From: Guillardia theta CCMP2712
Lineage: Eukaryota > Protista > Cryptophyta
DNA: 64,000 nt
Reading direction: 5' to 3'
Assembly (NCBI RefSeq): GCF_000315625.1
Contig: NW_005434666.1
Span: 1,011,806-1,075,805 of the forward strand
The notes under the pieces were generated by a model. The model did not search any database, was not told where the DNA came from, and saw only the letters and a program-made list of their open reading frames with translations. Each line of letters starts with the position of its first letter. Positions within the stretch are counted from its first letter, which is position 1. This document shows positions 1 through 64,000 of the stretch, in pieces. Both the position numbers and the translations under genes were made by a program.

Positions 1-1600
1 ACGTCGCTGCTACTACAAGAACGACGTCGTCATCAGACGACCAGCGAGTAAAGCCAACGACAACAATGATCACCGCTCGCTCCCTTCCCGCTCATCATAC
101 TACGATCTCCTCCTTCTGCTCCTCCTCCTATTCGTCGTCATACACACTCTTGTTCAATTCTCCTCCTGGCCTGGGCTTCAAAAAGAGCGTCTTGCTCTGA
201 CGAACAAAGGTCGTCACGAGGGCACAACGACATCGAAGTTGGACAACGAGAAGGAACGATAAAGCGACAGAGACAAATGAAAAAACAGCAGAAGAATCAA
301 ACAAGAACCGAAGGAGCAGGAGGAAGAGAAGGAGAAGAAGGAGAAGGAGAAAGTTATATAATGAACGGCAAGGAGGGACCTGCGATCTTTCTTGCCTTGG
401 CTTCACTCTCTGCTCGCCTCATGAGACTTCGCACTTGAGTCTGAGCCAAGTCTTAGTTGAAGGAAGAGAACGAGAAAGAGTGAGAACAAGATGCTGCGAG
501 CAAGACAAGGGAAGGGGAGAAGTAGCAGCTGGAAGAGAGAAAGGTTTGTGACTTACCATGGCAACGTCTCGCTCTCGCTCTGCTTCTTGTTTGCTGGGAT
601 GTATGTTAGCAAGGCATTGAGGTAGAATGTGGGAAAGTGGAGCAAAAGGCAGCAGCAGCAGGTGGAAGAGGAGGGTCACATCTGGATGGCCTCGAACGCT
701 TCGATCTCGGCCTCATGCTTCTCCTGCATAGCCTAGAGAAAGGTCAGAGGGCGTGGGGAGGAGGAACCAAAATCCAAGAAGCAGATAATGATGAAGTGAA
801 ATTGAGACGGTATGAGATTGTGAGATGCGAAAGTATTTGAGATAAGGAAGAAGTTGCGAGAATAGCAAGAAGCGAGATTAGGTAGCATTGGGAGTGAAAG
901 GCGTGTGCTGATGGTTCAGTGCAGACCTGAGCAGTGAGCGCCTCTGCTTCCATCTTCGCGATCTTCGCGTCTTGAGCTTCTTGTTGAGCTGCGAAATGAA
1001 AGAAAGTGAGAAGAATTTCCCCTCCTCTCCCTTCCCTCCCTGTCCCTTCCTCTCCAACCTTTCATCGCCCTTTCATCTGCAAGAGATCTCTCAAGCTCTG
1101 CTGCCTTCTGCGCTGCTCGCGCATTTTCGCTGATCATCGCAAACTCAGTCTTCTGAGCTTCCGCTTTCTGTTTGAGTTCTCAAAAGGAATGTAGATAGGA
1201 ACGTAAGACCTCACTTGTCTCAGATCAATCTCTTGTTGTTTTGCTCTCTCAGACCTGTCAAGCAAGGCATTACACTTCCTTCTCTATACTTCTCACCTAC
1301 TCTCGAGCTCTTTCATTCGCGTTTTCAGCCTCTTGCTTGGCCGCCTTTGACAGCTCTGCCGCCTGCTGGGCATTCTCTTCCGCCTGCGGAGGAAGTCAAC
1401 TGCAATTGTCACGGGGAAGTCATTTGATCTCACAATCTTGCGAGCTTTCGCTTCAGCGGCTGCGACAGCTTCTGCTCTCTTCATTGCGTTCTCTTTGTTC
1501 GCAAGTTCGTTCTGCCATCACAGGTCAGTGTCATAGGTCGAAGTCGAAGTCAGCTTTCTCATCACCACTACCACAACCTCCTCCTCCTCCTCCTCCTTCT

Positions 1601-1665
<65 letters not shown>

Positions 1666-4600
1666 CTCCTCCTCCTCCTCCTCCTCCTCCTCCTCCTCCT
1701 CCTCCTCCTCCTACATCACCACCACCACCACCACCACCACTATCTGCTATCCAACGTGCCCTACCACTACTACCACCACAACCACCACCACCACTGCATG
1801 ACTTACAAGCGCCTCTTGCGCTCGGTTCTCTGCTTGCAGTGCAAGCGACTTTGCCTCTGCGCAGTTGTGAGGAGGAAATGAAGTGAAGAAAGGAAGTCAG
1901 CTAACCTGCTGCTGCGCTGCGAGCCTTCTCGACTTCCAAATTTGCGATGTCGGCAAGCTGATAAGACATTCAAAACCAAGGAGAGGACGAAAGGAAGAGA
2001 AAAAATGGGGCAGGGAACGAAAGTACAAAACGAGAAAAGATCACCTTGCGTGCTTCGCTCGCCGCCATGATCGCGGCTTGCTTGTCCTTGTTTGCTTGGC
2101 TTGCTACTTCCTGTAGCCTCAAGTGAGGAAGAGGAGAAAACAAGAACAGAGTGTAGGCGCAGTTGCAAGAACAAAGAAAGGGAGAAGGGAGTCAAGCAAG
2201 GACGATGATGAGCAAGAAGAGGGGATTGAAGAGGAACGAAACAAAGAAGACATGAAGAAGGAAGGAAGAGGATCTCACTTCAGCAGCGGCCTTGCTTGCT
2301 TCAGCAGCTTGACAAGTGATGATCAAGTTGTTTTTCTCATTCTCTGAAGGCCATGTAAAGTAAGAAAGCCTCGATGGACCCAGAACACAACAATTCAGGC
2401 GTTCAATATCAACATACAACAGTTCATGAATCGCATGTTTGGATAGCAGGTCAAATACCACGTGCCAAACAAGATGTATGAAAAAGGGCGCAAATTTGCA
2501 TCACAGACATACATCACAGCTGGCTTGCCTGTTCTTATCCGGTTCGAAATCTCCTCGTTCATCTTTGCCTCTGCAACCATCCGAGCATCATCTGCAAGAG
2601 AATCAATCTCCATTGCCGCATGGTTGAGAAACTCCTCCTCCTCCTCCTCCTCCTCCTCCTCTTCTTCCTCCTCCTCTCCTGCTCCCCATCTGCCCTTCTG
2701 CTCTCTCCCCTCCTTCTCTCCCTTCCTTCTCTTCCTTCCTCCTCTTTCCCTGGTCCGACCTGCAGCTCGAGCCAACTTCTCAGCTTCGCTGCACATCAGG
2801 AGTCAGGAAGCAAACGGCATTCTCTAGTCTTCACCATCTCGAGTCTTCAGCCCTCTTGCTCTCCTCTTCCGCCAACTTCCGGGCCTGCGGCACAATAGTG
2901 AAATGGGAGGGAAACGTCGAGCCTCTTCACTTTGGCTTCGGTCAAACACTGAAGAAGAGCTCGTTCTTTATCGTTCTCCGCAATCAGTCTAGCCGACTCT
3001 GCGATTTCCCCCCAAGTTAGAGAGCATGAATACACATTGCATGCAAAAAAATCAATGAGACATTACACGACAATCGAATGAATAGACAGCAGAATCATGA
3101 TTGATCAGTGGAGCATAGTCAAAGTTGGGAAGCTGATAGGAAACCTTAACTCAAGGGACCTGAAGAAACACAGCCAACAAGAAACACGCAAGGTTCTATC
3201 ACCAGCTAGCGAACGCAGTCCGTCGGCTTCTGCAGCTACCAGCTTCGACTGCGACTTACCATCAGCAAAGAAAAGCAGTCACCACGGAGAGAAGCCAGAC
3301 CTTTCTCTCTTTCTCAAGACATTCTTCAGCGTAGATTTCAGCTGCTTTCTGCAAGGAGAATCTCACGGTTTGTAATTCTGGATTATGGATAAGTACCTGA
3401 AGCTGTTGAGCTTGACGAGCCAGCTCTTCGAACTGTGCAAAGAAGTGCTAGTCAAGGAAGGAGAGCTACAGCGCTCCCTCCCTCCCTCCCTCCCTCCCTC
3501 CCTTCCTCCACCTCTGCATCCATCCATCCACCCATCTATCCATCCTTCCATTCCTCCCTCCCTCCCTCCCTCCCTCCCTCCCTCCCTCCCTCCCTCCCAC
3601 TTTTAGACCTGTATCTTCTGCTCTTTTGCCAGGTTCATCTCCTATTCTCACATGGTGAGTAGCGTCAATCCACACAAACTTGTTGTTCCTCACTTGCACT
3701 GCTTTTTCTGCTTGTTCGTTTGCCTACGTAGAGAGAAAATTCAACCTCAGAGTTCAAACATTTGATCATAATCACCATGGCTTTCTCAAGATTTGCGTGC
3801 TTGGCCATCTCCACAGCATTTCTGTCCTTTCACGTCAACATTTCATTTTTAAAGTATCAACACGACGAATGAAGGCTCTTCACGGCTGCTCAGATAAATA
3901 GTTCCAGAGTAGAACTCCTCGAAGTTTTACGTGTCAGACAGGCAACTTGCCTGCATTCTTCAGCAGACTTCAGAGCTCTTGCCTCGGCTTCTTCAGCCGC
4001 TGCTTGCGCAGCTTTGGCAGTTTTCTTGCAAAGAAATCAGCGCTCTTTCTTTCAACAAACGTAACATCACCTCCATCTCTTGTCTTTTCATGCATTCATT
4101 CTTGCAGAATCGGGTCAGATCTTCTCTTATTCTCACTCTTCCTTTGTCTTCACCTCGCAGTCTTTCTCTGCCATCCTTCTTGCCTGCAGAAAAAGTTACA
4201 AGGAGAACAAGGAGAGCGTGTGCTCTACCTTAGCTTCTGCTGTTGCCATCACCTCGCATCTGAGCCTTCCCCTTTCTGCGATCTCCTGCACAACGAAGCA
4301 ACCGTGACCATCAGGTGGACCCTACAGGCATTCTTGCTTGCTCACCTTCTCAGTCATAGCTTGGATTTTGTTACGCTCGGCAATCTCAGCCTTGATTTCT
4401 ACGTTGTTGAAACTAAGAAGGCAAGAGATTGATGAAATGAAAACAATCACCAGCTTGTTTCAGCTGATCGATGGCCTTGAACCAAACACGTCAACTTTCT
4501 AATCTTCATACTCAACTCTTCTGGTTCCTCACCTTTGCTGTTGCGACCTGTGCAGCCTCTGCATTCCTTTCAGCGATCATCTTTGCCTGCCATGTCGACA

Positions 4601-5650
4601 TCACAAGAATTCCGTCGCATCTCATCTCATAATCTTTTACTTGTTCGGCAAGGCTCTTGAGATCATCGGCCTCGAGCCTCAACGAACTCTCAAGCTGAGC
4701 TCTCTTCTCAGCCTCAGCTACCAGTAGCTTCATCTGCCATTTCGAAATGCATCAGCTCTGACTTGCCCTCCATCTTAGAGCGTCAGGGCAAACCTCCGCA
4801 ACTGTTCTTTCAGCCTCGGATCTCAGAGCTTCGGCAATGGCACGATCTTGATCGGCCTTAGTCCTGGAACGAGCACAAAGAACGTGAACCAACAAACGTT
4901 CCCAGTGATCATCTACTTCGCAGCAACAGCCTCATCACGGGCATCGCGCAGCGACCGAAGTTGTGAATCGCACTCAGCCTTCAACCTTAGAAGCTCTTGA
5001 GCATGGCTGCCATGGAACATCAGCGGCATTATATGGATGCAGTACATCCTGACCTCGCTTGAAGGGATCGAAGAGTGTCGTTGAGGTTTTGTACTTCTTT
5101 CGTCAACTTATCATTCTTGTCCTTCTCTGTCTCTAGATCCTTCTTGAGCTCGGAGATTTCTTGCTCAGTCTTCCTCCTTGCCTTGGAGGGTATCAGTGAA
5201 TCTTGCAAACTCATCCCGCCTTCACCTCGTTCTCGATCGCTCGGAGCAGGGAAGTTTTTTCCTCAGCACGCTCAAGATCATCCTGCAACTCCTCTGCCAG
5301 GTAGCCCAGAGTTTCGTTGGTCAGGAGGGACTCAAACTCTTCGTCCGCGTGCGATCTCGTCCGGACGTAAGTTGACCCATCTTGCTTCGACTCGATCAGA
5401 GTCAGCTCGCCAGGCTTCGTAGCGGAGGTAAGGATCCGATCGATCCTTCCTCCATCCCACACCACTGCCAGAGAAGAACAACCATCAGCAAGGACCGAAG
5501 GACACGTCTACCATCACCAGCGACATCTTGAGATCCCACTTCGAAGATGGTTCCGATGCCATGCTGTCTGAATGGGGTTGCCATCGAGACGCGCATGCCG
5601 ACTTTCGGCTGGACATCCTTGCCGATGAACTTTTCTTTCGCGCTCGACAT
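1..5650 (-). CDS. Multi-exon protein with an SH3/MIB-HERC2-like N-terminal head and a long coiled coil; paralog of 7376-11344; 3' end runs off the left edge of the window
   Basis: ATG at 5650 (MSSAKEKFIGKDVQPKVGMRVSMATPFRQHGIGTIFEV...VWDGGRIDRIL). It is followed by many short E/A/K/R-rich exons (LAEELQDDLERAEEKTSLLR; MKRAEAVAAAEAKARKI; AMQEKHEAEIEAFEAIQ) separated by GT-AG introns. No stop was identified before position 1. Confidence 0.8.
1578..1796. repeat. Compound microsatellite (CCT)n-(CT)n-(CCT)n-(CAC)n, intronic
   Basis: Directly visible tandem repeats inside an intron of the minus-strand coiled-coil gene. Confidence 0.95.
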
Positions 5651-6360
5651 CCTGTAACGTTATTTGTTAGCCTTTTCCTAACGGACCAGAACTAGCAAAC
5701 CTGGCTCAACAATGCTGGAATGTCGATGATCAGGCAAAAATACCTGTCAAAGGTGTCAGAGGGGAGAAACAGACTCGTCGCAAGGAAAGAAAATCACTTT
5801 CATTTCTTCTTTGCAATTGAATGCTATTCCGACCAACTATGTGAATCACCTAAAGCAAGTACACCTTCATTCTCTCCCTACTCTTCCGGGGTTACTCCTA
5901 CTCGGACTAGGAATCTATCAGCTCATGTCTATCAACTCAGTGTTTGTGTTGCATATCATCAATGATTCATGTTTACTCATGAATCTCTCCCGATATCCTC
6001 CAAAAATGCATCATTCAGCATGTCAGATTCCTCTGTGTCCTGTCACAAAGAGCACTGCAAATCCTACATCTCATTTTCAAAATCACTGCACAATATTCAT
6101 CTTTGCAAAAATAATTCGGAGCCGCCGAACTCCTGTCGAGGTGCATCTCAAGGAAATCAGTGATACCTGTGAAAACAAACTTGACTGAGAATTTCAAATA
6201 CTCGGAAGAGAATTCAAAAATGCCGAAATGTTCGTCGCTCCGACATCGGAGCGAAAACATTGACTCGCGTAAGCTCAAACTTCTTCTTTGAAATTCAAAT
6301 TTTGAGAAGAGAAAATGAAAACATTATGAGCCGGCTCGGAGTTGATCCGATAGAAATCCC

Positions 6361-7090
6361 GGCCTACCCCTACCCTACCCCATCGTCGAACCTCTCAAAA
6401 TTTCCTCTGGAATCCCCTCATCCCACCACTTACTTGTACCCTCAAAAGATCCAATTTCGTACCCCCACCCCCTCCTTCGACCCTGTGAATCCCACAAAAT
6501 GATCTTAGAGAGGATTGTGCTACTACCCCTTCAGTCAAGATACCCCACCTACTCTTTACTCCTGAAACTACCCTACTGAATAGGTGGGCTGACCCTTCGT
6601 TGGGACTCGAAAGGGCAGGGACACCGGTACGATTGATATGGCACCGTCACCAACCCCCCATATGGTACTGCAAGGTACCCACCTACTGGAGTTAAAACAC
6701 GTAGCACCCCCCGATGCGAAATGTTATTGCTATCACGGTACCCGGTGGTATTCCGATGCACCCCACGACTTTCCCGACACAAATGAAGGGGTACTACCTA
6801 TCACCTCTATGTGAAAAAGGCATGAATGAGGGGTAGTAGGGTCATCAGAGTACCCCCTCACTCCTCTCTCTATAGGATTCTTTCAGTACCGCCTCATCGG
6901 ACCTTGACTAGTTTGTTTTGACCGAGGGGAGGTAGGGTACTAAACTTCAGGGGTAGTTTCATCGGGGGACGGGTATACTGTATGTGATGACCCGTCTTTC
7001 AAGATGAAAGCGAGTGGAAATCAGGTGGTAGGGCACCCTTGAACGACAGGAGTCGGATCCTGTACCAGAGGGTAGGTGCGTTTGGAGGTG
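6361..7090. promoter_or_regulatory. Putative bidirectional promoter region rich in TACCC(C)/(G)GGGTA motifs
   Basis: Lies between two divergent ATGs (5650 on -, 7376 on +). Many TACCC copies on the left side give way to GGGTA copies on the right. Confidence 0.5.
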
Positions 7091-7375
7091 GGGTGCAGCG
7101 AGGAGAGGAATGGCAGCGACGAAATGCTGTTTAGAGTAGGAGAACAAGGAATGGAGTAAGAAAGAGTGAAGAGAGATTATCATGGTTGAGTTCTTGAAAT
7201 GTTAGAGACAGAGAACAGACAAGTCGTTCTGAACGGTGGAGACTTTGCAGCGATGGAGTAGAAACAAGGATTGCAAGCCTGTCGTGAGAGTTTATCGTTT
7301 GAAGTTTCGAGAGCATCTATTCGGGTTGTGGTTGAGTTGTCTTGATAGGATTTTATGTCCTCAAGGTTACCGGCG

Positions 7376-10300
7376 ATGCCAACTCTTCAAGACAAAGACG
7401 TCAAGTTTGTTGGCAAAGATGCCGAGCCTAAGGTCGGCATGAGAGTGAAAATGGCTCCCAATCTTCGCCAGCACGGACTGGGAACCATCTATGACATCGG
7501 GAAAGGCGATGTTGGAGGTATGCTCCGAACATGCTTGAACCTTGTTGTCTTACTGTCGAGGCAGTCGCATGGGATGGTGGACGCATGGATCGTGTTCTCG
7601 TGTCTGGCGTGCAGAATGGAGAACTCTCCCTGGTGACTGCAAACATTGACAGCACCTACTCGAGGACAAGGTCGCACACCTCGGCCGACAAGGCTCCCAC
7701 CAACAACAAGGCCTTATCATCCCTCGCTGAGGAGCTGCAGGATGACCTCGAGCGTGTGGAGGAGAAGACTGCTCTCCTTCGTGCTGCAGAAATCGAGGTT
7801 GGTGGGAACATGGAAGAGGTTGAGACTTAACCTCTCTGCAGGCAAGACGACGTGCTGAAGAGGAGCTTGCCATCGCTCTGAAGGAGGCAGAGGAGTGCAA
7901 GAAGACCAATGAGAAGCTCAACAAGGACGTCTCTGGACTGAAGGATACCCTCAAGGCAACAGAGAAGAAGTTAGCCCGTTGGTTTGCTACATCTGCGATT
8001 TACTTTCCTGCAGGTACACGGAGCAGGTCGCAGACTTGAAAGCAGATTACGAACAGCAGCTTTCTTCGCTCAGAGATGCTCGTAACGAAGCAATCAACGA
8101 GCGGTGATGATATCTCATAATCGAGTTCGTTACGTTTGATGAGAGTTGTCATTAGGGATCAGAAAGAAATCGCTCGTTCGAAAGAGCAATTGCAGAAGGA
8201 GATTGCTCAAGGAAAAGCCAGTAAGAGCGTCATTTTCACGAAAATTCTTCAAACTTACACTGCAAACCAAAAAAGAGGAAGAGGAGGTTTTGAAGCAAGA
8301 TGCGATCAAAAAGTCCGAGGAATACTTCAAGGCCAAGACTCAGGTAATTTTCTGAAATCCCTCACATGGTCGGTACATTAATCGTTGCTCAAGGCTGAGG
8401 AGAAGACTGCGGCTGCTGAGAAGGTACTGCCACACCTTGAAGTGGACCAACAACTTGTTGACCATGAGTACTTAGGCGGAACGATTGGAAGCCGAGAAAC
8501 GCAAGGAGGCGGAGGATCGGACCGCTGCAGCTCTCAGCAAGCAGAAGGAAGCTGGTGAAAGAAGAGCCGTATTGAGAGTTTTCTTGAACACTAACTCTTG
8601 TTGCAGAGAACGCTAAGGTCACCGCTGAAGCAAGAGTGGTTGTCTTGGAGAAGGTGCAATCTTGTTGCTCTGCCCTCTTCTTGTTCTAAAATCCATCGTC
8701 TCTTCCAGGATGTCGCAGCTGCCGAAGCCGCTCGTGCCCGCCAGGAGAGCATCGCAACCGCCGAGGCGAAGGCAAGGTGACATGCAGTAGGTTGATATCA
8801 CTGGTTATCTAAACAACTTCTGCAGGCACACTGCCGAGCAGGAGGCAGCAGTGAGCATCATCTCTTTTTTTCTCCTTGCCAGCCTTTGCTCTTCTCATAC
8901 CGTGACTGTCAACAGAAAGAGCTTGCGAAGGCCCTGGACTTCCAGAGGAAGGCCGAGCTGGTTCGATCGATCGGATCCGTTCCACTTGCTTCAGGCTGAT
9001 TGATCCTTTGAAGGCCATCATTGCCCAGCAAGAGGCCCTTGCGAGAGAGGATGCAGCATTCCACCAGGCGAAGCTCGACAGGTCGATCTCTGTGACCTCC
9101 TCTTGGATCTGATGGGGCGCTGCAGGCAGAAGTTGGCTGAGGCCGAGATGAAGGTTGCTGAGGTAGGGGAAGAGAGTTGTTTCTGTGCCTCCAGTGATTC
9201 ACTTGTGCAGATGAAAGAGGCTGTCACGCAAGCGGAACAAGCACAAGAGATTGCCGAGCGATCAGAGGCCGCCATGTCCCAGCAACTCACCCGAATGCAG
9301 GCAAGCTTGTGCAGTGTAGGCTCAGTTGATTCCCTGAGCTTCACCCTAGTTGGCTCTTGAGGCAGCTGAAGCTGCCGCTGAGCACGCCAGGCAAGCAGCT
9401 GCTCAAGCGAAGGCCAACGCAGAGAGGGCCGACGGTCTCCGAAAGATTGCAGGTTGGCACTTGGAGGGTACGACCACGGGTGACAGTTGAACAGAGGAGG
9501 AGACTCTCCTTGCGGAGGCAGCCAAACAGCGAGCGATAGCGAATGCTGAAGCTGAAGCCAAAGCTCGCAAGAGGTGAGAGAAGGGAGAAGACAGAAGGGA
9601 GACGAAGGGTTTCTTGTTGCCTCACGAGTCTCGTCAGGGCGGAGCAGGATTGCGCCATGGAGAGCAAGCTTCGCGTTGCCGCCAAGGCTTCTCTTGCCGC
9701 TGCTCTCGAGGACTTGAGCAAGATGAAGGTGAATTCATGTTGCAGAGAACGAGTTTTAACAAAAAATTCAGGCTGCTTTCGACAGCGAGAATGCTCTTCG
9801 CAGAGCTGCTGAGTCGGACCTTGCCAATGAGAAGATCCTCCGCAAGCAGGCAGAGGAAGCTCTTGCTCAGAGCAACGACGAGAAGGCCAGACTGATTAAG
9901 GCCAGAGACAGTGCCCTGGTATAACATCATGATGTCTTGGCGCCCTTCCCACTTTCCAAACTCTTGCCTGCCCTATCATCCCTTCTATCCCTCCCACCCC
10001 CTCGCTACTTGCTGTTACCTGTTAAGTGCGTCCCGTCCTCTCAGTACAGTGATCATGACACAGGCTGACGCGCAAGCAAGAAGAGATGAGCTGGCAGCTC
10101 TGAAGAAGGAGATGGACGATCTCCTTGCCAAACTCCGCAAGGTGAGGGTGACGGTCTTTATGAGAACATGATCATGATGTTCGAGCAGGCCGAGGATGAC
10201 CTTGCCGTCGCTCTCCGCGAGAAGGCTTCGGCTGAGCAGAATGCGCAGGATCTTGCTCGCAAGCTGCAGGAGGTGAGAGTGCGGAACCTGGAGGTGAGAG

Positions 10301-11344
10301 GGACTGACGTGCTTGTGATCGCAAGTCCAACGGCAAGCTCCAGTTGGAGAGGAACAACGTCAAAGAGCTCAAGGAGAACCTGGCCATCGAGACATCCAGA
10401 CGCGAGCAGGCAAACAGCCAATTTCAGTCCGGCTGCCATGGTGACGCGAATCTTTACAGCTCGAGAAGGCCATGCAAGACCTCGAGGCTCAGCTCCGTCT
10501 GCTCCAGGAGCAGCTGAAGAGAGAGGTGGAGAGCCGCAAGAGGTCTGAGCGAGCGATCTAGCTCAGCGCTTTGATCGAGCCTCCAGGGCGGAGTCGGAGG
10601 CTATCACCGAGCGCGAGTGAGGAGAGAGATCGAAATCCGCCATGAGCCTTGCGATGGAATCATCGCCGAGCTCAGGTGACCAGACCTGCCAAGCTCCCTC
10701 CATCCTCCCTGCTCCCTCCACCCTGCTCCCTCCCTCCTCTGGTCTAGAAGTGCCTTAACTCTGTTCTGCAGGAGGCAGATTGAAGCTCTCAAGGCTGAGT
10801 CCCGCATGAAGCTCAGTGCACCTGCTCCTCGTAGGAAGGCAGGAGTCGGTCTCCTTCTCGGGAAGTTTGATGTGAGCATTGTGCATGCTGCGAGAAACCA
10901 GAACTCACGACGCTGCAGGATGACCATCACACACATGCCGACAAGATTTACATCCTCCAGGTATCTCCTCCTCCATCTCTCCCTCCTCCCCTTCCCCTCC
11001 TCCATATCTTCCTCCTCCTCCTCTCATTACCCTTATTCTCGTCTTTCTTTCCTGCTACCCTGTGCTGACGACTGGGAAGGTGGTGCCTGGAGGAGCAGCC
11101 TCCGAGAACGGCTTGATCCAGGTGGACGACATCCTCGTCTCCGTTGATGCCAGGCGTGTCGAGGTGAGAGCGCAAACTTTGTAGTTGACGAGCAGCTGAA
11201 CTAGAGCAGAGCATGGAGCTCGACCAGGTCTTCAGCATCATCCAGGACTGGGAGGGCACCGAAGTCGAGCTCCAAATGGAGCGTAAGGACGGTTCCAGCT
11301 ACAACGTCCGTCTCCGCCGCAAGGTCACCCCGCAGTTCCAGTAG
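7376..11344 (+). CDS. Multi-exon protein with an SH3/MIB-HERC2-like head, a long coiled coil and a C-terminal PDZ domain
   Basis: ATG at 7376 (MPTLQDKDVKFVGKDAEPKVGMRVKMAPNLRQHGLGTIYDI...AWDGGRMDRVL), then heptad-rich exons. The spliced C-terminus KAGVGLLLGK..DKIYILQ VVPGGAASENGLIQVDDILVSVDARRVE SMELDQVFSIIQDWEGTEVELQMERK is PDZ-like. TAG at 11342-11344. Confidence 0.85.
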
Positions 11345-11349
11345 GCAGT

Positions 11350-12616
11350 TCATGCTGTAGACCCAAAGCAGCAGGGACAGCAAGTGCTGAGAAAGGAAGT
11401 AAGAGGAATCACCTCCTCCTCCTCCTCTCAGCCTTACCGTGCGAAGAAATAGAAAGCCAGAAGACTGGAGGCTTCGCCGATCTGCGCATTAAAAATTTCC
11501 ACCGTGAGGTCCTCGCAGTCTTTTCCTCTCCCTCTGCCTACCCAAGATGCAGCCAGCCCACCGAAGTAATCCCCAACCAGCCCGGACGCGTTCCTGGACG
11601 AGGCACCTCGGGTCAGCTGACCTCGAGCACGACAGTTCTCCACCTGAAGCCCTGCTGAGAGGCCGCGAAGATGAGGGTGAGGAGGAGAACGAAAGCGAGA
11701 GCAGCTTCCTGGTAAAGGCATGAACTAGCATGAGGAGCAGAGGGCAGGGACCTCAACGAGGATGCGAGGAGAGGAGGAGCTGTTGAGTGCCGCGGAAATG
11801 CTGGTAATGCTCCTCCTGATGCGATACGCGATTGGGAGAGCAAACAAGAAACTCCAGCTGTTTTCAGCGAGCTCAGTGCGAGGAAGCGAACAAAGTGCCT
11901 CACATCCAAACCCACAGCCAAGTTGGGTTTTGATGCTTCACGTTGACCTGCCGTGATCGTTGATGGAGATAACAACATCAGTACAACATTGTCATACCAC
12001 AACAGTGATGAAGAAAATGCAAAAAATCGTGAAGAAAAAGATGAAAATCCTCTGCCGCCTGGGCACTCCCTGCAAAGAACACAAACCATCAGTCGATCGG
12101 CAGCTGAGACTTCGAGGTGTCAATGGGACCTCTGCTATGGTTGGACCGCAGCAAGAGCACGGCAACATTCCGAGCTGAGGAAGAGGAGGAGAGTGAGAGA
12201 TTAGATTGAAGGAATATGCGTGGTGACCGATACGGCAGCTTCATCGCCCGCGAACCATAAGGACAACAAGCTGTGGTTCTGACAGAGATACTCTTTCCAG
12301 GTGAACTCAGATCTTTGCGCCTCCTGGAAGCATGCACAGAGCAGGGAGAGAAGAGGACAGAAGTCGGGACAGCATGGAGAGCAGGAATGATAAAGGGAAG
12401 AGGAAATCAGGGAAGAGGAAAGGAAGGGAGAGCAGGCAGGAGTCGAAAAATCGATCAGATCTCAGAATCGTCAACGTGGATTCCTTACAAGATGCCCAAA
12501 GTCCATCGGTCCTCCGAAGACGCCATCTTATCGCATACCGTCAGCGATTACACACGAACAAGCTTGACGCCCTTTTCACCTGTAGCACCCTCGTTCAAGA
12601 GTCCCTCTTCTTTCAT
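11350..12616 (-). CDS. Small multi-pass (~4 TM) membrane protein, ~210 aa, with a Cys-rich C-terminus; not represented as a single ORF in the track
   Basis: Manual splicing gives a frame-consistent product: MKEEGLLNEGAT-DGVFGGPMDFGHL-EAQRSEFTWKEYLCQNHSLLSLWFAGDEAA-LGMLPCSCCGPTIAE-GVPRRQRIFIFFFTIFCIFFITVV-VNVKHQNPTWLWVWIWSFLFALPIAY...AALAFVLLLTLIFAA...SSLLAFYFFARTCCPCCFGSTA*. All introns are GT-AG. Confidence 0.7.
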
Positions 12617-12770
12617 GCTGAAGTTTGATCGGGGACAGAACTGCAGTTTCAATCACACATGAGATGGCGACAGCGCTGGAGGAAGTTGGTTGAACGCCGT
12701 GATTGCGGGTATTCGAGAAGTGACATGCAGACATTGGAGATGTTCCACTATCGGGCAACACTGGGGCAGA

Positions 12771-12986
12771 AGCAGCAGCAGCAGCAGCAGGCGCAGCAGC
12801 AGCAGCAGCAGCAGCAGGCGCAGCAGCATGCGCAGGAGCAAGTCGCATCGCTTCTTTCAGCACAAACTGTCGCCCCCCCGACAGAAACTAAAACTTTTCT
12901 ATAGCGGAATAAAAAGGCAGAAACAATATCAATAGCACAAGGATTTGCTGCCCTGTACTGCTCCTGCTCCCGCTCTCGCTCCTGCG

Positions 12987-13060
<74 letters not shown>
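12771..13060. repeat. (CAG)n tract and (GCTCCT)n hexamer array in a divergent intergenic region
   Basis: CAG runs at 12771-12827; GCTCCT array at ~12960-13060. Confidence 0.95.
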
Positions 13061-13179
13061 CCTGTGCTCCTGCTCTATTCTCGAAACCCATTCTATATCC
13101 TCTCGTTTTGCCTTCCTTCCTCCTTCCAGTGGCTTCACTACAAGTTGAGCGTTTCTGGCATGCTGTTCCGGTCGCCATC

Positions 13180-13956
13180 ATGATGGTGGTGATGGTTGTA
13201 TGCATTGCCCCAGAAACTGGCAGCTCTCTCCCTCCTGCCTCCTCCTCCCCCGCCCTATATCCTGCTGCTGAACTGCAAATCTCGGAACGAAAGGAAGGGG
13301 GGCATGCAGACATCTGTGGAGACCGGCTCGGACAACATGGGGCCTCCAAGATCAAGAGATCGAAGAAGCAACCTCGTGTTAGAAGGCTGAAGAACCAGAC
13401 AGATACTGCTGCAAGGGGAAGAAACAAGTGCATGCAGCCGGGCTGCACAACTTTAGCTTCATATGGAGATATCTCAAACAAAGTTGCGGTAGCATGCGCA
13501 AAACACCGGAAAGAAGGTGATGTGTAATTATCTGGACAAGAGATAGTCGAGATGGCCATGGTTTACATGTTGTTGCTACAGGACATGTTGATGTGAAGAA
13601 TCGGAGATGTTCTGCTATCCTCTGGGACGGATCGCAATGCACAAAACTTCCGACCTTTGCCCTCCCGCACGAGAGGATACCTCGTCAGTCTGCCGGCAAG
13701 CTCGTGTTGTGTCGTGACATGGTAGCAGGATGCTGTCTACTGCACTCGCCACCGGGCTACGTGAACGTGAAGAGAAATGGCAAGAGAAAAGTGAGACGAT
13801 GCCAGGTGAGAGTTTTCAAAGAGATCCAATGAGATGATGACAGTGATGTTTGCAGGCCATTGATTGCAACAAGGTCGCGTCCTTCGGGAACATGGTGCGG
13901 TATCAACCATGACGAGGGGACGGAAGCAGGAGCACGAGCAGCACCAGCACCAGCAT

Positions 13957-13991
<35 letters not shown>

Positions 13992-15484
13992 AGTGAGGGA
14001 GAAAGACGGGGTTGAGGGAAGCAGGAGGAGGAGGAGGTGGTGGTGGTGGAGTTTTCAAATGTAATCCTTGGACAAAACAGACAGGAGGAGTTGCTATGTT
14101 CTGTGGGAAGCATCGTGGATACTGGGATGTTGATGTCCGACATCCCCGATGCAGGTTCAAGACGTGAGAGACAAGAGGAAGGGAGGGTGGAGGAAAGGGA
14201 AGGAGGGGAAAAGGGGGGGGGGGAGGGGGGAGGGGGAGGGGAGGAGGGAGGGGAGGGAGGGAGGAGGAGGAGGGAGGGAGGGAGGGAGGAGGACGGAGGA
14301 GGAGGNNNNNNNNNNNNNNNNNNNNNNNNNNNNNNNNNNNNNNNNNNNNNNNNNNNNNNNNNNNNNNNNNNNNNNNNNNNNNNNNNNNNNNNNNNNNNNN
14401 NNNNNGGGGGGGGGAGGAGGAAGGATGAGGGAGGGGAAGGGGAGGCAGGACAGGGGAGGATAGAGTATGCGGGAAGGAATAGCACAATTGCTTACCATTT
14501 CGCTCACGTAGGAAGACCGGATGTCACAAGCAAGCAACGTATTCTGTTTGCTGAATCCAGTAATCGTCTGAGATTTCATCCGCTTTCAGCGTAAAAGTCC
14601 AAGGGCTCGGACATGCTCGCCTGCTCTGCCACGAACACAAGGTGACGCGATGTGAACTCCAGGAGGTCGTCTTTGTTCTGAGAAGATTTCTGTCCGCTTT
14701 TGGCCAGTCGTTTGCCTCCCAGCTTGCACAGGAGATGGAGCAAGAATGGATGAACAACAGGAACAACTTCATCAGGCAGTCATGCAGCCATCAGAAGACT
14801 TTCTCTTCCTTTCACCAACGAAACAACAAAGAGGACTGGATCCACTCCCAAGACCTCTGGTGGCAACTTCAAGAAGCGGCTCACTGGGATTTCGAGGTTG
14901 AAGCATCGTTGACCTTCCCTTCCTCCTCCTGCTTCTTTCATCCCTCTGCTCCTCCACATTCCCACCCCCTTCCTTGAACCTCCCTGCCTTTCTCTCACTC
15001 CTTGCTGCCCTTTGGTGTTCCTTCCCAACTTCTCCTGCTTCGTTCTTCCTTCTGCTCCTTCTCGCGCGCTCTCTCGTTCTCTTCCCCCTCCTCCTTCTCG
15101 ATCCCCTTCATCCCTCTTTCTCACTCTCAATCTCCTCTGCCCCACTCACTGATGCTGGGGCAGGGAGCGATGAACGGCTGCTCCTTTTCTGAGCCGAACT
15201 CGATCACCAACTACGTGTGGATGCATCCCGAGAGCATGTGGAGACCCACGTGGGACGCGGGAAAGACGCAGGAGGAGGAGGAGGAGGAGGAGGAAGAGGA
15301 GGAGAAGGTGGTGGGGAGTGATGAAATCTTGTTTCAGGTCTCTAACTTTAAATTCGTGCTGTTAATTTACAATTTACACTCTTGGCAGGGAAGGCAATCG
15401 GACGAAAAGCTTCCTCTTTTGCTACATCCTCCTCCTCCCCCTTCTGCTGTGGTGCAAGAGGAGTGGGAATTGCCTTTGAGGTGA
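13180..15484 (+). CDS. EsV-1-7-like cysteine-rich (C..C..C..H) repeat protein with four repeats; start and end uncertain
   Basis: Spliced repeats: CMQPGCTTLASYG..VACAKH; HVDVKNRRC..CTKLPTF..CCLLH; VNVK..RCQAIDCNKVASFG..MFCGKH; DVDVRHPRCRKTGCHKQAT..LCHEH. These match the EsV-1-7 pattern vDVknkrC...C.k.psFG......C..H. Confidence 0.75.
14306..14405. other. Assembly gap (100 N) inside a G/A-rich intron
   Basis: Run of 100 N flanked by GGA/GGG low-complexity sequence. Confidence 1.
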
Positions 15485-15649
15485 CTTAAAGCTGCCGAGG
15501 AGGCGAGGTGGAGAAGGAAGACTTGACGAGGAAGAGGAAGAAGAGACAAGAGAGACAAGGGGAATGGGAAGAATAGAGGAGGAGGAATAGAGGAGGAAGA
15601 ATAATGGAGGAGGAGGAGGAGGAGAAGGAGAAGGAGGAGGTGCGTGAAT

Positions 15650-16348
15650 TCAAACGCCCTGACAGACCCTGAAGGAAATCATCAGATGAAAGGATAGACA
15701 GACAAGAGAGGTCTGCGAGGAGGGAAGAAGCGAAGGAAGGAGGGAGGAGGAGGAGGAGGAGGAGGAGGAGGAGGAGGAGGAGGAGAATGAAGAACAGGGG
15801 CACCAGGGAGTGAAACGAGAAATCTCATCTTCGCGCTGCAGAAACTGAATAAAACATTTCAGTCCTCTCCTTACATGCCATTTCATCCTCGTCGTTGACA
15901 TCACCATCACCATCATCATCATCATCATCATCATCATCATAAGCAGTAGCAGCATCCTTTTCATCAGCATCAGCAAACTCATCCTCCTCATCATCATGGT
16001 TCAAACCTGCCAACTCCCGAAATGAACAAACAGAGTCTCTTTCTCCATGCATCTAGTTGGCGTTATGGCGAGGAGCCAGCGAGTCGGAGAAGATAAGAAG
16101 AGGGGAGGATACAAGAAGAGACGAGAGAGAGAGAGGAGGTCGAGGAGAGACGAGGGGGAGAGATGGAGGAGAATGGACCGGGTTTGCGAGCAAGGAGAGA
16201 AATCTTCGAGCCCATCGCTGCGTCAAAGTCATGCAAAGAATTATAGCGAAGGGGAGAGAAGAGGGCTAAAAGCAGAGCAGGAGGAGCAGGAGGAGCAGGA
16301 GGAGCAGGAGGAGCAGGAGCAGGAGCAGGAGCAGAGAGGAGGAGGAGG

Positions 16349-16438
<90 letters not shown>

Positions 16439-19400
16439 AGATGATGATGATGATGATGATGATGATGACCTCTTGATCTTCATCCGATCCAAGTCGGAGA
16501 TGCACCAATCTCGCTTGTTGCCAACAAGATGCGGAAGACAAGGGCAGGAGAGGATGATGTTGTTGTGCTGACCTGACGCACACCAGGAGGCAGAAATGTC
16601 CACCTCCTCCACAGCAGACATGTCGAGGTCCTGTTTGCACCGATCAAGAAGACAAAAAGAAGGGCAGAGGAACGACAGGAGACAAGGGGGGGCGAGGGAA
16701 GACGATGGAGGGTAGCAGGAGAAGAGCAGAGCAGAGCAGAGCAGAGCAGAGCAGAGCAGAGCAGAGCAGAGCAGAGCAGGGGATGTGAGGAGCTGTTGGA
16801 GGAGGGAGAAGGAGGCGAGGGAATGCAGGCAGAGGCTAGCGGTAACCTGCTCCCCTATCGCATCCTTCCAGCATTGATCCTGCTTTGAGTCGACACGCGA
16901 ACATTCGCCGCGGTAGTTGAGGAGACCCCGAGCAGCAAACACGGTGAGGATGGCATCCTGCTGCTGCTATGAGACGATGGAGACAAGGAGGAGCAGGAGC
17001 AGAAGCAAGGGCAGGAGCGGGAGTACGAGCAGGGGGAGGCAAGAGACAAGAGGTAGGAGCAGGAGCAGGAGATACAAGAGTTCAAGGGAAAGGTGGGTGA
17101 GAGGAAGGGTTCCTGGAGGGAGGTTTGGTCGGTAGAATGTCTTTCTTGCCAGGCATGATCGAGCAACTGGTCAATGAAGAGACTTTTCCTGCTGAAAGTC
17201 ATGGAGGTCGCAGGGGCAAGGAAAATCACCGCATGATGACGAAATCTGCTATCAAGAAGCGAGGAGGATACTGTCGGCGAGATGTCAGGTGTATCTCTTG
17301 CGTGGAGATCGAGACGAGGAGGGGAGGAGTGAAATATACGAGATGGTGTTGATTTGCGCTGATCTGCAATCTTGAGAAGAACATTTACCGCAGATGTCGC
17401 CGCGATGAATTTCTTTGATTGCGGCCAACAGTCAGTGAAGGGGACACAAGTTCGACTGCCATGGAAAGAGAACAAGAGAATTAGCTGAGAAGAAGTGAGA
17501 AGACAAAGAGAAATCAAGAGAGCTAAGTAGTTAAAAACCATCATTCATCCATCAATCAAATATCAAGATCGTAACAATGACAGCCACAACAAGGTTGGAA
17601 TAATTAGACAACCAAATTTGATGGAGACATCAACAATGGCAGCCATGTAGCAAGTAGGAGACGATAGAACAAAACGACATAGCAACGACAAGTAGGATGA
17701 AAGTTCTGTTCGTCTTGTTTGCTTACTCATGTCTACGAGGAGAAAAAGGTCCGTAACCATCCATGTCAGCCCAGACAACAGTCTCGTAATGGCTCAGAGC
17801 AACCTTCGAAATGCGATTATAAAGAAATTCTTGATGTTTGCTACAAGAATTCACTTTCATCGACGGAGGTTTCAGAAAGTAACCATTGCGACCGGGAAGC
17901 TACAAAATCGTCAACGAGGTCAAGATGATGGTGCTGATGATGTTGATGATGCTAAGAAGAATTGCGAAATTCACCATGTCGGTTGTAGCTATGGAGAAAA
18001 GAAAATCCATCTTCTCTCTACGAGCGAAACAAAACCTGCAAGTACAATGAGGGGCAAAAGCGGAAAAGATAGCCTTGAACTTGTTGAGAATGATTGGAAT
18101 CAATTTCTTCACATTCCACTGAGACAACCCATGTAGATTCACACTGTTGATTGGACCGACACCTGATACTGAGCCTTACATGTGGTCTTGCAATAAACCA
18201 AGCAAACCTGAGAGGATTGCGGCTCTCTTTTGCTCACTGCCTTCACATTCAGTTGTGAAGTCCTTAGAACATTCCTTGACACCATCTCCAGCGACATCTA
18301 CAACTCTGGCAAAATTGCGAGATCAATCTCAACAACCATCTGCAGTGAGAGAGGAAAATCTCCCTCACCGATATAGAAAACATCTCCTTGTAACCAACTG
18401 GTGAAGAGGTACAGGTGACGAACCCTACCAGGACGATCACGGTCAGACAAGAGCTTTCAAAGAGAACATTCACACATTCTCAGAGAAACCGACGAAAATG
18501 TCCTCAACACGGGTGTCGTCTCCTCTCAGGGAATAGAAGGCATTGCTTGTGTTCAACCACAGCAGGCATTTCCGCAATGGATATGACCAACCCCCCCATG
18601 TCAAGTTGTCCGTCGACTGGAACACCTCACTCCCATACATCTCATCCACTCCTGCAGACAAGTCAAATCTTCTCACCATCAACAAAGCACGACATGCAGA
18701 GTACAAAGACATGATCAACCTTGCGAGTACTCGCCCAAGAACGATTGCCCGTCTCTCCCCACAGTGAACTTGAAAAGATGCCTCAGGCGTGAAAGGAACA
18801 CAGAGACATCCTCACAGGAGCTGGCTTCCACCCTTGATACTCTGGGAATGCATGGACATGTATCTCGATGCTCTTGTTTGCAAGCAATCAGTAAGTGAGA
18901 AACTCGGACTCCTCGCACCTTCATAGCTACTACTTCGTCTCCGTCAAAGATCCTGATCGCTCACTATTTACACGTGACGGTAAAGGACATACTTCTACGG
19001 ACCTGTAGATCAATTCGTAGTCTCCTTCTTCCTTCTCGAAGATCATGTTTTTCAGCTCCATGGTATCCTGGCCTCCTCTAGGACTTCAATCGCATTGACG
19101 AAAACTGAACAAATCACCTTGCGCATCGATGTACATGTGATTTGCAGTCCATTCAAGATATCCGAAAGGATTCAACCTCGACGACATGGTCTATGCGTTC
19201 ATCCTGTTATACTGGTCTGCATCAAACATCGCTGACCTCCCATCGAAGAATCCTTCCCGGACTTGGAACAAACAAGATACGAATGCTTGAAGTGGATCAC
19301 TGGAACGAAGTGGAGAAAGAAAGGGACAAGTCAACCTCGTGGCGATGGTAGCCATGCTGTAAAGTTCCTGCCCGTCCCATGGCGCTAAGATCTGTATGAT

Positions 19401-19627
19401 CGCCAGCATCACTCCCTCGCGCACTGCGACCGGTCGCAACGGGGAGGAAAAGAATGGAACGTGTAGGGGTTTGCACTCAAAGGAAGCAAGAGAGAAACGG
19501 CATGCAATTTCTGTCCTTCATGCCTTGTGTGTCTCTTCCTCCTGCTCACCTGCAGCTGAACCTCCTCCGCTCCTCCCATCGCCACCATCGCCACCATCGC
19601 TGTCACCAACAACCACCATGCCTCCAT
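15650..19627 (-). CDS. Secreted or Golgi protein, probably a GT-A-fold glycosyltransferase (GT34/GMA12-MNN10-like); exon structure only partly resolved
   Basis: Signal-peptide-like start MEAWWLLVTAMVAMVAMGGAEE at 19627. Exons include FCFARREKMDF (cf. CYARRHGYDF), YFLKPPSMK-VALSHYETVVWADMD (DxD at 17759-17767) and ..STDQTSLQDAIL (DQ motif). Likely stop at 15650. Confidence 0.5.
16276..16468. repeat. (GGAGCA)n array followed by (GAT)n, intronic
   Basis: Directly visible. It generates the spurious GAGAGA/APAPAP/CSCSCS ORFs in the track. Confidence 0.95.
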
Positions 19628-19680
19628 TCCTCACGACAATCCCCCCCGGTTTACTGTATTTTAGTAGGAGACTCTAGTAC

Positions 19681-19687
19681 TATAAAA
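19681..19687 (+). promoter_or_regulatory. TATA-like box in a 90-bp divergent intergenic region
   Basis: TATAAAA at 19681, 37 bp upstream of ATG 19718 (+). The minus-strand gene starts at 19627. Confidence 0.35.
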
Positions 19688-19717
19688 CTTTTCCCCGAAT
19701 TTTGAAAGAGCGTCAAA

Positions 19718-19867
19718 ATGCAAGCAACGGGAGCAGGCGGAGATTTCTGGACAGGAGCAGGCGCGGGTAGAGCACATGGAAGGGGACGAAGGGTTGACGC
19801 AGGAGCGGGAGCAGAAGCGGGAGCAGGAGCGGGAGCGGGAGCAGGAGCGGGAGCGGGAGCAGGAGCG

Positions 19868-19930
<63 letters not shown>

Positions 19931-20530
19931 TGCAATGAGCTAACACAGAAAGTTATGAGCTCACAAACAGGGATGACGAACACAATTGAAGGAGCGATCA
20001 CTCCAGCACAAGGGGGACGAGCAACAACGGCAGTTACAAGAGAGGCTGCAGTCGATGGCGGTGAATGGCGGGTAGTCGAGATCCCTGCTGGTCTTCCAAC
20101 AGGAGGAGAAGGTGGAGGAGAAGGAGCTAGAGGAGAAGCTGTAAGAGCAAGAGCAGACGAAGAGGAGGGAGAAAGGGGAGGCGGAGCAACGGGATCAAGC
20201 ACAGAAACGTTCGGCCCATCACATCCCGTGTTTGAAGTGATCGCTGTCATGAGCCCTCTTCCTCCTGACGTCCTGGACGGGAGGGGGAGGAGAAGTGACA
20301 TGTGCGTCTTCATCGAGAGCCCCAGAACTATCCACGTCTTCCCGCATGACGGCTGCAAGGCGATGATGCAGTACGACAAGTCGGAGCAGGCGGCATACCA
20401 CAAGGTGGATAGGAAAGTGAATATCAGGGGAGGAGGAATCTTTACGAGGTCGATAGTGGGTCGTTTGAAGGATGAAGGGAGGAAAAAGCGTGTCGAGAAG
20501 AGTCTTCATAGGGCCATTCATGGCGACTGA
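19718..20530 (+). CDS. Intronless hypothetical protein, 270 aa, with a Gly-Ala repeat N-terminus and a globular-looking C-terminal region
   Basis: Continuous ORF. The C-terminal part (DMCVFIESPRTIHVFPHDGCKAMMQYDK...) has strongly C/G-ending codons like the other coding exons. The GA tract comes from the GGAGC(A/G) array at 19799-19930. Confidence 0.5.
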
Positions 20531-20598
20531 AGAGGCTCGTGGGCCGAGTTTACAAGCAACACATAAACAATAGAGTTCGACTTTGGACATGCGCTATG

Positions 20599-21817
20599 TT
20601 ACAACTGCTCCCCCAGGTATCTCAGCGTTGCAGCGCAACCTCTGGTGATGATGGAGCTGAGAGGGGCCTGTACAAGTCAAGTGTCAAAGATGTCGGGCAG
20701 CTCGCGATCTCCGTCACCTTGAAGAAGTTGGCGGTGACGACCAGGTTCTTCAGTGATCCCTTGGGGGGAAGGAGTTTCCCTGCGAAGTCTTAATGGAGGA
20801 GGCGCGAGCGCGGAAGGAGAGGGGAAGGAGAGCAAAGGGAAAAAGGAGCAACGAGGAGGAAGGGAGGGAGGGAGGGAGGGAGGAGAAAAGGCCCACCGAG
20901 TTCAGCCGGGAGAACAGCAAGTTGATTGTGCGTTAAATGAAGTTCCTGCTCGATCGTCATTCATCACCTTGTGTTCCCTTATCCACTCCTCCTCCTCATC
21001 ATCATCATCACCATCACCACCTCCACCACCACCACCACCCCTCATCTCTCTCCTCCTCATCATCATCGTTAACTCCTCATCCTCCTCAACATCGTCATCA
21101 TCATCATTCTCGTCTTCGTCCTCATCATCACCTCCAGCTTCGTCAAGGCCCCCACGTCCGGCGGGACCGTATCGAGCATGTTGTAGGAGAGTTTGAGTCG
21201 CCGGAGACTGACGAAGCTGTCAGCAGCAAGACGAAGGAAAGAGAAGATAGGACGAGAGGGAAGGAGGCAGGCAGGAGGAGGGCGAAGAGAAGAGGGAGGA
21301 GAGAAGTGCGAGCGAAGAGAAGAGGGAGGAGAGAAGTGAAGAAGGGGAGGCAGAGGGCAGGGGAGAGGAGCAGGGAGTCGGGCCCACCTGGTGTTCTGTC
21401 CGATGGCACGGGGGAGGACGGAGATCTCGTTGTAGGAGAGCTCGAGTTCCTCAAGCTTTCCAAGCTGCGGGAAGGGGAGTGAGGAAGAGGAGGAAGAGAA
21501 GGAGGACAGAGAGAGGAGTGAGAGCGGGGAGGAGGATAGCAAGAGGGGTGAAGAGGAGGAGGAGGAGGAGGAGGAGGGGCAGGGAGAGGAGGTGGGAAGC
21601 GGAGGAAGAGATTGGGAGGGGAGGCAAGATCACCCGAGCGAGAGCAGGAGGGAGTCCTGCGATCTGATTCTGATTCATGCGGAGATCCCGCAACTGTTGC
21701 GGAGAATGAGAAAATTGACCGGAAAGGACAGCGAGAGAGGGTGGAAAAGGAGTAGGGGAGAAGATAAGTCGAAGTGAAGGAGACTGTGAGGAGGAGCGGG
21801 AGCAGGAGCGGCAGCAT

Positions 21818-21857
<40 letters not shown>

Positions 21858-24800
21858 GGAAGGATGGTGTATCCAGAAATTGAAGTGTTGCAGGGTTTTA
21901 CCTCAGTTATGACACAAAGACAAGCTGGAATTTCTCTGAAATTGTTTCCATCGAGATTGACAAACCGAAGCGACTGAAACGAGGGTGAGAAAGAGCCATC
22001 ACACAACATCATCAACAGCAACAGCAATTCCTCCTTATTGCTGAAGGAAGAGTGTAAGGAGGAGTGTAAAAGGGAGGAGGAGGAGGAGGAGGAGCAGCAG
22101 CAGCAGCAGCAATTATCAACAATCGTCATCGCAATGTTCCACACCTGAATGATCGAGACTGTATCCGGAAGCTCTGAGAGGTGGTTGAAAGGAACATGAA
22201 GCCTTTCAAGATTTTCTGAAGAATTGTTCGTCAGACAGTAATCAGCATCATAAAATCTCCCAGAACAATCTCAACAATCATCAGATGTCTCAACTCTACA
22301 AGTTGTAACCTACTGCTCTCATCTCACCATCTCGCAGATCTTCGAGTGGATTGAGAGCATCCGGTTGTAACCCGCCATGAGCTCCACCAGGGTTGTGAGA
22401 TCGCAGACTTCGACAGGCTGCAAAAGAAACTTCAACAAGCACATCTTGACAACACCAACATTGCTCTGCAAGCAAACAAGACACCAAGACAAGAAGACAA
22501 CTTCTTGACGCAACGACATCGATCGCTCTCAAGTCTCACCATCTCTGTAAGGATGTTGTCGAGCAGGTTGAGCCTCTTCAATGACGCATACTGCTCCAGC
22601 TGTCACGCTCATCGTCGTCTCTCCTCTCCTCCTCCTCCTCCTCACCTGCCCTTCCTTGGTATTCATCACAAGCTCTGGCGGCCAATCCTCCAACCCTAGA
22701 CTGCTGAGATCCAGCCTGCCAGGGGATAAGAGAAGAGCAGAGCAGTGAAGAGAGAATACAAGGGAAGAGCAAAGAATATAAGAGAACAGGAAACAAGACA
22801 ACACAATACAGTGCAATGCAAGAGGGACGAGAAGAGGCTAGCTAAGGCGGATCACCTTCCCCCTCCTCTGGCTTCTCGAAGTCTTCCCAGCCATTCCTTG
22901 ACGATACTAACGCCCTTCGAAAGGATCTGGAACATCTTCAACAACGTAGAAATGCTGAACCCTCCTCCTGCTCCTCCTGCTCCTCCTGCTCCTCCTCCCC
23001 TTCTTTTCATCTTTCTGCTCAGATGGTTCACCTGCTTCGGCGGCGAGAGGAGGATGACGTCATCCAAGTCGAGCATCTGCAGGGACGCGCAGTCTGCGAG
23101 GCCGAAAGGAAGAGACTGCAAGCCTGCAGGGCAACAGAATCAGAAGACAGGTCAGAGTGAAGGAGAGGAGGGGAGCAGGGGGGAGGAGGGGAGGGCAGGA
23201 GAGAGGAAAGAGGAGGGGAGAAAGGAGAGGAAAGAGGAGAGAAGGGGAGAGGAGAGGAGAGGAGGGGAGGAGAGGGATAGGAGAGGAGAGGAGAGGAGAG
23301 GAGAGGAGAGGAGAGGAGAGGAGAGGAGAGGAGAGGAGGGAGGAGAGGAGAGGAGGGGAGGAGAGGGATAGGAGAGGAGAGGAGAGGAGTGGAGTGGAGG
23401 GATAGGAAAGGAGAGGAGAGGAAGACCGGTTTTGTCAAGACGCAGGACTCGGAGAGCTCGGAGGTTGCCGATCCAGTCAGGGAGTTGGTGGATGGGGTTG
23501 GAGCCAAGTCGGAGCTCCTCGAGATGTGCCATTCGCCCGATATGAGGAGGAACAGCACGCAAGTTCATTCCTGCGATAGAGAGAGATGAGGAGGAAGATG
23601 AAAGTAGATGGATGAGAAGAGAGATGATGAAAAGAGAGAAGATATGAAGAAGATTGTCAAAGTGTGAAGAAGATTATCATGAGAGAAGGGGTATTGACCA
23701 ACGAGAAGATGTCATTGGATGTGAACTCATGTTAGAAAACGTCTTTGGTCATGTGAGAAACGAGAAGGCAGATGGTACACGTGATGAACGAGGAAGAAGG
23801 AAGGAAAAGAGTTCAGTAGGAGAAATTACCTGAAAGATCAAGACATTTCGTCTTGAGGGTTGCATGACATATCTCGAGGTATCGCAAGAGAGCAGTTGAT
23901 CCTTCATTCAAGATCTTTGTTCGAAGAACTCAGTCTGGACGCTGTCGAACAAGTTTCATTGTTTCACCTCTGATGGTAGTTGAGAGAGTTCATACTCATC
24001 ATAGAGAAAGACCTGAACAAACAAGCAGGTCAACAGATCGATTCACAAACAATGGTGTTCTCACTTTAAGGGAGGAAGACAACAACCCCAGGCCAGAAGG
24101 CAAGACTGAGATCATGTTGCCGCGAACATCAAGAGATTTCAAGTTTGTAAGCTTCTCCATGTTGTCAGGTGTGCAAACATGGCCTGCAAGGAAAATTTCT
24201 CCACTCAGTACATCGTTCGCAGATTCAGACCAAGATATTTGTGTATGGCATGTTTACACGAGATTTGTTGAGAATGAGTTTCACCTGGGAGTGCGGTGAG
24301 ATTATTGTTCGATACATCTAATACTGCAAGCTGATACAGATCACAAACTTCATCTGCAATGGCCTGATCGTACTGTCAGACACAGACACGGCCTGATGTT
24401 TAAGACCTGCAACCCGTTGTCCGAGAAATGGAGCTCCCTGACGTTTTCAAGCTTTCGGATATCCGAATCCAACACCAGGATGTTGTTCTCTGAAAAGTCG
24501 AGCCATGTGATTGTCGTCAGAGTGCAAACTGACGATGGGACGTTGACGAATTTGTTTGCTCGCAGATTCAGACATGTAAGGTTCGTCTGCGCACATGTTG
24601 AGAAAATACGAACTGTGACAGACAGGAGTTGTACCAGGTAGACGAAGGTGAAGGGAAGGGAGGACAAGAGGTTGGAAGGGAGGAGAAGGGATGTAAGGTT
24701 TGTCAAGAGCCGGATGCTCTCAGGTAAAGATGTCAACTTGTTGCTTCCCAGCCGAAGATCCCTTGTAAAGCTCAAATCCCGGAGATTCGGCAGCTGACAA

Positions 24801-25182
24801 TGTTTCAGAGAAGGTGAGCAAAGCATTATAGGAGAGGAGAGGAGAGGAGAGGAGAGGAGAGGAGAGGAGAGGAGAGGAGAGGGACAAATTGAAAGGAAGC
24901 GGAGGAGGAGGAGGAGGCAAACACGGAGACGGAGGAGAAAAACAACAAGGAGGAGAACAAGGAGCAGGAGGAGCAGGAGGAGCAGCATAGCGTACCTCTT
25001 GCATCAAGTTGTCGCTCAAGTCCATGGTGTGCATTGATGGGCCCGCAAGCTGCTGAATGGCAAGAGGGAGGGCAGACATGTAGCAACTCTTCATGTCGAG
25101 GATCCCAGTCTGCGCCAGAAAATGTCAGATGGCATGATTGATATCATGAGGAGGAGGAAGAGGAGGATTGTATTGTGATGAC

Positions 25183-25248
<66 letters not shown>

Positions 25249-28200
25249 TTGATAGTGGTGAGAAGGTTATCCGACTCACTCTCTTGCCGTGATATTGGGC
25301 CCCGAGGTACTTCAACACAACGTGACAGCCTATGAAGTATATGACCATCTTTGCGTGTCTTGGTTCAACATTCAACCTTTCTCGCGGACCTCGATCGGAG
25401 GATCTTCAAGATTGTTGAGAGACAACTTGAGCTCTTCTAGCGGACACAGGCAGAGCTCCAGAGGAAGCTGAAGAGTAAGAGATGATCAGCAAGGAGTGAA
25501 GCGAGATGTGAGGAGATGGGAGAAGAAGAGGAGCAGAGGAAAATAAAGGGGAGTAGGAGAAGAGGAAGAGGTAGAAGTGGCTGTGGTGTGGGAGGAGGAG
25601 GAAAAGGAGAATACTCTGCGCAACAAGTTGGACTCGACGTCAAGATGCTTCAGTCTATGGAGCAAACTGATCTGAAAGATGAAGGTTTCAAAACAAAGCA
25701 TGAAAGAATGAAGAAACAAAATGAGAAGCATTCTCTTACCTCAGGAGGAAGTTCTGAGATGTCGTTTCGACAGACAGACAAATGATTAATATAACTCATC
25801 CGTAGCACGTACGCCGGGATCTGAAGGTAACAATCAATAAGCTCAAACGGGTTCAAAACTTGAAACAGCAGCAAAACACGCATACGCAAGGAATAGAGTG
25901 ATGGTGGGCAACAAAACATCCCGAATCAGTCAGCAAGTGATTTTAACAAGAAGAAACCTGCAAGAGATGAAACCCTTCCAAGATTAGCTTGTTTGTCTTG
26001 CCGTCCCATATCCCTGGTACATCCTCCATTCCAGGAGGAGGAGAGGCGAGAAAGAGCTGCTTGAGGTACCGCAGCATGACTCCTGCTCCAGCACTCTCGA
26101 TCTCCTGGGGGATCGAACCGAACGGGTTGTCATGGAACTCAAAGTTGTTGAGCTTCTCGCACATGCCCAACCCGGTCGGCAGCATGTTGAGTTTGTTGTT
26201 TGAAATGTCAAGGACTGTCAGGTGCGTCAGGTTCCAGAACGTCTCCGGAAGCTTCTCCAAGAGATTCGAGCCGAGGTTGAGGAAAGTGATACTGTACATG
26301 TTCCCAAACAGGTCAGGAAGAGTGACCAAGTTGTTGTTCTCGAGATTGAGACGCTGGAGGAGGTGGAGTTGGCCTATGTTCGGGGAGACTTGTTCCAACT
26401 TGTTGTGGCTGATCCTCAGGTCTAGGAGGGTTGTGATCCTGCAGATTGAAGGAGAGATCTCTGTGAAGTTGTTCTCAACGAGGTTGATGTACTCAAGGTT
26501 GCGCAGGTCGCTGAGGGTTGACGGGATGTCGGAAAGCTGGTTGAACGGCAGATGCAACTTACGTAGGTCTACCAGCTTGTCGATGTTGGGGTGAATCCCT
26601 TTGAGACGGTTATGGGCGATGAGGAGGTTTTGTAACGCCGGGTGGTTGCCGATGCTCTTGTCGAGGCTCTCGATCAGGTTGTCACCCACGTCGATAGTTG
26701 TGAGCTCGGGGTATAGCTGGGCCTCGATCGGGAACTTGGTCAGCATCATGCTCGTCAGCTGGAGCTTGCACGTCTGCATGCCTTGGTATAACCTTCGAAG
26801 ATAGTCCATGATCGACCCGAAGCCTTTGTCGCAGATCTCGGGAGGAGGAGAGCGGATGGGGTTGCCGTCGAGCTGGAGGGAGGTCATGCTGGATATGTTG
26901 GAGACCTCAGGAGGAATGGCGACTAGCTTGTTGCCAGTGAGATCAAAAGTTTGCAATGATGACAACTCCCCTACGGTCTCGGCAATGAACTCCAGCTGGT
27001 TTTGAGCTGCAGAGAAGACTTGCAGGCTGGCAAGAGAGCTGATCCACGGCTTGATCTCACGAAGCTCGTTCTGATCCACGTGCAGGACCTTGAGGGAGCC
27101 AAGGTTGCTGATCGTGCCAGGAAGGTCTCTCAAGAAGTTCGATGACAAGTGCAGCTCAACAAGAGACGTGAAGGTGATTCCTATCATGGGATCGAGATCT
27201 TTCAGCCTGTTCTGCGTTGCAGAGAGGACCTGAAGGCTGTCGAGGGTGAGAGCCTGAGGGTCGAAGAGGTCTGGATCACTGAAGAACATGTCGAACCCGT
27301 CGAGGAGCAGCTCGCCCGATCGCTGCGACTTGTCGAGGTTGAGGAGATACTTCAACATCCTCTTCGTGCCGAGATTGACGACGGAGATCGGAGGGCTGCG
27401 GAGAGGACACATGCTGACGTCACACTGCTCGAGCGACTCCAGCAGGCCCAGAGCTGAAGGGAGGAACTCGAGGCTGCGATTCTCGTCGAGGGAGAGGAGC
27501 TTCAGGCTTGTCAGGCGTGATATGGCGCTGTCGATCTCCCGCAGCTCGTTATGAGCCACCCGAAGAGTTTCCAAGGAGTAGAGGAAGAAGATGCACTCGG
27601 GGATGTCAGCGAGCTGATTGTGGTCGAGGTTGACAAGGGTCAAGTTTGACAAGGACGTCAACGAGATGTCAAGAGTCTGCAGACAGTTGTGGTGTAGCAG
27701 GAGCGACTTCAGGGATGACTGTCTCAGGATGTAGTCCGGGAGTTTTGGGTCTTGGAGGCCTGACTCAGATATGTCGCAGATATCGTGCTGCTGCAGGTCA
27801 AAAATCCTCCTGAGGTAGTTGAGGAAATTCTTGACGCCTTTCTTCACGACCTCCACCGGAGGGACCGTGAGGGGGTTGCCCTTCACGCGCACGTCATGGA
27901 GGGAGAGGACGGCACCGAGCTCAGGAGGCAGCTCTCGGATGTTGTTGTCCTCGATGTTGAGGAGAGAGAGCTTCTCGAAGGCAGAGACGGAGCTCGGGAG
28001 GGAGAGGAGACTGTTCTTCCTCAGCGACAGGGAGACGAGATTGCGGAGGAGGCCCAAGTCAGGCGGAAGCTCCTTCAGCTCGTTCTCGTCCATGTGAAGA
28101 TCTTTCAGGCTGGTCATGCACAAAAGGGACCTTGGGATCTCAGTGATCTTGTTGGCAGACAGGTCGAGGCTCGTGATGTCGGGCTTCTCCAGCACAACCT

Positions 28201-31200
28201 TTGGGATGCTGAGCAGGTGCATCTTCTTGAGATCGATCACGTGGGTCCGATCTGCGTTGAGAATGTTGGACAGGAACCGGACGACGAGCTGGGCTCCTGC
28301 TGAGCAGACCTCCATCGGGGGGGTCACCATCTCGTTCCCGCTGACGTCAAAGTGCGTCAAGTTCTTGAGGTGGCCGAAGGTGAGGGGGAGGAAGGTAAGT
28401 CGGTTGTTGGTCGCAGAGAACTGTTCAAGGTTGACCAGCCGGCTGAGCTCGTCAGGCAGCTGCTCGAGGGAGTTGTTGTCGAGGTTCAACGACTTGATCA
28501 TGGTGAGTTGACAGTGCTTGACAGGAAACTTGACGAGAGAAAGATCGCTGAGGTCCAGAGACAACTTGACCTTAGCCTGGTGGACTGCAGAGAGGTACTG
28601 AAAGATCTTGTTGCGCCCTTGGGAGTTGATCTCATAGGGAGGGTCTTCGAGAGGGTTCATGGTGATGTCCAACTCCTGCAGATGGGTGAAGCGGAGGAGG
28701 ATCGGGTGGAGCTCTTTCAGCAGGTTGTCGCAAAGGTTCAGACGAACTAGGGGAATGTGCGGGTGCAGCCACTCTTCTATCCTCTTCACCCTGTTGTGAG
28801 AAAGAGAGAGGATCGTCAGGTTGGTCAAGTTCGACACGCTGCGAGGGATTGAGGCCAGCTCGTTGTAGTCCAGATGCATCTCTGTGAGCAGGGTGAGCTG
28901 TCCGATCCCAACGAACAACTTCTGAAGATGGTTGTTGCTCAAAGACAGGGATGTCAGCCCTGTCATGAAGGCGACTTCAACTGGCATCCTCTTCAGCTCG
29001 AGGTTGCGGAGATCCAAACTTTGCGTCTTCCTCCCATCCTGCATCCTCTTTAGGTACTCGAGGATGGAGCTCGTCCCTCTGTCCAGGACCTCCACGGGAG
29101 GAGATCGGAGCTCGTTGCCCGCAAACAGCAGCTCCCGGATGGTGTACAACGAGCCCAGCTCCAGGGGAAGGAACAGAAGATTGTTGCGTTCAAGGTTCAA
29201 GATCTCCACTCCCACAAGCTGCTCAATCTCCGGAGGAAGAGACTCGAGATGATTGTCGCTGAGATCGAGCACCGTCAGCGATTCCATGTTGACAATCTCC
29301 AGCGGAAAGTTGTTGAGCTCCATGTTGGAGAGGTCCAGCTTCCTTGTTTGCAGAGACTCCTCGAAGCGACTGAGGTACCTCAGGATGGAGCTGGTGCCCG
29401 GACGAAGAACTTCAGGAGGCGGAGAGACGAGAGGGTTGTTGTCGACGACCAGCTTGCTCAAAGTCGGGATCTTGGAAAGGGAATAGGGAAGGCTGGGAAA
29501 GAGGTTGTTTGACAGAGAGAGGGTTGAGAGACTTGTGCATTTGTCGATCCCCGCGTATAAGACTTCAAGCTTGTTGCCGTGCAGGTAAAGCTCTCGGATG
29601 TTGACGAGCTTCGCCATGTAGGGGGGAAGAGCTGAGAGAAGATTGTCTGAGAGGTTGAGGACCTGCCCGAGATTCAACAGCTGAAAAAGAGGAAGAGGAA
29701 GAGGAAATGGAGAAGAGCGAAGAAGAGAGAAGAAAGAAGACAAACAAGAGGATGAAGAAGAGGGAAGAAGAAAAGAGAAAAAGAGGAAGAGAAAAGCGGA
29801 AAAGAGGGAAGAAGAAAAGAGGAAGAGGAAGAGAAAAGAGGAATAGAGGAATAGAGGAAGAGGATAGTTCAGGAGCGAGGGTTGTGCGCTGCTCACTTTC
29901 ATCTGCCGCATGTTTCCGATCGTAGAAGGAAGTTCAGCAATCATGTTCCCGCTGAGATCAAGAAACTCCAGCCGCTGCCAAGCCCCCATCACCGCGCTCA
30001 TCCTGCTCAGCTTGTTCTTGCTCAGGTCCAGCTTGGTCATGGCGGTCAGCGCGCCCATGCTTGAGGGGAGAGTTTCCAGCTGGTTGCCCGCCAGGCAGAC
30101 GCTAATCAGCCTCCCCTGCTGGGGAACAGGGCGGGTAGGGGTGGAGACCAGCTCGGGGGGGAAGGAGAAGAGTTTGAACGCAGGAAGAGTGAGGTGGAAG
30201 GTCGAGAGCGCCAGGTTGACCTGCTGCAAGTAGCGGATGATCGTGCTGCAGCCCTGCTGGAGGATCTCGACCGAAGGCTCTTCCATATTCTTTTCGTCAA
30301 AGTTGAGGACCGTGAGGAGGGAAAGAGCGCCTATGCTAGGATGCAAGCTCGTGATGGGGTTGCTCCTCAGCTGAAGGGTCTGCAGACTGGTGCAGCTGGA
30401 AATCTGCTGGGGAAAAACAGAGACGAAGTTCCTTTCGAAGGACAGAGATTGGAGGTTGGTCAACGAGCCCAGCTGATCTGGAAGCACCTCGATCTCGTTC
30501 TCGTCGAGGTTGAGGTGGTGGAGGGTGTCAGCGAGCTGAAAAATGTCGGCCGGTACCTCAACGATCTTGTTGTGGGATATCGACACACCTGTATGACAGG
30601 TGAGGGGCTGCTGGGGTCATCCAGAGCTAGTCAAGCTGGTCAAACTCACCTGTCAGGGCCTCGGAGCGCAGGCACTGGAAGTGAGAGTGGAACCTGAAGA
30701 CGTCTGCTGGGAACTTCTCAAGTTTGAGGCCCTCGAGCTTCAGGTACCTGCTGGAGGAAGCATAGCCGAACTGCCGTAGATAGTTGAGGATGATACTCTT
30801 TCCCTGCTCGACAATCTCCTGGGGAGGAGTAGACCAAGTCTGCTCGTTGCCGGACAAGTCGATGTCCTGCAGGGATGTGCATATCCCCAAGGTGAGAGGG
30901 ATTTCCGACAAGTGGTTGTCGTTGAGGTACAGCTTGCAGAGGGCTGGAAGCACGCCGCTCTCAGGCGGTATGATTCTGAGCCGGTTCCTCTGCAGGGAGA
31001 GAAAGGTCAGGGAGCTGAGAACCATCATCTCTGCTGGAAGCGACTCGATCTCGTTGTCGTCGAGGACGAGGGAGTGTAGCTTCGGGATTGTCAGCGTCTC
31101 AGCCGGGAAGTAGCGGATGTGACAGCTGGACATCTCGAGGCCGTGAGAGAGGGCGGAGTGATACATCTTGTGGAAGTACATGATCACTCCGTCGTTGCCC

Positions 31201-33695
31201 TGCGAAAGAACATCATCCTGCGGACTCTTCAGCGGGTTGCCCTCGTAGTTGAGGTTGCGTAGCTTGGTGAGGTTCCCAAGGGAGAGGGGGAGGATGGAGA
31301 CTTGGTTGGAGTTGAAGGAGAGGTCCTCCAGGTTTGTCAGGAGCTCCAGCTCGAGAGGAAGTTGTGAGATGAGATTGTGGCTGCAACGAAGTCGGACGAG
31401 CGTTTGACATCTCCCGATCTCCTGTGGAATTTTCTGCAGCCTGTTGAAGCTGAGCCGCATCTCTTCGATGCTGTGGAGGTTCCCGATGGAGGAAGGGATC
31501 CAGCCGATCTTGTTCTTCGTTACTGACAGCTCCTTGAGGTTCTTGAGCTTCCCGATCGCCTCCGGGAGAACATGCAGACTGTTGCTGTCAAAGTTGACCT
31601 TAGTGAGAGATGTCAAGGTACAGAGCTGATCGGGGAGCGACGTTAGCCGGTTCTGAACAGCCGATATCGTTCGAAGCTTCGAGAGCTTCCCGATGAAAGT
31701 GGGAATCTCGTCGATGAGAGTGTTGTCTAGCCTGAGCACTCGGAGCTGGTTCAGAGTCTGAATGATGTCCGACAACGCCATGAGCGGGTTGTGGGAGAGA
31801 TGAAGCTCGTGGAGGTCTCGTAGCACGGTGATCTGTTCAGGCAGGACCTGGATGGAGTTGTACTGCAGCTGCAGCACCTTCAGCTTCTTCAGCTGGCAGA
31901 TTTCCATCGGGAAAGTTTGAAACTTGTACCCTGGCAGCTCGAGCTTGTCCACTGTCCCCTCCACGTTTGAGAACTTGGAGCAGTACACGCACGCAGCCTT
32001 TGCTCCTTTCCTCAACACCTCCACAGGAGGCTGATAGAAATTCTCCACGTCGATCTCCAGCTTCTCCAACGATGTCCAGTAGGCGATAGTCATTGGAAGA
32101 CGAGAGATCTTGTCGTTGCTCTTGATATTCAGCCGTTTCAACTTGATCCAGGCGCTGATCCACAAGTCAGCAAAGAAGGGCCCTTCTAGACGGTTGTCAC
32201 TCAGGTTGACATCGGTCAACGACGTGCAGTTCTCCAGGGCTCTAGGGAGGCGCACGATGTCGTTGGACTGAAGTTGGAGGTTTTGCAAGCTGTCCAGCCT
32301 GCTGAATTCTTCAGGTAGATTTCGGATCCTGTTGGCGGAGAGGTCCAACAGCGTCAGCCCTTCAATGTCCATGATTGCCAGGTCGACGGAAGGGACGTCA
32401 ATCTCGCTGAAGTGAACCGATTTGGACGTTCTTGCCTCAAGAAGCACAGCAAGGTACGCAGTGATACTCTTGGAGCCAAGTTGCACAATCTGAGGAGGCG
32501 GGGATTCCACGTCGGTACCCTCGAGGATGATTTCAGTCAGATTCCTCAACGATCCTGTCTCAGGGCTGAACCTCTTCAGGCTCACGCAGTTGCTGACATC
32601 CAACTGAGTCAGGGAGCGCATGTACCGGATGGACGCGCTCAAAGCCGCCATCCTGTTGCCCGCAAGGTTCAAGACAGTCACTGACGTCATGTTGGTGATC
32701 TCAAGGGGGAGAGTGGAGGCTGTGATCCCCATGCTGCTCAGGTCGATCATGTTGGTCTCCTCGATCCAACTCATCCTCCTCCGATACTCTCTCAGGTACA
32801 GGAAGACGCTCTGCACCCCCTGCCGAACAACCTCCATGGGAGGGACGGAGAGAGTGTCCTGTAGTCCGTCAGCGTCGATATCCTTCAGGTTTTCACATTC
32901 CTGCAGCTCAGCAGGGAATGATCGCAGAGGGTTGCGAGCAACCACCAGGATCTTCAGTTGCGTCAACTTTCCCATGGACTTTGGCAGGGCTATCAGCTGA
33001 TTATCTTGAACCCACAATGTTTGTAGGGACTCACACAGTCCAAGTTCTTCTGGAAGCCAGGTCAACCTATTACCGAAGATTCGCAGCTGCGCCAAGTTCT
33101 TGAGATCGCCAACAGAAGTCGGAAGCACTTCGATCTTGTTGTTGTGTGCAAACAGAGTTTTCAGGTAATCCAACTCGAATATCTTGTCAGGGATCATTCC
33201 AAGGCTCAAATCCCCAATGTCAAGCTTCTTTGTGCCCGATGCTGCTTGAACACGCTTCAAGATCTCCTTGGCTGAAGTTTTTGAGTTCTTCGGAACCACC
33301 TGGTGTGCCCTCCAGTAATATTCTTCTGGGTCTTCTATCTCTCCAGTATCCTGAACCACCGCAATGGGGTTGGAGGTAGGCTGGGCGGACTCGGGCCGCG
33401 TCTCCGACCCTTGAGACTGATCTTCCTCGAAGTCCTTCTCATCAAACTCAACGGGGCTCTCCTGCACCATCTCCTGCACCATCTCCTGCACCATCTCCTG
33501 CTCACTCGATGGGCTCTTTGCTTCCCGAGGCTCATCGTCATGCTCCACCGGACTGGTCGCGTTTGACCCTGCCCCATTCTTGGGATGAATCTGCGGGAGT
33601 TGTGAAGATTTGCTGGCGGAAGAGGAGGGCCTGCTGTTGGACTTCAAAGATTTTTCTGAAGGCGCTGATGAAATGGGAGGAAGGGTCGCCGACAT
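20599..33695 (-). CDS. Giant leucine-rich-repeat protein (~3,300 aa) built from about 18 LRR modules, each closed by a PPxE-x3-4-G-x6-YL cap helix
   Basis: ORFs 30627-33695 and 25943-30586 join via intron 30589-30649. An in-frame intron lies at 29663-29896. About 25 further small LRR exons lead to ..ANFFK-APLSSIITRGCAATLRYLGEQL* (TAA at 20599-20601). Dense LxxLxLxxNxLxxLP repeats throughout. No GTPase or kinase motifs seen. Confidence 0.9.
23240..23390. repeat. (GGAGA)n pentamer array, intronic (another copy at 24831-24882)
   Basis: Directly visible tandem repeat inside introns of the LRR gene. Confidence 0.95.
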
Positions 33696-33960
33696 TTGCC
33701 TCCGATGTCCAGCAACGTTGATCTCAGGATCACTTTTGCGATCCTCCAGACATTGTTCGCTTCACACCTCCAATGGAAGGCGGTTCATATGACGGCAAAG
33801 GTGTCTACAACATGAAACATCCTGTTACCTTCTGCTTTCTTCTTCGATCTACACCTCCTTCGCCATCACCACCAACTACAACACCTTCCTCCATTCTCAC
33901 TGGCGCGCTCATCCTGCCATCGTTCATCAACGGATTGACCGGTATGAGAGGGGATGAGGG

Positions 33961-34400
33961 TGGCCGGGCCCTGGCCGGGCGGGGGGCCGGCGACTCAGAG
34001 ACAGCGATCCCGGGAGTCCGACTCGGACTCGCGGGCCCAGTGATCAGTCCGGCCGGTCACGGCCCTTCCGGGGCCCGGCCCGGGCCCGAGGCGGGCCACT
34101 GTACCGTGATTGTGACCCTGAAAGTTCACTGATTGTACTGATCTTTAACTTAACTTTGAGTAAAGAGTCTCACGGATTGGATTCCACCACACTGCTGAGC
34201 GCCCTCGTGGCCGCGGCCGGGATGGGGCCGGGCTGCCGGGCGCCCGGCCGTACCGCCGTGCCAGTCACGGTGGCGTACCGTACGGTGGGCTGCCGGACCA
34301 GCGGCGCCGGGCCGCCGGACGGACTCCCCGAGGCTCAGTGGCGCGGCGCGGCCGGACATGGCGGCAGCATGGCGGCCGGACTGCCGCCCGGGGCAGGTCG
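33961..34400. promoter_or_regulatory. GC-rich, CpG-island-like putative bidirectional promoter between the LRR and kinase genes
   Basis: Two very GC-rich blocks (33961-34100 and 34201-34400) containing GGCC/CCGG palindromes and a GAGTCCG-act-CGGACTC hairpin (34014-34030), lying between divergent ATGs 33695 and 34432. Confidence 0.5.
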
Positions 34401-34431
34401 GGGGATGTGGGGTCTTTGTTGAGAGTAGGCC

Positions 34432-37400
34432 ATGCAGGCGTGGGGGCGGCTGGTGTCGCTCAACGGAAGATGGTCGGACGTTGAGCTGTCGCGGTGAGAG
34501 AGGATGTGAGAGAAGAGAGATGTGACTGTGAGCCTCGGCATGCAGGAACAAGATGAAATTCGGTAGGAACTCTGCATGCCAGGTGCCCGCCGAATCATAA
34601 AAGAAGGAGTTCTGACAAGGTGGTGCTGAGAAGGTCAAGTATGATGATATGAGGATCTCCAACTTGCACTTCTCCATTGAGAAGAGCAGTGAAACAGATG
34701 TAAGGGAGAGAGAAAAAGATGCACATGGCACATGGATATGACTCTGTCCTAGGAGAAAGCTGTCGTGTGGGATTACAGCACGAACGGTTTGTTTGTGAAT
34801 GGAAATCTTATTGGTAGGGGGAACAAGCAAATGATAGTGGTATGCATGACTTGTGTTCAAGATAGTATGCTGACGCACTTGTGTGGGTTGGTTTTTCTCC
34901 TCAAAGGATGGCGACATGCTGTCCTTGATTGTTGTGCCTGTAAGAAGGTCGGACGGGACGTACCATCACAGCGATTCATCGCTGGTGAGAGGAAAACAGC
35001 TCTTGTCACTCGATATGATTGAAATTTCTTGCTCAGAACTTCATCGCATACAAATTTCATTTTGTGAGCGATGAAGATGAGACCGTCGATATTGCTGAAG
35101 TGGAGGAGCAACCCGTAGCAAAAGTTCGATACCGAGGAGTGAGATGTGATGAGGAGGAAGAGCTGGTGAAAGAAGGAGGAGAAAAGAAGACGATGAATCA
35201 TGAAGGCATGAAACAAAACTCACAAAGTCTCAATGAAGAAGTTCCTGCTCTTGCCTCCAACAATATAGGTGAGTCCAGCGCTGCATAGCACGCCTAGAAT
35301 GACGTGAGCTTCATTTACAGTTCATACCCAACCAAACGAGCAAACAAGTTCATCGAACAATCATTTTCACTCCGGAATGAAGGAGGAGAAGAGGATGGAG
35401 ACGACGTCATCCAGTTCTCGAACAGAACAACAAGTAGCAGTCAAAGTTGAGAACCAAACGAAGGACGAGGTGGAGGATGAAAATCCACCGAGTGCAAAGA
35501 GGCAGTGCATATCACCAAGGTGGAAGGAATCTTGCATCTGAATGAGTTTGTTGACATGGCTTTCAGTGATGCATCGAACCCTCGCAAGAGCCTTGACTGG
35601 AGTCAGAATGAGGAGAACGCGGGGAGCTTGCAAGGTCCAGAAGTCCTGTTCTTGTTATGAGGCTGACCTGCAGCAGAGTTCGAGGCTCGATACGAGAAGA
35701 CGAATGAGATAGGAGAAGGCGCGTACGCGAAGGTGACGGAGAGAGAGACAGAGGAGACAGATGAGACAGAGAGCGGGACAAGGCGGGGACTAACGAGGGA
35801 TGAGAGACAAGGATGCGAAGTAAGAGACATTTCGTTTGACAGGTCTATGTGGCGGTGAGGAAGGATACAGAGCAGAAAGTTGCTGTAAGCGAGATTGTTT
35901 GCTATTCTTTCGGTGACTCGTAGTCCAGGTCAAGATCCTTCACCTTGCAAAGTTGAAAATCAATGGCATCCGAGATTCGCAGGTCCAAGACGAAATAAAC
36001 ATTCAGATGAAACTATCTCATCCCAACGTCAGAATCTGTTGAGTCCGGGAGCGATTGGTTCTGATCTCTTTGTCTCAGATTGTGAGGATGCTAGAATACT
36101 ACTTCGATGCGGCAACCAAACGTTTCTTGCTCGTGATGGAACATGTATACTTTCTCTGATTCCTATTCCTTTGCCTCGTCCCTTCCCTTCCCTTCCCTTC
36201 CCTTCCCTTCCCTTCCTTCCTTTCCTTTCCTTTCCTTTGCCTTGCCTTTCCTTTCCCTTCCCTTCCCTCGCTCGGAGTGACAAGATGATGTTGACCAGGT
36301 TGCCGGAGGAGATCTCTTCGAGTATCTCATCTCAAAACCTGACGAATGCATCTCGGAGGAACTGGTGACGCGATAGCGCAACATCGTCCAAGTCATAGAC
36401 TCGATTGCAGGCGAGGAAATGGTTCAAGCAGCTGCTTGATGGTGTAGAATATTGTCACTCCATGGAGGTGAGCAGGAGTGTAGAGGTCGGGGAGAAGTGA
36501 TGATCGTGCAAGCAAGAGAGGGGAGGAGGGGGAGGGGGACGGGGAGAGGGAGAGGGAGAGGGAGAGAGAGGAGGCAAGAGGCAAGAGGAGGAGGCAAGAG
36601 GGAAGAAGACGGAGGCAGGATGAAGAGGAGGGAAGGGACAGAGAGTTCAACTGACTGATGGTTGAGGTTGTGCATCGAGACCTGAAGCCGGAGAACATCC
36701 TCCTTACCGACAACTCGGCGGATTGTATCCTCAAGGTCTCTCGCCCTCCCTCCGCTCCTTCTGAACTTCAGCAGATCTCCGACTTTGGACTAGCAAAGGC
36801 GCTAGCGAAAGGCAGGTGAGGACGGGAAGAGGAAGAAGCAATAAGGAGGAGGCGATCGAGAGGGGGAAGGAGGCGAGGAGTCATAGAGAGGAGGAAGAAA
36901 CGAAGATTTCTTGGTTTCCTCACTTGTCGACCAGAGAATGCAGAACGAATTGCGGAACTCCAAAGTACATGGCACCTGAAGTCTTCGCTGTTGGGCGAGG
37001 TAGTGCTGAGGGTTGAGGAAGAGGAGAAGGGGGGCGGGGGAGATGGAGAAGGGGGAAGGGAAGGGAGGAGGAGGAGGAGGAGGAGGAGGAGGAGGAGGAG
37101 AGTCTGATGAATGAGTGAAGGGCTGAAGAAGTACGGGAAGGAGGCTGACTTATGGGGTCTTGGAGTGATTCTCTACGTCATGCTAACGTGCAGCATGCCG
37201 TTTGGAGGAGAAGACGACGAAGGTGCGAGGCCAGTACCTCCTCCCTGTTGCTGCTCTGCTGCTGCTGCTGCTGCTCGTCTGCCTACCTGCTTGCCACCTT
37301 GTCATGCTCCTTGTCGCCTCCTCCCCTCCCAACCCTCACGCGGACGGGCTTGAAGATCTCGAGGAGGAGATGATCCAGATCGCTCACGGCAAGAAGATGT

Positions 37401-37646
37401 ACGCGGATCTCTTCAACTGCGACGTGAGCATGTCGGTACCTGCAGCTGGAGGGTGACGGTCTGGCAGGCGTGGGAGACCAAGTCAAAGGAAGTCAAGAAC
37501 ATGATATCTCAGCTGCTCGAGCCTGACATGCAGAAGCGTCTCACTGTCGAGGTTCGGCTGCCGCTGCTCCTTCCCCTCCCCACTCACCCTTTGTGCCTCA
37601 GGCGGCTCGCAAGCACAGATGGATGAGGGAGGAGGAGAAGGGGTAG
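34432..37646 (+). CDS. FHA-domain Ser/Thr kinase (Chk2/Cds1/Rad53-like, CAMK group)
   Basis: FHA motifs: WGRLVS, KFGRNSAC, RISNLHF, DYSTNGLFVNG, LKDGDML. Kinase motifs: IGEGAYAKV, VAVK, GGDLFEYL, VVHRDLKPENILL, ISDFGLAK, CGTPKYMAPE, ADLWGLGVILY, KRLT. TAG at 37644-37646. Confidence 0.9.
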
Positions 37647-37707
37647 GGCCTGATGGGCGAGGGAGGAGGAGGAGGAGTGGTGACGGGATAATCTACACCT
37701 TTTACTC

Positions 37708-39965
37708 TCATCTGAATAGACTCAGCGGGACACTCTCAATATCCTTGATCCACTTCCCTTCCGTCTCCCCCAGCAACCCCGCATTGCTACCCTCACCCTT
37801 CGACCCCGACGCCTCCTGGACTGCAGCTGGGGCTTTCACAGCTGCATCCTTGACGGCCGAGGCCACTACCGGCGACTTCGCCGTGAGCTGTGGAGCTACC
37901 TTGAGGTGCTCCCCGACAGCTTGTTTGACAACCTGCGGCTTTGACTTGTGCTTGTCAACCCCGAGAGACTTCTCCGCGAACTTCCACTCGTCAGCAACCC
38001 GGGACGCGGCGGCTTCATGCGCGTGCGGACGATCCTGCAGCAGGCGGTGAGATGACACCGGCTGTTCGGGCGAGCAAGCGAGTCGGAGTACCTTGATGCT
38101 GCGCTGCTTGTCAAGTTCTTGCTGGAGTGCATCCAGAGACTTGTCGGATCGATGATGGCGCACACTCTTCTTCATGTCTGCCCTTGCAATCTGATCGAAG
38201 AAAGCTGGGAAACGGCTCAGTCGACGAGGAGACAGAGAAGAAACAAGGTGTCACCATCATCTCTCTCCCGGTCATGCCGGTCGGAAGCATCCACATCCAC
38301 GTTGGGCTGAGACGATAGCAAGTCAGCGAAGGACTGGCTGAGTCAACGCGTTCGGCTCCTCACCCGAGGCTTCATCCCACGCTGCTCCATCTCTCTCTGT
38401 CGGATCAAATCCTCTCGGTGTTTCAGCGAGTCGAGTCTCTTGAGCGAGTCAAAGAAGTTGGAGATGTCTTCCTTCTGCTCCGTCGAGCTCTCCGAGCTCC
38501 TTGCTTGCATGTCATCACGCAGGGACTGCTGGGTCGCTACTGGAGGGTCCACCCTGACCGGTCGCTCTGCCTGCACCTCATCGACTTGGCGCGCTGACTT
38601 GGCTGGAGAGTGAACATGGGGCGACGGCAAGAGGCGAGAGGCAGTGTGCCGAGTGACCAGAGGCTGGCCTCTGCTGGAGTGGAGGGAGACACGAGCCTGC
38701 AGGTTTCTTGCGAGGACGTTCTGCCTGTTCAGTTGAGATCCATAGGAAGATGACTCGGAGTCAGAGAAGAAGCCCTGCTGCGTGTCAAACAAACCGTCAG
38801 AACGATGGAGAAAGACGGGTATCAACCATTACATGATCGTCTACAATCATCCCGTTGTCGTGAAGAGCAGCAGCCTTGGGGTCCACATCTCGCTTCGTCG
38901 AGGAGCCAAACAGAAGGTGTCCGAACAAACCAGCATTGGGGGCCTTCTCGAGAGCAGAGGATCGATCTTTGAACAACCCGTCTTTGCTGCTGACCATCAT
39001 CTCATTGTCGAGCTTGTGACGTTTCAGTTCATCTGCCAAATCCTCCTTCCTTTGCTGTTCCCGTGCTCTCCTCTGTTGGATGGGAGTACCGAAGAGAAGA
39101 TTGTTGTACAGTCCCTCTACAGGGAAGCTTCCTTTGGCTGCTCGAGAAACGAACGCTTGACCCCGGTCGGGCCTCGGGCTCGGGTCGATCTCACTCAGGT
39201 GGTTGCTTACTTTGATTCCGGCATCTCGCAGACTCTCCTGGCGTTCTTGACGCAGAGGCAGTGGGTTGCCGTTCTGGTCGAAGTGAGGCTCGCCGAAGGC
39301 TGATGAGTGATAGGCTCCAACATGGCCAGCCTGATGAGCCAAAGATTTGGTTCCAAACATGTTCCTGACCAGCCCCTGATTGTTTCATCACCAGCACTGC
39401 ACGAAACATAGAGGTAGCATACCAGCATGGAGGAGCCAAGCTCGCCATGGTCCAATCGATCCAAGATTTCCTTCTTCTGGTTGGTCCTCAAGGCATGCCC
39501 GTGTCCACTCCGCATGGCCAGCTCCTGCTCCAAACCAAGGCTCTTCCCATCAACCTGATCGAACACAGGTAAGGATTTCCTAAGAGTTTGAAGGGAGAGG
39601 AGGCGATTACCTCTTTGAGAGCTCTTCCATACTTGTCGACGCCCAGATACTTCTGAGCCTCTTCTGAAAGATATCTTGTGCCGAGGCCGTTCTCATACCT
39701 TGCGTTCTGAACAGCCGACACTTCCTGACTAACGTGCTTGGCATGTTTGTCAAGAGTGTTCCAGTAAGACTGCAGCGCCTGCGATCTCATGTCAAAGACT
39801 TGATTCGATCACTCCCTCACGTGGCTAGTGAGGCTCAATTCTCACAATCTCCGACTTGATGTCCTTCAGGACATCTGATTTGTTGAGAAGCATCGAAGGT
39901 TTTCTTCCCAATGAAACCACCAGAAGGACTGCCACGATCACAGAGGCCAACGCAGCCTGCTGCAT
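37708..39965 (-). CDS. Hypothetical protein with an N-terminal signal peptide or anchor
   Basis: Begins MQQAALASVIVAVLLVVSLGRKPS.., followed by several long GC3-rich exons (ORFs 39488-39790, 38797-39360, 38343-38825, 37708-38175). No family recognised. Confidence 0.6.
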
Positions 39966-40693
39966 GGCACGGAGCTTGGTATCCCCTGCATATCTCTCAG
40001 ATGAGCCAGTCTCCACCCCAGTACATCTAATAGATGTAAATGCCAATCTATCAAGCATCGATCCTGACTTTACCGCCTTTTCCAATCCCAACTACATCGA
40101 TGCTTCATCTTTCCTTCTTTCCCTCTCCCCATTCTCTTCTGTTATCTCCCCTTTTGTCATCGCCCTTTTTCTCCTCCTGCCTCCTATCCTCTCCTCACTC
40201 CTCCTCTCCTCTCCTCTCCTCTCCTCTACCCTTCTCTACCCTCCTCTCTTGTCTACATCGGCATCGATCTCTTCCTCTCACTCTCTTCGCAGCACTTCGG
40301 CACTTCGGCATTGCTTACCTGCCATGGCAACGCGACTGTTCAGCTTTGGGTCCCACCGACCCTACCAGGAATAAAATGAAGTACCCCTAGTAAATCCATC
40401 AAGTACCCCCATCTCATCATGTGGTACCCCCACCCCCTAATGATTCAGAACAATTTTGGTCCTCGTCCCCTCTCTTACCCGATCGGTCCACCGGCGGCGC
40501 AACGGCCATGGCAAGGGAGGCGAAGGAGGGGAGGAGGAGGAGAGAGAAGTCGGAGCGAGGACGTCAAGACAAGTGATGACGAGGTGGAAGAATCGTCACG
40601 TCCAACAGGAAGAGCCTGGCAAGGGATAGCGAGGAGCCTCTGATTGAAATCAGTCGTTGGCTGTGATAGTGCTTGCCGGGCGGTTCCAGCACC

Positions 40694-43675
40694 ATGAACG
40701 ATGAAGGAATTGAGTATGGGACCCTTGAGGTCTCCCACTACAAGATGTCCAAGAAAATAGCTCAGCTCACTCGAGTGATAAGCATGCTCGTCAACAAGAA
40801 CGAGGAGCAGGAGTATGAGAAGCAGTACCTCAGCGAAGCGTTCGAGATCGAGATTGGCAGAGTAGTCGACGAAGCCAACACTCTCCTCAACGAGGCTCGC
40901 GCAGCCGCTGGTCCAGACGGCTCCAAGATGGAGGCAACAGACATGATACGTGCTCTCAGCAAGCAGCACGAGACAGAGAAGAAGAATGCCTACCATGAGT
41001 TCACAGATTACAAGATGAGGGTGAAGGAGCGAGAGAAGATGTTGGTGGAGCAGTTTGAGAGAAAAGTCGACAGCATGACGAGAGAGCTGACTGACTTGAG
41101 GGAGCAGTTTGAGCACAACACTCGTGCGTTTGCAGAGACGATGCAACTGATGCAGGCGGAGAAAGGGGAGGATGTTGAGAGGCTAAAAATGGATCATGAC
41201 AATCAGATCGCGGATCTGATCAACAAGAGCACCAAGAGGCTCAACGAGACGCTGGCAGAGAAAGCTCGCAGCGAAGAAGAGCTGCGCTCTCAGCTCAAGG
41301 CTGAGTTCGAGCAAGCTCTCGAGCAAACTCAGAAATCGGCCGAGGACAGGGTGAGGTACATCAGGCAGGAGGAAGAGATCAAGAACCGAGCGAACATGGA
41401 GAGCATTCGACGAGAGCTAGGAGCTGAGATCGACCGATACAGGCTGGCAGAGGCCTCTCTGCGACATACGGTCTCCGAGCTGCAACAGAGATGCGCCGAC
41501 TACGAGCTGACCCTCGCAAGACGGGAGAAGGAGCTGCACGACCTGGAGCAGAGGAAGGCGGAGGAGGCTGACATGGAGTATCAGAAGTCGCGGCAGATGA
41601 TAGATCGCCTCGAGCGCGAGATCGCTCGTATGGATGACTCGCACAAGAAGGAGCTGGAAGACACCAGGTAGCCGACCAGGTCCCAAAGTTGAACCGATCC
41701 CTAACTGTGCCTGCAGTTTGCGCCTGCTGGAGCAAGCGAATGAACGAGTGAGGGACGTGGAAACAAAGTACATTTCCCAGCTCAATGAGGCTACTCGTAC
41801 AGCAGAGGATCGCCTGGAGAAACAAGAGAAGCTGATCAAGACTCAAATGAACGATCTCTTCCTCAAGTTGCAGAACGACTTCGCTGAACAGTCGAAGAAT
41901 GCGGCACAGCTGATGCAGGACAAGGAGGACGAATGGAGGGTATGTTACATGCTGATCTCCAACCAGACATAACACTGTTGCTCCAGGCGCGAGAGACGGA
42001 TCTCAAGGATCAGATTGAAGCCCTCGACCGCAGGAACCGAGCAGAGAAGCAAGAGTTGGAGAAAGAGTTCAACGCCAAACTGAAAGAGACGCTTGTGAAC
42101 CTTCGTGCAACAGAAGCTGAAGGCCAGAGGATTGCAGTGGAACGAGATCAACTCAGAATGCAAAACGAGAGCCTGAGCGCAACTCTGCATGAAACGAAAC
42201 GAAGCTTTCTGCGTGAACAGGAGTCTAAGGCAAAAGAGTTTGATGAGAAAGATCGGTCGAGACAAACTCATATCGAAGAGCTGGAGAAGAATTTGAAGGT
42301 TAAGAACATCGGAATATTGTTGGATAGCTGACCTGTTTTGACTTGAAGGTTCTTTACGCCTCGGATGAAAAAGCAAGAGAGCTTGAGCACTACAACAAAG
42401 TGATGCAAAACAGACTCAACGACCTCGAGGCAACGCATGAAGAGGAAAAAGCCAAGGTCTGACTGTACAGATGACTCGTCTTATCGTCTTCTGATGCAAG
42501 TGCTGCAGCTGATTGAGAGACACTCCAAGGAGATGCTGAAACTGAAAGGCGAACTAGAACGACAGAAGCAACTGGCAGAGCAGCAAGAGAATGCTCTGAA
42601 TGAAAAGCACAGGTTTCAATCAGTGACGTGGTGCGAGACGGTCTTGTTCACTTTCATCTTGTAGAGTGGAGGCAGAAGCTTATGAAGTAGAACAAAAGGA
42701 ATTGAACAACGCGCTCATTCAGAAATATGAGACACTGTTGCTGCGAAAAGAACAAGAGGCTGAGCTGAAACGTCAGGTGATGTTTTGAATTACTCTGCTA
42801 TGGTTTGAATATTAGCATTCAACCTGACACGCATGTTAGAATGACATTCGAAGTATCATCGAAGAAAATCAGCGTCAGCAGGAAGTTACAAGAAAACAGT
42901 GGATGGAAGAGAGAGAGGAGGCGCTGCGACAAGCCAAGGCTGATTACAACCTGAAGGTTGCCTGTGCGACGAATCGCGAAACCAGAATTCTGATCGTTTT
43001 TCTCCCAGTCTGGCGAGATGCAGAAGGAGTTGATATCATTGCAAGGACAAGTGAAGTTGAAAGAGCAGGAGAGCGAGCAGAGGAGACAAGAAGCAGTCAA
43101 GATCTCACAGAACGTGGAGAGGCTGAAGATAGAATTCCTGAAGCAGATGCAAGCTGATCAAGAGAAGATGAAGAGCGAGGTAGAATCGCTCAAGCGCAAG
43201 CATGTAGAAGAAGAGCAATCCATCAAGGATCGGTCTGAGAAGGTTCTTCGCGCTGCCCAACAAGAGGTGCTTGCCCAATGAGCATGATGGTCTTCACTGA
43301 CCCTGCTGCAGTTTGAAACCGCCAACAACGCTATGATAGAGCGAATCAAAGACCTCGAATACAAACTTGTTACCCGGGAATCTCGTCCGGAAGACAGAGA
43401 GAAGATTGTCCAGGTACCCTTGGCTGCTGCTTGTGTGACGATACATTCATGATCTATGTGGAACAGCTTGAGAAGGAGGTGGCTGAGAAGGAATATCTGT
43501 GCAAGAGGATAATGGAGGAGATGAAATACTTCAAGGTGGCTGTCTTTCTTCATGCTGTTCTCAGTTCTCACCTCGATCTCTCTTTTAGATGGAACTGCAG
43601 AACAGAGAGACATCGGAAACAACAGATGCTGTAAAACCAACGAAGCAACAACAGAGAGGAGCAAACAAGAGATAG
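40694..43675 (+). CDS. FAM184-family coiled-coil protein
   Basis: N-terminal KMSKKIAQLTRVISMLVNKNEEQE..EAFEIEI and C-terminal RESRPEDREKIVQLEKEVAEKE..IMEEMKYFKMELQNRE resemble the conserved ends of FAM184A/B. The middle is a long coiled coil. TAG at 43673-43675. Confidence 0.85.
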
Positions 43676-44754
43676 CTAAAGACAAGTTGCTTGCAGCATG
43701 AAAAAGCTCCTCAACCATTCGCCTCTCCTTACCGAATGCCGTGAGCCACATGATGACTCCGATGATAGCCCACCGCCGTCACTGCATCGGGGATCCTTTA
43801 CTCAAAGTCGGGCACTCCGTCAACCACTGAGTCGGAGTCGGAGGCGAATAGTGTAGTAGTCCCTTTACTCAGTAGTCTAACATGTACTCAAAGTTAACTT
43901 AAAAATCAGTACGAGGACAATCAGGAGAGTCGAGGAGGCTTGACCCTGACACTGTCGCACAGGCCAAACGGCGAGAAGAGAAAAGACAGCGAGAACCAAA
44001 CCTAATCCTGCCGACTGCTGTCCCCCAAACTTAACTGACCGCGATGATGGCAGGCGGCAGCGTAGGACAGGGAGGCCTTGAGCTGACGAAAGATCCTGGA
44101 CCGGATGCGTTTGCAAGTCGGATCGTCCTGCAAGAGGCCATCAGTGCTGGCGATGATGGGAAGAAAGGCCTTTGGCGGAACGTGCTGAGCATATGCAATA
44201 CGATGCCCTCGGATCTTCCGCTGTGCTGCTCAGCGGCTTGCAGAACATGTGACATGCTGAAGTCCAGGATTAAGACTCAGTAGTAGTAGTAGTAGTAGGT
44301 GTAGACTAGTATCTCATAGTCAAGTTACTCTTAAGGTATCCTCACGGCCCCAAGGCGAGTCGCCGCCGCCCGGCCCGGGGCAAGGACCAGATCTGCCTCA
44401 GAGCTAGCAAATAGAAAGAAACAAAGACAGTTGAGCAGCATTAGAGAGTTTTAGGAGCCAACTCCGTGTGGGTAGTGTGAAGCTCGACATGTGGCGCGTG
44501 TGGGATGGGGAAGGCAAAGAGCGGGAGAGGGAGAGGAAGAGAGGGAGAGAGAAGGAGGTAGATGCATAGAGATCTAGATTGAGGTTGTACTTCTGAATTG
44601 CTCCTGCCACTGTTGTTTGATGATTCCACACGTGAAGAACATGAGGGTTGGAAAAACATGCATGGCTATAGGGAATGCGAGTGCAAGTGGAGTGGTTAGG
44701 AGAGTTGAACGCTGTTCGGTCGGGCTGGAGGAGGAGAACATCTTTTGTGTAAGC

Positions 44755-47681
44755 ATGAAGAGATGCACATACGTATTCTCGCCCACTGCCATGATTTCAT
44801 GGATTGCTAAGACCTCGGTAAGACGATCAAGCGGTCGCATTGCATTCTCCCGCATGCCCTGCAGGACCATGCACGCAAATGCAGAAGCGTCAACGAACTC
44901 GGCGGTAGGATTGCAAGAGAGGAGCAACGAAGCTCGCAAGGGCGTGCTGGTGCTGTGGGACTTGTACTCGAAGCCTCCCACTCACGGTGACGTCAGCGTG
45001 TGCGTTGAGCGTCTGCGGAGGGTTGCAGCCTCCCTGGGGAACCTCAAGAGCATCAAAGTGTTCGGACGTCCAGCGAAGGAGGGAGGAGCTCTTGGAACAG
45101 GATCGATCACTCCATACTTCTCTGCTCAGCTACGTCATGGCAGGAGAACAGTGCACCCGAATCTCCACAAGGACAATGACAAGGTTGCACACTGGACAGG
45201 AGATCGATGGGTGATCCTCCCCGTCCTTGAGCAGCTGAATGCAATCCCCTCCGCAGTCATTGAGCAGGGAGAGAAAGGAGAGGCTCTTCACCTCAGCCAT
45301 GAGGATGTTGTAGGGGAGGAAGAGCGCTGGTGCAAGGTTTGTGAGACCCTGGTCTGCGTCCCCTGCTGGCCCGGATGCACAAGGCTGGCCAGCAAACTTC
45401 GAGAGGTGCAGACAGAAAGAAGTCGATGGCAGATTTCAAGGATCCGACACAGACAAGATATCCACGAATGGTTCAAGAACAAACATGATTTCTTCCACAA
45501 GAGAAAGACAAAATCTTTCCGGCCGAAGTACTTTGTTGACACTGTGGAGCGACTAAACAGTTTGGGTGAGACGAGGATCAGAAAGTTTACATCGGATGTC
45601 TGACTGTTGCGTGTAAGGTGTGGAGTACGTTGAGATAGATTGGAAGGAGAAGGAAACAGCGGACGGATTGCTCAAGAAGTACCTAGCCTGGTCAATTCAC
45701 ACTGTTCTGGGCGACGCAGAACCTCAGCAAAACGATCCAGCCTTGACCAAGTGGCTCTCGACCCTTTCAGATGACGTGCAGGTCCTCAGCGATGTTGAGA
45801 CCATTGTTGTCGTCACTGACGGAAATCATCGAGAGAGGTCGTTTCTCAAGCGATGGTACGACCGCACGACTGCGGCGAAGAAGTGAATGTGTTCCATGGC
45901 AGGAATGAGCTTGAGGTACCGGAAGCAGATTCCCACGAGAAGCTGCAGGAGATTCGAATGGACGCTGCACGGCTGCGACGTGAAATCAGACACACTAGAC
46001 AAAAGAAGCAAAGGTCTTGTTCCTCCTCCCAGCCACTCCCCTGACTCTGCGAAACCTACCTAGGAATCTGTACTTGAAAGAGGCAGAACTGTTAGAGTGC
46101 ACAGCATTGGGAATCCAGTGGGCAGCGTCATATGTCGAGGCATCCTCGAGCAGCGGCAAGAAGCTGCGGCTGATCGTGAGTTTGATACGAGGGGAGATCA
46201 ATGAGTGAAGACTGACTCTCTCTCTGTCTCTCTCTCTGTCGCTCTGTCGCTCTCTCTCTTTCTCGCGCTCTCTCTCTCTCTTCAGGTCATCAGTGACGAC
46301 TCTGTTGTGCGCGGCATATCAGACAGCCCCGTCTCTTGGAGCTGGTTGTGCAATGCTCCTGATGAGCTCTTTGCTGCTTCCTTGACCGAGGGCGTGATGG
46401 AGCCATCGAGATGGCAAGAAGGATTCAAGAGACTTGTCTCCCCGCCATCACAGCTCGGCGACTCTCGCGATCCTCAGGCTTCTATAGGCTCCGTAAACGG
46501 CCTCCCCTCCTTCTGGGAGCATCTCGGAGACCTCGAATGGGTCATCTACACTGCACTTTCCTGCCCTGACGACAGTCGGCATACTTTGTTGGATCTTTGC
46601 CTGAGGAGGCTGGAGGAGTATGGAAAGTCTGGCGACCAGTGGAGGCTCAGGGTGAATCTGATCGAGTGTGTGGCCTTGCTGGGAGCTTCTGCCCCGTCCC
46701 CGAGGGTCTTTGGCGTCCTCAGTCAACTCTTGAAGGAGGACAAAGAGCCGTTCGTCCGAAGAGCGTGCGTGGAGGCCATGTCGGCGGTGATTGATGCTCA
46801 CGAGTAGATGAGCTTTCACTGACTCCTACTCGTTGGTTGCGCAGATCGGGCTGCACAAACTTGAAGGGTCTGTCGATGTTGTCTGTCATGCGCTACATGC
46901 TGATCCCTCTGACACTGTGAGCCTCTTCTGCTTTCCCTCCTTATGGTTTTGAGACTAGCTCACAATGGCGTTCAGGTGAGGTGGGCGTGTGCTCGGTGTC
47001 TGCAGTCCATCGAATTGAGAGTGCATGAAATCGTGAAGGACATGAGGAAGAAGGAGAAGGACAACAGCAACGAGGGGTTGTTGTTCTTGCGGGCATTCGA
47101 GATGATGCGCTCAGAGTTGTGGGGGATCTTCTTCAAGTTATCGCCCTCCTGATCGGAGCGATTCAACATGATCCCGATGCTCGCGTTCGATGTTCTGCAC
47201 TAGAGGTGCGGAAAAACTTTTCTTGCCTTCCGTGCACCTCTCGTGTGCTGCTGCCTTGTGACTTGTTGCCACCAACAGGCCCTGGTGTTTATAACACCAG
47301 AGATTGAGTACAGGCTGCGGCAAGAGGAAAGCGAGGAGCGGATGCAAGAGCTTCAAGAACAACTGCTTTCTGTGTACAGCTTGCTTCAGGCCAAACTCTC
47401 GGATCAAGACATGAGAGTAAGAAACAAAGCAAGAGAGGTGAGAATCAATTTGTTGTCTCACTCGGGTCGTTGACTTCCCTCTTCTCCTCACAGTGTTTGA
47501 AATATTCGTGGATTGCAATCTTGAAACATCGGACAAGCTGGAAGTCGAACGAGGACGGAGAGATCGAGATGTGCGACTTGGAGCCTGGCAGCTTCCAATA
47601 AGCCATTCAAAAGTTTGGACGAGACTTGAACTACTACAGGCTTTCTACCGCGTGCTGGCAGACTCCTTGGCGAGTCACTGA
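44755..47681 (+). CDS. NYN/LabA (PIN-like) domain protein with an inserted C2H2-like finger and C-terminal HEAT repeats; possible organellar transit peptide; start uncertain
   Basis: NYN-like motifs: VLVLWDLYSKPP..ERLRRVAASLG..IKVF; LGVEYVEIDWKEKETADGLLKK; IVVVTDG; VISDD. Finger-like segment: WCKVC..HRQDIH. HEAT-like segments: EDKEPFVRRACVEAM, HADPSDTVRWACARCL, HDPDARVRCSALE, SDQDMRVRNKARE. Confidence 0.65.
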
Positions 47682-47880
47682 GTCGCCGCCGCCGCTGCCA
47701 CTCGCGGCCGCCGCCCCCGGACAGCGCGGCCTGCAGGCTGGCATTGGCCCCGACTCCGGGACTCGAACTCAGTGATCGGACAGTGACCACTGAGTCCGGC
47801 CGGGCGATCATCCGGGGCCCCGGGCCCGGCGATCGACGGCGCCGCAGTGCAGTGCCCCCGGCCGGCCGGGCCGCGGCCGG
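47661..47880. promoter_or_regulatory. GC-rich island with CACTGAGTC motifs and an inverted repeat, upstream of the carrier gene
   Basis: ACTCAGTG (47767-47774) and CACTGAGT (47788-47795) form inverted arms. GAGTCGCCGCCGCC is shared with 44357-44370. Confidence 0.4.
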
Positions 47881-48254
47881 AACTTTAGTCACTGAACGTC
47901 ATGGAATATAACGGTAGCCCAAATTTTGTAACGAGAACTTCCCAAATGATTTTGTTACAACTCGTCTGGCGCCTGATCTCTCCTCAAAAATATTTCAAGG
48001 GAAAGATTGAATATTCCTTTGAAAATTGGAACAAATCCCCTGATCAATGCTGAAAATTACATGGTAACTTCTATGTCATTTCAAATTTGACACCATGACT
48101 GGAGGAAAAGAAGAAGGCAGACGAAGAATTCACTCTCCCTTCTCCAACACCCTCTCGCTTTCCTTTCCTTCTCCCCTCTCTTCTTCTCTTACATCCCTGC
48201 TGTAGTTCGCACTCCGTTGATCCCTTACAGCTCTACTCTACTCGTGTTTCAGTC

Positions 48255-49172
48255 ATGGTGTTGTCCAACATGGCGAACAGAAACGCGTCGCTTCCTGGTT
48301 GCTGGTGGAAGACAGCAGAAAAATCCCAGAGGACTCACAAGAGGCACATTCCATCTGATGCCGTTATCGCAATTGCTGGAGGTGCAGGTGGAGCAAGTTA
48401 CGTTGCTTTCTTGCATCCTCTTGAAGCCATCACCAAGCAGAGGAATCTCTTGACTGCAACTTCCAGCAATGGACTTGTGGCTGTGCGGGATGTTGGCAGC
48501 AGTTTGCAGGGTGTGAGTCTTCGCACTCTGTACAGGGGAGTCAAGATGCCGATGTTAGAGAGCATGTACAGCACTGCAAGTCTTCTCGTGATTTATTCAC
48601 ATGTGAGAGATGCCATTCAAATGCACAACGGCGGGATCGAGTTGAGGACGGGAGAAGTTATCCAGGCGGGGGCGATTGCTGGGGGAATCAATGCAGCGCT
48701 ACCAAACCCCTTCAGCATGAACTTTGGAGTCAGGTCTAATGCTCCAGTATCATTTACTTCCATCCTCCATCATGCGTTGCGGACGTGCTGTCACAAGATC
48801 GCATGGAGAACAGCAACGTCCTCGTTCGGAAATGGAACTTTCTTTGGTGTAGCAGGAGTTTCGCGCAAATATTTACAAAACACAGAGACTTTCAATGGGA
48901 AGAGTGCAGTGTTGGCATCTGGTGCTCTTGGAGGTTTGGCATATTCTTTCGTTACTTTCGCTTCAGAAACACTTCAAGCTCATGTTGAACTATCCAAGTC
49001 AAACTCGTTAACTCAAATTGATTCTGATCGAAGACTTCGTCCTCGTTCTGCTGTGGCTCAAGTCTTTGCACGACACATGCATTCGATGATGCCATCGTTG
49101 TTGAAGGGGAGTGCGGGCTGTGCTGTTTTAGCTCTTTCGATCGATAGTGTGCGAACCGCGTTGTCGTTCTAG
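48255..49172 (+). CDS. Divergent mitochondrial carrier (SLC25-like) protein, intronless, 305 aa
   Basis: AIAGGAGGASYVAFLHPLEAITKQ (PxExxxK-like signature) and LYRGVKMP. Three-fold G/A-rich helices (AGAIAGG, SGALGGL). Length is typical for the family. Confidence 0.7.
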   Translation: MVLSNMANRNASLPGCWWKTAEKSQRTHKRHIPSDAVIAIAGGAGGASYVAFLHPLEAITKQRNLLTATSSNGLVAVRDVGSSLQGVSLRTLYRGVKMPMLESMYSTASLLVIYSHVRDAIQMHNGGIELRTGEVIQAGAIAGGINAALPNPFSMNFGVRSNAPVSFTSILHHALRTCCHKIAWRTATSSFGNGTFFGVAGVSRKYLQNTETFNGKSAVLASGALGGLAYSFVTFASETLQAHVELSKSNSLTQIDSDRRLRPRSAVAQVFARHMHSMMPSLLKGSAGCAVLALSIDSVRTALSF

Positions 49173-49497
49173 TATGTATTCTGAATGAAGTAATTCGCCT
49201 GGAAAGAGCGTATTGCAAAAACCTGTCACGCTTAGCGAGTGAGCTGCCCTATTGGTGGCACCGTCACATGTTGACCGCCTGCCGCCATTCGGAAGTTCGG
49301 TTGAAGGGACGCCGCCACCCTGATCGGACCAGGGCCGGCCGGGCCGCTCGGCCACTGGCCCCCAGACTGGCCCCCCGGTAGTACTGGCTTCGGCTGAGTG
49401 CCGGGCAAGTTTGAAAGTATGAGGCTGAAATTTCGAAGTGTCTCCTAGAAGTTCTCAAATTTGGCGAAATCTCCAAGTTTCAGGGGTAGACCGCGGC

Positions 49498-50686
49498 ATG
49501 GCAATGAGGCGACACTTGTTGCCTGGCATGCGCATGGTTCATCTAAGCAGGAGAACTTCCAATGCCTCTCTGTCCCCTCCTCGCCCTTCTTCTTGCTACC
49601 AATCACATCCCCATGCTCGCTTCCAGGGCACACATCATCACAGTGATCATCGCTGCTATCATATCGCGATGCTGAAACAGTATCCCACCGCAATGTTGTT
49701 GAAACAGAGTTTTGGGGCCGTACTGGAGCAGAAGTTCGTTGGCTGGAGAGATGGTGGTTGGAGGAGGATCAATCAAGAGTCGAAGGGGAGGCGAAGATGG
49801 CATGATATGGAGGATGCAGCGAGGAACATAGAGAACGGAGGTGCTGACAGCGTTGAGATGCTGGTCACTGTTCTATCGGAGGAGTCCAGAGAACAGCTTT
49901 TGAACGAGCTCATGAAAAAGAAGCAAGAACCAAAAGAAGATGTCTTTGAGATGGAAGCAACCAAGATAAGGATGTCAGATTTCAAGCAGTTGGATACGAA
50001 CGCGGATGGGGTGAGGCGCGAGAAGTGTGGAAATGTTTTGACACCTGTTTTCCAGGTGATCGACTCTGAAGAGTTTGAGAATTTCATCAAGTCAAGATCA
50101 GCGCCTCCTGAGGAGCCGAGCATGCAACAACTGTGGCTGGTCGGAACAGCAAGTGCTGTCCCATTTATAGGGTGAGAGAAACTTTCTTGTGCACGATGAC
50201 TGAGGTGTGTGGTGATTAGGTTCGGCTTCATGGACAATGCCATCATGATTCTTGCAGGCGAGATTATTGAGCTGAAGATTGGGGCCATCTTCAGCATATC
50301 AACAATGGCAGCGGCTGCCATCGGGAACTTGATATCCGACGTTGCCGGAGTTGGGATGGGAAGTTATGTGGAGAAGGTTGCAAGGAAGATCGGTTTTAAG
50401 GAGCCGAATCTCTCACCTGAGCAAGTGATACTTGGTGATTGCATGTGCCCCAGTCTCCTCATGCGCTTGTTTACGCAGATGGACCTTAGAAGCACACAGA
50501 TCGCCAGCAATGCCGGAGCAGCATTTGGGGTTTCGTTGGGATGTTTCCTAGGCATGTTTCCTCTCCTGTTCTACTCACATCATGGTTTGTTCGTTCTATT
50601 GATTTTCAGATACTTCTTTCCCTATGTTGAACTTTTTCACAGATGATGATGACAAATGTAAATGTGTGGCTGCTGAAGAAGAATAG
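49498..50686 (+). CDS. TMEM65: TMEM65-like mitochondrial inner-membrane protein with an N-terminal EF-hand
   Basis: TMEM65-like core: VPFIGFGFMDNAIMILAGEIIE..STMAAAAIGNLISDVAG..GCFLGMFPLLF. EF loop DTNADG-VIDSEEF spans intron 50011-50056. The R/S-rich N-terminus resembles a mitochondrial presequence. Confidence 0.85.
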
Positions 50687-51104
50687 GCGATATTTAGAGA
50701 TTTTTGTTTTTTTCTTTACTACTGTTAAGATTGTGCTCTCCTACTCTTGATGATGATCTGCTTTTGAAACAAATTGTCAAAACAAAGACATCAGAATTGA
50801 CAAAGACATCAGAACTTCCAAGCAGTTCACATGAAAGCGGCATACACCAAATCAAACACTGCATGGATCACTTCAGTGGTATGACATCTGGAACAGCACA
50901 CATGATTACCGGGAGAAAGGGCGAATGAATATTAGGTGTTATCTCTTAGCATGCGTGGAGGATACTTCATCAGCATTATCACGATGCTGCCGAGGACGTG
51001 GTGCTGCCGCACCGCCTGCGGCGCATCCTAGTAGCTTTTGAAGTTCTACCAGGCCGTCTCTCACTTTTCGAGCATGTTTATCAAACAAATCATACGCAAA
51101 ATTT

Positions 51105-51638
51105 CTATTCCGTGCGGACGACGCCAGCACGCATCTGCTGAGAGGCGAGGCAGTTGGGGCTCTTCTTGGCAAACTGCGACTCATGTTAGACACCTTGAAA
51201 TCCACCAGCAAAACGCTCACCTGTCCCCCAACTGCGTTAACAAAGCGACGGATGTACTGGATGCGACGCTTGGCACGGCCAGTCTTCTTCTTCTTCTTGT
51301 CCTGTTTCTCTACCTTTGGTGTCTGACCGCGAACCTTACCGGCACGGGCAAGGGAACCGTGCTGCTTTCCTGTGACAAAGCCGTTACCTCATAGCGGCGG
51401 ATCACTCTGATCACTTCTTACCTCCACGAAGGGGAGCGAAAACATCGAGGACGGCAGAGTTTGAGACGTCATAGTCATCAAGTGTGCAAACATCCTCCAA
51501 GATTCTTCCGTTGTAAGAGATCTCAGGGCAAACAATCCCCTTCTCGCTCTGGAGCCTCTGCTTGATGAGCTCGATGCTGTCGCAGGCGTCGCAGTCGACG
51601 GTCTGAGCGCCCGAAGATGTTCGGATGGTAATCTGCAT
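51105..51638 (-). CDS. RPS30: Ubiquitin-like domain fused to 40S ribosomal protein eS30 (FAU-type)
   Basis: UBL segment [34 protein letters not shown], then spliced [47 protein letters not shown] at 51105-51107. Confidence 0.92.
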
Positions 51639-52728
51639 TCTGACTTGCCTGCTGTACATAATGGTCAAAATGTGATGAAACGAGCAATCAGTTCAAATAT
51701 TAGGTAGGGGATGGTTAATCAAAAAACTATTCTTCTATCCAAATGCAGTCTTCATTCATCTCTTCATACTAAGTGATTTTCATAGGATTTTCTTTCGTTG
51801 ACAGCAATAGGAAGCATTCAAGAGAAGGTGTTCATCCAAATCAACACAACATAGGAAGCATCAAGAATGAACGAACAGAATGTGCAAGAGACCCATCAAA
51901 TCCATGTGTCTCGTTTCCAGCACGAAGGACAGCATGCATGAAGTTTCTAGTAATCATGAGCTACAAGAGAATCACTGGAAATTATTCAGAATTGCCACTC
52001 TTCTCTTCCGCATGGAAATGCCAAATGGAACATGCAGAAATTATCCTAAATGTAAGAAGATACGTTTTGAGTGTATATGCTGATGGTTCTGATCACAACG
52101 AGATGATAAAGAATAATGTGAACACCCACGAAAGGAAACTAGATAAATCGAACTATCCCTCTGTCTTCCTTTCCTGACCGTCATTCCATCTCCTCGTCAT
52201 CGTCATCAAATTCCCTGATGCACATCCAGTCAGGTGAATAGATCCTCGTTGTGTATCCTCCTTGGCATCCCCATGTTCCTCCTCCTGTCCTGATCCTAAT
52301 TTGCATCTGACTCTCGCTGCTCTCCCTTCCAGCCATCATCTTCTCCGTCCATGTTACTTCACATGGTTCTGCATCGCAGCAGCAACTGGCGGCAAGGGGG
52401 TGGGTCACCCCTCCGTCTTAGAGGGGTTATGAAGACCGGTATATTTTACCAACATTTCTACGTTCAAGCTGGGGTAAGGTGATCTAAAACCGGGGTGGTC
52501 GAAATATGAGGTCCTTTCCCACCCCTTAGAAACCTGAGGAAGAGACGGGTGGCTAAAAAAAGAGACTCGTGCCCAAGAGTTTTTTTTATCCTCGTGGGGC
52601 CTGAGGAGGATGAGGGCCTGGATGAGGGCATCACCTTGAGTTAGGGGATGAGGGGGATGAAGAGAATTGAGGCGGACACGGGGCCGAAAAAGTAAGGAGG
52701 GGATGAGGGGCTTTTTATACGTGAGGCC

Positions 52729-54705
52729 ATGCGGATCGAGTTAGTGGTAGGGATATGCTTGAGTGCGATGGCGGCGGGTCAGGAGGAGATGAGAGGACCA
52801 TGCCATCGACTGCAAGCAGGGTTTGCTCCGTCAATGCATATCAGGAGAAAGTTCACAAGCCTGCCCCATCGCGAGGAGAATGTTTGCGGGCTGAGGAGCG
52901 TAGGGATGAAGGTCAAGGGCGAGGGTGAGGTCAAGAGACGAGGAATGGAGCAGATGGATCAGGTGGAACTCTGGATGATCGAGAAGAAGGTCAGAGCAGC
53001 AGATCTGGAGCATGCTTTCATTCCTAGGAAGCATGGAGACGTGAGAGGAATAGTTGCCAAGAAAGAGATGCAGCTCGACGAGACGATGGTTCGACTTCCA
53101 CGTGACGCGTAAGCTCCTCACGACCCTGAAGTAGGCCTTGGTTGACTGACTCCCTTCAAATCCAGTGTCTTGTGTGTCAAGGGCAACGAACCTTGTCCCG
53201 ACGATAAGTTGCTTGAATTTTGGAATCGATATGACAAGTGGTACGTGCGACTGGGATTAAAACTTTTGATGGAGCAGAGGAAGGGGAGCAAGAGCGCGAT
53301 CTGGGGATACATCCGACTTCTTCCTGAAGTTGACCAAGTACAGAACTTCCCGTGTGAGTGGGACGAGGAGCTTCTAGACGAGCTCAAGTGCGAGTCAATC
53401 ATCGCGAGCGTGAAGAAACAGAAAAAAGTATGGGCGGAGATGGTACAAGAATTCCCCAAGCTGTGTCCAGGCAGCGACTTTAGCGCGCAAGAGCTTCGAT
53501 GGTCATGGCACATGTAAGAGGACAGGAGATAGATGGAAACCTCGTGAGACTGCATGGCAAACAGGTGCTTGAGCAGAGCCTTTGCGGGCCAGTTCGGTGG
53601 AGGAATGCTCAGCATGGTAGGACACATTCAGTAAGTTTCTCTCCCGTAACTTGTTTGTCCAGATCCCTGTCGTCGGGCTAGTTATCGAGCTGCTTGCAAG
53701 CTTGTACGATGTTACAGCCTCCCACTTCGTTTGTCATCCTTGCTGGCAGGAATCCATCCAAGGATGACTTTGCTTTGCTGCCCATTATTGACTCTTGCAA
53801 CCATGACGGGTGAATGTTTTCTTTCTTGTTTGTAGATGTTCATGTTATCATAGACGGATCAACAAGACAGACTTGGTCTTCAACCCATTGAGCAACGAAC
53901 TGATTCTGCGCAATGGACAAGGAACCTTAAAAGCAGGGTTCGTACCGACAGACAACTCTGCTCTTACACTTTTCCTCTTCTCTGCCTCGCCCCCTTCCTC
54001 GCATGTTGCTTCATATGTGAATGCTGGTGGCAGGGAAGAAGTTCGAATCACCTACGGAACGCTGGACAACGACGAGCTGCTGTAAGCTGAAGTGGTGAGA
54101 GAGTGGTGCTGAAGGTGAGCAGGCAGAGGTTTGGGTTCGTAGAAGACAACTGTCTGCATGACAAGGTGAAGATCGGCATCAACGACATAGCAGAAGCCAT
54201 GCAGGCGAGTCATGCTGAACGAGACATCCTCTGGCGGGTGACGAGTGCAATCAGGTCGAAGGAGGAGGAGAAGCGTTGCAGGAGAGGCTGTTGGAGGCAG
54301 GTCTAGGTTCTGCTTGCCTGGATGAGCTTGTGATAGGAAGGTGCGCGACCTCTCTGCTCCTTTCCTTGCTAAGTTGCTTGCTGAGCAGAAGGGGAGCTGT
54401 AGACAGACCAGCTGAGGTCCAGCTTGCGCTCGGGATTCTCTTCGGTGAAGCTGGCAAGGGGGTATCGAGCTTCGAAAGAGTGTCGTCGGAGGTGCTGGGA
54501 AGGTGAAGGGCTATTGACAAGTCGCACAAGGTGAAGTTTGCGCAGGGTATGCCAGCACGTGCTCTTGGGCAAGTACGCTGTGGGCGACCTCCAGGTCGGA
54601 GCGGGTGGGGATGGTGCCAGCGAGGTGCAGGTCAACCTGGTGAAGGAGTACCGGGAGGCAAGAGCGAGCGTTCTCCGGGAGGCTATCCTAGTGCACAACA
54701 AATGA
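52729..54705 (+). CDS. SET-domain protein lysine methyltransferase, Rubisco-LSMT-like, with a possible bipartite plastid-targeting leader
   Basis: GDVRGIVAKKEM; SAIWGYIRLLP; LRWSWH..SRAF; FALLPIIDSCNHD; EEVRITYGTLDNDELL..FGFV. Signal-like N-terminus followed by AGFAPS. TGA at 54703-54705. Confidence 0.85.
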
Positions 54706-54788
54706 TATTCTGTATTCATCGCACATACTCCTCTTCATCATCATTCGCATGCGTCTGCCTCCCTCGTGACATCCAGCTGACCAGACTC

Positions 54789-57184
54789 TTACACCTTGTG
54801 GCCTCTTGACCTCAGGATGTTGTTGATCTTGGTCTGCAGCTGAGGAGCGATGGGCTTGCCGTTGGGAGGGATCGCTGCCCACTCTCGCCTTACCCGCTCT
54901 CGAACGGTTTCAAAGTCGTCGAAGACCCCTGGAATCGGGCGCTTGTTGTACACGACCTGCAGAAAGTCAGCAAGTCGAGCAAGTTCATGTTGCTCTTATC
55001 CTCCCCACCTTGAGAACAGGCTCCATCCCCTTGCAAGCTGGATCTCCAAGAGGGTAGACCATCGGAGGGGCTCCAGGAGACTCGCGGCAGACGAACAAGC
55101 GTCCTGGCAGAGATGTCTGCGAGGCAGCTTTCAGTCCCTGCCCCATGGAAGCAGAGAGGAGGAGGGGGAGGAGGAGGAGGAGGAGGAGGAGGAGGAGGAG
55201 GAGGAGGAGAAACCTTTGCCGACGATGTCTTGGGAGTCTTCATGACGTCCCGCTCCTCTCCGTTGGCATACACGAGGTGGCTCAACTGTACAGGAGCTCG
55301 TGGGCCGACGATGGAGCAGAGCAGCAAGCAACTTGACGTACCTTGGTGGCAAAAGACATCGTGTCTCTGTTCACTTTCTGGAGCAGGGCTCCTCCCATAC
55401 CGAATGCAACATTCATGGCGGAAAACTTTGCCTCAAGGACGGCGTCAAGAATCTTCTGGACATTCTGAAATGGCAGGAAGAATAAGAAACTCGGCGCACA
55501 CAAACATTCTCAGTCCACTGACCTGGTAGTTGATCCCATCACCCTGGATGACAGCAGCTGAGTTGATAACCTTGAAGCCTTTGGAATTCGTGGTGCAGCC
55601 GAAAGTTTTCTCAGCGGCATACAAACCCTTCATGACAGCCTCAACAGGGTCGCCCGAGTCCGGCCTCAGGACGATTGTTCCACCCTTGGCCACCTTCGCC
55701 TCAGCAACTTTCGGAAGCACTACGTTCAATGCGTTGTCGTAGTCGTAGGAATCCATCACGCAGGCAAAGAGCCCATCGCCGAAATGTTCGATCTCGTTCA
55801 ACATAGCAGCTTCTTCGGATTCCCAGGCCGTCATAACACTTGGGAATCATCGGTTAGATCGAAGCTTGAAGCAAGTGAGGTCTTCACCTGTGCTCCGTCG
55901 CCGGGATGCTTGTTCCCACCGGCTTGCCCCCGTTGAGATGAAACTGAACGTGATAGCACGCAGACATGGTGTCGGACCCTTCGAAGTTGAGCAGGTGGGC
56001 TGATCCTCCGAGAACAGCCTGATTTTGACACTTCAGTTTGACAACCTAGTGGACTTGTTCCTGGTCTTACTTGCTCGACGGATGTGCAGCCTCGGAAACC
56101 GAAATCGTGAAGACGGCTGTCCAGCAACCACATCTAATCCTCGCGTCAATACTTGTCAACAAATAGTGAAGAACTCACCAGTTCATCGTCGACAGACTTC
56201 TTGAAAGATCTTTCGATGAGGTCTCTCGTATATCTCGACAGGGTTGCAACGCATGTGGGGTACCAGATCTGACAAGAAATTTCAGCAGGAGAAGAGCCAG
56301 AGAAATGTCTTGACCATCGTCAGGATCGTTTCGAGATAAGTGCACAGCCTGCTGTACTCCTCTTCTGCCGTGATTATGAAGCATGGAGTGTGAATGTACG
56401 CGACTGTTCCCTAGAAGTGAACGATCAAAGACTGGCAGACGTCATCGACTTCATGCACCTCTGGGAGGGCTTCGATGGTGACCGGGAGGTATCCGTCGTT
56501 CTCGTTGATGAACTTGTAAAAGAGATCTTTTGGGAATGGATAGGGAGTGAAGCCAGCCTTGTGTGTCCTTCCATTCCCGTCAGATTCACACGAACAAATA
56601 GCGGCTTCTCTCACTTGTAAAAAATCTCTGCTGCATCTACATCCGCCTTGCACCATTTGCGATTGACAAAGTTCTCGATGTAATGCCTCATGCCGTAGAA
56701 AACAAACCTATTGTCTTCCATGTTTGGAAAAGGCTCACGAAACTCTCCGTATGCCGACATGCTGATTATGAATTAATGGTCCAAAAGCGCAAGGGAGCTA
56801 TATAGCACCTTTTGCATTCTGGATACATCAGGAAATGTCCAGCCTTGTATGAATCTGTCATCACCGACATGGGGCATTCCAGCGTTCGCAGGCCAGAAAT
56901 CAACTCCAAAGGATACACGTGCCCTACAGCAGACAAATCAGCATAGCAGAGATGTACCCACAGCCAACAATACAAGACAAGACTCACCTGATGTGCCATG
57001 CGACAACCTCAGGCTCAACTTCTTGATTTGCTCGTGGAGCTCAGAGTTCTCTTTCTTGAGAGCCTCATTCTGTTCGCTGATCTCTTTCTCCTGGAAACAC
57101 ATGTCATACGCATTTACAACAGATCGATGCCCCGTGCCCCATTAATCGCACTTTCTCTCTCTCGAAACTGACACACGAAACCAT
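54789..57184 (-). CDS. NAMPT: Nicotinamide phosphoribosyltransferase with an N-terminal coiled-coil extension; start uncertain
   Basis: TDSYKAGHFLMYP; RLHDFGFRG; IPATEHSVMTAW; CVMDSYD; VLRPDSGDP; IQGDGIN; NVAFGMGGALLQKVNRDTMSFATK. TAA at 54789-54791. Confidence 0.9.
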
Positions 57185-57739
57185 GCTGACACGCCAGATT
57201 GAGTTCTCGTACACTTTTCGAGCGGGATGTTCTATCAGAGTCCTTCTGTTTCTACCTCTCTGTCCCACCACTGACAGCGTTCAAATTCTATCTGTCAGAC
57301 CTCTTGCATGCTTCTACAAGACTGAAGCAGTTTGTACGTAATGGATCCCATCTCCTATGCGTTCAGCTGGAACAACACGATGTTTGACTAGGATCAATGT
57401 CCTCCCAACCAACTCATATCACACCAACTCATATCACACCATGTCTACTTGTGCTACCTATCTAGTATGTCCCCACTCTCCCTTGCACTTTCTGCTTCTG
57501 GGTTCCAAAACACTCAATCCTCTGTATTCGATCATCACAATCGCTTCGAATCTTCTTGCTTCTGCACCTTGACATGCATCTAGAATATCTCCTGATTTTT
57601 CGCATTTATGTCTGACTCACTCCCTCTCCTTCCTCACACATATCGTCTCCCTCCTCATCCTTCTCCTCCTCTCCTCCTCCTCGTGCAGCTGCGCTTACCG
57701 GCCGTCCCGTCGCCATCGCTCGTCGTTAACGCCACCCAG

Positions 57740-58170
57740 ACTACCCCCACCCTCTTCCCAGCTGCACACAAATGGGGTTGCAGGAGCAGAATGTGGGGTG
57801 GGTGAAAACAAGTGTGGGTGTTGGGAGCGTGGCTGGGGTGGGGGTGTATTATTTGTACCAACAGCCAATGGAAATTGGGGGGTATATGGAAATTTGGGGT
57901 GAAAAATTTGGGGTGGGGTAGATGACAAATAGTTGACCTAATAGGGTGGTATGTGATTTCCACCGTCCCACCCCCCAACACTGAGAATATAATGTTTTTA
58001 AAGGTAACTTTCAAGAGGGGGTGGGATGTTAGTGAATTGACGACATTGAGGGGTGGGTGGAAGGGTAACATTTTCGGGGGGGTAGTTTTCAGCAAGAGCT
58101 GATGGAAAATGGTAGGGTAGGTGGTAGGGACAGGGTGGTTTATGCTCAAGACGAGGGGTAGGGTGGCATG
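57740..58170. promoter_or_regulatory. GGGGT/GGGTA-rich putative bidirectional promoter between NAMPT and PIP5K
   Basis: Dense GGGGT(A/G) and GGTAGGG motifs in a head-to-head interval. Same motif family as 6361-7090, 40380-40480, 52395-52710 and 63580-63760. Confidence 0.45.
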
Positions 58171-58734
58171 GAGTGGTGAAGGGCAGGCAACAAGAAAATG
58201 CAGGGAGCCTAGGGGAGGAGGTGAAGGGAAACGAAGGAAGAGGAAGCGAAGGGGAGCGACGTGGAGAACGAGAAGATGTGAAGGGCAAGGAAAAGCTCGA
58301 GGAGGTAGAAAGATCTGAATAGGATGAGAGAGTGGAAGTACGAGGAGTGAAGACTGCTGTGTATTTGTGTCAGGGCATGAAGGCGGCGTAGTGGTTGAGA
58401 ATGGAGGCTTCTTTGTTGCGATGAAGACAAAATCATGTTCAGTCTAGTCCATCGAAACTGGTTAGAGGAAGGAAGTGGAACGAAGGAAATTTCGACAGGA
58501 CAGGTAGACGAATACTGCAAAACAAAATGGAACGACGATTCGGATGTAGGAAAGTTCAGTTGTGAAGTTGCTGAAAAATCTGTCTTATACAGGGAATCTT
58601 TCGGAGCTTTACCTCTTCACTTATTCTCGGTATACCGATAAGATTCAAGTGCTACCAAGAGAGGTGAAAGATAGGATGAATCAGTGAGTTGCTACTTGCC
58701 AGTACCCACCTGCAGTGTCAACATGGCTTGAGCG

Positions 58735-61015
58735 ATGAACCACACGACATTCTTTCGGAGGAGCCCGTTTGCTCCTGATGGAGACTCAAGTACAAGTAGG
58801 AACATCAGGAGCAGCCAGGGTGGCAGCGCTCCGCATGCCCCGCAAGATTCTTGGGCGCTGAATCCCTTCTCGCGAATACAGCAGTGGAAGGATGTCGTGC
58901 AAAACTCCTTGTTCGGCCCTACAGGTGAGAAGCGGTGGCCGGTGCGTCTAGGAGCTGACTCATGGGCTGTAAGACACCGACAAGGGGCCTGAGGGAGACG
59001 AGCATCCGAAGCCTGTTGAGCCCAGAGTAGCTGATCCAGCGGTGGTGTTGGACAACCACGAGGACGGTTCTCAGTTTGTTCGGAAGTCTCTGCAAGGCTT
59101 GCGCCGGGGTATCTTGTCCCAGGTTTTTGGAGAGTAGAAGGTTGAAGTTTGTGAAGTGACTTTCTCCGTCAGCTGGATGTAGTACAACATTCTTCGGATG
59201 ATCCGGCGAGTAGGGGGGATTTTGCTATTACCCTTGACATGTAAGGCCTTGTTTGACTTGTCCAGTCTCGTTTTGTCTCACGAGTGATGGTGTCTTTAGG
59301 AGTGGAGAGAGCGATGGCGGTGGTGAATCGAGTCATGGTTCTGCTGATGCGCAAGCGACTGCATCGGCTTCTCGTCCTGTACACTTTATCTCATACAGCC
59401 CGCTTGTTTTTGCGTGTCTAAGGCACGGGCTCAATATCTCGGAGGTGGAATACCGAGCGTCGTTCGAAGAGAACGTCTTTCGGGTCTTGAAACCTGCAAC
59501 ATCGAAGAGCGGCAGATGCTTTTTCATGACAAGAGATGAGAAGTTCATACTCAAATCCCTTGTAAGAGCAGAGGCTGATTTCATGTTGGACATGCTTTGT
59601 CACTATTTCGAGGTGATGGTTGTTTTTGGTTGAACTCGTGATGTGACAATATGCTCAGCATGTGACGAAGCATCCACAAACTTTGCTCCCAAGATACTGT
59701 GGCTTGTATGTGGTGAACGAAAAAGGAAGAGAGGTGATAATAAGTGTCGAAGCCAATGCTTTCAGTTCCGACTGCCCAGTACACGAGAGATACGATCTCA
59801 AGGTGAGAAATTAAAGCATCACTGCACTGTAAGATTCTCAAGAATGTTGTAGGGCTCAGTAGTTGGAAGGATGACAGCAAAGGAGGACAAGATCAAGGAC
59901 CCCGACGTAATTCTCAAGGATTTAGACCTTACACGCCAGCTTCCCCTGGGCCTGGCAAACAGATCTTTGCTGCTTCTGCAGTTGCGAGCAGATTGCCAGG
60001 TGAGATATCGAATTCGCATCATGTCTCCTGACAAGGCTGGCAGTTCTTGGAAAGTTTGGAGATTGTTGATTACAGTTTGCTACTTGGTGTGCATCATCCG
60101 AATCAGGAGCCACGGCAAGCAAGACAGTCTCTGGAAACCGAACTGCAAGACTCCTTGTTCATCTCTGACCACAGTGATACAAACGTCTCTAAAGCTGAAG
60201 CCTCGGCGGATGTGCCCCCGGATGCTGGACATGAATCTGACCACAGATATCGCCCGTTGTCGCTGTCGTCCGAGGACGGTGCCCCCCATGACTTTGAGAT
60301 CAGCAATCTGCGAAACATCAGCGTGTTGGACTCGGGGGACTTTGATTCTAAGATCACCTTCAATACAGACAAGGTATGTGAGCTCCGTGACAGGTTCTGG
60401 TATGGACTCACATTGTCGCACAGGTTGTAGTGATTCTAGTGGCAGTCGGGGACACCAAGTGCGCAGCTCTATGTAGGCAAGCAGTCGTTGCAGTCGAGAG
60501 CGCCTTGGAGACTGAGGAGAAGCTCAAGGGGCTGGAAGGAGTTGTGCTGAACCTCGACACTTGTACTCCGCATCTCATCACCTCTCTTCGAGCTTTCAAC
60601 GTCCCCTCCATCCTCTGCTTCAACGCCGGCAACGAGGTGGAGAGGATGATCGGAGCCCCGTCCCAACGGTGCCTGTGCGAATCCCTTACGAAGCTCGTGG
60701 CTCTCAAGTCAGGGGAAAAGGGAAACAGGAAAAGTTGGGCAGCGGGACCGTCGACTTCGGTACTGCGCAAGGACTGGAACGGGGTGGAAGGGACGGAGGG
60801 AGACGTGTTCTACTTTGGAATTGTGGATGTTCTGCAGCCATACACTCTGAAGAAGCAGCTGGAACATTCTCTCAAGTCGTTGGTTCAAGACAAGAAGAAG
60901 ATGACGATCGTTGAACCAGCGCTCTACTCCCAGCGCTTTCAGGTCTGCATCCCTTGTAGAAGATGTTGATGAGCTGATAGGTTGACAGGCGTACATCAGC
61001 AGCATCCTCATTTAA
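58735..61015 (+). CDS. Type I phosphatidylinositol-4-phosphate 5-kinase with a thioredoxin-fold domain inserted in the catalytic core
   Basis: PIPK motifs: YSPLVFACLR; SKSGRCFFMTRDEKFILKSL; RYDLKGS; ILKDLD; DCQFLESLEIVDYSLLLGVH; YFGIVDVLQPYTLKKQLEHSLK; TIVEPALYSQRF. A Trx-like insert lies at ~60300-60705. TAA at 61013-61015. Confidence 0.9.
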
Positions 61016-61175
61016 CACAGAGCAAGTCGTCAGCTACCTCAAGGTGCCTTTCCTTGAGGTCGGTCTGTTGCAGGAAGTTTTATTTTTTTCTCTTATGGAT
61101 TTCTATGAACAAGAACCGTTTTCATGCCAAGGTCTTGGTAGCTGCTGCAGCTGTCGTGTTTCTCTCCTTCCCACC

Positions 61176-62771
61176 TCACTGCTTTTGCAACATTTGTTCC
61201 TAGACATTCAACAAGATCAGAACAGAACCGGAGACAGACAATTCATATCCACCTGGACTTGCTTGTAGTGCAGAGGATACTTCCACATCAACTTGGGTGG
61301 AGGAGCAGCACGACGTGGGATTCGCTCGAATTTCTCTGGTTTCAACATTGCACGAAGTCCTGCAAGACGACAAATTAATTCAGGCGTGTGAAAATTTCAC
61401 ACCGCAGGTCATTCGAGAAGGTGAATATCGATTAAGCTCCATTACTAGTCACATCGACATACCTAGCCTGTTGTAGTAGGCGATGATGACCTTTCCCCCT
61501 GCTTCTTCGATGATTCGCTTTGCCTGCAGCAACCATTAGCCACTCCACATCTCCTACACGTCGGCAAACCTGGGCAGACGCGTCGGAAACTTCTATCTGA
61601 AGGGGTCGGTCGATCTTGGTCCTGAGCGCAGGCAGAATGAGAAGAGTAGGATAGCAAGAGGGCATGCACGAACAGTTCTTTCCCCTTAGCAAGGAGTTTG
61701 ATCCCTTTCTTGATGTTGCTTCCAACGCAACCGGTGTCACGCAACACCTAACAGCACCTGTGACAAGTCCAACCCTGCACAGTCCAACAAGACCTTCATG
61801 TTGATCAACTTGGAGGAGTCGATTCTTCCCTGCTGGATCCAAGACCAGAGGCGATCGCTGCAGTGGCATCGCAATGACCGCTGGGAGACGGAGCACAACA
61901 ACTACTTCCACCCTCACTCTCACTACCACTTACATGTTCAGCCCCTCCAGAAGGGAAATGTAAGCATGCACGTTCTTGTGACCGAATTTCGGGAGTTTCT
62001 CTGCCAAGGCATCAGGGCCCGCGCAGCTCAGGTGTCACTCTCACTCATCAAGGGAGTCTGCCCTCCTTCGAAGCCCAGGAGCCCATGGTTGCCAGCGCGT
62101 GCGCGCTACGAGTTTACATCGTCTCAGACAGCACAAGAGAGGAACATGTCGGCTCCAACCTGTCCCTTGTGGCCCCTGCCCGAAGTCTTTCCAAGGCCGC
62201 TTCCCGTTCCCCTGAGTGCGGCCGTGAGCTTCAGCATGTCACGGCATGTCTGACCTTCCCAGACGCTTCTTGCTGGGGCGAGCACCGGGGTTGTCGCGGA
62301 GGTCAGAAAGAGTGACCTAGTCAAGATTGTGATCGCGCTGACCGCACACGGAGACCCAACCTGCGAGCTGAACGATCGCTCCTGCACGTTCTTCAACAGA
62401 TTCCGATCCATGAGTTGCGAAGCAGCAAGGGGGAGCGAAGGGAAACTTGCACGACCTGGAGTGTCAAGACAGGGTTCGTATGAGATCGCAACGTCAAAGT
62501 GATTGAGAGGTCAAAATGTACCAGAAGTCAGCGACCTGCAAAGGCACCACGGAATTACAAGAAGTTTTGTCAAGATGTTACAGTCAACAACCTGACGATG
62601 TTGACGTTGTTGTTGATCGCCGATCTCTCCCACTTCATGAAACCTACCCAGAGCTCGAATCAGGCGATACGAGAAAACGAGAAATTTCAAGGAAGCATGG
62701 GGGCTGCTTTCATAGGAACAGGCAAAGTGCGTACCGAATGTAGGACCAGCAACAGATCGCAGACATAACAT
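61176..62771 (-). CDS. MRPL15: Mitochondrial ribosomal protein uL15; start uncertain
   Basis: LSDLRDNPGA; RGTGSGLGKTSGRGHKGQ; GFEGGQTP; GRIDSSKLINMK; GIKLLAKG; LQIEVSDAS; IIEEAGGKV; GLRAMLKPEKF..PPPK. Presequence-like N-terminus. Confidence 0.85.
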
Positions 62772-63103
62772 CTTGGATGATCTTATGTCAAAGTGTCAGA
62801 GAAAAGAATACATATTACATGCACAGCTCCCATTAACAGAAGCCTTCCTGGCTGATCCACCTAGGTTTCCCCCACTGCTTATCCCCATGAACATGTCTTT
62901 TCAAGGATAAACAATGTTGTAGATGCTGCTAGTACTCCCTTGATGTTGTTTCCTGCTTTTCTCCACTCTCCTCTACCTCTCCACTCATTCCCCCTCTCCC
63001 CCCTTCACGGTTCTTCGAATATCTCAGATAGTTCACAACTTCGAGGCTTGCAATGACAGCATTGTACACCTCTCTGTCCTCCTCATCCTAGTCCTTCTGC
63101 TGA

Positions 63104-63421
<318 letters not shown>

Positions 63422-64000
63422 TGACAAGCGCCTGCATGCTTCTAGATCACTCAACTCTTCCTCAGTATCTGTTGGAACCGTTACAACAGAGGCTAGACGT
63501 TACAAAAAGGAAAACGGTTACTCGGGTCGCAACGGACCGTTTCATCTCGTCCGAGATTACCCCTTCATTCGACTTGTGTTTTCGGGGTGGTTGGAAAAGT
63601 ACCGGTAATAAAGGGGTGGGGGTCATTGAAATGAATCTTTTCTTAGAGATCGGTAGGGGTAATCAAAGGGGAAAGGTAGGGTTCAGAGAAGACTGGTAGG
63701 GTCCTATGGCCGAAGGTAGGGTTTGTGCCGAGGGGTGTGAATACGGGGGGGTGGTAGAGCTGACGCGGCTCATGGTGACGTGAGGAAAGGAAAGGAAAGG
63801 AAGCGCAAGAGAAGAGATGAGGGAATGAGGAGAAGAGAACAAACAAGAAGATTCAATGGCGAGAACAAGCTTCAATGAGAAGGAGAGAAGGACAGGGTAG
63901 ACACGAACAGCTGAGGAGGACGGGGGGAAGGAAGGAAGGCGATAGATAAACCAGAGAGATAAGCAAAGTAACGAGAAAAGCATACAAGGAGAGAGCTGAG

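What the first reader, a model, noticed from the sequence alone, without database searches (positions are those of the whole stretch)
20599..33695. Giant LRR concatemer: ~18 Roco-like LRR modules chained by hinge helices, with no Roc or kinase domain
Seen: the motif (L)xxPPxE(V/I)xxxGxxx(I/V)xxYL recurs 14 times in the two long ORFs (e.g. PPMEVVRQGVQSVFLYL, PPPEVLRPGTSSILRYL, PPVEVLDRGTSSILEYL, PPPEICDKGFGSIMDYL). At least 4 more copies occur in spliced 3' exons (~25290-25420, ~23860-23990, ~22870-23060, and the very C-terminus at 20602-20650). Most copies run straight into a new 'xxTxxLDLSxxxLxxFP' start, so the helix appears to cap one solenoid and begin the next. Modules hold from a few to about ten LRRs. 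Known: this motif normally occurs once, as the LRR-to-Roc linker of Roco proteins or as a C-cap of intracellular LRR proteins. Inference: a segmented, articulated multi-solenoid scaffold or multi-ligand sensor (possibly innate defence) assembled from whole Roco-type LRR units. I do not recognise this architecture.
Basis: partly seen in the sequence, partly recalled or inferred. Interest (0 to 1): 0.8.

Follow-up and report, generated by a model that had tools for sequence, protein, structure and literature searches.

The report
Giant eighteen-module LRR-only protein gene
One expressed 28-exon gene encodes a 3,188-residue cytosolic protein made only of 18 leucine-rich-repeat blocks joined by a Roco-type cap helix; it belongs to an unnamed, unstudied family of such giants in marine protists, and its function is untested.

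Summary
It is found nowhere else in the 64 kb. Spliced transcript contigs from two studies join both ORFs and the small exons into one minus-strand mRNA. The gene has 28 exons (33695 to 20599), all 27 introns are GT-AG, and the product is 3,188 aa. Past a 165-aa disordered N-terminus, no stretch longer than 36 aa lies outside LRRs or caps. So there is no Roc, COR, kinase or other domain.

An AlphaFold model of one junction (pLDDT 98, pTM 0.92) shows the cap helix between two LRR arcs that do not form one continuous solenoid. The confidence suggests a fixed elbow, not a loose hinge.

The architecture is not unique. A collinear ortholog (40-44% identity) has the same module lengths. About 20 further clusters of giant LRR-only proteins carry 5-14 such junctions, in marine protist transcriptomes and metagenomes. 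None is named or studied. Module order is old and conserved, and concave faces are not hypervariable.

I read it as a multivalent cytosolic scaffold rather than an immune sensor. It is a new variant of a known kind.

The parts
20599..33695 (-). Whole coding region of the giant LRR gene: 28 exons, 27 GT-AG introns of 43-303 nt (median 122), 3,188-aa product
   Evidence: Joints in spliced transcript contigs X1/X2. Splice sites were read from the sequence. The frame is open through all exons.
30650..33695 (-). Exon 1: start codon at 33695, about 165 aa of disordered acidic/Ser-rich N-terminus, then modules 1-5 and the start of module 6
   Evidence: The N-terminus aligns from residue 3 with the start of the complete ORF of ortholog P0263.
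30589..30649 (-). Intron 1 (61 nt, GT..AG). It holds the stop codon that separates the two long ORFs
   Evidence: Splicing keeps the frame and the LRR register (...LRSEALTG|VSISHNKIVEVP). Transcript runs hold 0.86 of the sampled words against 0.91-0.93 in DNA runs, as expected if the introns are missing.
29897..30588 (-). Exon 2
29663..29896 (-). Intron 2 (234 nt, in frame, CT-rich). In the raw ORF it reads as a false low-complexity peptide
   Evidence: gtgagc...gggcag. Removing it restores a regular repeat (IGNMRQMK|VLNLSDNLLSALP).
25958..29662 (-). Exon 3 (3,705 nt): modules 7-14
20599..25820 (-). Exons 4-28 (43-181 nt each): 25820-25740, 25671-25615, 25467-25376, 25328-25280, 25109-24996, 24793-24635, 24586-24406, 24362-24284, 24182-24063, 24010-23968, 23914-23829, 23569-23427, 23123-23032, 22926-22856, 22715-22646, 22599-22540, 22417-22328, 22215-22145, 21973-21902, 21693-21634, 21464-21388, 21207-21132, 20945-20897, 20779-20718, 20667-20599. 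They encode modules 15-18
   Evidence: Fifteen joints are listed. The other joints come from GT/AG sites that keep the frame and the LRR register. Some boundaries are ambiguous by 1-2 nt, with the same product either way.
22212..22215 (-). Homopolymer of 4 A (minus strand) where the DNA run X8 and transcript contigs X1/X2 have 5. The window alone is frameshifted here, so I read the site as X
   Evidence: tables 4 and 5c.
32793..32843 (-). Cap 1 PPMEVVRQGVQSVFLYL
32451..32501 (-). Cap 2 PPPQIVQLGSKSITAYL
31980..32030 (-). Cap 3 PPVEVLRKGAKAACVYC
31173..31223 (-). Cap 4 PQDDVLSQGNDGVIMYF
30777..30827 (-). Cap 5 PPQEIVEQGKSIILNYL
30227..30277 (-). Cap 6 PSVEILQQGCSTIIRYL
29372..29422 (-). Cap 7 PPPEVLRPGTSSILRYL
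29051..29101 (-). Cap 8 PPVEVLDRGTSSILEYL, the centre of the junction that was modelled (model = 28787-29317)
28592..28642 (-). Cap 9 PPYEINSQGRNKIFQYL
28271..28321 (-). Cap 10 PPMEVCSAGAQLVVRFL
27812..27862 (-). Cap 11 PPVEVVKKGVKNFLNYL
27344..27394 (-). Cap 12 PPISVVNLGTKRMLKYL
26798..26848 (-). Cap 13 PPPEICDKGFGSIMDYL
26060..26110 (-). Cap 14 IPQEIESAGAGVMLRYL
25304..25401 (-). Cap 15 PPIEVREKG|CHVVLKYL, split by intron 25329-25375
23876..23979 (-). Cap 16 LPSEILNEGSTALLRYL, split by intron 23915-23967
22890..23046 (-). Cap 17 SPPKQ|ILSKGVSIVKEWL, split by intron 22927-23031
20602..20667 (-). Cap 18 and C-terminus APLSSIITRGCAATLRYLGEQL; stop codon at 20599-20601
   Evidence: 3'-biased RNA reads of X13 cover 20497-21284.

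Best explanation
A single, expressed minus-strand gene (33695 to 20599, 28 exons) encodes a 3,188-residue soluble cytosolic protein.

Anatomy. After a 165-residue disordered head it consists only of about 90-115 repeats of the 23-residue SHOC2/Ras-group LRR type. These are grouped into 18 modules of about 4 to 11 repeats. Each module ends with the helix NPLxSPPxEVxxxGxxxIxxYL, the element that ends the LRR domain and forms the LRR-Roc linker in Roco proteins. Here the helix is followed, after about 9 residues, by the first strand of the next module.

Shape. In the model the helix sits between two arcs and breaks the solenoid, giving a chain of 18 separately curved arcs, each with its own concave face, joined by defined elbows.

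Function. Module number, order and length are conserved in an ortholog at 40-44% identity, and concave-face residues are kept better than convex-face ones. I therefore infer that each module binds its own conserved partner, and that the protein is a multivalent assembly scaffold.

Shown: gene structure, expression, domain content, motif copies, orthology, relatives.
Predicted: junction geometry.
Inferred: cytosolic location and scaffold function.
For: One transcript. Contigs X2 (9,262 nt) and X1 (8,296 nt) are spliced at CT..AC (= GT..AG on the minus strand) joints. They run from about 33487 to at least 21207, while DNA contigs of X8 keep the introns. The frame is open through 28 exons.

LRR only.; the ortholog is also LRR only.

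Motif copies. 18 caps.

Cap identity. The best PDB matches of the junction profile are CtRoco residues 417-449, a 349-aa 'Leucine-rich-repeat protein' chain (4wnr, which I take from memory to be M. barkeri Roco2) and LRRD1, one copy each.

Junction model. pLDDT 98.0, pTM 0.92; strands lie 38 residues apart across the helix instead of 23. Whole-model superpositions on SHOC2, RSU1, LRRC8 and Leptospira LRRs give rmsd 9-11 A. Either half alone fits at 1.7-3.3 A. Residues 73-177 fit the N-terminal end of the CNOT6L LRR domain.

Orthology. P0263 is collinear. Its cap positions are ours plus about 13 through module 9. Identity is 40% by BLAST and 44% in a global alignment. The N-terminus is conserved from residue 3.

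Age of the array. All paralogous modules are about equally distant from each other, so there was no recent duplication.

Surface conservation. Identity at concave positions is 121/360, against 106/420 at convex variable positions, Fisher p = 0.011.

Location. No signal-peptide-like N-terminus and no hydrophobic 19-mer above 1.48.
Against: - No partner, location or phenotype is known for this protein or any relative, so the scaffold role is inference from architecture and conservation.
- The junction model rests on an alignment of 70 paralogous and orthologous junctions, which may impose an average geometry. I could not see coordinates or PAE. Only one of 17 junctions was modelled, and a single-sequence model of three modules failed (pLDDT 39.6).
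- The concave-versus-convex difference is modest and rests on one ortholog pair.
- The upstream two introns and the last four joints were not seen directly in the listed joints. They are inferred from sequence, word share and contig arithmetic.
Confidence: 0.6

Rival explanations
1. It is a structural or cytoskeletal element, for example a flagellar or other organelle-associated ruler or strut. In this reading the chain of rigid arcs matters mainly for its length and shape, not for 18 separate ligands.
For: The best sequence match in the PDB is LRRD1, solved in situ in sperm axonemes (9ijj, 9fqr). The elbows are predicted with high confidence. Module lengths are strictly conserved between orthologs.
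Against: The LRRD1 match reflects the shared LRR class and cap, not orthology. LRRD1 has one cap and a death domain. Concave-face residues are conserved above convex ones, which points to ligand binding. There are no localisation data.
Confidence: 0.15
2. It is a multi-ligand innate immune sensor built from many recognition modules.
For: LRRs are the usual recognition module of immune receptors. Other unchecked notes of this scan report many variable LRR genes in the same genome.
Against: There is no NB-ARC, NACHT, TIR, death, kinase or Roc domain, and no room for one. The module array is old and collinear with an ortholog at 40-44% identity. There are no recent module duplications. Concave faces are not hypervariable.
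Confidence: 0.1
3. It is one long continuous LRR solenoid in which the 'caps' are only short non-LRR islands inserted every few repeats, with no segmentation.
For: Non-LRR island regions that interrupt LRR arrays are common (PMC4030839, listed). The strand after the helix follows it at once.
Against: No continuous LRR structure superposes on both halves of the confident junction model (rmsd 9-11 A against 1.7-3.3 A for halves). In Roco proteins, LRRD1 and the LRRC40 models the same helix ends an LRR domain.
Confidence: 0.08
4. It is several adjacent genes, or an assembly artefact, wrongly read as one.
For: A stop codon lies between the two long ORFs, and there is a frameshift at 22212-22215 in the window.
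Against: The stop lies in a 61-nt GT-AG intron. The frameshift is a one-base homopolymer difference that is absent from the DNA and RNA runs. Single spliced contigs from two studies span the parts. The ortholog is one complete ORF.
Confidence: 0.02

Closest known systems
Roco proteins (Chlorobium tepidum CtRoco, LRRK2): the LRR domain and its LRR-Roc linker
   Same: The cap motif is the best PDB match of the junction profile: CtRoco 417-449 DNPLESPPPEIVKQGKEAVRQYFQSIEEA, E about 2e-7. The LRR class is the same. In CtRoco this linker is the hinge of a large GTP-driven movement (PMC11052575).
   Different: Roco proteins have one cap followed by Roc-COR. Here there are 18 caps, each followed by another LRR module, and no Roc or COR.
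SHOC2 / Ras-group LRR proteins (plant PIRLs, RSU1, LRRC40)
   Same: They share the 23-residue repeat LxxLxLxxNxLxxLPxxIGxL and are intracellular. SHOC2 is among the top sequence and fold matches. PIRLs carry a 'GVYW motif' after the LRRs (PMC8904235). LRRC40 models match the LRRs plus cap helix at rmsd 1.7-1.9 A.
   Different: These are 250-600-residue proteins with one LRR domain (LRRC40 has two caps, from memory, not checked here). This protein chains 18 domains.
LRRD1 (leucine-rich repeat and death domain-containing 1), solved in sperm axonemes (9ijj, 9fqr)
   Same: It is the best full-sequence PDB match (E 1.5e-61). It has the same cap once, at residues 730-762.
   Different: It has a single LRR block followed by a death domain and is 853-863 aa long.
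Slit (four tandem capped LRR domains D1-D4)
   Same: It is also a chain of separately capped LRR arcs on one polypeptide. Slit domains appear among the half-model matches (2wfh, 1w8a).
   Different: Slit is extracellular and has Cys-rich LRRNT/LRRCT caps and separate linkers (general knowledge). Here a single Cys-free helix serves both modules, and there is no signal peptide.
Unnamed giant multi-cap LRR-only proteins of marine protists (the MMETSP transcript P0263/P0121, Hanusia phi P0124, metagenomic P0002, P0001, P0122/P0271, P0328 and others)
   Same: They share the architecture: LRR only, 1,000-4,300 aa, 5-14 profile-detected junctions. P0263 is a collinear ortholog. Their genomic neighbours are eukaryotic.
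   Different: Apart from the ortholog they are only 23-27% identical, with other module patterns. None carries a name, a function or a paper. The window protein has the most caps seen: 17 by profile plus the terminal one.

Membership tests
Roco proteins | Roc (Ras of complex) GTPase domain | tested here: not met
   There is no Roc or Ras hit in ORF1 or ORF2 or in the ortholog. No stretch longer than 36 aa is unassigned after residue 177. No such ORF lies in the neighbourhood. True Roco controls (Branchiostoma P0127, P0146) do hit Roc and COR-A.
Roco proteins | COR domain after Roc | tested here: not met
   The same searches apply.
Roco proteins | N-terminal LRR domain ending in the NPLxxPPxEIxxxGxxxIxxYF linker helix | tested here: met
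   The junction profile matches CtRoco 417-449 and 4wnr 6-32. The motif is present 18 times.
Ras-group / SHOC2-type intracellular LRR proteins (SHOC2, RSU1, PIRL, LRRC40) | 23-residue repeats LxxLxLxxNxLxxLPxxIGxLxx | tested here: met
   Column consensus over 60 regular repeats: L1, L4, L6, N9, L11, L14, P15, I18, G19, L21. SHOC2 and LRRC40 are among the top matches.
Ras-group / SHOC2-type intracellular LRR proteins (SHOC2, RSU1, PIRL, LRRC40) | No signal peptide or membrane segment | tested here: met
   The N-terminus is hydrophilic and the highest 19-residue hydropathy is 1.48. This is a simple scale, not a dedicated predictor.
Ras-group / SHOC2-type intracellular LRR proteins (SHOC2, RSU1, PIRL, LRRC40) | One LRR domain per protein (one or two caps) | tested here: not met
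   There are 18 caps and modules.
NLR / STAND-type LRR immune receptors | NB-ARC or NACHT nucleotide-binding domain, or a TIR, CARD or death signalling domain | tested here: not met
   Only LRR families are found, and there is no free stretch.
Slit-like tandem LRR domain proteins | Secreted, with Cys-rich LRRNT and LRRCT caps around each LRR domain | tested here: not met
   There is no signal peptide-like start. The caps are a Cys-free helix. No LRRNT or LRRCT Pfam hits were found.
Unnamed multi-cap LRR-only giants (this work) | At least 5 cap-plus-N-cap junctions in a protein with no domain other than LRR | tested here: met
   The window protein has 17 profile hits plus the terminal cap. Relatives have 5-14.

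The most novel reading that the evidence does not exclude
This is the largest known member of an undescribed eukaryotic protein family, 'poly-LRR' giants. In this family the helix that ends the LRR domain of Roco, SHOC2 and LRRD1-type proteins has been re-used as a rigid connector. It turns LRR arcs into a defined chain of up to 18 independent binding faces, a new way of building a very large multivalent scaffold. The family is conserved across marine protist lineages and shares its capped LRR unit with Roco proteins.
Probability: 0.45. Interest if true: 0.65.

Novelty: new variant of a known kind. Interest (0 to 1): 0.55.

Why it matters
LRR domains are almost always studied as one arc with one binding face. 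This is a conserved, expressed protein that strings 18 capped arcs together with a shared helix, and it has relatives in many marine protists.

- It gives a natural example of how solenoid domains can be concatenated at fixed angles. That is of interest for scaffold biology and for repeat-protein design.
- It shows that the LRR-Roc linker helix of LRRK2-type proteins is a general LRR end-piece that can also start a new LRR domain.
- Gene annotation has missed the gene. No full-length product of this locus was found in the protein collections.

Tried and rejected
- AlphaFold on 477 residues (three modules) without an alignment gave pLDDT 39.6 and was discarded.
- An exhaustive enumeration of exon chains timed out. 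I read the remaining splice sites by eye instead.
- The Branchiostoma proteins with '29' and '12' matched stretches looked like multi-cap Roco proteins. A stricter count shows one true cap each; the other stretches are plain LRRs.
- Naming the organism or the relatives failed. Two cluster look-ups and two word searches gave only 'LRR protein', MMETSP or EukProt transcript labels, or nothing. One earlier scan note calls the genome an alga. I did not test this, and a guess at the species is left out.
- Paper searches for tandem or multiple LRR domains, LRR capping, PIRL and non-LRR islands found no description of this architecture. That is no proof that none exists.
- A weak CoV_nucleocap hit in a neighbouring ORF lies below the Pfam cut-off and in low-complexity sequence, so I ignored it.
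Full report
**Observation**

The region holds two long minus-strand ORFs, 30627-33695 (1,022 aa) and 25943-30586 (1,547 aa). A strict pattern for the cap motif gives 12 hits in the whole 64-kb window. All 12 lie in these two ORFs, and no other frame or place has any. A looser pattern and a profile of the junction bring the count to 14 in the two ORFs. Pfam finds only LRR families above their cut-offs.

**Gene model**

- The stop between the two ORFs lies in a 61-nt GT-AG intron (30589-30649). Removing it keeps the frame and the repeat register.
- A 234-nt in-frame CT-rich intron (29663-29896) sits inside the second ORF.
- I laid four runs on 20300-26200. X1 and X2 come from different studies and are spliced transcript contigs. 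Fifteen listed joints all have CT..AC ends on the plus strand, which is GT..AG on the minus strand. The DNA contigs of X8 run through the same introns.
- One X2 contig of 9,262 nt, and one X1 contig of 8,296 nt, place position 26200 at their base 6,993. With both upstream introns removed, that puts the contig start at about 33487. This lies inside the (QEMV)x3 tandem repeat of the N-terminus, a natural breaking point for an assembler (inference).
- The transcript runs hold 0.86 of the sampled words of 25400-31300, against 0.91-0.93 for the DNA runs. This fits the loss of the five introns in that stretch.
- I read the remaining splice sites from the sequence. Each is GT..AG and keeps both the frame and the LRR register.
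- The result is 28 exons, introns of 43-303 nt (median 122), and a product of 3,188 aa with no internal stop.
- There is one blemish. At 22212-22215 the window has four A where both the DNA run and the transcript contigs have five. I read that codon as X.
- The protein ends ...APLSSIITRGCAATLRYLGEQL*, with the stop at 20599-20601. The raw RNA reads of X13 are 60 nt, forward-stranded and 3'-biased. They pile up at 20497-21284, so the mRNA ends just below the stop.
- The start at 33695 is supported by the ortholog, whose complete ORF aligns from our residue 3.

**Anatomy**

Each of the three is split by an intron. The total is 18 caps.
- Cap-to-cap lengths are 107-269 aa, which is about 4 to 11 repeats. 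The lengths 107 and 153 recur.
- A strict LRR pattern finds about 90 repeats. Module lengths imply about 115 (my arithmetic).
- The junction consensus is NPLxSPPxEVxxxGxxxIxxYL, then 8-9 residues, then T..LxLxxxxLxxFP.
- After residue 177, no stretch longer than 36 aa lies outside repeats or caps. Nothing in the flanks encodes Roc, COR or a kinase. So the protein is LRR-only.
- It has no signal-peptide-like start and no membrane-like segment. I infer that it is cytosolic.

**What the cap is**

The junction profile, searched against all PDB sequences, hits these chains best:
- the Chlorobium Roco protein at its LRR-Roc linker (residues 417-449);
- a 349-aa 'Leucine-rich-repeat protein' chain (4wnr), which I take from memory to be a Methanosarcina Roco2 fragment;
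- LRRD1 at the end of its LRR block.

Each has one copy. Two amphioxus Roco proteins that seemed to have many copies have one true cap each. In CtRoco this linker is the hinge of a GTP-driven movement (PMC11052575). Plant PIRLs are drawn with a 'GVYW motif' after their LRRs (PMC8904235). I believe this is the same element, but I did not check it on a sequence.

**Structure**

- A single-sequence AlphaFold run on three modules failed (pLDDT 39.6).
- I then aligned 70 junction-centred pieces: three repeats, the cap, and three repeats, taken from this protein, its ortholog and eight relatives. They align in register.
- With this alignment the model of junction 8 has pLDDT 98.0 and pTM 0.92. Strands follow each other every 23 residues, except across the junction. 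There a short helix (75-78) and a 17-residue helix (82-98) lie between strands 62-64 and 100-102.
- Continuous LRR solenoids (SHOC2, RSU1, LRRC8, Leptospira LRRs) align to the whole model only at rmsd 9-11 A, with TM 0.4-0.5. An exhaustive pass over 48,161 representative chains found nothing better.
- Either half fits known LRRs at 1.7-3.3 A. Residues 73-177 (helix plus downstream repeats) fit the N-terminal end of the CNOT6L LRR domain and the starts of other LRR domains. Residues 1-87 or 1-89 fit internal LRRs.
- ESM-Atlas models of LRRC40 match the upstream repeats plus helix at 1.7-1.9 A.
- So, in the model, the helix ends one arc and starts the next, and the two arcs are not one solenoid. 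The high pTM suggests a fixed elbow.
- Caveats: the alignment mixes paralogs, only one junction was modelled, and I had no coordinates or PAE.

**Relatives**

- The word search with ORF2 found only 23-30% identical proteins (24-26% among the best ten). The best were unnamed LRR-only giants.
- The junction profile, run against 1.84 billion representatives, gave 1,012 proteins at E <= 1e-3, 151 at <= 1e-10 and 25 at <= 1e-30.
- The top hit is an MMETSP transcript (P0121, 3,254 aa). Its longer isoform P0263 (3,721 aa) is collinear with our protein over its whole length. Identity is 40% by BLAST and 44% in a global alignment. Its caps sit at our positions plus about 13 through module 9, so module lengths are conserved. 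It is also LRR-only.
- Fragments at 45-56% identity show that further orthologs exist. A 299-aa fragment at 96.5% is the only trace of this locus itself.
- Counting only profile matches that cover the cap, about 20 representative clusters have 5-14 junctions. They include P0002, P0001, P0122/P0271, Hanusia phi P0124 and P0328 of 4,291 aa.
- Two of these relatives lie on eukaryotic metagenome contigs, beside ubiquitin E1, glutaminase, CAF1A and kinase genes.
- None has a name beyond 'LRR protein'.
- A search in the 2,047-6,512-aa range found no annotated full-length product of this window's gene.

**Evolutionary signals**

- Paralogous modules inside the protein are all about equally distant. 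The array is therefore old and not the result of recent tandem duplication.
- Across 60 regular repeats, identity to the ortholog is 0.80-0.98 at three of the core positions (L1, L4, N9) and 0.53-0.72 at the other framework positions.
- At the concave-face variable positions (2, 3, 5, 7, 8, 10) it is 0.25-0.45. At the convex variable positions (12, 13, 16, 17, 20, 22, 23) it is 0.18-0.40.
- The totals are 121/360 against 106/420, Fisher p = 0.011.
- The concave faces differ between modules (entropy above 3 bits) but are kept between species.

**Interpretation**

The anatomy is secure. For function, I commit to a multivalent cytosolic scaffold: 18 arcs with 18 distinct, conserved concave faces, held at defined angles by shared cap helices.

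- This rests on analogy with SHOC2-type LRR scaffolds (general knowledge) and on the conservation pattern. It is inference.
- A mainly structural role, for example a flagellar one as for LRRD1, is a reasonable variant.
- An immune-sensor role has no support: there is no signalling domain, the array is stable, and the binding faces are not hypervariable.
- A continuous solenoid with islands is disfavoured by the model.
- Separate genes are excluded by the transcript contigs.

**Novelty**

The repeat class and the cap are known. The concatemer architecture is not unique to this genome, yet it is unnamed. Four paper searches found no description of it. I rate it a new variant of a known kind, of moderate interest. 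The family, the shared-helix elbow and the conserved module pattern are worth a structural and cell-biological follow-up.

Noticed in passing
window 22212-22215: The window has a run of four A (minus strand) where DNA run X8 and transcript contigs X1/X2 have five. This one-base difference frameshifts exon 21 in this assembly only, and is probably an assembly error or a strain indel.
   Followed up: partly
window 29663-29896: An in-frame, CT-rich 234-nt intron inside the 1,547-aa ORF translates into a false low-complexity peptide. ORF-based reading overstates the protein here.
   Followed up: yes
window 24831-25027: There is a depth spike in all runs (word depth up to 1,421) and many loose ends, over a GA/CT-rich repeat inside intron 24794-24995. 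It is a dispersed simple repeat.
   Followed up: no
window 40673-41671 (+): An ORF matches Pfam FAM184 (E 3.3e-17). It is a neighbouring gene on the other strand, unrelated to the LRR gene.
   Followed up: no
P0127 (XP_078697542.1, Branchiostoma hybrid), 2,810 aa: This is a Roco protein (LRR + Roc + COR-A) fused at its C-terminus to a 'GT4-conflict' glycosyltransferase domain (E 8e-74). The fusion is unusual and may be defence-related.
   Followed up: no
P0136 (unnamed, 1,361 aa): It has seven nearly identical caps (NDLPVPPVEVIQRGTRDVFLYVKDVLQG), most 174-196 aa apart (the last 229). This is a case of recent tandem duplication of a capped LRR module, unlike the old array in the window.
   Followed up: no
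L002 5739-16320: The 2,814-aa multi-cap protein P0271 is preceded by an overlapping 726-aa LRR ORF on the same strand. The real product may therefore be about 3,500 aa, split by an intron or a frameshift.
   Followed up: no
window 20599-33695, public protein collections: No full-length annotated product of this gene was found. Only a 299-aa fragment (P0216, 96.5% identity to residues 1017-1247) turned up. The gene is probably missing or fragmented in existing annotation.
   Followed up: partly

Follow-up and report, generated by a model that had tools for sequence, protein, structure and literature searches.

A diverged thioredoxin-family domain predicted within the catalytic-core insert of a type-I-like PIP kinase from Guillardia theta, and its candidate role as a thiol switch

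In the current study, we analyzed a stretch of 64,000 nucleotides from Guillardia theta CCMP2712 (the window), which carries on its forward strand a PIP5K gene with an unusually long insert in its kinase core. The features on which the analysis draws are as follows (all coordinates are those of the window).

58735 to 61015, plus strand: whole PIP5K coding sequence, 9 exons, 628-aa product (transcript joints, P0066 match, Pfam PF01504)
58735-58924, 58974-59122, 59173-59240, 59300-59612 and 59659-59802, plus strand: PIP5K exons 1 to 5 (transcript joints)
59853-59999, 60044-60373, 60424-60942 and 60989-61015 (stop included), plus strand: PIP5K exons 6 to 9 (transcript joints)
60068 to 60094, plus strand: catalytic-loop motif DYSLLLGVH, residues 346-354 (zebrafish PIP5K1A counterpart by alignment, MDYSLLVGIH)
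60095 to 60295, plus strand: N-side linker, residues 355-421, low-complexity and fast-evolving (comparison with L007)
60296 to 60373, plus strand: first part of the thioredoxin-like domain (beta1-alpha1), residues 422-447, with the DFDxKITFN motif (model of P0002:17-148)
60374 to 60423, plus strand: phase-0 intron of 50 nt within the thioredoxin-like domain (joint 60371/60422, cut +2; GT..AG; contigs X1 and X2)
60424 to 60708, plus strand: core of the thioredoxin-like domain (beta2-alpha2-beta3-alpha3-beta4-beta5-alpha4), residues 448-542 (AF2, Foldseek, PDB matches, dN/dS)
60460 to 60474, plus strand: C-A-A-L-C, with Cys460 (codon 60460-60462) and Cys464 (codon 60472-60474), at the CGPC position, within turns one and two of helix alpha2
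60604 to 60606, plus strand: Pro508, predicted equivalent of the thioredoxin cis-proline (N-V-P-S versus G-I-P-T, aligned to IPT)
60709 to 60810, plus strand: C-side linker, residues 543-576, family-conserved AAGPS..LRKDWNGVEG (invariant columns, alignment A1)
60811 to 60837, plus strand: YFGIVDVLQ, residues 577-585, where the core resumes; contains the IID-motif Asp that binds Mg (zebrafish PIP5K1A counterpart by alignment, FIGIIDILQ)
60850 to 60876, plus strand: activation (specificity) loop KKQLEHSLK, with Glu594 at 60862-60864 (counterpart in type I PIP5K1A by alignment, KKLEHSWK)

The reference annotation represents this gene by a 98-residue partial model and misses the thioredoxin-like feature wholly. 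Transcript contigs X1 and X2, which come from two studies, place GT..AG at all of the splice joints, and the G. theta transcript ORF P0066 (UniRef A0A7S4UE85, 628 aa) equals all nine exon translations, exactly and in order; the whole-protein steps described below were run on this natural public ORF. Exon 7 ends at 60373, reading ...ITFNTDK, and exon 8 starts at 60424, reading VVVILVAVGDTKCAALCRQ, while reading through the intron that separates them leads to a stop. An earlier, sequence-only reading of this DNA had joined the two exons across the insert, and this spliced reading is now backed by the two contigs, by P0066, and by the relative L001/P0002, in which the junction is intron-less at the same site (L002, for its part, has an intron at the matching position). 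That reading would have been refuted if the insert were spliced out of the message; both contigs remove the intron and keep the insert exon, as does P0066. The raw RNA-seq run X22 contributed about 100 reads over the gene, most on the neighboring gene, a depth too low to gauge expression or minor splice forms. The module-bearing kinase is single-copy in the G. theta genome. Exon 1 encodes no N-terminal hydrophobic signal, and the protein is therefore probably cytosolic.

PF01504 was matched in four of the exons at 27 to 52 bits each in the Pfam scan (cut-off, 27), and the Hanusia ortholog P0017 scored 237 bits to the same profile over positions 13-288. The best solved match is zebrafish PIP5K1A (E, 1e-37), aligned over residues 163-363 and 575-626, and against it all of the core motifs are present, namely, the SKSG G-loop, the ATP-binding Lys of ILK, DLKGS, the catalytic Asp of DYSLL, and the Mg-binding Asp of IVD. 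DYSLLLGVH is the last core element ahead of the insert; together with the Pfam matches, the zebrafish alignment upholds the earlier statement that the insert is flanked by PIP5K motifs. P0066 also scored 133 bits against type I chains, compared with 120 bits against type II chains. A Glu in the activation loop marks type I (PI4P 5-kinase) enzymes, with Ala in its place in type II, and this residue is said to set PIP kinase specificity, reportedly in work by Kunz et al. in 2002. The earlier assignment to type I had been made from this Glu, and it agrees with the alignment of the two loops. Judged from these motifs, the 628-residue product is apparently a type-I-like PIP kinase that is catalytically intact. 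It shares with zebrafish/human PIP5K1A (PDB 4TZ7, 5E3S, and 6CMW) the core motifs, the activation-loop Glu, and the position of the insert, but unlike that protein it has no long N- or C-terminal extension.

The insert of PIP5K1A sits after beta10; it is divergent, and in the crystal it is disordered (PMC4570271). By alignment, it comprises 54 residues in the zebrafish protein and 211 in that of G. theta; whereas the zebrafish insert (some 50 residues) is disordered, the G. theta insert holds a folded domain. Two linkers hold this domain, one leading from the catalytic loop and the other to the Mg-binding IVD strand. The N-side linker, which gave no alignment to a solved PIP5K, is 55% identical to its counterpart in the Hanusia-like cDNA L007, with a dN/dS of 0.253, while the first 22 codons of the C-side linker have a dN/dS of 0.04. 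We also considered recent exon shuffling of a thioredoxin exon. This idea is without support, because the domain borders do not agree with the exon borders and the sole intron lies inside the domain.

When the 95-aa exon part of the domain was compared with the PDB by phmmer, almost only thioredoxins were returned (best E, 0.0045), and in the alignment with M. tuberculosis TrxC the Cys pair lies over CGPC with a one-residue gap. Because nearly all of the matches are thioredoxins, the order of thioredoxin-like elements pointed out in the sequence-only reading goes beyond chance. The best sequence matches were M. tuberculosis TrxC, an ancestral Trx, and Trx m of spinach or Chlamydomonas. A family profile gave the same picture: thioredoxins made up 42 of its 43 matches in the PDB (best E, 0.0013), and among 1.84e9 proteins its sole matches outside the family were true thioredoxin proteins (E, 2.5-6.4e-4). 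By hhalign, the probability of a relationship to thioredoxin was 94.5%. Pfam scans of the window exon, P0002, and P0017 gave no thioredoxin-clan match even at an E of ≤10; the distant ortholog P0007 matched PF00085 over positions 6-101 of 103 (E, 7.9e-5) at 23.1 bits, just below the gathering score of 23.5 bits. The DFDxKITFN motif of the first strand and helix is kept in L002, P0007, P0019, and P0023.

The evidence on the fold itself consists of two AlphaFold models of moderate confidence (pLDDT about 72) and two structural aligners. The AF2 model of the window exon part (pLDDT, 71.8) runs from beta2 to alpha4, and the best 50 Foldseek matches to it are thioredoxins without exception (TM, 0.61-0.76). 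For ortholog P0002:17-148, the model displays the full b1-a1-b2-a2-b3-a3-b4-b5-a4 order, and its best 50 matches by VIA-align are all thioredoxins or thioredoxin-like proteins (Z, 10.8-13.6). Docking of the module to the kinase core, the latter supplied as two chains, was also predicted; the score of 0.00 counts neither way. Taken with the profile and hhalign comparisons, the models and structural matches bear out the proposal that a thioredoxin fold is nested in the PIP5K insert, including the expectation that the insert would model as such. We consider it almost certain that the insert contains a complete, diverged thioredoxin-family domain (residues ca. 422-545) which has kept its CxxxC and cis-Pro loop under strong purifying selection.

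The codons at 60460-60474 are exactly those of C-A-A-L-C, confirming the CxxxC spacing, in place of CxxC, that had been noted. Conservation of the two Cys residues in orthologs had been named as a check, and both are indeed kept, as CAALC, CAGLC, or CMSFC and always with CxxxC spacing, in all seven of the family sequences covering the site. Within this set, Guillardia and Hanusia are closely related to each other, and across the whole set module identity goes as low as 37%. Pro508 (N-x-P) is kept in 10 of 10 family sequences. Other Cys residues of the domain vary (C494 in 8/10, C512 in 9/11, and C530 and C532 in 2/7), and His497, which lies with Cys494 in a D-x-C-[ST]-P-H loop, is kept in 7/10. 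The Gly of the last loop is retained. In the alignment, the W-C-G-P-C active site is replaced by K-C-A-A-L-C in G. theta; the residue before the first Cys is Lys or Gln in place of Trp, there is no Gly-Pro, and Ala stands at what we take to be the position of the buried Asp26 of E. coli Trx. Against L007, the module has a dN/dS of 0.059, compared with the value given above for the adjacent N-side linker, and is thus under strong purifying selection. The searches turned up the module in no more than a handful of sequences, which are cryptophyte-like. When the full-length protein was used for a word search, the module region matched the Hanusia cluster alone and no full-length ortholog from another cryptophyte was recovered; the evidence for conservation past Guillardia and Hanusia comes from fragments plus a single partial model of 460 aa.

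The module has in common with classical thioredoxins (PF00085, bacterial and chloroplast m-type) the full topology and the cis-Pro loop, together with a Cys pair placed where alpha2 begins and the ..G-x-E-..-G-A.. strand pair. However, it differs from them in its active-site sequence and in the lost Trp, Gly-Pro, and buried Asp; unlike free-standing thioredoxins, it is nested in a loop of another domain, and its window sequence scores under the Pfam cut-off.

What such a module might do within a lipid kinase is a more speculative matter. The sequence-only reading had suggested a redox or metal sensor that could couple redox state to the making of PI(4,5)P2, and this functional half of it stays hypothetical. 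The reading that we favor, although tentatively and at somewhat less than an even chance, is that it serves as a built-in thiol switch coupling PI(4,5)P2 synthesis to redox state rather than as a general disulfide reductase. In a reducing cytosol, Cys460 and Cys464 would both be in the thiol form, on the same side of helix alpha2. Upon oxidation, the pair would become linked or modified, and given their i/i+4 spacing this would require local unwinding of the helix, which may in turn alter the surface next to the cis-Pro loop. Since the activation loop lies beside the tethered module, the output of the kinase would be expected to change, be it through altered activity, membrane binding, or partner binding, and PI(4,5)P2 synthesis would thereby be tied to redox state. 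Disulfides between helical Cys residues at i and i+4 are strained, which counts against such a switch. There is precedent for a functional CxxxC within a thioredoxin fold in the Sco proteins (PMC6307045). Further counterpoints to a thiol switch are that classical catalytic residues are lost from the module, that the window sequence lies below Pfam detection, that the models are of moderate confidence, and that the Cys conservation is drawn from seven sequences, two of them closely related.

Before other functions are weighed, it may be asked whether the stretch is a relative of thioredoxin, or part of the mature protein, at all. The weak E value of the window sequence by itself (0.0045) and the blank Pfam result would fit a chance resemblance or an annotation artifact; however, independent lines of evidence concur (sequence profile, profile-profile comparison, two models, and two structural aligners), transcripts keep the exon, and selection on it is strong, and we regard this explanation as effectively refuted, with next to no probability left to it. 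A possibility to be taken more seriously, although still a doubtful one, is that the module is a redox-inert scaffold, i.e., a degenerate thioredoxin fold that docks or spaces, recruiting a partner or setting the localization of the kinase, in which the Cys residues are kept for alpha2 packing. Degenerate thioredoxin-like models for this exist in phosducin, DIM1/U5-15kD, the Trx-like domain of Grx3/PICOT, and axonemal Trx-like proteins. The loss of Trp, Gly-Pro, and the buried Asp, the altered Cys spacing, and the absence of a Pfam match to the window sequence would all be in keeping with it, and the nearest structures (among the best 50) include the noncatalytic axonemal 8glv_DC, TXNL2, U5-15kD, phosducin-like proteins, and the Grx3 Trx-like domain. 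Yet a scaffold does not readily account for a Cys pair that sits at the active-site position and is invariant down to 37% module identity while other Cys residues vary, nor for the cis-Pro loop which flanks that site and is likewise invariant.

The same Cys pair might instead bind metal. In this case, the CxxxC, perhaps together with Cys494 and His497, would hold Cu(I), Zn, or an Fe-S center, and the kinase would respond to metal status. Sco proteins, which combine a thioredoxin fold with a CxxxC and a distal His that bind copper (PMC6307045, PMC3971200), provide a precedent; Cys494 and His497 are mostly conserved and, by homology to Trx residues 60-65, would be expected on the same side of the sheet as the active site. 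Nevertheless, we think a metal site unlikely. No Sco-type His is found 84 to 87 residues past the motif, the Pfam scans gave no PF02630 match at an E of ≤10, Sco structures are absent from the best 50 of both fold searches, and the candidate third and fourth ligands vary (Ser in P0002; Gln or Leu for His in P0010, P0011, and P0013). Membership in Sco1/SenC (PF02630) was itself rejected because both the distal His (residues 544-551 of P0066) and a profile match are missing. The module and Sco1/SenC do have in common a thioredoxin-type fold that carries, at the position of the active site, a conserved CxxxC (PMC6307045, PMC3971200), but the extra secondary-structure elements of Sco are absent among the fold matches of the module, and the G. 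theta protein has no membrane anchor. Less probable again is an active oxidoreductase working in trans, which would serve as a disulfide reductase or oxidase for the kinase's own Cys residues or for a bound substrate. Although the Cys pair, the cis-Pro, and the last-loop Gly amount to the minimal geometry of a Trx active site, CxxxC and the lost Trp-Cys-Gly-Pro disfavor classical turnover by thioredoxin reductase, and the literature searched holds no precedent among PIP kinases; we give this explanation little credence.

Extending the thiol-switch reading, one might imagine a cytosolic PI4P 5-kinase gated by a thioredoxin-derived CxxxC thiol or metal switch, through which cellular redox state, e.g., photosynthetic or oxidative stress signals, would be directly linked to PI(4,5)P2 synthesis, as part of a wider cryptophyte habit of placing sensor domains in kinase loops. 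This broader scenario is conjectural, and we hold it to be possible but rather doubtful. How much PI(4,5)P2 is present is determined by PIP5Ks, and this is a master lipid in membrane traffic, signaling, and the cytoskeleton. The kinases themselves are known to be controlled by small GTPases, phosphorylation, dimerization, and membrane lipids. The insert of these kinases is usually regarded as a disordered, dispensable loop; in G. theta, a whole folded domain of sensor type has been maintained by selection within it. If the CxxxC does switch the enzyme, this would constitute a direct path from redox or metal state to phosphoinositide signaling and a natural case of domain-insertion allostery, of use for the engineering of switchable lipid kinases. 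The literature searched for a PIP5K with a thioredoxin domain yielded co-mentions only and no description of such an architecture. Fusions of PIP5K with NCS EF-hand domains in apicomplexans join a Ca2+ sensor to a PIP kinase, and they share with the present protein the idea of a small-signal sensor hard-wired to the kinase; however, they sense Ca2+ and are fused terminally, whereas the G. theta module is thioredoxin-like and lies in the variable insert. The plant PIP5K matches differ in another way, in that they carry MORN repeats (PF02493), from which the G. theta protein is free.

The PIP5K locus is an intron-containing eukaryotic gene on the plus strand, with Pfam PIP5K matches (PF01504) on four separate exons. 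Transcript-type contigs from two runs of two studies (X1 and X2, over 58450-61500) lack all eight introns, each spliced out at GT..AG borders, including a 50-nt intron (60374-60423) that leads to a stop codon if read through; a DNA-type run (X15) gave the unspliced form. The exon translations are all identical, in preserved order, to P0066 (UniRef A0A7S4UE85), a public natural ORF of 628 aa from a Guillardia theta MMETSP transcript. The stretch in which a sequence-only reading had placed a thioredoxin fold with a CxxxC motif, and which holds the 50-nt intron, is thus spliced and kept in the mRNA.

Exons of the PIP5K coding sequence (transcript contigs, match to P0066)
58735-58924, plus strand, exon 1
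58974-59122, plus strand, exon 2
59173-59240, plus strand, exon 3
59300-59612, plus strand, exon 4
59659-59802, plus strand, exon 5
59853-59999, plus strand, exon 6
60044-60373, plus strand, exon 7
60424-60942, plus strand, exon 8
60989-61015, plus strand, exon 9

The full product is on record solely as this transcriptome ORF: the UniProt entry is unreviewed and carries only the name "PIPK domain-containing protein," and the NCBI model at the locus (EKX52736.1, GUITHDRAFT_51515) is a 98-residue partial limited to the beginning of the kinase domain.

Every testable feature of the PIPK family was found, including the complete set of kinase motifs (G-loop, ATP lysine, DLKGS, DYSLL, and IVD); the activation loop reads KKQLEHSLK, versus KKLEHSWK in type I PIP5K1A. 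The zebrafish form of the latter is the closest solved relative (E 1e-37) and aligns to P0066 over residues 163-363 and again over 575-626; between these two blocks G. theta has 211 residues (364-574) and the fish enzyme, at the same position, only 54. Since this gap coincides with the zebrafish insert after beta10, which diverges strongly and is seen as disordered in the crystal structure (PMC4570271), the feature had been correctly assigned to the variable insert of PIP kinases. The module lies after the catalytic loop and before the Mg-binding strand, which is itself followed by the activation loop; a rapidly evolving linker tethers the module at one end and a short conserved linker at the other.

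Although Pfam scans of the window's own sequence returned no thioredoxin match, all other lines of evidence agree, and we therefore regard the thioredoxin fold and remote thioredoxin homology as firmly established. Queried with the 95-aa exon part, PDB sequences gave 34 phmmer matches at E<=10, almost every one a thioredoxin, the best at E 0.0045; Cys460 and Cys464 pair with both cysteines of CGPC, with a gap of one residue in the alignment, and NVPS lines up with the cis-Pro loop. With a profile of family members, thioredoxins made up 42 of the 43 PDB matches at E<=1 (best 0.0013), and among 1.84 billion representatives 11 proteins matched at E<=0.001, 8 being family members or fragments and 3 bona fide multi-thioredoxin proteins. 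P0007, a distant relative (a 460-aa partial PIP5K with 39% identity across a 356-residue BLASTP alignment and 37% in the module), matches positions 6-101 of the 103 in Pfam Thioredoxin at E 7.9e-5, its score of 23.1 bits falling just below the 23.5 cut-off. When the family was compared with a small thioredoxin alignment by hhalign, the probability was 94.5%, and in a language-model atlas the module lies nearest to thioredoxin clusters.

Structural models point the same way, bearing out the fold call of the sequence-only reading. From an 11-row alignment containing zero thioredoxins, AlphaFold2 folded the window exon part as beta-alpha-beta-alpha-beta-beta-alpha (pLDDT 71.8), and the best 50 Foldseek matches were all thioredoxins (TM 0.61-0.76, rmsd ~2.0-3.5 A). 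For the ortholog P0002, whose contig is free of the internal intron, the entire domain was folded, and the model showed the full classical order, beta1-alpha1-beta2-alpha2-beta3-alpha3-beta4-beta5-alpha4 (pLDDT 72.1); an aligner independent of Foldseek returned only thioredoxin or thioredoxin-like chains among its best 50 matches (Z 10.8-13.6). Because the fold and cis-Pro loop are present, the sequence score is borderline, and the CxxC motif is absent, the honest label is "diverged thioredoxin-like domain." In sequence, the module (60424-60708) best matches thioredoxins from bacteria and of the chloroplast m type (M. tuberculosis TrxC, spinach Trx m, and Chlamydomonas Trx m) and not cytosolic h-type ones, a weak hint that the inserted domain had an ancestor of organelle or bacterial type.

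Within the genome (87.1 Mb, 669 contigs), the module is single copy among ~8 PIPK loci; the ~7 others, on contigs C113, C12 (within a 1339-aa open frame), C34 (within a 710-aa frame), C24, C9, C107, and C66, have no thioredoxin-like module. Relatives occur in Hanusia phi (P0068/P0017), a JGI metatranscriptome (P0002), Logan assemblies (P0003 and P0007), and ENA metagenome contigs (L003-L005 plus fragments). Two truncated models (P0019 and P0023) end directly after the DFDxKITFN motif, and the transcript of a related Rhodomonas abbreviata PIP5K (P0027) stops upstream of the module. The internal intron position is common to the window gene and the relative L002. In L003 (ENA ERZ10646630 contig_21543, 3200-6400), an ortholog from a GC-rich relative, a second intron splits the domain (...LLNTSL / CNLPSILCF), the introns contain (CA)n and other simple repeats, and Leu occupies the His497 position.

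Exon-by-exon dN/dS against the Hanusia-like cDNA L007 differed sharply between regions, with dS of ~1.1, near saturation, in all three.

dN/dS and amino acid identity versus L007 (dS ~1.1, near saturation)
Thioredoxin-like module (121 codons): 0.059, 90%
Kinase core: 0.025, 95%
N-side linker: 0.253, 55%

Residue conservation among family sequences
G-D, 2-3 residues upstream of the Cys pair: 7/7
Cys460 and Cys464 (as CAALC, CAGLC, or CMSFC): 7/7
Asn506 and Pro508: 10/10
F-x-x-G-x-E-x-x-R-x-x-G strand pair: 10/10
Cys494: 8/10
His497: 7/10
Cys512: 9/11
Cys530 and Cys532: 2/7, Guillardia and Hanusia only

The cysteine pair thus passed the conservation check. That both active-site-position cysteines and the cis-Pro loop are strictly kept while other cysteines drift argues that the surface they form is in use. 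Unlike a classical thioredoxin, however, the module has no Trp, Gly-Pro, or buried Asp and has one extra residue between the cysteines; with the catalytic set incomplete in this way, an ordinary reductase driven by thioredoxin reductase is not expected. An oxidoreductase acting in trans we consider very improbable. No hydrophobic signal is seen in the N-terminal sequence, so the protein is likely cytosolic.

The sequence-only reading went further and proposed redox or metal sensing; models and profiles support its structural part, a thioredoxin-type domain nested in the insert, whereas coupling to redox state or metal is something that we infer. Tentatively, we favor a thiol switch, in which the i/i+4 pair Cys460/Cys464 would become oxidized, forcing local unwinding of alpha2, which in turn might alter kinase activity, membrane binding, or partners. 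That the module is instead an inert docking module is somewhat unlikely. A metal site, with Cys494 and His497 as additional ligands, seems more doubtful still: CxxxC is functional in the thioredoxin-type fold of Sco proteins, where it binds copper together with a distal His (PMC6307045), but both that His and Sco profile similarity are absent here, and membership in the Sco family accordingly fails.

In the literature searched, we found no account of a PIP kinase with a thioredoxin-type domain nested in it, and among the 50 PIP5K relatives listed not one bears a thioredoxin Pfam label; the original observation is confirmed.

Several features of the neighboring sequence were also seen. A convergent minus-strand gene (61050-61500 and beyond; CT..AC introns at ~61199-61251 and ~61359-61461) has its 3' end abutting the PIP5K 3' UTR, and as a result transcript contigs span both genes. 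In the Hanusia-like contig (L007:2205-3053) this neighbor has a Ribosomal_L27A/L15 domain (PF00828, E 1.5e-21), and the gene order is conserved in both algae. A 123-aa minus-strand ORF (63083-63454), with a long Arg-Ser dipeptide run and then an acidic E/D/Q-rich repeat, could belong to an exon of an SR-type protein, or it may just be low-complexity repeat sequence. The stretch 57600-58400, which precedes the PIP5K start, is of low complexity and strongly strand skewed (GC skew +0.60 in 58000-58499), its ORFs being Pro rich on one strand and Gly/Glu/Arg rich on the other; part of it may be 5' UTR, given that X1 reaches ~265 nt upstream of 58450.
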